Assembly: GCF_009914755.1 (NCBI RefSeq)
Contig: NC_060944.1
Direction: 5' to 3' (one strand)
Source: the human T2T-CHM13v2.0 reference genome, Homo sapiens
Length of the DNA: 64,000 nucleotides
In this document: piece by piece, positions 1 to 64,000 of the stretch
Position numbering within the stretch: the stretch's first letter is position 1
How the letters are laid out: the number at the start of each line of letters is the position of its first letter
Made by a program: the position numbers and the translations under genes
Notes under the pieces: generated by a model
Told to the model about the DNA's origin: nothing
Databases searched by the model: none
Seen by the model: only the letters and a program-made list of their open reading frames with translations

Positions 1-41
<41 letters not shown>
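1..41. repeat. (TG)n(TA)n microsatellite
   Basis: tgtgtg...tatata run directly visible. Confidence 0.95.
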
Positions 42-173
42 TTTTTTTTTTTGTAAAGACATGGTTTCACCATGTTGCCCAGACTGGTCTTTAACTCCTG
101 GACTCAAGCAACCCTGCCCACCTTGGTCTTCCAAAGTGCTGGGATTACAGGCATGAGCCACCAGACCCAGCCT
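42..173 (-). mobile_element. Alu left-arm/monomer fragment
   Basis: poly-T followed by caaagtgctgggattacaggcatgagccacc. Confidence 0.85.
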
Positions 174-388
174 AATTAAGTTTGTTGATGGCACTTTTTG
201 TCCTGACAAAGCGCAGTGAGCATCCCATACAGTAATCTATCTGCCATGCACAGAAAAATAAACATATGCATCTTAAAATGCTAAATTATGCATACTTTAA
301 AAGATAATGATTTAAAGGAACCAGGTTCATAATCACACCCATGCCTTGGAAATGGTTCAAAAGTTACTAAAAATAGCATAAACTAGGC

Positions 389-472
389 TGCTTTAGGAAT
401 TGGGGGCAGTGAACATGCAACCTGACTCTCTCTCACTTATCCATCGTGTTGAGGAGCATTTCACTCCTTAAA
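389..472 (-). repeat. Dispersed copy of the CTCFL stop-codon/3'UTR-start segment (copy C)
   Basis: Near-identical to 4217-4300 and 4319-4394 (tgctttaggaattgggggcagtgaac...gaggagcatttcac). Confidence 0.95.
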
Positions 473-1339
473 CTTAAAATCTGTGTTTATCCGATACTGT
501 CAATTAAAAATAAACTGCAGTGAAAGCATGAGGAGATGCGGAAAGTCGATTTGATAAGCCAAATGTCCCGAGGCTTGAATGGAACATATTTAAGCAGAAC
601 TAACAATGCCCTTTAGTGACTAATAGTCATAAAGAATGCATTTACAGGGACTATTCAATGGTTATCAGAAAAAAAATTAAACATTTATACTGGAAATAAT
701 ATCTGGAAAATATCTTGCCATTTTCAAAAGGTAGGCTGTCAAACTTTATCATATAAAATGACTTCAGTTTCATCACGCCCATCCAGCCTTTTCAGTGACT
801 GATCTCAAACAATAGAGGCTGTTAACATGCATCAGCCAGGTCTTAGGTTTGTTTAAAAGCCATCCTTTATATAGTAAAACTGTTGTCAAACAATGTTGTA
901 ATTTAAACACCCCCTCCCTGCAAAACAGAGATGTTACACTGTGCAAGAGGTGTACATTCCGGAATTATTTCCTGCTGGATCTCAAAACTATTTTAAGCAA
1001 AAGCATGTCACTCACCAAGCATTCACGAACTCAGAGCCAACTGGTGTCCTCACTCCCAGGTTTTGCAAAGGTCCCTTCTCTTCCTTGCCAAGGAAAAAAT
1101 GTTCTCGTTCTGTATCGCGGAATTAATAAAATCGCCAAGACTTTGCTATAACTTTCCGTGCTTCCTACTCTCGAATAGTGAACCTGTCTCAATATCGGAA
1201 AAGACAGAAGCGACTGCCCTCTTGCGGGCACTATTGTCACTGCATCTATTTTGGTATCAAAAGCACTAACTGCACTTGAGGACCAGGTGTTTCACCTTCT
1301 TGCCAGGTGTGGGTGAGAGTCACGCACGTAACTGAGTAG

Positions 1340-1831
<492 letters not shown>

Positions 1832-1843
1832 TAGTAAAATACA

Positions 1844-2261
1844 TGATATAGTTTGGATATTTGTCCCTGGCCAAAGCTCATGTTGAATTGTAATCCCCAG
1901 TGTTGGAGGTGGGGCCTGGTAGGAGGTGACTGGATCACGGGGGCGGTTTCTTAGGAATGATTTAGCACCATCCGCTTGGTGCTGTCCTCATGACAGTGGC
2001 GGTTCTCAAGGAATCTGGTCGTTCAGAGGAGTGTGGCGCCTCCCCCTCTCTCGCTCCTGCTTTCACCATGTGACGCGCCTACTCCCTCTTCGCCTTCTGC
2101 CTTGATTGTAAGTTTCCTGAGGCCTCCCCAGAAGCCAGGCAGATACCAACATCATCCTTCCTGTACAGCCTGCGGAACTATGAGTCAATTAAAACTCTTT
2201 TCTTTATAAATTACCCAGTTTCAGGTATTTCTTTATAGCAATGTGAGAAAGGACTAACACA
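1844..2261 (+). mobile_element. MST-type (MSTA/MSTB-like) MaLR solo LTR
   Basis: TG...CA ends (tgatatagtttgg...ggactaacaca), internal attaaa, matches recalled MST consensus. Confidence 0.85.
2063..2177 (-). CDS. CTCFL: Alternative CTCFL terminal coding exon from antisense MST LTR (NSAGCTGRMMLVSAWLLGRPQETYNQGRRRRGSRRVTW*), 700-aa isoform
   Basis: ctcatag acceptor (AG 2179-2178) is in frame with the internal donor GATAA|gtgaga at 4367/4366; total 2103 nt; AATAAA cluster at 1733-1746; agrees with a recalled BORIS isoform tail. Confidence 0.75.
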
Positions 2262-2935
2262 ACATAAAATTTACCATTTTAGCTATTTTTAAATGTATGG
2301 TTCAGTGGAATGATTAGGTAGATTCACACTGTTGTGTGGCCATCACCATGACTGATCTCCAGAACTCTTTCTTCATCCCAAATAAACTGTGTCCACTAAA
2401 CACTAACTCTCCATTCTCCCTCACCCCTCAGTGCTTGGCAAACATCACTTTACCGTCTGTCTCTATGACTCTGACTGTTCTAGATACCTCCTATAAGTAA
2501 GATCATATAATACTTGTCCTTTTGTGACTAGCTGATTTCACTCAGCATAACGTCCTCAAGGTTCCCCCATGTTGTAGCATGTGTGAGGGTCTCCCTCCTT
2601 TTGAAGGCTACATAATATTCCACTGCATGTATATACCACATTTTGTTTACCCATTCACCCGTCCATGGAATTTGGGTTGTTTTCATCTTTGACTATTTTG
2701 AAAAATGCTGCTATGAACATAGGTGTGCAAATACCTCTTTCAGACTCTGCTTTTAGTTCTTCTGGGTATACGGTATATCTGGAAGTGGGATTGGTGGGTC
2801 AGATACTAATGCTATTTCCATTTTTTTTTTTTTTTTTTTGAGAAACTGCCATACTGCTTTCCCCAGTGGCTGCACCATTTAACATTCCCACCAACAGTGC
2901 ACAACGGTTCCAATTTCTCCACATTCTCTCCAGAC
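2262..2935 (-). mobile_element. Old L1 (L1M-type) 3' fragment, interrupted by the MST LTR
   Basis: L1M 3'UTR hallmarks (cattcccaccaacagtg, gctgctatgaacat). Confidence 0.75.
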
Positions 2936-3000
2936 AAAGAAGATGTTTTTAAAGACCAATGCTGACATATAACAAATATAGCAATTTTAAGTCATTTCAT

Positions 3001-3006
3001 TTTATT
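3001..3006 (-). terminator. CTCFL: Poly(A) signal AATAAA of the main CTCFL mRNA (3'UTR ~1.4 kb)
   Basis: tttatt on + strand; gives a ~3.5 kb mRNA, consistent with the recalled transcript size. Confidence 0.7.
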
Positions 3007-4195
3007 GAATTATGTAAAACATCTTTAAATAACAGTAAAAAAATTAAGAAACCATTGCACAAATTCAGTCACAATGATGGCATACTACAGCCCACAGAAT
3101 TTAAATCTCATGTGAGTTGAGTTAAATTAATTTGCTGGTACAAAGAGAATATAATGCTCTTCCTGCTGGGAAATTATTTCCACATATTCACATTGTATAG
3201 GGATTCTGAACTTGTGATATTTTCAATAAAAGGTCCATATCTTAAGAATTTGAATTTAGGGCTTATCAATGATCTTGAAATACAGGGGTGGAGACAGGTT
3301 GGCAGCAAAACAAACTGCTCAACTAAGCAATGAAGAAAAATCTGCCTCTGTATCCAGATAGAAATGAATTTCAAGTGTTAAAGAGGCATCTCTCACGCTG
3401 CTCGAGGGTGGAAAAATCTTGTCAACTGGCAAAAGGGAAATACTCACTAATCACTGGGCATTATGAAAAAGTACAAATTCCTTACAGGTACACATTTGCC
3501 TTATCTGATTTTATGTTTCTTCTCACTCTGCCAATTATTTTACAAATATAAAAAGAGTAGTTTTAGCAGAAAAAAGGGTTATGGAGTGAAATACTAATAA
3601 GCAATAATGGAATGTAACCAGGGCAATTTCATACCTGCCAAGGAGCATAATTAAAAGAGAATACAAAAATCTAAAGGTGAACCTTGCTCCTATACCAAAG
3701 TAAAATCGATTTATTCCTTATTTTCTAGTCTAATCTAGTATTTCATTTCCTACTCAGTTTTCCTTTTTATAAGAGTAAAACATTTTTTGGTTGAATTTAG
3801 AACTAATTAAAAGCATTATGGTAGCTTTAAATTTTGTAGAAAATTCATTTGTATAAAAACATTTGTCTTTAATGTTTAAAACCATATATTATTAGAAATA
3901 TCATGGGTGTATATAATGCAACATAAAAATGTCCAGCTTTGACTGTGGAAGCACTAGCTGGTCTAGACTATTTTGAAATATCCAAAAATCACTACTCACT
4001 CATTGTGGGCCACCTTGCCAATATCAAGTGAATGAATCCATAGGTTTGAGGTGTTACCCTCTCATTCAAGGTTTAAAACTTTTATAAAATACCTGCAATG
4101 TTTCTTTGAAATATCCAGCTACAAACAGGAGAACAATTCTAGACACTACCTCAAACTTGTGTCATCCATTGTCATGAACTTAATTGTTTCAAAGA

Positions 4196-4395
4196 AAATG
4201 CTAAAAATTTCTAACTTGCTTTAGGAATTAGGGGCAGTGAACATGCAACCTGACTCTCTCTCACTTATCCATCGTGTTGAGGAGCATTTCACACCTTAAA
4301 TGCTAAAAACTTCTAACTTGCTTTAGGAATTGGGGGCAGTGAACACGCAACCCGAATCCCTCTCACTTATCCATCGTGTTGAGGAGCATTTCACA
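4196..4395 (-). repeat. 102-bp tandem duplication spanning the last codons, stop codon and 3'UTR start of CTCFL
   Basis: 4196-4293 vs 4298-4395 differ at only a few positions. Confidence 0.95.
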
Positions 4396-4514
4396 GGTCA
4401 CGCCTTCATCCACTTCCTCTTTGACTCTGGCTGTGGTTTCTCTGCAGGCGACAGGAAACATCTCTCCTGGGAACTGTTCTCCCTTCGTGGTGGAAGCCTC
4501 CTCAGCAGCAGCTT
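4363..4514 (-). CDS. CTCFL: CTCFL exon 11, last coding exon (EAAAEEASTTKGEQ...CEMLLNTMDK*)
   Basis: tttttctcaag acceptor, phase 1, TGA at 4365-4363. Confidence 0.95.
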
Positions 4515-4690
4515 CTTGAGAAAAAGTCCAGGATGAGCAAATTTATCAGAAAGCTAAGGAATTGGAATTTATAAACTGTGCAAATATATTTTGGAAACCA
4601 TCACTTAAATTTGAACACGGCAGCAAGCATGTTAGAAAACAATCTAATTGATAAGATGGTACTATTCTGATCTCAACTACTGCCTTCAGT

Positions 4691-4935
4691 CAGGGCTTCT
4701 TAGCCTCAGCGCTACAGACGTTTGGGGCCAGAGAGCTGTCTGCTGGGGGCAGGGCGCTGTTCTGGGCACTGTAGGATGTTAGCAGCGACCCTGGCCTCTA
4801 CCACTAGATGCCAGTAGCACCCTCCTCTCCAGCTGCAAAAACCATAAAAATGTCTCCAGACATTGCCAGTGTCCCCTGAAGGTGACGGGGGGGGGGTGGG
4901 GGGGGGACACAGTCATTCCCAGCTGGCATCAGCTG
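4691..4935. mobile_element. MER20-like hAT DNA transposon with internal G-run
   Basis: gcactgtaggatgttagcagc...ctagatgccagtagcac...tctccagacattgcca. Confidence 0.75.
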
Positions 4936-5265
4936 CTATAGGTGAATGTGGATCTTACAGATTTATATCGAGGCGGATCTCAGAGATTTATATTGTGGCT
5001 GAGCTGCTCACCTAAGTCTTGTCCCAGTACCCATGTAATGATGCTGCCTACATGAAGAAAGCCAGTTGCCTGCAGGACATTTGTCCCTTTGGCCAATCGA
5101 CATATACTGAGTACTGATTCTGTGGGTTGCGCGTTCTGCTAGGGATGCTGGGGCCAGCGCCAGGCGTGTATCCATAACCTGCTCCCCCTCCAGCAGCTCA
5201 GGAGCCAGTCTGCACAACTTAGTGGGTTTAAAACAGACCACTGTGAGCCGACCCATATTCAACCC

Positions 5266-5781
5266 TCTACTGTCCCCAACCTTTTCAGTACCAGGGAACA
5301 CTCTTGTGGAAGACAATTTTTCCATGGACTGGTTGGGGTGCGGGGGTTGGTTGTGGGATGGTTCAAGCACATTACATTTCTTATGTACTTTATTTTTATT
5401 ATTACATTGTGATATATAATGAAATAATTATACAGCTCACCATAATGTAGAATCAGTGGGAGCCCTGGGCTTGTTTTCCTGCATCTAGACAGTCCCATCT
5501 GGGGGTGATGGGAGACAGTGACAGATCGTCGGGCATTAGATTCTCGTAAGGAGTGTGCAGCCTAGATCCCTTGCACGTGCAGAGTTCACAACAGGGTTCA
5601 CACTCATGAGAATCTAACGCTGCCGCTGATCTGACAGGAGGCGGAGCTCAGGCGGTGATGCGCCCGATGGGGAGCGGCTGTCAATACAAAGCTTCACTCC
5701 CTCACCCACTGCTCACCTCCTGCTGGGAGGCCCAGTTCCTAACAGCCCACAGGTCCACGGCTGGGGGGTTGGGGAGCCCTG
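5266..5781. mobile_element. MER1A-like hAT-Charlie element
   Basis: ccccaacc...ggttgggg termini, ~515 bp, recalled MER1 internal sequence. Confidence 0.75.
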
Positions 5782-5995
5782 CTCTACTCATTTTCCAAAT
5801 TACTTTCCCAAACATCCACAGAGCGCCACACTGAAGAACGTGACTGTCTCATGTTCTAACTTGTCTGAGGATATTTTTGTCCATGCTTCCTTGAAGTATT
5901 TTTTTTTTTTTTTTTTTGGTGGATGGAGGGAGACAAGAAGACCCAGTTCTTGGATATGAAAAGAAACACTGAGATCCACAAAACTGGTGCCATCA

Positions 5996-6270
5996 GGCCA
6001 GGCACAGGGGCTCATGCCTGTAATCCCACCACTTTGGGAGGCCGAGGCGGGCAGATCACTTGAGGTCAGGAGTGAGAGACATGGTAAAACCCCATCTCTA
6101 CTAAAAATAATAGAACAATTAGCCAGGCGTGGTGGCGGGCATCTGTAATCCCAGCTCCGGAGACTGAGGCATGAGAATCACTTGAACCCAGGAGGCAGAG
6201 GTTGCGGTGAGCTGAGATCACACCTGGAGTATAAAGTGAAACTCTGTCTTAAAAAAACAAAAACAAAAAC
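5996..6270 (+). mobile_element. Alu with internal deletions
   Basis: TSD aaaactggtgc(c/t)atca on both sides. Confidence 0.9.
6066..6223 (-). CDS. CTCFL: Alternative CTCFL terminal coding exon from antisense Alu ([15 protein letters not shown]...EMGFYHVSHS*), 665-aa isoform
   Basis: ttcactttatactccag acceptor; phase-1 join to exon 10 stays open to TGA at 6068-6066. Confidence 0.7.
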
Positions 6271-8119
6271 TGGTGCTATCAGATAGTCACCCATCGAGAT
6301 CTGTCAATGAACTGGAGGTGCTGTGTGCTGGTGTACCGGCAGAGCAGACACAGAAGTGAGACAATTGTCTGGATAACACAGGCTACAAAGATCCTGAAAT
6401 GCAGATTAAGTCATATTTTTTGCCAGGTTATTTGCCTTAATTCACACTTGCTTTGGATATGACCGCTGACCATCAAAAATATGAAAAAAGTTTGTATATG
6501 TACAATTCCTATCATCAGTTTTTAAGCCTATAAGAACCTTCTCAACTCTTCTCCATAGCAAAAATGTCACCGACTGAGGGTGACATGTTCAAAATTCACC
6601 CCAAATCATTTGGTCTTCTGGAGGTTTAAGAGATAATTAACAACAAAAAAAAACCAAAAACCAAACCAAAACCAAACAAAAACAAAACAAAACCACTACA
6701 TTTAGGTGTCAAGGTGTGGAGAACTGCACAAGTGTCCTTTAGGTGCGGAATCAGCGGGGAAGTCACGTTTCTCCAGGGACCCTTTAGGATCTGACTTAAA
6801 CTCAGAGCCGAGGTGGCCAGTAGCCCGGCCTTGGGTTTCTACAATGTGCGCTGATGAACTGTGGGTCAAATTTCACCGGTCTGTCTTCTCCAGTAAAGGA
6901 CTGTGCTTACTATTCACTCGTTTATTCAACAAGTGGTGACTTAACGAGCAATGCTGAGGCCAGGCCTAGTGCCAGGAGCTGGGGACGGACCCGATGGGCC
7001 AGGCCCGCCTTGGAGGAGCCTGCGGTGCCCTGCATGTGGGAATCCGGCACTTATTAAAGAACCAAATAAGCGTGAAGTGTGCAGGAGGGGCAGCGCAGGA
7101 CCAGGTGGGTGGTCGCGCGAAGTGCTTTTATTTTTCTGAAGATACGGAGCATGTTTAAGGCTGATAGGAAAGAGCAGGCCTGCAGGGGTGAGTTGGCTGA
7201 GGAGGGTGGGTGGGGGACATAAAGCTGCTCATCTGGGGGGTGGGTTCCAGACTCAGAGTCAGAAGGGGCCTTAGATGGGAGGGGTGGCTCCTCCAGCCCC
7301 TTCCTCCATTAAAAAATGTGAAAAATGATATTTTACAACATCATTGGTATAAAGGAATCCAAATGGAATGCAGGCTGCATTCATTGCTTGATACCCATCA
7401 GTGAGACACTGGTTTTTCTTCTGATCTGCCCCTATGAGCACTGTGGACAGCCCTGTGCCCTGCGGGGCCGGATGGAGAAGCCCCAGGAGCTGGCGGAGGA
7501 TGGCGGGAACTCCAGCTGGGAGTGGGATGACACAGGAATGCCGGGGCAGCGGGCAGCAGAGCCCATCTGCTGGTGCAGAGTCAGTGAGGCCTCCACCCAG
7601 AGGGAGGGAGGCAGGGGCTGGGAGTTTGGGATGAAGGTGCTCACTGGAAATCAGTGGAAAAGTTATTGGTGCTGAGGTTCAGAATGAGGGCTCTGGGCAC
7701 CTGGGCAGGCTCGTCCCCACCCTGTGATGGAGCTCTCTCCCTGTCAGATGGATGACAGTGCCCCCTGCAGAGGCCTGTGGTCATGATAAGAAGGGACTTG
7801 CATGAGCTCAGTGGTAATTGCCGATGCCTGGAGGAGAAAGGAGGGTGCTCCGCGCATGGGCAGTGTGCACAATTCTGGAGAGTTCCAACTGAGCTGAGTG
7901 ATGGGGCACTGCCTGGGACCCCTCAGTCTCACCAGTTCCCTGCCAGGCAGGGCCTGGCTGTGTGACGCAGGCATGGGAAAGGCAGGCCGGGGGCACACCC
8001 AGGCTTAGGGCTTTGCCAGATGGTGAGACGCAGAGAAAGAGTGGGGGAGTGCTGCCTGTGGACAGAGCGACTGGAACCAGGGACCCAGAACCGACTCCAC
8101 ACAGAGGGAGTGGGAAGGA

Positions 8120-8285
8120 CTGCAGGATGCCCGCTTCTACCCGAGTTTCAGATACATGATGAACATTTTTTTTAGTATAAGTATATCCCAAATAGTGCAT
8201 GGGACACATTTAAACAATGATTCACTGTGTATCTGAAATTCAGATTGAGCTGGGCATCCTCTATCTGATCTGGTAACTCTTGAGG
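8120..8285. mobile_element. MER53-like palindromic MITE
   Basis: tttcagatac...gtatctgaaa inverted arms. Confidence 0.65.
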
Positions 8286-8584
8286 AAAGGCAGGTGGAGG
8301 GCGACCGTCATCTGTGGGAACATTCGCAATGCAGGGACTGAGTCTGGAATGAGAACGTGGGGTATTTGCTTGTGCCGTAAAAGTCTGGACAGTTTCCAGT
8401 CATCTACGGTTCTAAGGTTCTCAGAGGAAAGGAATGGAGAAGGTGAACAGTGCAGGTGTTCACCTGTGCAGGTGTCAGGTTGGCCCCTCTTACAGCAGAG
8501 CCATTCACAGGACACACAGGACAGGGCCCAGCTTCAGCCAACCTGGGAACTCACTTCAGCTCCCAGAGGCCAGAGGACGAAGAC

Positions 8585-8985
8585 TGTGATGGCTGTGGGG
8601 GCTGAATGGTGACCCCTAAAGGGATATGTCCATATCCTAAGCCCCATAGCTGACCTCCTTTTTTCAAAAGAAGTTCTAAATCCTAAATGATAAATGTCTT
8701 TGTAAGAGGCAGAAGAGAAGGCCCACACACAGAAGAGAGGAGAGAGCTAGGAAAAGACAGAGGCAGAGACTGGAGGATGTGGCCACAAACTGAGGAATGG
8801 TGGAGCCACCAGAGTTGCAAGAGGCTAGGAGGGACCCTCCCCTAGGTCCCCCGAGGGAGGGCGGCCCTGCCCACACCTGGATTGAGGATTTCTGGCCTCT
8901 AGAGCTATTTGAAAATCAATTTCTGTTGTCCCAAGCCACTCAGCTTGTGGTCATCTATTGCAACAGCCCAGGACAGTCCCTGTAG
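8585..8985 (+). mobile_element. MLT1-type MaLR LTR
   Basis: ccacacctggattgaggatttctggcctctagagct...aatttctgttg...aagccactcagcttgtgg 3' block. Confidence 0.7.
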
Positions 8986-9248
8986 CTGCAGGCGACAGTC
9001 CAATGCGATGGAAGAGGGCTCCTCGGGGTGGGGGCCACACATGGACCTGCGTGGGGCTCTCACACTGACTTTCTCACGCTATGCTCACTGCCATTCTGAG
9101 AGATCTGGCACAAGCCACCTTGCAGGACCGACTGGTGGACAAATAGGGGCTCTGGACACATCCCCTGGACAGTAACACTCGGCACCCAGGATAGTCACAA
9201 CCAGAAAATCACTGAGGCGGTAAAAACAAATCTGCGTAAAATCAGTAC

Positions 9249-9414
9249 CGTCTCCGTTCGCGGCTTCCTTCCATCCCTTCGCAGCTTCCTTCTGACCCTT
9301 TGTGGCTTCCTTCAGGATGGTCTGCTTCCTCTTTCTTGTTCTTCTTCCCTTTCCTGAAGCAGCCGACTTTGCTTCCCCTGATCCACACTTCTCCGAATGT
9401 CTGTGCAGGTTAAT
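9249..9414 (-). CDS. CTCFL: CTCFL exon 10 (INLHRHSEKC...EAANGD)
   Basis: gacag acceptor, gtactg donor, 166 nt. Confidence 0.95.
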
Positions 9415-9449
9415 CTGTCGGAGAATTGACACAGAACACACAAGGCGAG

Positions 9450-10854
<1,405 letters not shown>

Positions 10855-10925
10855 AGAGTCGGCTTCCCCAAAGGCACTGAAAAATGCACAGTTAAAGAGA
10901 TGGCCTTTGGGAAAACTGTGGGTAG

Positions 10926-11368
<443 letters not shown>

Positions 11369-11868
11369 TTAAAATTTATTTTTCTAGAATGTTTCTGCTC
11401 TCTAAAGTGAAGACTGATGTTGAACCAAAAATTCAATACATCAGTCAATTTCATAACCATCAACTACATACCATAAAGATTTTACTTTTCTGTTAGCTAC
11501 TCTCTTGAAGCTACTGAGCAGAGGTCATGGGTGGCAGTTATGAAACTGTATACAACATTCAGGAATAAAAGCCAAAGACTTCCCCTAGTCAAGCCTACTC
11601 GTGACATAGTCTCATCTAACAAACACTCAGGATAATCTTAAGTCAGAAAATTTTCACTTTTTGAAAAGGTCCTAGGCAAAAGTAAAAAAACTGGCAACAG
11701 GTGTTGAAATTTGCAAATTATGCGAAACATCCCGCTTGATTCCCATTTTGACTTTCCCACTGTGCTTAACAGGACTGTCTGCGTTTATGATGGAAGAAGG
11801 AAGAATTTACACATAATGGGGGTGATGGAACAGGTTGTTTAAACTTCTTCCATTTTATGCTTAGACAC

Positions 11869-12025
11869 TGGGGTTGGCAAACGACAACCAGTGGGTCAAA
11901 TCTGGCTGCCAACTGTTTGTGAAAGCAAGTTTTACTGGAACACAGCCATGTCTATTCATTTACACACTGCATCCACAGCTGCTTCCATGACACAAGGGCA
12001 GACTCAAGAAGTCGTGGCAGAAACT
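11869..12025. mobile_element. MER58A-like fragment
   Basis: ggggttggcaaac...ggtcaaatctggc...gttttactggaacacagcca. Confidence 0.65.
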
Positions 12026-12115
12026 GATTTGCGTTGCCCTGGTGATTAATGACGCTACGCTTACTGGCCACCTGTATGTCTTCTTTGGAGAAAGGTCTAT
12101 TTAGATACTTTAACT

Positions 12116-12414
<299 letters not shown>

Positions 12415-12993
12415 TAGATACTTTACCTGTTTTTCATTGGGTATCTGTCTATTTACTGAGTTATAAGAGTTCTTTTTATATTTTAGACACAAGTCCAAAT
12501 ATGCTTTCTTGAATCGGAATTTCAAAAATTTTATGTTCTGAGGGACTGCATGAGGCAGACTTGTTCTTTTCTCTACATTTTTATTTCTTGCACCAAAGAG
12601 CAGTTTTTTTCTCTTTAGAATTCTACTCGTTAATTTTAACTCTTCACAATTTTTGCATGAGCAATGGTGTTTTGGGAGCACTGCCACAGCTTTTATTTGA
12701 AATTTTAAACTAATAGGGTTGACATTCCAGAACTATCCCACTGTGCTACTCAGAAAAACACAACTACACTACTGTTTTAAGAAGAAATATTTTTAAAAAA
12801 ATAGTCAACTTCAGGAAATTCAACTTTTATAAAACTTTTATAAAGTTAGGCTGAAGCCTACATGGTCCAAGGATCTAGCTAGCCATGTGCAGTGGTTTTT
12901 AAATGTCCTGAAATTCTTTGATGCTGTTCCTTTCAAAAGAAACTTCATTCCCCACTCGAGTGTGGGTGGGACTTCATGGTTCATTTCTTGTGA

Positions 12994-13310
<317 letters not shown>

Positions 13311-13395
13311 GTTGTGCCGCTTTTAGGACTAGACTGCAAAAGGCACCATGGCTTCCTACTTGCACTCTCTCACTTGCTCTGAGTCAGGAGGACAC

Positions 13396-13605
13396 TCAAG
13401 CAGCCCTGCAGAGAGGTCCCTGTAGCAAGGAACTGAGGCCGGTGCCAGCAGTTGTGTGGCGGAGCTGTCCTGGAAGTGGATCCTCTGGCCCCAGTCCAGC
13501 CTTCGGATGATGCAGCCCTGGCGGACATCCTGACTGCAGCCTCAGGAGTGGCCCTGAGCCAGGACCACCCAGTTCAGCCACTTCCGAGTTCCCAACCCAG
13601 AGAAT
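13396..13605 (-). CDS. CTCFL: Alternative CTCFL terminal exon in antisense MLT1 (ILWVGNSEVAELGG...GPLCRAA*), 627-aa isoform
   Basis: tgacag|ATT acceptor, phase 0 with exon 9, 70 codons to stop. Confidence 0.65.
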   Translation of the reverse strand: MLWVGNSEVAELGGPGSGPLLRLQSGCPPGLHHPKAGLGPEDPLPGQLRHTTAGTGLSSLLQGPLCRAA

Positions 13606-13608
13606 CTG

Positions 13609-13656
13609 TCAGGTGATAAATGTTTGTGGTTTTAAGCCACTCCATTTTGAGGTAAT
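13609..13656 (-). CDS. CTCFL: Second acceptor in the same LTR (ITSKWSGLKPQTFIT*), 573-aa isoform
   Basis: tgacag|ATT acceptor 51 nt upstream of the other one, phase 0. Confidence 0.55.
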   Translation of the reverse strand: MTSKWSGLKPQTFIT

Positions 13657-13744
13657 CTGTCATACAGAAATAGATAACTAATACAACACCTAAAAGAATA
13701 AAACCATAAATGTATTGCTTAGTCCAGTACCAACAGCACTATTC

Positions 13745-14030
13745 TTTTTTTTTTAATTAAAAAAGTTATTTTAGAGACAGGGTCTCACTCTGTCTTTGAG
13801 GCCAGAGTGCAGTGGTGCGATCGTGACTCACTGTAGCCTCCAACTCCTGGGCTCAAGTGGTCCTCCTGTCTCAGCCTCCTGAGCAGCTAGGCCTACAGGG
13901 GTGCACCACCACAACCAGCTAATTTTTTTGGAGGGATGGGGGTCTCCCTGTGTTGCCCAGGCTGATCTCAAACTCCTGGCCTCAAGTAATCCTCCCACCT
14001 TGGCCTCTCAAGTAGCTGGGATTATAGACA
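13745..14030 (-). mobile_element. AluJ-like
   Basis: diverged reverse Alu. Confidence 0.85.
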
Positions 14031-14418
14031 CCAATAACATTATTCTAGGGACATCTGAAAAAATGTGTGAAAACTGCATTCTCTCTGTCAAGTAGCCTAA
14101 ATCTAGTTCACTGTTTGAAAATATTACACTAAAAGCTGGGGTTCTTTGGGGAGTCTGATAACTCCCTATTGTAAGATTTTGTGTGTTGGATTGTCCTTTT
14201 TTTTTTTTTTAGGGGATGAGGAGACCACACTTTCATAGGATTCTTCAAGAATTTTGTGATTTTAAAAAACTAATAACCACTTTCCTAAGGCATGACAGAT
14301 GCTCCTGAAGTCCTGGCAGGTTTCTATAATCGGGTTTAAACTCTCCTGGTGTGACACTGTCCTCCTGAGATAGAGGGATCTTTCCATGGGGGATTTACTG
14401 TGACTTAAGTAAGCTTAC

Positions 14419-14601
14419 CCAGCGGGAAAAGCCTTTGCCACACTTGGAGCATTTGTAAACAGTCGGGATGAAATTTGCATCGTGGTATTTCCTGAAGTGA
14501 GCGTTTAGAAGTTGCTTCTGTCGGAAACATTTATTGCAAGAAAGGCAGGTGAATGGTTTCTCTCCAGTGTGGGTACGAATGTGAGCGGTCATATGACGTT
14601 C
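14419..14601 (-). CDS. CTCFL: CTCFL exon 9 ([19 protein letters not shown]...GKGFSRW)
   Basis: cttag acceptor, gtaagc donor, C2H2 fingers with TGEKPF linker, 183 nt. Confidence 0.97.
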
Positions 14602-15097
14602 CTAAGAGGGAAGGGGAAGAAAGCAGCTTGTCTAGTTCAAAGGGTTTTCTCGATATTAGACACTGTTTATCATACAATACCTTTTATTTCCCTCCCCAAA
14701 GATGAGTCCACTATTAAGCAGAATTACTGCAAACACATTCTGAACAAGGCAGCATTCACTCTCAGTAAGTGGCCGCCTAGGAAACAAAACTCGTATGCAG
14801 CAGCAAGTGACAAAGGTCTTGCAGTGGATTCCTTGCTGGCTCTCCTGTCCTGTTGGGATGTGGGAGTACACACCGCAGGGCGTGAAAGGATGGTCCTTTG
14901 TCCTCTCATTACTGGGAGTCCTCCTTCTATACAACTATTTACAATTACCTGAATTTACAAAGGGCAAATAGAACCTGCAAACTTAAAAATCAAATGTCAG
15001 AGTTTAAATTCAGCAGACCTTTGGGGTTGCAAGTACCTTAAGTATCAACATTTTTCCATTTACTTCCCAATAGTATCGTAACAGATCTTAATACCGA

Positions 15098-15380
<283 letters not shown>

Positions 15381-15999
15381 TAGAGATTTTATCTTAGACA
15401 GGAGAAAATAATTTGGGAAATCAGGAAAAAAATATGTATGAAGTCAAGCAAAAGTACACATTTTGTTTTATTTAAAATGTGATGATTATTTGGATTAAAT
15501 ATATATTCGGCCATTTCTGCATTACTGTCAGTGGCCTAACTGATGCTCTTTCTTCTAATCTTTCTCTCACCCAATTCACTAAACACCCTCTTCCATGCAC
15601 AGCTTTCACCTCATCACCCTCCTTTGGGACAGCATCTCTGGCGCTCCCTGCTGGGAGCCTGACTCTCCAGGACCGCGGCAGCCAGGAGCACCCAGCAGTG
15701 CTCCAAGCCTCTGCCCACGGCCATGACCTGCCTGGCTGCTCTCTACTCCCACATACCTGCTGTATGCCTGCTCCAGGGCCCCTCATCCTTTCCAAGTCCT
15801 ATCCATCTTTCAGGAAGCCCTCCTAGTTCATTTGAATAAGTATGAGCCTGAGGCCTCAGAATATTCTTTGTTCAAAATCTACCAGAAAAACTCCTTTTCC
15901 CTTATTCAAAGCATTTACAGTTTACAGCCCACACTTCAAAACACACAGTAAGCACTGATTTTCACCTTTGGTAACCAATAGCATGCAATACTTTGAAGC

Positions 16000-18250
<2,251 letters not shown>

Positions 18251-18405
18251 AATGACTGGCTCACAGTTGCTTTCTGGTTATTCTGAATAGGCTACTCTAT
18301 TAAAAGCATGACTTTTCTCAGTATCTTCAAGGTGGTAGAGAATCCCACCCAGCCCTCCATTCTTCCATACACCACTGCCTCTCCAAATTAAGTAAAGTAC
18401 AATAC

Positions 18406-18566
18406 CTGCTTGCAGGCATAACTGCAGTGTTTGCACTTGAACCTCTTCTCATTCTTATGAGTTTTCTGGTGCTGAATGAGGGCATAGCGTTCATGGAAGA
18501 CAGCAGAACAGTAGCGGCATTTCAGCTCTGCAGCGCTGTAAGCATGCAAGTTGCGCATATGCACAC
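18406..18566 (-). CDS. CTCFL: CTCFL exon 8 ([10 protein letters not shown]...CSYACKQ)
   Basis: ttttag acceptor, gtattg donor, 161 nt. Confidence 0.97.
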
Positions 18567-18640
18567 CTAAAATGGTCACAGAACATTATATACTTCAAGA
18601 GTGTTGTTTTCTGTTAGCCTGCTTCCCCTCTCCTCTAAAC

Positions 18641-18860
18641 CGGGGTTTCTCAGCCTTGGCGCTGGAACATGCTAGTTCCTTCCTGGGCAGGGCAGGGTGG
18701 GCTATCCTGTGCATTGTAGGATGTTAAGCAGCATTCCTGGTGTCTGTCTACCAGATGCCAGCAGCACCTCTTTCTCCCCGGTTGTGAAAGCCAAAATACC
18801 TCTAGATATCACCGCCTGTCTTCTGGGTGGTAAAATCATTCTCAGCTGAGAACCACTGCT
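18641..18860. mobile_element. MER20-like
   Basis: gtttctcagccttggc...gcattgtaggatgtt...gagaaccactg. Confidence 0.75.
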
Positions 18861-19660
18861 TTAAACGAACAGAATGCTGAAATATCATTTTAATACTCTC
18901 GGTATGGAGTTAAATGTTATATAAGGTATGTCACACTGGACCTAAAATGTTCATTGAACAAAGCACTTTGAGAACTATTATGGGGTAGGTGAATTTTAGG
19001 ATGATGTTAAGGTGGTTTTATATAAAAAGATATAATATCTTTATTTTACCTTAAATAATCCACTCGTTGTTAGAAGTCAGTGCCCTGTTATTTCCTATGT
19101 TGAAATTAACCTGAGACACATGGTAAGGTCTGGCTGGGTTTGCTCATCTAAGTCTAAAGCATGATGGTCTTGTGATACTTGTGTAAGAAGCCAAATGACA
19201 ATGGACAGCTGTGTGATGGAGCTACTCCACCTTACCCACAGTGACTCAGACATTTAGAGAGCTTGATTTCTCATACAGTCATGGGAAGGAAGAATTAATG
19301 TGTTTATAAAGCATCTTATAGGGCTATGTGGAGTGTATCACCCACTGGCATGAGATGGATATAAACCATGTTACTTTGCCATGGTGTCAAAAAAGTCTAG
19401 CAACTGGCTAGACTTGTGCCCCACCAAGCCCCACTGGACTGTGTTTTGTGATGTGCTGGTATCTACGGCAACAATGACAGAATGGTCCAGATGAAAAATA
19501 AAAGTGAAGACTTTGTGGAACACCTTTCGCCTTTCAGAAAGGTTTTCAAAAAAATTCATCTCATCTCCAGAATCTCTTTGGGCAAAAGGGTCAAATTTTT
19601 TGTTCTGCTAACATATTTTTGTGTATCACAGTGTCATATATTTTGGAAAGAGAAATAAGA

Positions 19661-19686
19661 TCATGGAAAAGGGAGGCCCAGGAATC
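19661..19686 (-). CDS. CTCFL: Putative alternative terminal exon after exon 7 (RFLGLPFP*), 451-aa isoform
   Basis: strong acceptor cctcttctttgtttcag; AATAAA at 19040-19045. Confidence 0.5.
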
Positions 19687-20405
19687 CTGAAACAAAGAAG
19701 AGGCTCGTTCACTCACGCTTCCCACACCCTCCCTCCCATTGCTCAACACTGGCTGGCTTCCCCACAGGCAGTATCAAATCCCAGCTCCTAGGCCTGCTGT
19801 TCCAAGACCCTCTGGATTCCCTCTCCCACTCTGTGGGGTGTGACAGTTAAAAGGCTCACCGTGGTAGATGCGGATTACACGTTACAGGCCCGCCTCCTTT
19901 CCCGAAGTGACTGTCTTAAGGGGAAAACTGTGTCTTTTGAAACTTCTGCTTCCAAAACTTCTTAGGCCCACAGCCAGGGTTTAACAAAAGCTTGCTGGGT
20001 GCCATAGATAGAGCACTGATAAATAGGAACCCAGAATCCAGCCACCTCCTAGCACCCTTGGTTCGTATGACTCCCAGGCAGGTTACTCTATGTCTCTGAT
20101 CCCCAGTGTCCTCATCTGAAAAATAGGCCCAATGTGGAATGAAGTAATACCCATCTGTGAAAGGTCTTATCACGTGCATACGGAACAGGCCTGGGCCCGG
20201 ATTCTAAAAACATGCTATAAAATGCACTTATGAGATGCAGCCACCAGATGGTGCGACAGGACTTCTGGAAGAAAATTCGTCCCAGGGCCAAGTTCCCGAA
20301 GACCGGGCCTCCCAGTATCAGGGCCAGTACTTTGCAGGTTTATAGGACCACGCTCCAAAGAGCCAGCAAATGCTGTAGTAAAAGAAAGATCGCTAAACCA
20401 CTCAC

Positions 20406-20555
20406 GTAGGTCGCTTTTCCGTGCAATGATGGTGGCACAATGGGGACACTGGTATTTGGGGACATTTTCGCCGTGTTTCTGCAGAATATGTATTTTCATG
20501 GTCCCGCTCTGGGTGAAGCGGGTGTGGCAGATGTGGCATTCGTAAGGCTTCTCAC
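20406..20555 (-). CDS. CTCFL: CTCFL exon 7 ([14 protein letters not shown]...ARKSDL)
   Basis: ctcag acceptor, gtgagt donor, 150 nt (symmetric, skippable in frame). Confidence 0.97.
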
Positions 20556-20931
20556 CTGAGATGCAGACAACAAAGTGATTCCCCCTCCAGGCCTGATCCT
20601 TGCCAAAGGCCACCTGTGCTGAAAGTGTTTTTTTTTTTGCCCCAAGCCTCCTTTATCAACCCCCTTCTCACCGGACAACCCCCAATTAGTATGAGACTCC
20701 CAAATCAAGCCCAGACAGCTTATGTCAAGTACAGCTGTGTCCATGATGGACCAGAGACATGACTTCCCCGCATCTGGTGGCTACGCAAGAGTTCAAGGTG
20801 GTTCACATCCATGGGGCTGTACGAATAACCAAGAAGTACACATAAATGTATTCTTAACACAAGACATCAAGTACCTCTGTTACAAAAGCAGCACACTTTA
20901 TGTTTTGCCTTAAAGTTGAAGAATGAATTAA

Positions 20932-21270
<339 letters not shown>

Positions 21271-21428
21271 TAAATACCTGAAAAATCTACGGAAGCAAAT
21301 ACTTTGTGTTTTACTCCACACAGTGGGGTTGTGGCACAGTATCTATGCAGACTCTCTTACTGCTAAATAAAGGTAAAAGTACAGATCAAGATTCTTTTAT
21401 CATGAAGGCACGCAAAAATCCACTTTTA

Positions 21429-21647
<219 letters not shown>

Positions 21648-21977
21648 CTAATAAATACATAAATGATGTTCGTTGCAATAGAAACTAAAAAATGGCAGAG
21701 TCTTCCATTAATCAGCATTGTAAAAGAGATTTAAATTAATCATATTTTAACATCAGAGCACCAGAGCATATTTCACTCACTGAAAAAACATGAAAAAGTC
21801 ATCACTTTTGATCATCTGTTATGGGTGATTTTATCTCATTTGATGTGTGTGTGTATAAGCTCCTTTAGGGAAAATGAGCAGCAGTTCTGAGAGACTTTCG
21901 CGTTCACCTTCACTTTAAGCCTACCTGCCAAATGCCATACAAGATTTTGTTTTCATTTCTAAGGCAATATATGCTCA

Positions 21978-22385
<408 letters not shown>

Positions 22386-23099
22386 CTAGCTCTTTAATGG
22401 AGGAACATCTGTATGTCTTGCCTCATGGTCACAAGTCCTGCAGACTCCACCCTGGCTGGCCCCACAGTAACAGTGTGAGTGGAGGAAGGTGTCCCTGGCT
22501 ATTCAGCATTGGTGCCATGTGACAGCAGGTTCCTAAGAAGAATTAAGTTTTAAGTAGAAGAAATTAAATTCTAATTTGAGTAATTATGTATCCCAGGCAA
22601 TCAGTTAAATAGCAAACAACATAATACCTCCCATTTGAGCATTCACTGCCTGACTCGTTGATTGCCTTCTAGAACTATTCTTATTCTGTATTCGTGTATC
22701 ACAGGCCCTTATCTACTGCTAGCAGGAAATGGGGGCATCAGCTACACGTGGACTACAGACATCAGGAAGCTGCATCAGTCCTGCTGGTGACCCAGGGATG
22801 CCACACTCCATCTGCCTCCCCAGTAAGTGATGAGCGCACAGAAGCCTAAGGAACACTCGAGAACAAAAGAAAGCTTAGAATGGAAAACAACAGCCAAGCC
22901 AAAAAATTTCACTTAGGTTTTCAGAAGAAAAGTGAATGCCTTCAAGTATATTAGAAAGCAAAACAAAAAGAATTTTAAAAACTGTATAGCATGAAAGTTT
23001 TGAGGAGGATAAGTGGTGTGAATGAGCAAAGAAGGCCATTAAAAAAGACTCTGGATGACTCTTAAAGGTGGGATGGGAGGACAATGGGAGTTCAAATGC

Positions 23100-23393
23100 T
23101 TTTTTTTTTTTTTTTTTGGAGACGGTGTCTCACTCTCGTCCAGACTGGAGTGCGCGATTTCAGCTCACTGGAACCTCTGCTTCCCAAGTTCAAGTGATTT
23201 TCCTGCCTCAGCCTCCTGAGTAGCTAGGACTACAGGCATGTGCCACCACACCTGGCTAATTTTTTGTATTTTTAGTAGAGACAGGGTTTCACCATGTTGG
23301 CCAGGCTGGTTTTGAACTCCTGACCTCAAGCAATACGCTCACCTTGGCCTCCCAAAGTGCTGGGATTGCAGGCGTGAGCCACCGCGCCCGGCC
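23100..23393 (-). mobile_element. Alu (AluS-like)
   Basis: poly-T plus reverse Alu. Confidence 0.9.
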
Positions 23394-24573
23394 AATTCAA
23401 AAGCTTTTTTAAAAAAAGGGGCACATCTGCACCACAGCTTTGATACGTTCCTGCTGCCATTTTTGTCACGGGATGGGATGAGGGAACAAACAAGCATGGC
23501 AAGACTTGAGGAGACTGCAAAAATGGGGGGCTATGGCAGCAATAGAGACCCCTGTGCTGAGGCTACCCCCCACAGGCTGCGTGCAGACCACTGGCACTGG
23601 GGGAGGGTCTCGTGGACCTAGGAAGTTTGTACTAAGCACCGGCAGGACACCAACAAAAAGTCCACTCCAGGCTTAGGATCCCCAGGTGACTCTGTTCCCT
23701 GATCCCTCCATTTTGCATTCTCATACTACAATCACAACCTTTAACTCAGATGAGAAATAATTTTTTTAAAAATAGTAACAGCAGAAAAAAGTTCTTGGAA
23801 TCAAATTCTGACCCTAACCATGAAATTTCCCAATTTGTGAAACCCGGCTGCACTGTTACTATATTTAATCATCAGCTGTTCCCTTTAACTTAGTTCCATT
23901 TGGGTGTACTGTTGACCCAGTCCCGACCAGGCTCAAAACCGGGCCTCAGCCTGTTTCCCAGCACACAGTGAGACCCTGACAATTAACTGGTGGAAACTGG
24001 TACTGACTAGTAAAAGCAGTGCTCTGCCTGTTTCACGTGAGTACCGCCAAACCTGTTAGAAGGTACAAATAAAGCAAATTAATTAAAATGACTACGGCAC
24101 ACCTGAAGTTTGAAAAGGGTGGTCTCTCTGTAATTAAAAACAGAAACGTCTACGCTTAAATCTTCGAGCAAGCTGCTTTGTATCTAATCAAGCTCAAAAA
24201 TTTCAGCCAACATTGAGATTGGATCTGCATTCTACGTTAGAGCAAATACATTTTGATTTTGTGGCCCAGAGTACTAGATAAAATGCAGAACTTTTAAACA
24301 AATCTGGGACTTATTTCTTGACCACAGATGGTTTATTTGTAATTTGTAAACCTTTACATATTATTTTCACTAATTAGTAATCAAAGAAACAAAGAAATCC
24401 AATTTTCTATTTTAACTTCATAAAAGAGAATGCATATTATTTCCTGCATAAATTTTATATGAATAATAAAAAGCCTGTTTGTAACAGATTCTACTGTTAG
24501 TTACACTTGGAGTAACTTGTACAGCAGCCTCTACTAAGATGCCATGAAGCTTCAAGTCCAAGAATGGCTTTAC

Positions 24574-24707
24574 CTCCACACTGGCATACTTGCACATGGA
24601 ACATTTAAAGGGTTTCTCATGAGTATGTTTATAGCGCCTGTGTCGGACGAGTTCTCCACTGGTGACAAATGCCATGTTGCAGTCGTTACACTTGTAGGGC
24701 CTGGTTC
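24574..24707 (-). CDS. CTCFL: CTCFL exon 5 ([10 protein letters not shown]...KYASVE)
   Basis: tttacag acceptor, gtaaag donor, 134 nt. Confidence 0.97.
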
Positions 24708-25022
24708 CTGTAAAATCACATAGTTCATACTTTCAAAACAAGACTTAACCAGAAACATTCCAAGGAATTCATAGCTTTTTAATTACACTCAGTCTCAAAA
24801 ATGCTTTAAAAATTAAGAAGAGGCTCCTTAAACTATAAATACCACAGATGCATGTGAGAAAAATCTTTGTAACAGTATTTTTAATGGAAATTCAAGAAAA
24901 AGAAGACAAAACTAAAGTATAAAATGTTACACGATTCTACTGTAGAAACAGGTGGATTCACATTCTTAACATAAGCCTTAACACACATCATTCCAGAGAA
25001 ACAGCCTTCCCGGCAGTTTTAC

Positions 25023-25193
25023 CTGTGTGGGTGTTAACATGGTTCCGCAGCAGAGTGACCGTACGGAAGGTTTTCAGGCAGAGGTGACACAGGTGAGGCT
25101 TCTCACTGGTGTGAGTTTTCATATGACGATTAAAACTTGACATTCTAGAAGAGGTGAACATGCAGACATCACAGTGGAAGGTTCCTTTTGCTC
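25023..25193 (-). CDS. CTCFL: CTCFL exon 4 ([11 protein letters not shown]...RNHVNTHT), ZF1-2
   Basis: cctatag acceptor, gtaaaa donor, 171 nt; missed by the ORF track, translated manually. Confidence 0.97.
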
Positions 25194-25659
25194 CTATAGG
25201 CAGGAAATAGTTTATGTATTTGTTAGAGGTTCAAATTCCATTTAAATACTTGAAAGTAAATCAGCACATCGTCCTTTCAACTAACGTGGGAACTGAACAA
25301 TAGCACATGCTATTTATATCCACAAGCTGATCGAAGCAATTCAGGACACCATGTTCCTGGATAATGAACAATGCATTTTCGCTGTTTCAAGATGGGCCGA
25401 TGTCTGTTTCTGGGCACAGAGTGGACTAGGTACTCTGCTCATCCTTCTTGCTGAGAAAAACAATGCTAGGGAGGAGATGCCTGAACATTTCAGAATGTCT
25501 TGTAGACCTAAGGAGAGATGAGAAAAGGCACACCGCCTACCTGAAGTGGGGCGCCCAAGAAATGTGGCCCTGCATTCCCTGTAGGGTGAACTAAAGATAA
25601 CCCGCCCCATCTCTGCATCCTTCTCTCTAGCCAGGGGACTGCAAGAAAAACCATCTAGA

Positions 25660-25880
25660 ATGGTGCCATCCAAAACCACAGCCATAAGTCATGTGTGACT
25701 CTTAAATTTGGACTTAAACTAATTAAAATTAAATATAATTGAACATTTAGTTCCTCTGTTGTAAGCCACATTTCAACTGCCCAAAGGCCACATGGAGATA
25801 GTGGCCACCGTACTGAACAGGGCAGATAAAGACCATTTCCATCAGCAAAAGAAGTTCTCTTGGATGATGCTGGTCTAGCA
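25660..25880. mobile_element. MER33/MER3-like fragment
   Basis: agccacatttcaa...agtggccaccgtactg...catttccatca. Confidence 0.6.
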
Positions 25881-26449
25881 CTGATGGAGAGGTGAAAACA
25901 TTTGCCCTAAGGAGATGGCTCCAAAGAGGGAAGGTGGCCCCAGTGAGCATGTCCTGGGTGGTTCTAACAGTAACCCTTGGGGGATCTGGTTTAAGACAGT
26001 TTTTGACCATCACTGCCTGGCAGAAATTAATATATACCATCCCTTGAAGAACCCACTTTCACCCCAGGCTTCAAGGGATTCCCATAGATAACAGTAAAAA
26101 GAACCAATCAGCTCACAGTGATAAATAAGATGCCAGTGCAAGGGCAGCGGAAACAAACAGAAGACTCAGACCTACAAAGACTTCAGATGTTGGAATCATC
26201 AAATACAGAATATAGCTGAGTTGTTATTCTCAAAATCCATCCCTCCATAAAAGCAATGAAAACAACTGGCAAAAAAATGTCACAAGCAACTTTTTCAGGA
26301 CACTGGAAACTAACTGGAAGCTTCCAGCAACCAGGGGAAACAATTTAAAAAATCTAGCTGATTCTCAGTAAAAAAGAGAGCTTGGTGGAATTCTAACTTA
26401 TTCCGGTTCCATTCTCTGCTCCCTAGCTCAGGGGTGGCCTTGAAAATAA

Positions 26450-27860
26450 CAATCCAAGCTATATTAACAGAATGATGAAAAAAACAACAACACAAGATCA
26501 TCTCAATAGATGCAGAAAAAGCATTTCATAAATCCAACACCGTTTTCTTGATAAAATACTCAACAAACTTGGAATAGAAGGTTTATGGGTTGAGTTGTGA
26601 CCCCTGCAAAAATACATGAAGTCCTCATGCCAGATACCTGTGAATGTGATCTTATGTGCAGAAAGGGTCTTTGCAGATGCAATCAAGCTAAGCTGAGGTC
26701 ATGCTGGATGAAGGTGGGTCATAAGCCAGTATGACTGGTGTCCTTATAAGAAGAGGAAAAGAGATGTAGAGACATACAGGAATAATTCCATGTGATAACA
26801 GAGGCAGAGATTGGAGGAGTAATGCATCTGCAAGCCAATGAATGGCACGACTGCTGGCAATATCAAAAGCTAAGAGAAAGGCATGAAATATATTCTCCCC
26901 GACAGCCTTGCAAGAGAGCATGGCTTTGCCAACACCTCAATTTCACACTCGTAGCTTCCACAACTGTGAGAGGTATGTTTCTGTTGTTTGAAGCCACTCA
27001 GTTTGTGGCACTTTGTCATGGCGTCCCTGGGAAGCTAACACAGTGCCAGTTAAAAATGGGCCAAAGATTTGAATAGCCATTTTTTCCAAAGAAGATACGT
27101 AAGTGACCAATGAAAACATGAGGAGATAGTCAACACCTTTCGTCATTAGAGAAATGGAAACCAAAACTACAACGAGATACCTCTTCACACCTGCTAGGAT
27201 GGCTATAATTAAACAATAACAACAAATGGAAAACAAGCGTTGGTGAGGATGTGGAGAAACTGGAAGCTACACACACTGCTGGTGCAAATTCAAATTGGTG
27301 CAGCTGCTATGGAAAATAGTGTGGTAGCTCCTCAAAAAATTAAACATAGAGTAACCACACCATCCAGCAATTCCACTCCTAAGTATATACGCAAAAGAAC
27401 TGGAAACAGGTGCTCAAACAAAAAACTTGTACACAGATGGTCATAAGAACACCATTCACACTTGCTGAAAGGTGGACACAATTGCAGTGTGCATCAGTGA
27501 ATGAAGGGATAAATAAAATGTGCTATACCCATACAGGGATTATTACTTAGCCATTAAAAACGAATGAAGCGCTGACACATACTACAATACCAACAAACCC
27601 TGCAAACATGATGCTAAGCTCAAGAATCTAGACACGAAAGGCACATGGTATACATATATGATTCAACTTCTGGAAAATGTCCAGAACAGGAAAATCTACG
27701 GAAACAAAAAGTAAATTAGTGGTAGCCAGGGGCTAGGAGGAACAGAGTAGGAAGTGACTGCCTAATCGGTACAGGCCTCTTATTGGGGTGATAAAAATAT
27801 TCTGGAATTTAGACAGTGTTGATGGGTCTACAAATTTGAATATATCAAAAACCTAAAAAT
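26450..27860 (+). mobile_element. Old L1 fragments interrupted by an MLT1 LTR (~26583-27045)
   Basis: atcatctcaatagatgcagaaaaagcattt (L1 ORF2) and L1M 3'UTR motifs; MLT1 3' block tgtttgaagccactcagtttgtgg. Confidence 0.75.
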
Positions 27861-28882
27861 GAGCTAGAAATTGTAAAACTTGGGGTGCAAAGCTCTTGAT
27901 TTAAACATATGAGAAACTACTATGTACCAAAAGGCTGCAAACTCAACCACCTATGGAAGGCAGAGGCAAGAAACCTAAGTGAAGGGCCCTGACCACATGT
28001 AAGAATGGGGTGGTGGTGGCAGTGTTTGGTTGGCATTCTCCTTTTCTAAACTGAGTCACCTTCCAATCCCAGGCACCTGATGCCAGGAGGAAGGAAAACT
28101 GTGCCAAGTGTTGCCAGATATAATTTAAAAGAGCTAGAAATTGAAATTTTGGGGGTGAAATATGTTGATTTAAATAAGTGAGAAACTAATATTTTTAAAA
28201 AATAAGCCAAACAAATTATTTTCATAGGACAAATTCATCCTGTGGGCTGCTGGAATGAAATCTCAGTTTAATATGGCTTTAATATTGCTTCAGGGTCTTC
28301 CTAATCTGGACCCATCCACCTCTCTGAGCACCCACCCAGCTCTACAGACACAGTAGAGCTCTCCACCCTCAGATACAAAGTAAATACTTCCAGAGCTACA
28401 CGCCCAGACCACTTCCTAGTACTTGGAATCCTGATCCCCATCTTAGTGGCTTCTTTGTCCTGGACTCACCTAAATATCACCTCCCTTAGAAGGCACCCTC
28501 TACGGCTTCCTGAAGGAGGAATCACTCCTTCTCTTGGCCCTGAAGCACACGAGGCCTCACCACCTGTCCTGTAATGACTTGTCCCCCATATCCCTCTGGG
28601 GCTGCAAACTAGGCAGCAGAGACCAGGGCTTGGTCTTCTATGCTTACGTGCACAAGGCTTTGTGGGAACATTTTTACTGTGCTTTCAAAACGTTTGTGTG
28701 TAAAGTGCAAAACCCTTCTGGATTTGATTCACAATACAGAACATTAGTTTAAAATTTCTCCCATTTCCTGACATTTTGAAAGTAAAAGTCAACCACTTAA
28801 AACTTCAATTACCATCACCTGCCCATAAAGAAAACAGCAGCCCAGTTTTAGGGAGTGTATTCTATGAGATGAACTGGCCTAC

Positions 28883-29093
28883 CCTTTGTCTTTCTTTGAT
28901 TTTTTGTAGATTTGGCCTTTTCAGCATCTGCTTGACCAGCTGTAGGTTGATCCTCTTGTTCTTCCACATTTGAATTTGAAACTGTGAGAACAATTTCGTC
29001 ACTTCTTTCATCTCCTGACATTGTTTCCACAAAAAAGAGCTGCTCCTTTGTTCTTTCAGCCAATAACTGGTTCTTCTCCTGCTCTTCCTCGAG
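28883..29093 (-). CDS. CTCFL: CTCFL exon 3 (LEEEQEKNQLLAE...QRKTK)
   Basis: ttattag acceptor, gtaggc donor, 211 nt. Confidence 0.97.
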
Positions 29094-29477
29094 CTAATAA
29101 ACAACAAATATTCAAATATGATACTATTGATTTCAGTATAATTAGACTTTTGCCTGGATGAAGCACAGAATACAAAAAGAAAAGCCAAAGTGGAAGATTA
29201 TGCATCACAATGTTAATTATTTCGCATCAGGGTTGTGGCAGTGAAACTTAACACTTTTTTTTAAAACATAATGCGCCTTACACTATTCCAATTAGCACCA
29301 CTTTTAAAACTCTTTTTTAAAAAAGAACCTAAGAACTCTCAAGATTTTCCTGGGAAGTATTTGTACTGTCTTTAATTTGCAACTGCAAAATACCTTGTCC
29401 AGACATAATATTGCATAAAAGCCGACTTGAATTTTTTCTTTTTCATGTAAGGGGTTGTTTATTAAAACCAGCTGTAC

Positions 29478-30020
29478 CTTGATCAGTCCAGCAGTTTCAG
29501 CCAGGCTCACCGCTAACTTACTGTCTTCACTGGCCACCATCACATTCTCCTCTAGAGCGTGGAACTGCAACACCTCCATCTCTTGCGGGGAGTACAGCTC
29601 TTGCTGGATACTAATGGCCACACACTGCTGCAGGCTCTGCCGGGGCCCTTCCTCAAGCCACAGCAACCCAGGGCCAGGCTGTTGCACCACCACCTGCACC
29701 CCTTCTTGCTGCTGTATGCTCAGCAAGCTCATATCCTGCAACTCCACAGCTTCAGAAGTGAAGTGCACCGTCTGCAGGGTCAGGATGTACTTCTCGCTCT
29801 CCTCCGAGGGGGCCAGCACCAGCTCCACTTCTTCCTCCAGGACGCTGTCCTGGAAGGCCCCAGAGGTACGCTGGGCCTCCAACTCACTAGGGCTCCGATG
29901 GTCTTTCTCTCTGCACACTCCGTCTTTTTCCTCCTCCTTCAGGCCTTTTTCCGGCATCAACTCGAGTTCTTTGATCTTGGTGAATTGCTCAGAAAGGACA
30001 GAGATCTCAGTGGCTGCCAT
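29478..30020 (-). CDS. CTCFL: CTCFL exon 2, first coding exon (MAATEISVLSEQFTKIKELE...AGLIK); exon acceptor at 30031
   Basis: Recognised BORIS N-terminus; 543 nt; gtacag donor. Confidence 0.98.
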
Positions 30021-30269
30021 AATGACTTGGCCTGTTTGAAAAATAAGCAAGCGGTTTCCATAGAGGGGAGAAGGGGGTGGTATGAGGAGGGATGCGGGGG
30101 GTGCTGGAACCTAGCAGGCTTTGGAGTTGAAACAAGGTCTGGCCTCAAAAGGTTTTGGACTTAGTAGGGTCAGAACAATGCTGATCTGGCTTGGGTCTAG
30201 GAGGGGGTCAAGGCTAAGCAGGATTTAGGCTAAAGCAGGATTTTGTACAAAACCCTAGAACGAACAGGT

Positions 30270-30600
30270 TTGGGCCTCAGCAGGCTTAGGGCCAGCACAC
30301 ATCCTGCGCCTGGCAAGGTTCCGCCTGAGCACACTCTGGCCCAGTGCATATCCTGGGCCTAGCAAGGTTAGGCCTGAGCCGGTTCAGTCAGTGAACATCC
30401 TGGGCCTAGTAAGGTTTGGGCCCAGCAGGCTCTCGGCCAGTGCACATCCTGGGCCTAGCAAGTTTCAGGTCCAAGCAGGCCCCGGGCCAGTGCACACCCT
30501 GCGCCCAGCGAGGTTCGGGCCCGAGCAGGCATTCCCCTCGTGCACGGTTCTAGACCTAGCACCCTCAGAGCCAGGCAGGCTTTGGGCCTAGTGGCCTCGA
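30270..30600. repeat. Degenerate ~49-50 bp minisatellite in intron 1
   Basis: (c/t)a(t/c)cctg(g/c)gcc recurs at ~30300, 30349, 30396, 30445, 30495. Confidence 0.8.
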
Positions 30601-31020
30601 GCCCACCCAGACTTGGCCAAGCAGCCCTCGGCCAGACCAAGCACACTCCCTCGGAGGCCTGGCAGGGCCCCTGCTTTACCCTGCCCCCCACGCCCCGCCC
30701 CGACCCGACCCTCCCAGGCAGCCCCTCAGCGTCTGCCGCCCGCCCTTGGGCCTTTCCGGCCAGCCCCTCCCTCCGCCCACGCCCAGAACAGCCCATGCTC
30801 TTGGAGGAGAGCAGGTGGGCTTGACCGGGACTGGCCCCTCACCGCGGAAGGCGTGGCCGGAATGCTCGGCCCACTCCGTCTTTGGCTTGTGGGCTCTGCC
30901 TCGTGCACCGCGTGCTGCAGCCCACAGCCGGCCGCCGCCGGGCTGGCGCGAGAGTGGAGGGTGGCAGTGCGCAGGCGCGGAGCGGAAAAGAGGGGGCGTT
31001 AAGGGGGCGGAGCCAGGCAG
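30480..31020 (-). promoter_or_regulatory. CTCFL: CpG-island promoter region of CTCFL (alternative promoters, GC boxes)
   Basis: High GC/CpG density, GC box ggggcggag ~31004; established methylation-controlled cancer-testis promoter. Confidence 0.85.
30843..30962 (-). other. CTCFL: CTCFL non-coding exon 1 (5'UTR); another donor candidate at 30680
   Basis: CCGCG|gtgagg donor; matches the recalled 5' end of BORIS mRNA; TSS approximate. Confidence 0.75.
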
Positions 31021-32760
31021 GGTTGGGGGAGGGGGTGATGTACTGTGGGGGCAGGGGGGAAGGGGAGTAGGGAGGGGGAGGGGGAGCACGGATGAGGAGG
31101 ACCCCAGAGGGGGCACTGGTGGACCTGGGGGGGTGGATGAGGAGGGGAGGAGGGTCCCATACAGGGCACTGGGAGACCTGGGGTGGGGGTGGATAAGGAG
31201 GGGAGGAGAGCCTGCAGGGCACTGGAAGACTGGGTAGTGGGGGAGCGCCTAAGGAGGGGAGGAGGGTCCTGCAGGGGCACGGAAATACCTTGGGGTTGAA
31301 GTGGATGAGGAAGGGAGGAGGGCCCCGCAGGGGGCGCTGGGAGACCCGGGGGGGAAGTAAGGAGGGCACGAGGGCCTGCAGGGGGCCTGGGAGATCTGAG
31401 GGGGAATGGATAAGGAGGGGAGGAGGGCCCACAGGAGGCACTGAGATACTGGGGGGAGGGGTGGAATGAGGGGGGGAGGGGTGGAATGAGGCGGGGAGGA
31501 TAGCCCTGCAGGGGGGCTGGGAGACCTGAGGGGGGTGGTGGGTAATGGATAAGGAGGGGAGGGGGGCCTGCAGGGGGCCTGTGACACCTAGGGGAGGGGA
31601 ATGGATAAGGAGGGTAGGAGGGCCAACAGGAGGCACTGAGATACCAGGGGGAGGGGTGGAATGAGGAGGGGAGAGCCCTGCAGGGGGGCGGGGAGACCTG
31701 AGGTGAGGGTAATGGATGAGGAGGGGAGGAGGGTCTGCAGGGGTTCTTGGGAGACCTGGGGGATGAATAGGAGAGGACAAGGGGAGGAGGGTCTGCAGGG
31801 GGCCCTGGGAGCCCTGCGGGGGGCGAGGGGTGGGGGAATTGATAAGGAGGGGAGGAGGGCCTGCAAGGGGTGCTGGGAGACTTGGGGGAGGGGAATGGAT
31901 AAGGAGGGGAGGAGGGCCTGCAAGGGGTGCTGGGAGACCTGGGGGAGGGGAATGGATAAGGAGAGGAGGAGGGCCCGCAGGAGGCACTGAGAGACTGGGG
32001 GGAGGGGTGGAATGAGGAGGGGAGGAGAGCCCTGCAGGGGGCGCTGGGATACCTTGTGGGGGAATGGATAAGGAGGGGAGGGGGTCCTGCAGGGGGCGCT
32101 GGGAGACCTAGGGGAGGGGAATGGATAAGGGTGGGAGGAGGGCCCGCAGGAGGCACTGAGATACTGGGGGGAGGGGTGGAATGAGGAGGGGAGGAGAGCC
32201 CTGTAGGGGGCGCTGGGAGACCTTGGGGGGAATGGATAAGGAGGGGAAGAGGGCCCTCAGGGGGCGCTGGGAGACCTGGGGGGGAAATGGATAAGGAGGG
32301 GAGGATGGCCGCAAGGGGCACTGGGAGACGCTGGCGGGGAATGGATAAGGAGTGGAGGGGGGCCTGCAAGGGGCGCTGGGAGACCTGGAGGGGAAAGGAT
32401 AAGGAGGGAGGAGGGCCTGGAGGGGGCGCTGGGAGACTTGGGCGGGGGTGGAGGGAATGGATAAGGAGGGGAGAAGGGCCTGCAGGGGGCACTGAGACCT
32501 GGTGGGGAATGGATAAGGAGGGAGGAGGGCCTGCAGGGGGCGCTGGGGAACCTGGGGGGCTTGGATAAGAAGGGGAGGAGGGCCTGCAGGGGGCGCTGGG
32601 AGACCTAGGCGGGGCGGGGGTGGGGAATGGGTAAGGAGGGAAGAAGGGCCTTGCAGGGGGCGCTGGGAGACCTGGGGTCGGGGGGAGGATAAGGAGGGGC
32701 AATGGGAGAGGATGGGGAATGGGGTGCTTAGAGACTTGGGTGGGAAATGGACGCAGCAGG
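31010..32760. repeat. G-rich minisatellite (~50-60 bp unit, roughly 30 degenerate units) upstream of CTCFL
   Basis: consensus ggggaatggataaggaggggaggagggcctgcagggggcgctgggagacct. Confidence 0.95.
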
Positions 32761-35299
32761 GACTGGGCGGGGAGAGACCTTACAAGGGTTCCAGGAGATG
32801 GGTTGGGGTGGGCTGGACAGGGCAGAGTGGAGGGTGAGGAGGGCCCTCTGTGAGCCACAGAGACCTGAGCAGGAGCTAGGTGGGGGCTGGGAATGTGCAG
32901 GAAAGGAGACGTGGAAGGAGGGGGAGATAGGGCGGCAGGGGTGATGGAGATTGACAGGGACCCCAGACATGGGGGTAGGGAAATGGGGATGGAAATAAAT
33001 GGAAAAAAAGAGGCTTCGTGGTGGGAAAGAGGAGGAACTCCGAGGGCTCCGGGGCACTGAGGTGTGCAGAGTTGCCGGGTCCTGAGTACCCTCGAGGGAG
33101 CAGAGGGAGCTCGAGGAACGAGGAAGAGAGGGGACGACGAGGGCAAAGAAGGGAGAACGTAGGCGGGTGTGGAGGAGGATGAGCGTCCGAGGGAGAAGAC
33201 GGAGGAGTTGAGCAGAGAAAGGGCAGGAATGTGGGGGCTGGAAAGGGTGAGGAGGCAGCCGATGGAGCAGGGGTGCATCGGAGTTCATGGGTACTTCCCA
33301 GGAGCTCATTTAAGGCAGGTGGGAGGGCGGGGGACGTGGAGGGGCGGCCACACTGTGAACGGACTGAAGCCCACTTAACTGTTCACTCTAAAGTGGTTCA
33401 GTTCGTTACGTGTGTTTTCACTTCAATCAATTGCTTTTAATGGAAATTAATCATATTGATGGTCTCCAGAAGAAGTTGGGTTGATACCTGCAACCAGATT
33501 TTAAAAATGCAAATTTGGAGCCAATGAGTGAATGAAATAATTTGTACCTCACTGATTCTTTTAAGGCATAGCTTACAACGTTCCAGAAACTGTTCTATTT
33601 GTTTTCACTTTTGTTTCAAAATCTTAATGGCATTTTGTTTGCTGATTGTGAATAAATATTTGTATGCTGCGAAAAGCAAATCCAAAACCAACAGCTCAAA
33701 GGAGAAAGTGTGGCAAACAGGAGATTGGAGATTGGACCCCAAAACTCCTGGAGTGACGAAAATTGACCTGGATGAAGAAATGGCTTTCTCTTGGCCTCCT
33801 TTTGTTTAAACATATCTTCCAGTCCTGGGGATGGATTTCCCTCCCATCCATAGCCAGAGAACTTTCTGTATCCATCAAAGTGCTTTCTATGTTTGCCCGC
33901 TCTCCACAGCTCCCTCTTTGTCATTCGCGAATAGTATATAATCAAATATTGTTTTCATTTTCAATAATATAAAAGATAGAACTAAATTCAGCTTTGAAAG
34001 ACACCCATGTACCAGTGGGTACTGGTACACTTGCCAGTGACTTTCTTCGCTCCCTAGTTTCTGCGTGGTGTCTGGGGTTTCCGTCACAGTATATGTACTA
34101 TACAAAGAAAATAAATATTTGAAGGTCACTGGGAAAGTAGTATGCTATAATGACTTACTTTAAATCATTTAAATGAGTTTTTCTGCTTGAGTAATCAGCA
34201 CCTATTTAGTGCCTCCTTGAGTAATTTTGCGTGATGGCTGTGACATGCTGCTAGGAAGTTTTTCAGAGTTTGTATTATAGAATCATGTTTAGAAAATTTC
34301 AAATACCAATTTAAAAGGCATGTTTTAAAAGGAGATATAAAGCCAGTGGGAGGAGGGATAGAGAAAGGGGAAACTGAGTTAAATTTGAAGGGGACAAAGG
34401 GGCTTAAAAAGAGAAATAGATGGAAAGGGAGGGATGAGGAGGAGGAGAGAGGGCCAAGCAGGCAGGGGAGGCAGGCCTGCAGTTGCTAAACTTTGCTTCT
34501 TCCCCGCGTTCTTGGATAATATTTGTGGGGAGGCACTCCAAGCCAGACCTGCTGGATTTCCTGCTCGTAGGCCTGTGCAGCCCAGGAAACTGTTCAGAAA
34601 AGTAGGAGGTAGGATCCTATTTGTACCCTGAGTGTGTGGAGCAGTTTCTACCAGGTAAACCTTCCATCCCTGTTTTTTAGGGGATCAAGATAGACTGCAA
34701 GGCAAGATGCTTGCATTTAGTCTCAGATGAAAAGAACAGTGGACTCCCGGGCCCTCATCCTCCTTGTCAAGTCTCAATTCCTCAGATGGGCTTCAGTTCT
34801 CTCTTTAACTAATGCTGTGCACCTGTCCAGCCTTTTCATCTACAGAGTTCTGTCTCTGCTCCATCCAGACCCATCTCCTCCTTATCCCCAGGGGCTGTGC
34901 TAGAAGTGGATGTAAGGGGCAGAGTGTGTCTTGTTGCTTGCATCCAAAACCTGCTGAGACCCAGGCCCTCCTCGTAGCAAATGCCATTCGGTCTCTTACA
35001 GATGCCCAGGTGTGGTGACGGGCCAGCCATGGGTTCCCCCAGTGCCTGCTGTGGAGCTTGGTCACTTGCATCCTCCGGGTAACAATGATATTTATTATGC
35101 CTTTTGTACCCGATGTTTGGGGATTTCCATGTGGACAGGTGAGCTTTGCTCTCCCAGCTGCCAACTGGCTGTAGTGCACATGTTTTGCAGGTGGTATTGC
35201 TTCGTGGTGGGTCCACACTATGAGCTTATCAGGCAATGTGCTCAAAGGAAAGGAAGGCCTTGCGAAGTATGTGGCACAGGTAGGGGCTATACGCATATT

Positions 35300-35755
35300 A
35301 CTGTGTCCCCCCAAATTCATATGTTGAAGTCCCAACCCCCAGTACCTGGGGGTACAAAATGTCACGATATTTAGAGGTAGGACCTTTAAAGAGGTAATTC
35401 AGTTTGAACAAAGGCCACGGGGGGCAGTAGGGGTGGGGGAGAACTAAGCCACCTGACTGTGTTAGGGCCTCCAAAGAAGTGATTATTAAAATGATGGCGA
35501 GAGGATGGGGTCCCAAGCCTACCTGGCTGAGGTCCTTATAAGAAGAGAAGACACCAGAGAAGGACACACACAGAGGAAAGGCTGCGTGAGAGCAGCAAGA
35601 AGATGGTTTTGTGTGAGCCAAGAAGGGGGCCTCGGGAGAACCAAACTTGCCAACACCTTGCTCTTGTACTTCCAGCCTCCAGAACTATGAGAAATAAATG
35701 TCTGTTTTCTTAGCCACTCAGTCTGTGGTGTTTTGTTACGGCAGCTCTAGCACAC
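35300..35755 (+). mobile_element. MaLR (MLT1A/MST-like) LTR
   Basis: tgtgtccccccaaattcatatgttgaag...cttccagcctccagaactatgagaaataaatg. Confidence 0.75.
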
Positions 35756-35952
35756 CAGTGCAGGTACACACCAGGAGAGGCTCACACCAGTGCAAGCTCA
35801 CACCATTGCAGGCTCATATCAGTGCAGGCACACACCAGGACAGGCTCAAACCAATGCAGGCACACACCAATGCAGGCTCACACCAATGCAGGCTTACACC
35901 AGTGCAGGCACACACCAGTGCAGGCTCACACCAATGCAGGCTCACACCATGC
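35751..35952. repeat. 16-bp tandem repeat (cacaccaRtgcaggcW), ~12.5 copies
   Basis: directly visible. Confidence 0.95.
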
Positions 35953-36559
35953 AAATGGGACCGAGTGTGGGAGGCTGTGCTACTGCATGGTTGCTGAAAG
36001 CAAATGTTGGAAAACATATTCCACTTAGCCCTTTGGGCTAAGAATTATCCCCAGCACATGTGCTTGACTGGGTGGGCATGGGGACAGATGAGCTCTAGAG
36101 CATTATTTGGAACTGGCATAGATTCAGATAGAGATGGACAAATCAGAAATGTAAAAATATTTTGAAAAAAATTCTATGAGGCAGCAATGGACGAGACAGG
36201 CCATTGAGTGCTGTCATTGTCTTTAAAAAATACTATGTTCACTGCTTTCAAAGTAAGTGTCATGAGGTTTATTACTTAGTGGTTCTCTGGCTCCCCTAAG
36301 TTGACTGTAAAATCTTTATGAGGCACTTGGTAAGCACATAAGTATTTGAAGTACCCAAGGGATAAAAGAGCTCGGTAGTGAAATGGTGAGTGAAGGCTGG
36401 AATTGCCCTAAAGTCTGGGTAGGAAGGGGGCCTCCAGCTGAGTATGCCAAGCAAGTAACATGAATTATCTCTCAAATCTTCTAGAAAGCCCTATGAGGGG
36501 GCAGTATCATAATACCCTTTTCACAGAGAAAGAAATGGAAAGGTTAAGAAACTTGCTCA

Positions 36560-36712
<153 letters not shown>

Positions 36713-37310
36713 AACTTGCTGAAGTGGTGGAAACAGTGATTCAGGGATCTTTGTCTTAAATACTTTGTAATGTGTTATTTATTATGCTTCTTGTTAATTT
36801 CTACATGGGAAATTATATATATGTTTATGTTTTTAAATATATATTATATATACTTATATATTAAATACGTATTTCTACATATGTTTCCCATATATGTGCT
36901 ATGTAATATATATGGTAAGAAAGCTCAACATGGGTAAGGATCTTTGTGAGTTTTGTTAACTGTTGTATCCAAAGTGCCTGGGACAGGACCCTTGACAACA
37001 ATTTGTGGAATAACTGAGTGTTGGAGTCCATTGGCCTTCGACCACTCTTTTTTACAGCCCCTCTGGCATACATGAAGGGTGAATCTGAGTTTTATATCCC
37101 ACAGCCTTACACAAATAAATGTCATGATGCGTTTTCTCTTGTTGTTCTGCAGTGGTATTTACCTGGACAGTTTAATGATGTCTCTGACCTCTTCATTTTA
37201 AGAAACCTTTCAAGAACTTTTTACTTCATTCAACAGTTGTCTATTCATGCCATAGGTATTTATAATGAACTGTGATATCTATATTGTGGAGAAACGGGGT
37301 GCTCAGAAAG

Positions 37311-37652
<342 letters not shown>

Positions 37653-38829
37653 TGAAATGTAATCTGGTAACCAGAATTTCCAGCTTTGGCACTTTATGTG
37701 TCAGTTCCCCTAGATATACTATGGACCTGCATTAAGGCAAAGAGAATTTAACACATACCAGGCCAGGAAATAGGTCTTAGGGTTAAGATTTATTAGTACT
37801 GCCTCAACTGCATGCATTAGTATAATCAGCTCAATTCTCAGGAAAAACAGCTGGGAGTGGGTTGCTACCTTGTCAAATGGCAGAACTAGAGGGTAGACAC
37901 CAAGTTTTTCTTCTGCACAGTTGATTCTTCTGTATTTATTTATTATCACTCTGAAGCCTGACCAGCAGCTGGAATGTAAACTGTTATTTCATCCACGCTT
38001 ACGTGGTGCCTGGCTCCTCTTAGTGTTATAAAGATAATTTGTACCAAAAAAGTACATAAACAGTTTAGTTCCCTTTCACCTGATTTCAACCAATGAATGG
38101 CAAAGGAGTGTCCATTTAAGAGCATGTCAGTTAACCTGTTGGGCAAATGTTGTTTATATACAGAGCACTATACTTTGAACTTTGATATGAACACAGAGAG
38201 GGTGTACCCTTATTGAACAAGCAGTTCAGCTTTGCTCATGGAATTGGCCACAGAGGTGAGGAGTTTTGGGACACATGAAGCCCCAGAGAGAATTTTTAAG
38301 ACTGTTTGTAATGTTTGTGAAGAGGAAGAGGTGGAGTAAAGAATGGGAATTCGACTGTACAAGTGCACCAGGTGTTCTGGAACTCCCCAGAAATTTATCA
38401 TTAAAACCTCTTCCTTCTCCTACTTATCCATGAAGAAGCATTTGGTAAATAAGCAAATAAAAGCTTTATTACCTTCCTACCTTCCCTCCTTGGATTGCAG
38501 GTGTGAGCCACCCTGCCTGGCCTTGAGCAAGCTTCTTAAACTTTCTTTCTCCATGAAAAGGGGATTATGATACTGCCCCCCATAGGACTTTCTGGAACAT
38601 TTGAGAAGTAACTCATGTCTCATGCTTAGCCTACTCAGCTGGAGGTCCCCTTTCTGCCCACATTAAATGGGGTCTGAAAGCAAGCATCTTGGGGGAGAAG
38701 AATCTGGAAAGTGCATTTTAATCCATAAATGGTCATTTGGGTGGCAGATGGTGAAGGGGCTGATGTGAAGGACGACTTTTTCTCCTTTGCATAATTGCTT
38801 TGAAAAGTACACATTAATAGTGCAAAGAG

Positions 38830-39185
38830 AAAGGTAAGAATCTTGAGGTGGGAAGATTATCCTGGATTCTTCAGGTGGGCCTAATGTCATCCCAAGGGTT
38901 GATAAAAGGGAGGCAGGAGAATCCGAGTCAGAAGGAGATGTGAAAAGGAAGCAGAGAGACAGAGATTAGAAGATCAGAGGCAGCTGGCTTTGAGATGGAG
39001 GAAGGGACCACAAGCCGAGGAATGGTGGTGGCCTCTAGAAGCTGGAAAAGGCAAAGAAAGAGATTTTCCCCTAGAGCCTCCAAAAGGGACACAGCTCTGC
39101 TGACCCATTTTAGACTTCTGACCTCCAGAACTTTAAGCCAGTCAGTCTGTGGTCATTTATTACAGCAGCTGGGGAAACTCATACA
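38830..39185 (+). mobile_element. MLT1-type LTR fragment
   Basis: gattatcctggatt...gcctctagaagctggaaaaggcaa...cttctgacctccagaac. Confidence 0.7.
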
Positions 39186-40048
39186 GGAGTTTCCTGCATC
39201 CAGGATGCCCCACACCTCTGCTTCTCCCTCCTCATGGCTACCCCCTCATCTCGGTGCTGCTTCTGGTTTCTCCTTCTGGCCTTTCAAGAAGAGATGGGGG
39301 AACCCAGGCACAGCCCTTGGATCTTTCCTCTCCCCACACTCTCCCTTGGGGATCTTATCCAGTTTCGACGTTTTCAGTGAACTGTGTATGCATGATGGCT
39401 TCCCGTCTCCAATGGGGACCGCTTCCCTGCCTCCAGACCCTGGGACCCATCTGCCCCCCATCATCCCTGTCAAAATGTCTAATGGGCAAACGTAGCTTGT
39501 CCAAGGCAGAACACTTGCTCCTTCCACCTGAATGCTGTTTTACCTAGTCTTCCCATCACAGCTAATGGGGATCCTTCTAGATGCTCTGGCTGAACACCTT
39601 AGAGGTTCCTCTTTCTCTCACAGATGAATCTATTCCATCAGCAAATGCATCTACCTCAAAAGTGTCTTCAGAATCTGGCCACCTCTCCTTACCTCCTGGC
39701 CCCCACCCTGATCCGTCTATCATGCCACTACTCCAGATGCCACCACTCCAAATGCCACCACTCCAAACGCCACCAGGCCCAATGCCACCACACCCAAGCA
39801 GGACCCTTCCACGGTGCCCTTCTCCTCTCAGACATCACAGTGGGCCACCCTATCTTCCACCTGCTCCCACCTTGTGGCCTCTTGCTGTTGCTCAGACACC
39901 CCAAGCTGGCTGATACCCCAGGGACTTGGCATTTGATGTTCCTTCTGTGGGGATGCTCTTCCCCCCAGTAGCAATACTTGTTCTTCCACTTTCTGCAAGT
40001 CTTTGTTCAACTGCTCTGTCTCTGAGGCCTTCCCAGTCCTCCCTATTA

Positions 40049-40542
<494 letters not shown>

Positions 40543-41784
40543 GAGTTGCTGGTATCTCCTCCAAAAATTGGGTGCTGGTGGTCTGCTATGGATACATGTA
40601 ATTAAAATGTACAATGTGCCTAGGACAAGGTGAGGGTTCTTTCTGCTTTGGTTCTCTCCCCAATACCAGATCAGTGCACGCCACATAGCAGTCAATCAAC
40701 AGATGTCTGTTGAATGAATGAACCTGAACGTATAATTGTGCAATAAGCTTACCTGGTTCTAAGAGCTGAGTGTTCAAAATAAATTTGCAGTGGGTTTGGT
40801 TTATCTCTAAGATTAGTTGTCTATATTTAAGTTTAACATAATATGCACCTTAGCACTTCTTTAACATCTCTGTTTATAGAACTTATAAAGGCTGTTTACT
40901 ACAATAAAACAATATAAAACAGAATCCCCAAACTGAAGCTGAAAATATATTCACAGTTTACCTTTCCTGCTCTAATTACCTCTGGCTTCTTCTTGATACA
41001 GGTTCCAAAACATATTTTCTCCAGAATTAAAATTCAGAATAATTGCCCCGGACAGGGAAGGGACAATTTTCATTTGGAACAAGGGCTACATTTAGGTCGA
41101 TAAGAGAACTCATGGGAAGAGACTGCTTTGTCTTCCATACGCTGAGGGGCTCCTCCTCAATTCTGGGTCTTCAGGGCTGCCCTGGGGAGAGGCTGACCAA
41201 GTATCTGCAAAGCAAAGGAAGGAAAGAAGGACAGAGCAGGTTGTCAGTGAACAAGCAGCCCACCATGGGTCAGAGGGAGGCTGGAGAAGGCTGATAAAGC
41301 TGGACTCCCAAAGGGTGCGGCTCCAGCCAGAAACACACTCTCAGAGCCAGGGACCAGGGGAGAGGACGTTGTTTGGTGCAGCTTGCCCTATTCTTCTCTT
41401 GACAGCAGAACTGTCCTGATTCAGGAAATCACCTTGACAGTTTATCTGAGGGTGGAAGGAAAGACCCCGATCAAGACACGAAGGGAGAAAGCCAAAAGAC
41501 TCCATGTTAGAAAGGGAGAACTCCTCACTTTTACTTTTTGTTTTTTTGTGTGTATGATTTCAAAGGGGTGGGACATGAAAAGAACAGAGAGAAAGTGGGG
41601 AAAGTGGATAACCAAACCGTCCTGCGAAATGGCCGAAATATTGTTTAAAGATGTATCTTACTAAAGGACTGGTTGTGCGTGCCTCCTTCAAGCCGTCAGC
41701 CTGCTGTGGGGCACTCTCAAAAGCCTTGGGGAATGGTTTCTTGTGTGTTTGCTTGTGGTGCGGTGTAGCAAAGAGGCTGGTTCC

Positions 41785-42349
41785 TGACAGAGCAGGAGCA
41801 CTGACATCTCGGACAAACACCGCCATTTTAAAATCCAGCTCCTTTTCTAGCCTCATGCATTTCAAGGAAATCACTTCTTTTCTAACTACAAGCAGCCGGA
41901 AAGAGCAGACAGTAAAACACAGAGAAGACAGCCCCCGCCCAGAGGGGAGGTGGGGGAAACTCTCTTGGGTAATTGCCAAACTTCACCCTCATACCATGGG
42001 CCCCAGTAAAACAGTGGGCCTTAATAAGCACACTCCTTTCCCTTCAGGTGCACTAAGATAGGGAATGTAAAAGCAGACTCAGGGAGTATGCCTGCAGCTG
42101 CAGAAAGATGTATGGGAACAGACACACAACTCTCCCTCCCAGATAAGCACAACAAAGAGACACAGAAGGAGTCCAAGCCTCTGATAAACTCTCCCACCCT
42201 AAATCCTTAAAAACTCTTAGTCTGTAAGAAAGTGTGCCTCTGACCTAATGTGGCCAGATGTCCCTCTCAGGTTTGTTTTCTCTAAAATAATCCTGTCTTG
42301 ACCATCAGGCTACCTTTCATGTTTCTTTCCTCTTTCTTTAATTCTTACA
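41785..42349 (+). mobile_element. Intact ERV1-class solo LTR (LTR10C-like; subfamily uncertain)
   Basis: TG...CA ends, 565 bp, perfect 5-bp TSD GTTCC (41780-41784 / 42350-42354). Confidence 0.85.
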
Positions 42350-43555
42350 GTTCCCTGTCCATAGGAGCACGTGCAGGGCAGGACAGCATCGTGGGAAGGG
42401 GAGGGTGATCAGCACCCAGAATCAACCCATAGTGGGGAGCTTGGGCACAATATCTACCACTGGGATTTTGCTTGTGTTTTTCCAAAAAAACTTTTTGTTT
42501 TGAAAATAGTTATAGAGTCACAGGATATTGCAAAAAAAAAAAAAAAGAAAAAAGAGTATGCAGGGAAGTTCCATGTATCCTTCCCTCAATTTCTCCTAAT
42601 GGGCACTTCTTATGTGTTATTATACAATATCAAAGCCAGGAAACTGACATTGGCACAATCCAGAGTTTGTTTAGACTTTCACCAATTTTCCCTGCACACG
42701 TTTGTGTGTGTGTGTGTGGTGTCTATCACATGTGAAACCACCACAATCAGGATGCAAAACAGCCAATCACCACACGGATCCCTTAAGCTACCCATTTATA
42801 GTCACATCCACCCTCTTCCCTCACCCCACCCAGATGACTGTAAGAATTTAACCCCTTTGGGAACTGGCAGAAGTCTTGGAAAGGACATTGGAATATTCCA
42901 CAAGGCTCGTATGGAAGGTTCATGCCTATCTTATCTGGATATGAAGGGCCATCTGGGTTGCTGTACTGTAATGCTGGAACTATGTTGATGATACTGAAAA
43001 GAACATTCATTGATTTTAATCCTGAATAGCTCACACTCCAAAGTCCTCTCATTTCACAAAAACAGTGGTGCCCAACCCCTTTCTGCATTGGTAGACGGTC
43101 TCTGGTGAGGGGCAGGATGGTGCACAGGAGCCATCCTGAGGCTGGGTCCTTGAGCATGAGGGGTATCCATGGATAGGGAGAAGAAGGCATCAGGGAGGTG
43201 GTGAAGCATGGGAGGGGTTCATCTTTTTCAGCAGCCCCAAATCCTACTCAGTGCAGTGGCACTGATTGTGTAAATGAGACATCACAGGTTCCTACATTAT
43301 GAATAAATGATATATTTTAAAACCTAGGACAAAGGTTACAGAGTGATTTGCCTGCAGGAACCAGGCAAGTTAATGACTTTGGCAGCTGGAGAGGGACAGG
43401 TGTCCTCTGTCCCAGGTAAGTTCTCCTGATTTTCAAACAGTGACAATTAATTAAAAGAAATTTCAAATTCTCCCGTCAACCAGACAAAATATATGCATGA
43501 ACTAGTTTTGGTCACTGCCAGCTGGTGACCTTTATCCTGGATATTTCTTCACAGG

Positions 43556-43680
43556 TTCTCTTCTTCCTTCCTTCCTTCCTTCCTTCCTTCCTTTTCTTTC
43601 TCTCTCTCTCTTTTTCTTTCTTTTTCTCTCTTTCTTTTTCCTTCTTCCTATCTCTCTCTCTCTCTCGCTTTCATTTTTTT
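43556..43680. repeat. Pyrimidine-rich (TTCC/TC)n tract
   Basis: directly visible. Confidence 0.9.
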
Positions 43681-44982
43681 AAGTCACAGAACAAGAAGAC
43701 ACAGAAGGAAGAAATCATCCTGAAAGTACTTGTAAGCACTTTACTAACCCATTAAGTCATTGCTTTTCTGAAAGGAGAGCTCTGGAAATGATAATAATGA
43801 ATATTTGCATAATGCTCTAAGGCTTACCAAAGTCATGTTGGAATACACCGCCTTGATTTTCCTCCTAGGGAGGAATGGATAGTTTGTCTAAGGCATGGAT
43901 AGTTTGTCTAAGGTCTCAAGGCAGGGAGCTGGGTGATGTAACCAGGACTGGCACCCAAAACTGACTTCACATCCCATGCTCTATTTCAATCCCATACCCA
44001 ATCCTCTTTTCTTTTGGCTCCCTCTCCCCAAACCAGTGTGCCTACAGCAGAGCTCAGTTTTCTTTGCCAGGCATTTCTGACCCTTCTCAATTGGCCCCAA
44101 GCTGGAGAATTCAGCTGCCACCACCCCACCAACTATGCCCACTCTCCCAAGTGAGTGTGGAGTTGAAGACATGAACCAGCAACTCACCCTCGGTCAGTTT
44201 CAGATACATGTTCTTCTTAGGGTGAGTCAATCTGAGGGGTTCAGCACTGTCCTCAAGTCTTAGCCCCGTATCAGTTTGAGCTCCCCTGGAAGCAGCACTG
44301 AGAGTCCAGGGCTTGGGTGCAGGTAGTTTATTTGGAGAGGATTCCAGAAGGAAGTGAGGGAGCAGGGAAATGACACGGGGAAGAAGGAAATCCAGCATAA
44401 GGGCAAATTATTGAGGCCTCTGCTGTAGTCCATGGATGCTTGAATGCCAGAAAAGCTTCCAGAATGCTTCCCAGATTGCCTGCCAGAAGGACTGTGGGCA
44501 AGGAGTGTTCGCCCACCCCCTCTCATGCTTGCAGTCAAGGGATGCTCTTGGGGTATCCCCCCACTTTCTATGTTTGCACATGGATTAAAGGGGACACCCA
44601 CTCTGAGGAAGGCCCTTAGGCAGAGAAGGATACCCTGGGCTCCACATTGGAGCCTGGGGAGCCTGAACACACACGGAGCTGTCACCACAGGTACGTACAA
44701 AATCAGGGTGTGAGGGCACCTTAGGGGTCTTGCCAGAGCTCCCAGCGACATGACAATTACTTCCATGGTGCCAGCCAGAGAAATAGGGTCTGTTTCCAAT
44801 ACAGAGGAGCAGCTGGCTGTGCTGGACCTGTTGTGTTGAAACTGAGAGGTTATTGCAGCTTTTTGAGGAATTTTCATGTAGAATTTAGACCATATGTAAT
44901 TTTGACTGTGTTCAGAACCTAATTCCCATAGGAAATTTTATCTCACCTCTTTCAAACACACCTTATTATAGACATCCGCCCT

Positions 44983-45022
44983 AACACACACACATTCACA
45001 GATGGAGAAACACACACACTGA

Positions 45023-45065
<43 letters not shown>

Positions 45066-45071
45066 ACACAC
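44983..45071. repeat. (CA)n microsatellite, interrupted
   Basis: directly visible. Confidence 0.95.
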
Positions 45072-45141
45072 GTTTCCTCCCCATGCTGTTTTTTCACTTG
45101 CCCCTCTCTTTATCTGAATCTAATCCAAGCATCCTGCATGA

Positions 45142-45678
<537 letters not shown>

Positions 45679-48546
45679 GACTGAAACCATTTATATTTTA
45701 GAACATTCTTTTCTTGTTCTTTCTTGTCTTGTCTCCAGAGTACCTAGGATGGTGCTTTGACTGCATCATTATCGTTGTGATCTTTGCAGCTGGAACGTCT
45801 ATGGTGTCTTCATGTCGGGGCAGGACAGACATCGATCGAGGTGTCCTTGTGCTGAGGGTGTTGCTAGCATGTGCTTTACTCAGTGAGCAGCAGTGACTCA
45901 ACACAGGGCAGGCCGGCCGCCGTCTGCGTCAGGAGGCTGTAACTATTTTCTTACAGCTATAAAGGTCACAAACATGACCGAGCTGATCCCCATCTCGAGG
46001 CCTGACTGACACAAACATTGTTATGACTGAAACATTTTTCTTATCAGGTTATTCTTAACGGAGATGCCCACTTGGGACCTGTTTAGTCTTTATTGTTTTA
46101 AATAGCCTGGGCTGAAGCATAAGGGAATTAGTCTTTGGTTTGGTGACCTTGAAAATTTGATCTAGAAGGAGGATGAGGTGCTGGCTCCTTCTCAGATAGC
46201 ATCGTTTTACCCGTGCTCACCATGTCGGTCACGTGCACCAGCTCGCCAGTGGCTCCTTCGGCCTGGTGCCTCCTTCCCTTCCTGCGACACTGCTCCCTGA
46301 ACTGCAGCCTCCCCAGCCTCAGCCTTCCCTGAGCTGCAGCCTCCCCAGCCTCAGCCTTCCTTATGAACACTCAGCTCTGGCCCACTTGAGGAGGAGATCT
46401 TCCCTGAGATGTAAACGTGGTCTGCTCGTTCTCATCCAAACTGCACAAAGTAACTGCTTTCTAAAATACTCCCCTTCCCCAGACACGATTTCTATCACAA
46501 TCCCATGTTCTAGATCTTTCCTATCTGCTTTCTTGTTGATGTGTTTGCCTGTCAGTTGTTTGTTCCCCCTTAGCATGCAGACCCCAGGAAAGCAGGGCCC
46601 TGTCTGTCTTGCTCTCCATTTTCCTACAGAGCTTTGAGCAGTGTCTGGAACTCATCTACTGCAAGGATGTAGAAAGTCCAAATGCCACACACACGTCTGA
46701 GTCTTGAGTTCCTACTGTGACCTGGAGCCGGGGCACTGCTGGTGTTTCTGACCTTGACAACCACAGACACAGCACACATAACTCCCTAACCTCAGTCTCC
46801 TCAGTCATCATCCCCATGCGAGCGTTTGGCTCGCGTGGACTCCATGGCACTGGGCATTCCAGGACCTCATGCACAGGCACGAGGCGGAGGGCTCTGGGCT
46901 CCGTGGTTAATGTGTACCAACGTACTTTTTATCTATAGCTGGCTTTGCCACCCTAGGCCTGCTTTCTTCCCAAGACTTTCCCCTGGCCTCTTTCCAGCAA
47001 TCTGTCCGGGAGTTATAGACTAAGCTACCCTTCGGCAATTAGACTGGACTTCAGTCGTTTTTGAAAGATGAATTTAGAGGTAATTTTCTAATTACTAGCA
47101 GTTGTCAAATAAACTGAGACGAAAGACTGCTGAGTCTTTGCCTGGGCAGAAATGAGCCCTGGCTACAGCAGGAGCTGGTCCTGTGCCTTGGTGATGAATG
47201 CAGGGAGACAAGCAGCTTAGGAACCAATTAACTTTCTGCTTCTTTTGCTAATGTGGGGACAGTGAGGGGAAGAGTTTGGCTGCTTGAGAATGGAGTTCAA
47301 ACAGGGCCAGCTGTGGAAGTTAAGCTAGCAGAACTGATGAAAGGAACACGCTTCAAGGACGTCTGCGTTCTTAGCAATATCAAAATGTTCATCTTCATTT
47401 GATGGAACACTTCTGAGTCTGAATTGTCAGTACAAACGTTAAAGATGTAATAGCTATTGACGCCTATTCTAGATGATAATGCCTAAAGATATCACTGGGA
47501 CATTTTTTCATGGGAACTTTCAACTGTAAGTGAAAGTTTTCCTTTCAGTTGCTGTCTGCAAAAATGTCAAACTTATACACAGTAATATTTATAAGGTGGC
47601 TTTTGTGTTTTCTTCTGCAATTGTGTGACATTTTGCTTGGTTAAGTGTTGCATCTTGTCATGGTTTGATGTCACGTGGCAACCAATGTCACAGAAGGCCT
47701 GGGGGTCACCTGGGAGCTGTTGCTTGGGCTTGGGGTCTGGTTTGCAGACTTGGAGGCCAGGAACCTGGTGCTGTCAGGACCCTATGGCAGAGCCAGACAG
47801 ACTCAGAAGCACTAGTGTATCAATCAGGGGGCCAATGTCTTAGTTCACATCAAAAGCACCACTTTTCTGGGGAGACAGACTCCAAATCTGCCACCCAAGT
47901 TGCCCCACTCCTTGCAGCTACTGTTAGAGACAGTCATGACAGGTTAGAGACAGCCATGCTGGGGTGGAAAGGTAGAGCTGGTATAGAAGACTTGTCCCAG
48001 TTCCGCTAATGACCTTGGAGAAGCCTCAACCTTCCTGAGCCTCAGTTTCCTCATGTGTAAAATGGTGATCCAGTACTCCTATGACAGGACTTGTTGGAAA
48101 GCTAAAAGGAGAACACATATGTAAACTGCTGGGTCCAGGAGTAAGCACTGAATCATTTAATTGGGACAGGCAGATGCAGAGTACAGACTGGAGCCAGTGT
48201 GTGGATTCCTGATCCAATCGCATGGCCTGAAATAAACTCCTGTATATTTCTAAGATTTGGGATCTACAAACTAAATTGGGATCAGAATGTTATCTACTTC
48301 ATAGGCTCGTCGCTGTTGTTGTATCAAATAAGATACTCTATAGAAAGCACATAGCATGATGATCATGGTACCCAGACACAGTAAGGGCTCAAATGAATGG
48401 GAGCTCTCATTGTTATTGGGAAGATTAATAGTTCTGATGGTAGAATAGTAGCAGCTGTTGTGGCACCACCAGCAACAAATACAAGCAGCCAGGAGGTGCA
48501 GGTCATTCGGCGACTATAAAATCGGAACAGAGGTGAACTGTGTAGA

Positions 48547-48740
48547 AGGCTTCTCAGCCCTGGCACTACTGATGTTTGCGGCTAGACAGATTGCTCTCAT
48601 GCGCTGTAGGGTGTTTAGAAGCATCTCTGGCCTCTACTTGCTAGGTGCCAATAGCACCACCCAGTTGTGACAACCAAAGACGTCTCTGGACACTGCCATT
48701 GTCTCTGGGCTGGGGGCAGAATCATCCCAGCTGAGAATGT
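48547..48740. mobile_element. MER20-like
   Basis: same internal motifs as the 4691 and 18641 copies. Confidence 0.7.
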
Positions 48741-51700
48741 CTAGGGGAATATGTCACCGAGATGACGGGGAAGCCTGTGGTCCTCCAAAACTTGCCCCGG
48801 TGCCTGCACCTGCACACACTCCTACCTGCCCAATGCTTTGCTTCAGTTCTCTTTCCTAGATTTAGTCCATTAGATGACAAAGACTGAGTGGCCACTATGA
48901 ACAAGCACCTGGGCATAATCTGTGGGAGAACAAAGTTTGGCCTCTGCCCTCCAGGACACCCCACAGACCTTTTCCCTTCACCCCCTTCTTTAGCACTGCC
49001 CTTCCTTATGTGAGGCACAATGCTGTTGACTAGATCACAGCTGTCTGAACGACACTGCTGTCTGTGGGAAGCCACCACTCAGCCCTTCTCTGAAGGCAGA
49101 ACTTCTCTGCAGTGTATTATTTAATACTTCTTCCAAGAGCGTGCCTTTTTCCTTGTGCAAATGCTCACGATATTTATTAGCATGAAAACCTTGGGGGAAC
49201 GCATTAACCAACCTGGACCTCAAGTTCCTATGCAAAATGGGGATAATGACACGCTCCCTTCAGCAGCGCTTGCAAGTGGATTCATTGAGATTCTGTAGGC
49301 TCCTAACCCTGTTCTCTCCTTTCCGATGATAACTTTATTCTAAATTGCAGAGGCACCTCACCATGCGTGGCCTCTTGGTATTTACCGTAAGAGTTTTTAA
49401 GGACGGAAGTTAACGTAATGTGTCTAAACTTAAGTTTTTTGAGGATCCTGTTCTCCCTATGCCTGTATTTATCTACATTACTATCCAATTGAAAATGTTA
49501 ACTTCTTTACCAATATAACTGAGTGGTTTGCAGATCTCTGTATCATGACCAGAATAGCCCATCCCCTTGTAATTTGGACTAATGTCTGAGAAGGCCTGCA
49601 TGAGTAAAAGTTCAAATTATTTTCCAGTTAAAAAAGAGATATTGTATGACTTTCAAACCCAGCAAGAATGGGGCTAGGAAACTATGACAAAAAAAAATCT
49701 TTAGGGAAACAGTAAGTAAACAGATGAGAATGATTCAGAACTCTGTTTTGTAAGCTCTGTATTGATGACTCTCTTTATGGCCATGTACAATACCCACTGA
49801 GAAATGCTCATTTATAACTCCCGCCATGCTTACCATGTTTAAAAACAACTTATTGTTTTAAGTAGCTTCAACAGTCACCCGAAATCCTATTGACACTGTT
49901 AATTTGCTTAGCAAAGACTTTCTTTAAGATCTTAAAAGGTAAACTTTCACCCAGCCTCTGTCAGAATCACTATGGATTAGAGTTATCCAGAATTAAGAAG
50001 GTTTAGTTAGCTCACTTCCATTCTATTGAACTTACTCAAAATGTCAGAACATTCTACATTTCTGACATATACAATGTTCATTTGATGACAGTTTTTATAG
50101 ATGCCTCACATCATTTAATTCCAGGCACCCCATTTTAATTGTGTCCTGTTTTATCTGTTGATTTTTTAATTGGCAAATAAGTAATTTTAAAAGGAAATTT
50201 TAATTCATTTTCACATACGCTGGCTCTACTGGAGAGCTCATAGGGCCAGACAGCAACAGACCCAGCCAGATTTGAATTTTTATCTAAATTCTCAATCTGA
50301 ACCTCACGCTTATAAATAAATGTGACTGCTGGAAAGAGTTTGAGTGTTGGAGTCAAGAGACCAGGCTCTAGTTCTTGGGCAAGTCTCCTAACCTCCTAGG
50401 GCCTCAGTTTCCTTGTGTAAATAGTAGGCAGTTCAATGGGGAGATTCTCGGCTGCCTTTCCAGCTCTTAGTACCCTGTGATTCCAAGATTCTCTTCTGGT
50501 CATTTTTCTTCCCAGCATCTATCCAGAAAACCCCACTCTGACATCTACTTTCCAGTATTTACATGAAAAGAACTTATTTTGTTCTATAACTTGGGATGTT
50601 TACTGTATTGGGATTTCTTTGAGTGGGACATCCTTAATGCAGGACGTTCCTAATTATTCTTAAACTGTCCTGTACGATCCTAAAAGTACCCTGAAACTCC
50701 GTGTATGGACTGCCTGAATTGTGAACATTAACCCACATTTATATAATCGCTTGGTTATGCAATCAGGCAATGAAGTTCAGGTTAAAAAGAGGAGTGTCTT
50801 GACTTTTGTCTTGGGTCCAGGATCCGCCCTTGGGACCCATTTATCACCTCATTTCCCTTCTTAACTCCTGTTTATCTCTCCGGTTCCTATTCAAAGGAAC
50901 AGGAAAACACGCAGTACAGCACTCCATTTGATTACATTGATAGCTCTGAGTGAAAAACAAGGCTGTCCACTTGGAGCTGCGATAAGTCTTTTTTTCTGTG
51001 CTATGAGGACACTAGGTGCGAACAGATACTGACATCGAAAAGTAGAGGGTTGAGGAGGGGGGTAAGGAGGAAGGAAAGAATGGCAAAGGAGTTATGTTGC
51101 AGTCAGTAAAGGTTAGAAATGAATCACAAGATCGGGGTAGGAAACCAAGTAATAAAATAAGTGCATAATAGTGGGTTGCCAGGCAGACAGTGGGCTAATA
51201 CCGAAGTGACAATGGCAGTGCAGCAGGGAGGCTGAGCAACAGAAAGGAGTGGGCGAGATGGAAAAATAAAGAGAGAATAATAAAAGCCAACACAGAGGGG
51301 GAGAGCAGAGGAGTCTGTCACTTTGTCTTAGGAGAAATTAAGAAGCCAGACAAATTATAAGTGTACTTTCATTTGGAAACATGATCAGACAGTCTGAGAT
51401 GGGTGCTCCTGGATGAGGTGATCATGGCTTGTAGGGACCTGTGAGTGGCTTGCTCTGACCTGGCATGGGAAGGGCCAGGACTTGCCAACGTTTGCAGGTG
51501 GCAATGAAGTGCAAGACTGAGGGAATGCAAGGGGGCTTATTGGATCTCTTTGATTCTTCTGTTCAGAAAGAAAAGAGTGGAAGAAGATGGCTAACATTCT
51601 TAAGGGCCCAGGGCCAATGTGGGTGTTCCCATTGAATTCTCACCAGGGCCCTATGCAATAGGTGCTGGTTTTATCCCTCTAGTTCAGATGAGAAAACTGA

Positions 51701-53537
51701 GGCCAGGAGCTTGTTCAAGATCACATGAGCAGCAAGGACTCTTGTTTCTGACCTCTCTGCCACCTGCCTGCCCAGGCTGCCTGCTGAAGCCACTGCATCA
51801 CCGTGAATGTGCATCTCCCACAAGGGCTGGTGTGTGGTTTACAGCCACAGGGAGGCGTTTTCAGGGCCCATCTGGGGTTGGAAGACATTGCTTTCCTTTG
51901 TCCTGACACCAAAAAGGAAACCGGCGTGGCCACTCTGAACATTTTGTCTTCTTTGGCATTTGGTTGCCTTTTTACCCTCCTCCATTGGCAATGGATCTAT
52001 CAGGTTCTCAGTTAAAATGCCGCATTGCCCAAGCACAAATGTGACCCTCGGTGTGTCGTGGGAACACATTGCACAGAGAACTCCACCACACTCAAACGCT
52101 GGCAGTGCCTTGCCAGCCCTGGTGGACTTGAAGTTTCGATGAGCTTTAAGTTCGTGGAGCAGCTTAGCTCTGGGATCGTGGTAAGAGTGGGATCTAGAGA
52201 GATGGGAGTTCCTCCTGCAAATGTGCTCTTGAGCCTATTTTGAGGTCACTAACCATGCTCAGCCACAGTGGCCTCTGCAGGTTGAGGAGGGATTCGCTGT
52301 CCTTCCAGAAGCTTCTCTCTAGTTTCAAATGTCATACCCAGATGAAGAAAGGAATGCTTCCTTTGAAATTGATGCCATCCTCAGAGCCACCACACTCAGT
52401 GCGGGCCTCTTGCACCCCCATGCAGAGTCCTGCTTTGCTCTTCCTGTATTCCCTGCTGCAAGACCTCAGGGAATGCCCATGGACTGGGCACTTCCTGAGC
52501 AGGTTTTCACTAAAAGAAACACTCAGCAAAACAAAGAAAGTTCGTAGAGTACCGTCCAGGCCTAGCTAATGTTTCATGAGGACAATAGAAGGCATCATTT
52601 GTTTTCAGAGCATAATTTTATTATATCTTAATGCAAGAAAAGGTAAGATAAATTTCCTATTATTTTAAAATAACCGTGTCATTGTTATAATACCATACTA
52701 TGATAATAACCATTTTACTGAAAATGATGAATATGTAATTGCCTTTCTTATATATTAGCATGTTATGATTTACTACCACAAATGTTGTTTTTCTTTTCTT
52801 AATTAATTTTTATACTTTCAGTATTGAAAAACTTTTCAGCATCTTCTAAATTGGCTCATTCAGGCTTGCACTGTAGACCTTTTGCAACAAGCCTATAGTT
52901 CTGCCATCGTCTCTCTTTTCACATGGTAAATTGCCCTGAAAGGTTTAATGAATAAATGAATACATTAATTAACAATGCCCAGAAAAGGGTCTCATTAAAG
53001 CAGTGTGTGTTTGGGATGCTTGGCTGGCATTTGGTGGATGGGGGCTGACTATCTTATGATGAAAGATGAACTTAAGCCCCCTGAACTCTCTCCTATGACT
53101 CACAAGAGTTTTTACTGGCATGGTTATGTAAACGAGCAGAGCATGAGGGAAATTATTGTTTAATTTCAAAAACATAACTGAATCACGAATACAAAGTGTG
53201 CTCTTGCTTCATGCTTTGATGTCTAAGGTGACTCACCGCATGGTACTGCACTTGAAAGGAGATGGAGCTTGGAGCAGGTTTGCCTGCCCGAGGGAGGTCA
53301 TCCCATGTGCCAGGAGGATGCAAAGTACCTCTTGTGGGCAGGGTTCACCTTCAGTGCCCTCCTCCGAGACTAAAGGTGCAGAGACGCCCCGCAGGGCAGG
53401 ACTGTGACATGGCCTGTCCAGCATTCTGCACTACGTGAAGAATTTGCTACCCACCACATACCTGTAGCACTCCCCTAACTCTGTGGCAACCCCCCAGACT
53501 CCCGCATATTTCCAAAGGCAGCCCCTTGCCAGGTGGT

Positions 53538-53609
53538 GATGAGGGTTCTGCCTCAGGTTGAGAACATGTTGAGATGAGGGTTCTGCCTCAGGTTGAGAAC
53601 ATGTTGAGA
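53538..53609. repeat. Perfect 35-bp tandem duplication
   Basis: gatgagggttctgcctcaggttgagaacatgttga x2. Confidence 0.95.
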
Positions 53610-56293
53610 AAGTAAGGTTCTGCCAAGTTCTAAAGATGCCATGTGCACAGGCTTCGAAGTGCCCATTTGTCTCTCTTGGATTAACTTGTAATCAATCTAA
53701 TTTAGTGCTGTTTTTAAATCTAGCAAGACACATTTGTTTATTTTATTTTGTTTTCTAAATAAAGAATAATTGCAGAAAGAGGCTTGGGAGGTCTCAGGAA
53801 AATAGAGAGGTAAAGTGCTCCATGCAAATAAAACCCAGAACCTTCTCAATGATGTGTTTAGAGGCTGAAACAAGGTAGAGTAGTGCACAGAGGCGGAGCC
53901 TTGGCCAAGGTCTCCCGAGTGCATCGGGGAGACGCTCACGTCTACATGATCTTTCCAGGTGCCAGAGTTACTGACCTCCAGCTTTTCACATCCTGGGAGG
54001 AGATTGCTCTCAAAGGTACACTCATCTTAACCAAACTCAAGACAGCGATGTCTAGGACAAGAAAGCTGACATGCTGATCTGTGCTCAAACCAGAGTTGAG
54101 CTGGCTCCAAGAGCGTCTGGTCTCCAGGATCTGCACGGCCTTTGGAAACCAAAGCTCAATCCCAGGGGCTCAGGGCCAGAGAATCAAGCAAACATGCTGG
54201 TTACAGAAACTGAAATTATTCACTCATTCGACAAATATTAGTCAGCACCTACTCTGGTCTAGCGACTGTTTTCAGAGCTGTGACCAAGACAGACAACGTC
54301 TTTGTCGAGCATGGAGATTATGTTCTAGTTAGTCGTAGATTCTGGGATTGAACCCCTAGACAAGTGAAGAAGGCAACGTCAAATAGTAACTGTCAGAAAG
54401 GAAACATAACAGGGGCATGTGTTGCAGGAGCTGGGAAAGGCTGAGACTCGGATGACACGAAGGCCCGTCCATGTGCAGGCCAGGAAGGGTGCTCCATGCA
54501 GAAGCACAGCAGGTGCAAAGGCCCTGAACTGGGGATGAGGGTGGCTCAAGGATGCGATCAAGTTCAACTCACAAAGGGGAAGCCGATTGTGAAGTTCAAA
54601 GGAGATCCTTATAGCTTCCAAGGCTGGACCACGGTCTGAGACAGAGGCGAGAATCAGCAGACGGAACAGGTCAATAAAGCAATGCACTGGAATGTTCAGG
54701 ATTCCTCTGGTTGTTCTATGTGATTTCCCATGGCTGTCTCACCCCTCAAAGCTGTTGGCAAGGTGCCCGGCCTGCGAACTGCACTCAGATACATGTTAAC
54801 AAATGGTCACGGCACTGCAGAAAGAAGAATGGAGTGGAGTGGACAGTCCTGCAGTGGCTAAATGCTTTTGTTAGAGTGCAAGCGTCTGTAGCCACAGATG
54901 ATCAGCTTTCTCCCATCACCAAGATGGCCCGTGCAGGCCCTGGCTTCCCGGGGAGAGTTAGATTTCCTCTCTGACTTAGACTTTTTTTTGTTAAGGAAAA
55001 ACACATGTCACATAAAACTTTTTTTTGACATGACAATACCTGGAATAATTAGATACATAAAGAACAATGAGGGAGCTGCGCTTTCCTGAGTGTATTTTGA
55101 GCAGTTATTACCCACCATCAGTGCCTTTCAAATGTCACTTGTGGAGTGTTCGTCTGTTTGTCGTGAAGCACAAAACTTTTTCTCTATTCTTTCCCAAAGT
55201 AGTTGAGAGCATTTTAAATCTCTGTGTTGAACTATGGCAAGTCACTCCAAAATTAAAGTGCTCAAAACCTTTATTTTGAAAAGCCCGAACAGTGCCCATC
55301 AAAGCAGCACAGGGAACACTGTCTTTTCAGTACTCACCCAGCACATTCCTCTGGAAATGTCAGATATGCTCTCATTTAAATAATTTGACAGCTCACAAGA
55401 AGCCATCTGATGAGTATTGCATTCAATTGTTAAAAGTACAACAAAAAAAGTCAAGAAGTTTTTCTTCCAAAGAATTTATCATTAATAATTCACACAAGCT
55501 ACTTTTTATGTGGTCGCCTACTGAATGCAATTATTTAATTTCTCTCTCTCTCTCCCTCTCCTTCTCTTTCTCTGCAAGTGGAGGCTGTGAAGACCCATTT
55601 TAATATAAAGGACACTCGGGAGTTTCACCTGAAATGAAAAAACAATGCATTAAGGCTGCTTAAGTAGGTTTCGCACATTCAATATGCTTGCAGGAATGTC
55701 TAAACACAGAAGTGTTTGACACGTATAGAAAAATACATGTATTTTTAAGACATACTTGACTCAAAGCACCTGAACATTTTATTTACCACCATAAGGCAGT
55801 GCATTGAATCCAGACCGGCCTGTTTTGTGGCTGCACACATTCCGTTTGGTTAAAGAAGCATTCAATGTACAGGGGTGGTTGTGCACCTCCTTAAACTTGT
55901 GTCCTGGACATTGAATTTGGCCGAATAGAAACGAACATGAGCCCCTGAAAGATGAGTTCACGGCCTGGGGATACAAATGCTGAGCTTTTTGTGGTTTGCA
56001 GTGTCTCAGGTTGAATGGATGTTGCAGGTCTAGGGGATGGATACTCAGGGACACAAGGGTGTCAGGGACCCCCTTACAGCTGTTCCCGCGCCTGTCATTC
56101 ATTTAGCTCTTTAGCCTCTACTACGTCTTCCTCTTTTACTACTTTCCATCTTTGGGTTAAAATGCGGAGAGATGACTTGAATGAGTAGCACACTCTCACA
56201 CTCGGGCCAGCCCTCCACATCATGAGTGGGCTTCAGCCACCCCAGGCTTCTGGGGAATGAGGTGGGGTACGGGAAGCAATTAAGAAATTGCTA

Positions 56294-56811
<518 letters not shown>

Positions 56812-58085
56812 TTAACAATGATTGATAGAGTGAAGATATTATTAATAAAAATTAGGTACCCAGCTAGGCAATGGACTTTTGTTCATGCCTCAGCACTCAT
56901 CAAAGGGCAAATGAAAAAGGTGTTTTCAGCAGCATGCGATTGGAATGAGTCGGGCCAGGTGGAAAACGAATCTGGCCATTCATCAGAGCTGTCAGGACGG
57001 GTCTCTCACCAGAAGTGTTTACCAGTGTTCACCATGAGCTTCCGAGTTCTGCTAACGGGAGCTTCGACTGTAACTCAGAGGACTTGGAAAACGACTTGGG
57101 TGACTTAGCGTACCTATGTTATTGAATTCGCCTAAGTGTTGCGACTCTTGATGCTGACACTTACGAGAATGCACAGTGGGACTTCCAGAAAATTTAACAG
57201 TGCAGTTCAGAAAAATGCCTCCGTGGGGGTGGGGGGCTTTGAGGAAGTCCAGGTGGCATGGGACTGGGGAGGGGAAGAAGCAAGGAGCACAGCGGCGTCG
57301 GGAGTGAAAAATGTGCCACTTATTCCACACACATAATAACATCAATCTGATTCAAAAAAATGAGAGACAAGGGGAGTCGACAGGAAAGCATACGGAAAAA
57401 GTTAAAGAAAAACCCAAGGTGCTATCACCGTGACTGTCTGTCTAGAGATGTATTGGGGAGTGGGTGTGTTTACTGTCCATACAACTCTTGTGGTTCTCAG
57501 TCATTCGTAGCATTGTGCAGCCCACGGGTGAGGAGCTGGTCTTCCTGGCTGGGCCTGGGCAGCAGACATTTGCTGAGCGCCTACTATGTGCCAGGTGTAG
57601 TTTGGGGCAATGAGAATGCTAAGAGGAGTGAGAACGCAGACTCCTAGAAGTTGGCGGCTCAGCTTGGACTGTCTTGTCCCCTCCATACTTAGCACTCCAT
57701 AGGAGACAATTGTTAAATAAATAAAAAAATTTGCACCCAAAAAGAACTATGATTTTTATTTCCCCCTTCTAGAATTTAGGAGTGTCTGCTCAGATGTGCC
57801 TGGCACTATGTTAAGTGTGTTTATTTGGGTTCCCAAATCTAATCCTTGTAAGTAACTACCCTATAAAGCAGGTACCATAATTATCCTCATTTTGCAGTTG
57901 AGGAAACTGAGGAAGCATAGAGAGGGTATGCCTTGGCCTAGGGCTACACAGTCAAGATGTAAAAGGAAACACCTGCCTCCAGAACCCACACTGTTGGCCG
58001 CTACATGGCATTGCCTCCCCAAACCACCCCATGGGCCCTACAGATAAAAAATATTGAGCCAATCTGTACCTCTTCTAAAAAACGA

Positions 58086-58216
58086 TTTTTTTTAACATAG
58101 AGATGGGGACTTGCTGTGTTGTCCAGGCTAGTCTTGAACTCCTGGACTCAAACGATCTTCCCACCTCAGCCTATCAAAATGTTGGCATTACAGGCATGAG
58201 CCACCACACTCGGCCC
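58086..58216 (-). mobile_element. Alu monomer (FLAM-like)
   Basis: single diverged arm. Confidence 0.7.
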
Positions 58217-61200
58217 AATCCTTACTTCTGATGCTGTTACTGGCCAAGTGGGATCAACTGCTCAGTGAGGTTGATTAGACTGTATAGAAGTTAGTGTCCA
58301 AAAGCCCAGGGACCCCACTGCCTTCCAATTCATGAGCACTTGACTCTGGTACTTAAAGAGAGAGCTCCAAAGGCCTGGGAGCTGAGGCCAGCCCCTGCAA
58401 CAGACAGCCATGTCCTCACCCTGCTGGCCCTGCCATGTCAGCTCCCGATAGGCAGCGAGGGATTTGGAAAGAGGCCTCTTGCATCATTGCTTCCTTGTGC
58501 CAAGCCAGGGAAAGAAAACTTGTATAACCTAGGCCGGCTTTTGGCAGAAAATTGGAAGGTGGAAAGCCATGGAAATGAAAGTTAAAGAATTACGGACCTT
58601 ACCTTATACGAGAACGTGCAGGTGCCCCTGAACCCTGCTTCCCAGGTTCCTGTTTGAAACACCACCAACTTATTGAGAAGATGAGTCCTCCCTATCTGTG
58701 TTGGCTTGTGATTCTGTTATCCCATAGCAGATTTTTCATCTGCGTCACAATTTTGCTTTTTAAATATTGAAAACACCAAAATGTACATTTCTTTCCCCGT
58801 TACCATTGATCTTTCTAGGTTGCTTCTTCAAAGCAATGTAGGCTAGTTTTGGGAAGGACACTTGTCAACTGGCACCTTTTTTCATCAGACTCTGTGGTCA
58901 TTTTTCAGACAAATCATGTTTTCTGTGTGCAGGAGGATGGACTTTACTTCTGCACCAGGTTATACGAACAGCAGTCCTGAGGGTGCTCAATTTCCACTAT
59001 ATTTCAACTTGGAAACATTTCAGGTTTCTATAGCTAAGATAGAGGCCCGTGACCCTGACAAGACATGCTGAGGCCGGACCCCCACCCTGGGTGATGTGTC
59101 CAATCGCCCAAGCCTTGACACATGTGAATTCTGCCCTCCTTGGTAGAGGAGCTGACAGGGAGACTCAGATTTACTGAATTTTTGGAATTGTCCCCAGCGT
59201 GGATCAGAAAAGACATTTTTGTTCCGCGCTGCACTATTACAGGCAAGGGGAACAATTTGCATAGTTACCAGGGAGCTCCGGGGAAGGGTAGCGTTCAGTT
59301 CTCAAGCAATTATCTTTATTTCCAATAGAGTTAACTGCACTGCAAAGTGGATCCATTTTCTCACTGCAAAATAAGCGCATTGGATTGTTTTTGTGGTAAC
59401 TATGCAATTAGTTCTTCCTGCTCATGCCTTGCCTGGTGCTGCTGTCTTTTCTCCGTGAGTGTGTTTGAAATAGTATTCAGTGGCAAATTTGTTCTCACTC
59501 AGAGAATGGACTTGCTTACTCTGTAATACTTGAAATCAAGGGCACTGTGGATCCCCAGGGCCATGTCCGTTTTAGGGAGGAGGAAACTGAAACCAAAGCC
59601 TAGTGAGCTGCCCAAAGGACACCTCGTTCCCAGCAATGTCATGATGGAGCCATCTGTTTGTGTGCCAGATCTTCCGTCGGTCCTTCTGGAGTCTAACACA
59701 GATGGTGCACACATTTTAAAAGACTACATGTAGCCACCTAGTGCCCTCAACTCTAAAAGTCATAAGCAAACAAAGGTTGGGAAAAAATAGGAATGGGGAA
59801 AGATTTTAATAGAAATCTGGATATGCTCTATGACATGCAAACTGAAGGAGAGAACTAAGGCAGGCCTATAAAAAATGGGGGCAAGCCTGAGTTTTACACT
59901 GCATTTCGTCTTATCCTCCTTAGTCATCCTTTTCCACCTAAGGTAGCTGTGGACTTAAATTACCCGCCAGCTTTCTTCAGTAGCCCATTTTCATATGCGC
60001 ATGCTGCATAGGAGCAAAGACCTCCTGAGCTTCCAACAAGAAGGGCTGCTTAGCAGACACAGGGCCACCAGTCATCCAGCGTAGGTGAGAGGGGAGTAAG
60101 GCAGACATCAAACCCACCATGGGCTTCAGGATCTGTGGCAGGGAATGCGTACAGTGTGATAAAGGGACAGGACTTCCCCAGTGGCAATGACCTTAGAGCG
60201 TATCTCATCCAAGTCTGCACTGCCCAAGTGAGGAGAATGAGGCCTGGGCAGGTTTCTGGGGGAGGTGGGACTGGAACCAACCCAGGTCTCCTGAGTCTTG
60301 TTCCGTGTAAACTGACTATGGGATCTTGTCTTCATTAGGATGCTTTTAGCTGCAAACAACAAGGTCACCCAACTCCACGCAGCTTAAACGACAAGGGATG
60401 CTTCTATCTCACATTCTAAGAAGTCCCCAGAAGACTAGTGCCAGACACAGGAGAGTAGCTCTAGAATCTGCTTGTCCTGTCTCTGAGGGTGATTCTCCTA
60501 TTATTGCCCTGGGCTGCAGCCTTCATGTAAGTGAATGGTCAGCATCACAGGGGGGTGACATCGCTCTCTGAAGGGCGAGATCCTTCCTGGGATGGAGGTG
60601 GCATGCAATGTTGGGCTGTGGCACGTGCATGGTTTCTCATGGCTGGGGCGCCATTAGGCCTCCCCATAAACCTGACAGAGAAAGCTCCAAAGAAAATACG
60701 CCAGCTTTTACAGTCACTTTGCTGTGGGTCAGTGGTGATTGAAACAGGAGACACCCAGCCCTCCCAAAGGTTCTAACACCTGGATATTTAACATGTCTTC
60801 TGGGCACATGTTTGCAGCAAGAATCATGCTTTAATAACAGGCACCAAGCAAAGTGGTGTAAGTCTAGATACATTTTTATTTCCTTATTGTGGGAAAAAAT
60901 ACATGAACAAACAAAATCACAAAACTTCTGGGGAGAGAGTTTTTGAGGATATGAATTTTCTCTGCTGGGTACATTCAGCCCTGAGCTCACTGCCTTACGA
61001 CAGCACAGGCCATGTAGCGAAGCGGGAATGATTAGGTTGAAGTCTGGGCAGGGTGATCGGTGTGTTAGGGACCTGCCTGCACCCTGAGTGGGCTTTGGAT
61101 ACCATCCTCCCACTACTTGTTCCCACATCTTCAAAATAAAAGACTGAACGATATAATCTTTTTTAAAAATTGAGATGAAATTCACACAACAAAAAATTAA

Positions 61201-61317
61201 CCATTTTCAGGTGCAAATTTAGTGGCATTTACTACATTGACAATGTTGTGTAATGCCCCTCTGTCTAGATCCAAAACATTTCTCCCAGAGGAGATCCCCC
61301 AACCCATTGAGCTGGAG

Positions 61318-61325
61318 TGACGTCA
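61318..61325. promoter_or_regulatory. Perfect palindromic CRE (TGACGTCA)
   Basis: motif match only. Confidence 0.4.
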
Positions 61326-62182
61326 TCTTTTAAGGACCTTTTTAATTATATGATTCTATGGCATCAGAATAGGCACTTGACTCATTCAGCTCTGTAAAGA
61401 CACCCTCCAGACTGCAAAGACATTGAGATAATCCCACAAACATGAAACTTCTAAATATTTGTCCCTAACAAACACAATTGAGGTGGGGTGGATGACCTGA
61501 ATCGCCCTGGTGGATGACTTTGTGGCTGATCGTTACAGGGCTGACTGGTGTTTTCCTGCTGTCAGAAGCTTCATGATGGGGCCAGTCGGGTGCCCAGTGA
61601 GTAGTATCCCTGGCAACAGAGACCCAGGCAGATTTGCGTAAATACCTTTCGTCCCAGGACATGGGATTTACACTGTGTGTTTCTCGTCACCTTCAGGAAA
61701 ACCACTGTCCCTTTTTTTCTTTGCCAGATAAGAGTCAGGCTTTCCTACAAATTCAGATTCCTGAACCAAGGGGCATTTTTGTGGTCATCCCTTCGGTGTT
61801 CCCGTCACTGCCGTTGGTGGCTGGGGTGAAGTGAGGAGGTTGTGGCTGTGTGTGTGAGAGCCTTAGCTTGGGAAAATGGTGTCTTTGCCGTCTCTGGTTC
61901 TCAACTCTTCAGCACAACTTGGTTGTGCTGTGTGGATTTTCAACATGTTCCAGCTGTGAAATTCCTTATACCACAAACATCCAATATGGAAGCCGGAAAT
62001 GTACAACAGGTCAAATCAGAGATGCCATGGGTGAGGAGGGCTTAGAGCCCGTCTCCTACAGCCTTTCTCTCTCCTCTGTGAGGGGTGAGTGGAATCCCCC
62101 TAAATCCCTTAGAGCCCAGTTGGGAAAACACGGACCTTGACTTTACATGACCTCCAAGCACTGCTGTTGAGAGTGTGTGTTT

Positions 62183-62479
62183 GTTTTTTTTTTTTGAGAT
62201 GGAGTCTCACTCTGTCACCCAGGCTGGAATGCAGTGGTGAGATCTCGGCTCACCACAACCTCTGCCTCCCGGGTTCCAGTGATTCTCCTGCCTCAGCCTC
62301 CTGAGTAGCTGGGATTACAGGCATGCGCCACCATGCCAGGCTAATTGTTTGTATTTTTAGTAGAGATGGGGTTTCTCCGTGTTGGTCAGGCTGGTCTCAA
62401 ACTCCTGACCTCAGGTGATCCGCCTGCCTCAGCCTCCCAAAGTCCTGGGATTACAGACGTGAGCCTCCGCACCCGGCCC
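62183..62479 (-). mobile_element. Alu (AluS-like)
   Basis: poly-T plus reverse Alu. Confidence 0.9.
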
Positions 62480-64000
62480 AGAATTTCTGTTCTTTTATTG
62501 GCCTCCAGGTAACCAAGAAACACCAACATGTGTTGCAATCAGACTGTCCTCTGAATCCTCCACTGTGAGACCCCGCCAAAGTCATGGCTTTGTTTTCTGT
62601 TGTTCATCTGGAATGCAGCCATTCCCCACACCCACCTCCCCGGTCACACCTGCTGCATCTTGGCTGTCCCTGCGCGTGTTTTCTGCTGTCTTTGTCACTG
62701 CTCCATCCTGCATGGCATTCTACAGGCTCGTCAAAGTCCAGTTCACCCACTCTTCCAGAACCCTTCATGGTAGGCTGCTGGGAGAAATTGGGCTACAGTC
62801 CATCACAGGTGCAAAATGACACCTGAGAGGTGGCCCTGTCACTGACCACTTCTTCCCCAACACATGCTCAGTAGACTAAGTGTGGTGGACAGGCGCACCC
62901 TGGCCTGGGGGACCCAGAGGACTTGTGTTTGGAACTCCCCTTGCTTCCTTGGGTCTGCCATGACTGTCTGGCCCCCTCCTGCAGGGGCCTTGTATGAGCA
63001 GTTCGAGGAACGTTCTCACTAACTGCAAAGCACTGTACCAATGTCTTGATTACATTTTAGATAGCAGACAGTGGCCCTGGCTCTCCCACTGGAACTGTCT
63101 ATGTGGCACTTGGCCATGTACAACTTCTTTAATTGGACCATCATGTAGGTCTGATGATAAACCAAATACTCTAACATCAGGGTGGGGGTCTCCCCAACTC
63201 CATCTTAAGTCTTTGAGGAAATTGTTTCTTAGGCAAGATAGCTCCATAACTTGTGGGACCACGTGCAAAATACACAGGGCCCCTTGTTCAAAAAGGACAA
63301 AAAAAAAAAACCTGTGTTCCTTTCTCCCATGGTCTCTCTATCTGTTGTGGCATGTTTTGCATTTGCTGTTTGATGTTGCGCTCCCTTGGGCAGGGGATGC
63401 TCATGGGAATGAGTGCAGACCCTCATGGGCGCACAACTCTGACCTGACTTCCCTGCCCTTGTGCTCAGACCCTAGTCGGGGTGGAGGGCAGCAGTGGTCA
63501 CCTAGCAGGAAGAGACAGGGGAGCGGGCAGCTGAGGCTCCATCCTTAGAAGCAGAAAGGCTGAGGAAGGCAGAACTGTACAAGAGCCACGCCGCGTGCCC
63601 CATCATCCCTTCAAATGTAGAAGTGACACAAACTTAGAAGATCACTATGAATTTCAAGACAGTGACCCCAGAGCATGAAACTCCAAGAGAAGAGCCCCCT
63701 TCCAAGAGTGAGGCATGCTCTTGAGACTATGAAGTGGACCCTAGGATCAGTATGAAGTAGGTGCTCAGCAAGTGCTTGATGACTATGTGCTGGGAGTATA
63801 GACAGGAAAAGGACTCTCAGTTTGAGGACACATCTAGAGAACTGGCAATAGTAGCTGCTCATTCACTGTTGAAGGAATGAATATGATTCCTTTCTCGACC
63901 CTCGTCTATACCCAGCTGGGTTGAGACCCTCAGTTTCCTCATCTATAAAATGGGAAAGATAACAAAGGTACCTACATCGGAGAAAATCATGGAATGCATC

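What the first reader, a model, noticed from the sequence alone, without database searches (positions are those of the whole stretch)
31010..32760. Promoter minisatellite is a tandem array of CTCF/BORIS motifs upstream of the BORIS gene itself
Seen: the repeat unit contains GGGCCTGCAGGGGGCGCTG, versus the CTCF consensus TGGCCACCAGGGGGCGCTA. Strong cores lie at ~31324, 32031, 32086, 32200, 32254, 32479, 32530 and 32583. Variants lie at ~31375, 31567, 31623, 31974, 32143, 32364, 32416 and 32650. All are on the + strand, ~50-60 bp apart, and best preserved in the distal half. Established: BORIS and CTCF share this motif, BORIS favours closely clustered sites, CTCF represses BORIS promoters, and binding is CpG-methylation sensitive (the motif carries a CpG). 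A polymorphic BORIS upstream minisatellite has been reported, as I recall, but I do not recall it described as a CTCF-site array. Inference: a copy-number-tunable, methylation-gated auto/cross-regulatory rheostat. Forward orientation would also make it a multi-site loop anchor facing the right-hand intergenic region, shielding a germline gene from neighbouring enhancers.
Basis: partly seen in the sequence, partly recalled or inferred. Interest (0 to 1): 0.88.

Follow-up and report, generated by a model that had tools for sequence, protein, structure and literature searches.

The report
CTCF-motif minisatellite at the CTCFL promoter
The repeat array just upstream of the CTCFL (BORIS) gene is the already published BORIS-MS2 minisatellite, and most of its roughly 56-base units do carry a good CTCF/BORIS binding motif, a link the papers I read imply but never state.

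Summary
Window 31092-32744 holds 29 tandem units of about 56 bp. With a CTCF matrix that I recalled from memory, 17 units carry a + strand match at p<1e-4 and 9 at p<1e-5. Composition-matched shuffles give about 1 match per region, and about 4 in 10,000 shuffled units reach 16 bits.

The element is known. Published primers place the polymorphic minisatellite BORIS-MS2 at 31746-32727. It has 10-18 copies and represses in reporter assays. Renaud 2007 showed CTCF binding by EMSA and ChIP in promoter A, which consists of the proximal units. Later papers list the BORIS promoters among clustered CTCF sites, describe tandem repeats as co-binding arrays for CTCF and BORIS, and report BORIS/CTCF co-occupancy of the BORIS promoter with autoregulation. 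My 8 answered literature searches found no paper saying that the MS2 units are CTCF motifs.

- Methylation gate: the motif CpG sits at core position 12, the methylation-insensitive one; 0 of 29 units have a CpG at position 2; and promoter A EMSA binding was methylation-insensitive.
- Copy-number rheostat: reporters with 10-18 copies showed no clear relationship to expression.

The loop-anchor idea is untested.

Verdict: real, partly supported, and a new member of a known kind. Interest is moderate.

The parts
31092..31832 (+). Proximal, degenerate half of the array (units u01-u13). It contains promoter A and the start of exon 1A. CTCF-like hits on + are at 31321 (13.3 bits), 31425 (9.7), 31620 (15.5) and 31789 (9.5).
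   Evidence: TRF row 31094-31479, 66-69% matches; unit table; matrix scan. CpG observed/expected is 0.18.
31833..32699 (+). Distal, well-preserved half (units u14-u28), which is the core of the published minisatellite BORIS-MS2: 57-bp period, 15.4 copies. It holds 13 + strand hits at p<1e-4: 31857, 31914, 31971, 32028, 32083, 32140, 32197, 32251, 32360, 32413, 32476, 32527 and 32580.
   Evidence: TRF score 875. CpG observed/expected is 0.30.
31746..32727 (.). Span of the PCR amplicon used in print to genotype BORIS-MS2 (982 bp in this assembly).
   Evidence: Primers quoted in PMC4973313 each map once with 0 mismatches.
32476..32598 (+). The three best motifs in a row (18.8, 19.2 and 19.2 bits; starts 32476, 32527, 32580), spaced 51 and 53 bp.
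   Evidence: Two exact copies of this 14-base core lying 30-50 bp apart occur at 2 places in the whole assembly, both in this array.
31467..31467 (-). Transcription start of promoter A (RefSeq transcripts ending at 31467; -1447 from the ATG at 30020). It lies inside unit u07.
   Evidence: RefSeq table; PMC2175345 abstract. A 20-bp x2.5 internal duplication at 31451-31499 surrounds it.
31429..31556 (.). Published 'CTCF ChIP PrA' qPCR amplicon, where CTCF occupancy was shown in BJ fibroblasts and Ovcar-8 cells.
   Evidence: Primers from PMC2175345. The forward primer maps once at 31534-31556. The reverse primer maps exactly at 31429-31451, and with 1-2 mismatches at two other units.
31296..32091 (-). 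Published promoter A reporter fragment (-2071 to -1276 from the ATG). It is made almost wholly of array units u04-u18. EMSA fragments 2-4 within promoter A bound CTCF.
   Evidence: Coordinates from PMC2175345 section 17, converted with the ATG at 30020. EMSA text is; the exact probe ends are in a figure I could not see.

Best explanation
The 1.65-kb G-rich minisatellite at the 5' end of CTCFL is a tandem array of CTCF/BORIS binding sites. Its distal 15-16 units are the published VNTR BORIS-MS2. Its proximal 13 units form promoter A and the start of exon 1A.

The array arose by amplifying a ~56-bp unit that contained one CTCF core, partly as a 3-unit (169-bp) higher-order repeat. Every adjacent pair of good units therefore reproduces the closely spaced, same-strand '2xCTS' layout that CTCF homodimers or CTCF-BORIS pairs occupy.

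Proposed working:
- In BORIS-negative somatic cells, CTCF sits on the units around and upstream of start site A and represses the promoters.
- In germ cells and cancers that make BORIS, BORIS joins CTCF on the cluster and turns it into an active start site, giving positive feedback.
- The element behaves as a redundant cluster or switch, not as a graded copy-number dial.
- The array motifs themselves are not gated by CpG methylation. That role belongs to the CpG island of promoters B and C.

Shown in print: CTCF EMSA and ChIP in the proximal units; repression by the MS2 fragment; derepression after CTCF knock-down; promoter-level BORIS/CTCF co-occupancy.

Inferred by me: that the distal, best-scoring units bind; that CTCF causes the MS2 repression; and that start site A is a BORIS-reprogrammed clustered site.
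For: Sequence:
- 17 of 29 units score at p<1e-4 and 9 at p<1e-5, and 17 of the region's 18 hits at p<1e-4 are on the + strand.
- Region shuffles give a mean of 0.97 hits. Unit shuffles reach 16 bits in about 0.04% of trials or fewer.
- An IUPAC check puts 7 of 10 window matches in the array, against 1.24 expected for the whole window.
- In 264 kb around the locus, the array holds 17 of 64 + strand hits. The next densest 1.7-kb cluster has 4.
- Spacing is 51-63 bp, which matches the 30-40 bp linker class of PMC4562119.

Literature (passages read):
- PMC2175345: 3 EMSA-positive fragments in promoter A; ChIP occupancy that varies inversely with promoter use; CTCF siRNA derepresses all three promoters. 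Its ChIP amplicon maps inside the array.
- PMC4973313: every MS2 allele tested lowered p700 reporter activity, 5-10-fold in 293T and about 2-fold in H1299 and MDA-MB-231. H1299 expresses BORIS highly, and HEK293T is called BORIS-negative in PMC10832218. This fits repression by CTCF alone that BORIS relieves, which is my inference.
- PMC4562119 lists 'alternative BORIS promoters' among published closely spaced sites.
- PMC5007689: CTCF and BORIS co-binding occurs mostly at uncharacterised tandem repeats that form staggered clusters.
- BORIS/CTCF co-occupancy of the BORIS promoter, with loss of transcript after knockout. Ectopic BORIS activates the endogenous mouse promoter.
Against: - I saw no occupancy or binding data for the distal units 32091-32700, which hold the best motifs.
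- The core is no better conserved among units than its flanks: 189/210 versus 368/420 consensus cells, Fisher p=0.43.
- 4 of 15 distal units carry A at the highly informative G of the core.
- The array is CpG-poor, and 13 of the 19 units without CG at core position 12 carry CA or TG there. This points to long-term germline methylation, not protected, occupied sites.
- Reporter repression showed no dose-response with copy number, and it was never tied to CTCF in that paper (0 mentions of 'CTCF binding').
- Promoter A, made of these same units, drives transcription in reporters, so the units are not simply repressive.
- Promoters B and C bind CTCF in EMSA although no site there scores above 5.3 bits. 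The matrix is therefore an imperfect guide at this locus.
- The knockout evidence for autoregulation is confounded by splicing instability, as its authors note.
- The matrix was recalled from memory.
Confidence: 0.55

Rival explanations
1. Neutral by-product. A promoter-proximal CTCF site was caught in a unit that expanded by slippage or unequal exchange. Most copies, above all the distal ones, are methylated, nucleosomal and unoccupied in vivo. Copy number and motif count have no regulatory consequence, and only the few proximal sites near start site A matter.
For: - The core is not better preserved than its flanks.
- CpG decay products are common at the motif CpG: CA in 10 and TG in 3 of 29 units.
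- CpG observed/expected is 0.18-0.30.
- There is no copy-number effect in reporters.
- The unit family exists nowhere else in the assembly: 13 of 13 and 9 of 9 matches lie at this locus, as expected of a young local expansion.
- RefSeq lists no functional element on it.
Against: - The MS2 fragment does repress a reporter 5-10-fold.
- The distal units keep the strongest motifs, up to 19.2 of a possible 26.1 bits.
- Published in vitro binding to the proximal units was methylation-insensitive, so methylation alone should not clear the sites.
Confidence: 0.28
2. The array acts through its G-rich character and not through CTCF: G-quadruplexes on the + strand (the template strand for CTCFL), or binding of G-box factors such as MAZ, Sp/KLF or other zinc-finger proteins. 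On this view the CTCF-like core is incidental.
For: - The + strand is 54% G.
- 16 of the window's 21 + strand G-quadruplex patterns lie in 31000-32800, with none on the - strand there.
- 11 GGGAGGGG words (a MAZ-like word that I recalled) lie between the cores.
- PMC2175345 predicted Sp1, AP-2, CREB and CDP sites in promoter A.
- PMC4973313 compares MS2 with other repressive G-rich minisatellites.
Against: - G-richness does not explain the quality of the CTCF match.
- CTCF was shown to bind promoter A fragments and to occupy the amplicon at 31429-31556.
- This view is not exclusive of the main explanation: PMC10832218 examined MAZ enrichment at BORIS-converted sites.
Confidence: 0.12
3. The array is chiefly an architectural element: a multi-site, one-directional cohesin barrier that faces the PCK1 side and insulates the testis-specific CTCFL from the PCK1 domain. 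Promoter repression would be a side effect.
For: - 17 of the 18 hits at p<1e-4 in the region point the same way, on the + strand.
- PCK1 starts 35 kb to the right, at window 66907.
- The nearest strong opposite-strand motif to the right is at window 100366 (22.8 bits), beyond PCK1. A convergent pair enclosing PCK1 is therefore geometrically possible.
Against: I had no cohesin, Hi-C or Micro-C data. BORIS does not retain cohesin (introduction of the 2026 preprint), so the barrier would weaken exactly where BORIS binds. The pairing is my inference from motif direction alone.
Confidence: 0.2

Closest known systems
BORIS-MS2 minisatellite (Leem laboratory; PMC4973313, and a 2010 BMB Rep paper that I could not open)
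   Same: It is the same DNA. The published genotyping primers map at 31746-31770 and 32708-32727. The unit is 56 bp, 10-18 copies are reported with 14 and 15 common, and TRF counts 15.4 here. It acts as a negative regulator in reporters.
   Different: That paper never mentions CTCF binding (0 occurrences). It treats the repeat as a generic suppressor and a marker of cancer risk.
CTCF sites of BORIS promoter A (Renaud et al. 2007, PMC2175345)
   Same: The promoter A fragment (31296-32091) and the ChIP amplicon (31429-31556) are made of array units. CTCF binding, repression and methylation-insensitivity were shown there.
   Different: That paper never uses the words 'repeat' or 'minisatellite' (0 occurrences). 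Its constructs stop at 32091, short of the 8 intact motif hits further out, including the three best.
Clustered CTCF target sites, 2xCTS (Pugacheva et al. 2015, PMC4562119; 2024, PMC10832218)
   Same: Two or more same-strand motifs with a 30-40 bp linker, a preference for BORIS co-binding, and an association with promoters. The text lists the BORIS promoters as an example.
   Different: Here the cluster is not 2 sites but up to 17 in series, and its number is polymorphic in the population.
[quoted passage not shown] 2016, PMC5007689)
   Same: GC-rich tandem units whose repetition creates staggered clusters of sites.
   Different: In that class a unit often holds only a short partial site, whereas here each good unit holds a full 19-bp match. 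I could not see their Table S2, so I cannot say whether this locus is among the 171 repeats.
DXZ4 and similar CTCF-binding macrosatellites
   Same: Tandem arrays in which every unit has a CTCF site, with a polymorphic copy number.
   Different: Those units are kilobases long and act in X-chromosome architecture. This unit is 56 bp and sits on a promoter.
H19/IGF2 imprinting control region
   Same: Several CTCF sites in series that regulate a neighbouring gene.
   Different: The H19 sites have a CpG at core position 2 and are methylation-sensitive. The array has none at position 2.

Membership tests
Minisatellite / VNTR (BORIS-MS2) | Head-to-tail units of 10-100 bp | tested here: met
   TRF period 57, 15.4 copies, score 875; 29 units in all.
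Minisatellite / VNTR (BORIS-MS2) | Identity with the published locus | tested here: met
   Both published primers map once, with 0 mismatches.
Minisatellite / VNTR (BORIS-MS2) | Length polymorphism among people | not testable with these tools
   Only one assembly was available. PMC4973313 reports alleles of 10-18 repeats.
Canonical CTCF binding site | Match to the core motif above composition-matched chance | tested here: met
   The matrix and the consensus were recalled from memory.
Canonical CTCF binding site | Protein binding in vitro | not testable with these tools
   In print for promoter A fragments 2-4. Nothing I saw covers units beyond 32091.
Canonical CTCF binding site | Occupancy in cells | not testable with these tools
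   In print: ChIP-qPCR at 31429-31556, and a promoter-level ChIP-seq peak in OVCAR8 whose exact place is in a figure I could not see.
Clustered CTCF sites (2xCTS) | At least two motifs on one strand with a short linker (30-40 bp class) | tested here: met
   Start-to-start spacing is 51-63 bp within the runs, which leaves a 32-44 bp linker.
Clustered CTCF sites (2xCTS) | Co-occupancy by CTCF and BORIS | not testable with these tools
   Reported for 'the BORIS promoter' in OVCAR8, not resolved to individual units.
Clustered CTCF sites (2xCTS) | Association with a transcription start | tested here: met
   Annotated start site A at 31467 lies inside unit u07.
Methylation-sensitive CTCF site (H19-like) | CpG at core position 2 on the motif strand | tested here: not met
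   0 of 29 units have it; the CpG is at position 12 in 10 of 29. Position 12 is insensitive, and promoter A EMSA binding was unaffected by SssI methylation.
Directional loop anchor / insulator | Motifs in one orientation | tested here: met
   17 of 18 hits are on the + strand.
Directional loop anchor / insulator | Cohesin retention and a contact boundary or stripe | not testable with these tools
Copy-number rheostat | Output graded with the number of units | not testable with these tools
   In print, reporters with 10, 13, 14, 15, 16, 17 and 18 repeats showed no clear relationship. No chromosomal test is known to me.
CTCF-binding macrosatellite (DXZ4-like) | Kilobase-scale unit | tested here: not met
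   The unit is 51-76 bp.

The most novel reading that the evidence does not exclude
The number of intact CTCF cores in BORIS-MS2, and not its length as such, differs between human alleles. That number sets how firmly CTCF locks CTCFL off in somatic cells and how easily BORIS-driven positive feedback ignites. This would be a mechanistic reason why rare short alleles were associated with breast and lung cancer. The same one-directional array would also shield CTCFL from the PCK1 domain.
Probability: 0.12. Interest if true: 0.65.

Novelty: new member of a known kind. Interest (0 to 1): 0.4.

Why it matters
Two bodies of work describe the same 1.6 kb without citing the same feature. One treats it as a cancer-associated polymorphic minisatellite that represses by an unknown route. 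The other treats part of it as the CTCF-bound promoter A of BORIS.

Seeing that the repeat unit is itself a CTCF/BORIS site gives the minisatellite papers a testable mechanism. It also tells the CTCF/BORIS field that the site number at this self-regulated promoter is polymorphic, and that the strongest predicted sites lie in the untested distal half.

It corrects the expectation that these sites are methylation-gated. The gain is a concrete, cheap set of experiments, not a new principle: tandem repeats as CTCF/BORIS site clusters, CTCF repression of BORIS, and BORIS autoregulation are all in print.

Tried and rejected
- PRDM9 hotspot 13-mer (recalled) as a cause of the repeat's instability: 11 window matches, only 4 of them within 31047-32697, and not one per unit. 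Dropped.
- Selection on the motif: I compared conservation of the 14 core columns with the flank columns among units and found no difference, so I make no claim of purifying selection.
- Paralogous arrays elsewhere in the genome: a 170-base query, a 29-base pattern with up to 3 mismatches, and a two-core pattern all matched only this locus. The tool warns that its counts are lower bounds and that closed regions are hidden.
- RefSeq functional elements and repeat masking gave nothing on the array.
- Canonical motifs in promoters B and C: none scores above 5.3 bits, although EMSA binding is published there. The matrix therefore does not explain all CTCF binding at this locus.
- Conservation in other primates or in mouse could not be examined, because no such genomes were on hand.
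I could not see Table S2 of PMC5007689 (is this locus among the 171 co-bound repeats?), the supplementary figures of PMC4973313, or Fig. S10b of PMC10832218. Figure 4B of PMC2175345 (probe ends) and Fig. 2D of the 2026 preprint (peak position) are images that are not held.
- I did not scan other transcription-factor matrices, so I cannot exclude a better match of the unit to another factor.
- 'Not in print' rests on 8 answered searches and on passages from the papers named. The 2010 BMB Rep paper and the 2017 Mol Cell structure paper were not held.
Full report
WHAT IS THERE. Between window 31092 and 32744 the + strand is 54% G and is built of about 29 head-to-tail units of 45-76 bp, most of them 52-57 bp. 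Tandem Repeats Finder splits it into two parts: a degenerate proximal part (31094-31479, 66-69% matches) and a better distal part (31833-32699, period 57, 15.4 copies, 77% matches). It also reports a 169-bp period over 31471-32606. Pairwise identities show that the 169-bp period is a three-unit higher-order repeat: u16/u19 93%, u17/u20 95%, u18/u21 88%, u09/u18 93%. CTCFL lies on the minus strand. Its three annotated starts are at 30512, 30955 and 31467, so the most distal start lies inside unit u07, and 31094-31467 is transcribed in promoter-A transcripts. The unit family is found nowhere else in the assembly: 13 of 13 DNA matches, 9 of 9 pattern matches and 2 of 2 two-core matches all lie here, within the limits that tool states.

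THE MOTIF CLAIM. I scored the window with the CTCF count matrix as I recall it from JASPAR MA0139.1; no tool supplied it.
- At p<1e-4 the window has 43 hits. Of these, 18 fall in the array, and 17 of those 18 are on the + strand. Nine reach p<1e-5, and the best two (32527 and 32580) score 19.2 of a possible 26.1 bits.
Three of the 'variants' (31372, 31564, 32647) fall below p<1e-4 because of one-base insertions or deletions. Two others (31620, 32413) are in fact strong.
- Dinucleotide shuffles of the region give a mean of 0.97 + strand hits, with a maximum of 6.
- Because copies are not independent, I also shuffled single units. About 0.04% or fewer reach 16 bits, and 0 of 20,000 reach 19.2.
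- An exact calculation with the array's own base composition expects 0.011 sites of 16 bits or more in the whole array.
- A recalled IUPAC consensus with one mismatch allowed finds 7 array sites among 10 in the window, against 1.24 expected.
- In 264 kb around the locus, no other 1.7-kb stretch holds more than 4 same-strand hits, against 17 here.

WHAT IT IS CALLED IN PRINT. The genotyping primers printed in PMC4973313 map once each, at 31746-31770 and 32708-32727. The distal half is thus the minisatellite BORIS-MS2.
- PMC4973313 (sections and passages read) reports a 56-bp repeat with alleles of 10-18 copies, 14 and 15 being common. It places a suppressor between -2909 and -1108. Every tested allele lowered a p700 promoter reporter 5-10-fold in 293T, but only about 2-fold in H1299 and MDA-MB-231. 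[quoted passage not shown] It also reports an association of rare alleles with lung cancer. It never mentions CTCF binding (0 occurrences).
- Renaud et al. 2007 (PMC2175345; passages and sections 10 and 17) defined promoter A with a fragment from -2071 to -1276, which is window 31296-32091 and is made of units u04-u18. They found three EMSA-positive CTCF fragments in it, with binding unchanged by SssI methylation. They showed CTCF occupancy by ChIP-qPCR, and the primers map to 31429-31451 and 31534-31556, astride start site A. CTCF siRNA derepressed all three promoters. That paper never uses 'repeat' or 'minisatellite'.
- Pugacheva et al. [quoted passage not shown]
- Pugacheva et al. 2016 (PMC5007689, section 6 and passages) report that CTCF and BORIS co-binding occurs mostly at uncharacterised tandem repeats that form staggered clusters.
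- Pugacheva et al. 2024 (PMC10832218, passages) report that ectopic BORIS bound and activated the endogenous mouse Boris promoter.
- A 2026 preprint (10.64898/2026.08.04.742596, passages) reports CTCF and BORIS ChIP-seq co-occupancy of the BORIS promoter in OVCAR8 and concludes that BORIS autoregulates. Its authors also note splicing instability of the knockout transcript.
- PMC8821627 notes a predicted CTCFL site in the gene's own promoter.
- Eight answered searches turned up no paper stating that the MS2 units are CTCF motifs. Only 4 held papers mention BORIS-MS2 at all.

- Methylation. In the units, the CpG of the motif is at core position 12 (CG in 10, CA in 10 and TG in 3 of 29 units). 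No unit has a CpG at position 2. [quoted passage not shown] This agrees with the methylation-insensitive EMSA on promoter A. The frequent CA and TG variants, and a CpG observed/expected ratio of 0.18-0.30, suggest that the array has long been methylated in the germ line.
- Rheostat. The only published test, plasmid reporters with 10-18 copies, shows no dose-response. This is weak evidence, because plasmids lack chromatin context, but it is the evidence there is.
- Selection. The core columns are not better conserved among units than the flanks (189/210 versus 368/420 cells, p=0.43). Four of 15 distal units have A at a critical G.

MOST LIKELY MECHANISM. I take the array to be a multi-site version of the clustered CTCF/BORIS target. 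Steps shown in print: CTCF binds the proximal units in vitro and in cells; CTCF loss derepresses; the MS2 fragment represses; BORIS and CTCF co-occupy the promoter in a BORIS-positive line. Steps I infer:
- The distal units, which carry 8 intact hits beyond 32091 including the three best, also bind.
- CTCF causes the MS2 repression. The weaker repression in BORIS-high H1299 than in BORIS-negative HEK293T fits relief by BORIS.
- Start site A, which sits inside the cluster with a motif 24-42 bp downstream of it (31425-31443), is an instance of a clustered site that BORIS converts into a promoter. That would give positive feedback.
- A 51-63 bp spacing leaves room for neighbouring proteins. The published ZF3-ZF11 complex was crystallised on a 35-bp duplex; the room for neighbours is my inference.

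RIVALS.
- A neutral expansion in which most copies are idle. This is favoured by the lack of preferential conservation and by the CpG decay.
- Action through G-quadruplexes or G-box factors. Sixteen of the window's 21 + strand quadruplex patterns lie here.
- A mainly architectural role. The motifs point towards PCK1, which starts at window 66907. The nearest strong opposite-strand motif to the right is at 100366, at 22.8 bits. This is geometry only.

JUDGEMENT. The element and most of its proposed biology are already published in pieces. What is new is the explicit identification of the polymorphic repeat unit with the CTCF/BORIS site, and the prediction that the untested distal half holds the strongest sites. 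I rate it a new member of a known kind, with moderate interest.

Noticed in passing
window 30290-30530: A second tandem repeat (49 bp x4.9, 75% matches) lies inside the first-exon/5'UTR region of CTCFL. It has no CTCF matrix hit at p<1e-4. It may be the published BORIS-MS1, but I did not check.
   Followed up: no
window 31471-32606: There is a three-unit higher-order repeat of 169 bp (u16-18 versus u19-21 are 88-95% identical; u14/u15 98%). The three unit types differ in motif quality. The period is close to a nucleosome repeat length, which may be coincidence.
   Followed up: partly
window 31451-31499: A 20-bp x2.5 internal duplication within unit u07 surrounds the annotated promoter A start (31467).
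   Followed up: no
window 30500-31320: Promoters B and C have no CTCF matrix score above 5.3 bits, although EMSA binding (3 and 2 sites) is published there. Binding there must be non-canonical, or the matrix misses it.
   Followed up: partly
window 25000-36518: The array is neither soft-masked as a repeat nor listed among RefSeq functional elements, although it is a published VNTR with reporter activity.
   Followed up: yes
chr20:59372366 and 59375018 (window-equivalent 100366 and 103018; loci L014-L015): The two strongest CTCF matrix hits in 264 kb (22.8 bits on -, 22.9 bits on +) form a divergent pair between PCK1 and ZBP1. This is a likely domain boundary and a possible convergent partner for the array.
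   Followed up: no
window 20238-20256: An isolated strong + strand CTCF motif (16.9 bits) lies inside a CTCFL intron. PMC2975627 mentions CTCF-occupied sites within BORIS exons and introns.
   Followed up: no
window 31092-32744: At the motif CpG, 13 of the 19 units that lack CG carry CA or TG, the products of methyl-cytosine deamination. This suggests the array is methylated in the germ line even though CTCFL is expressed there.
   Followed up: partly
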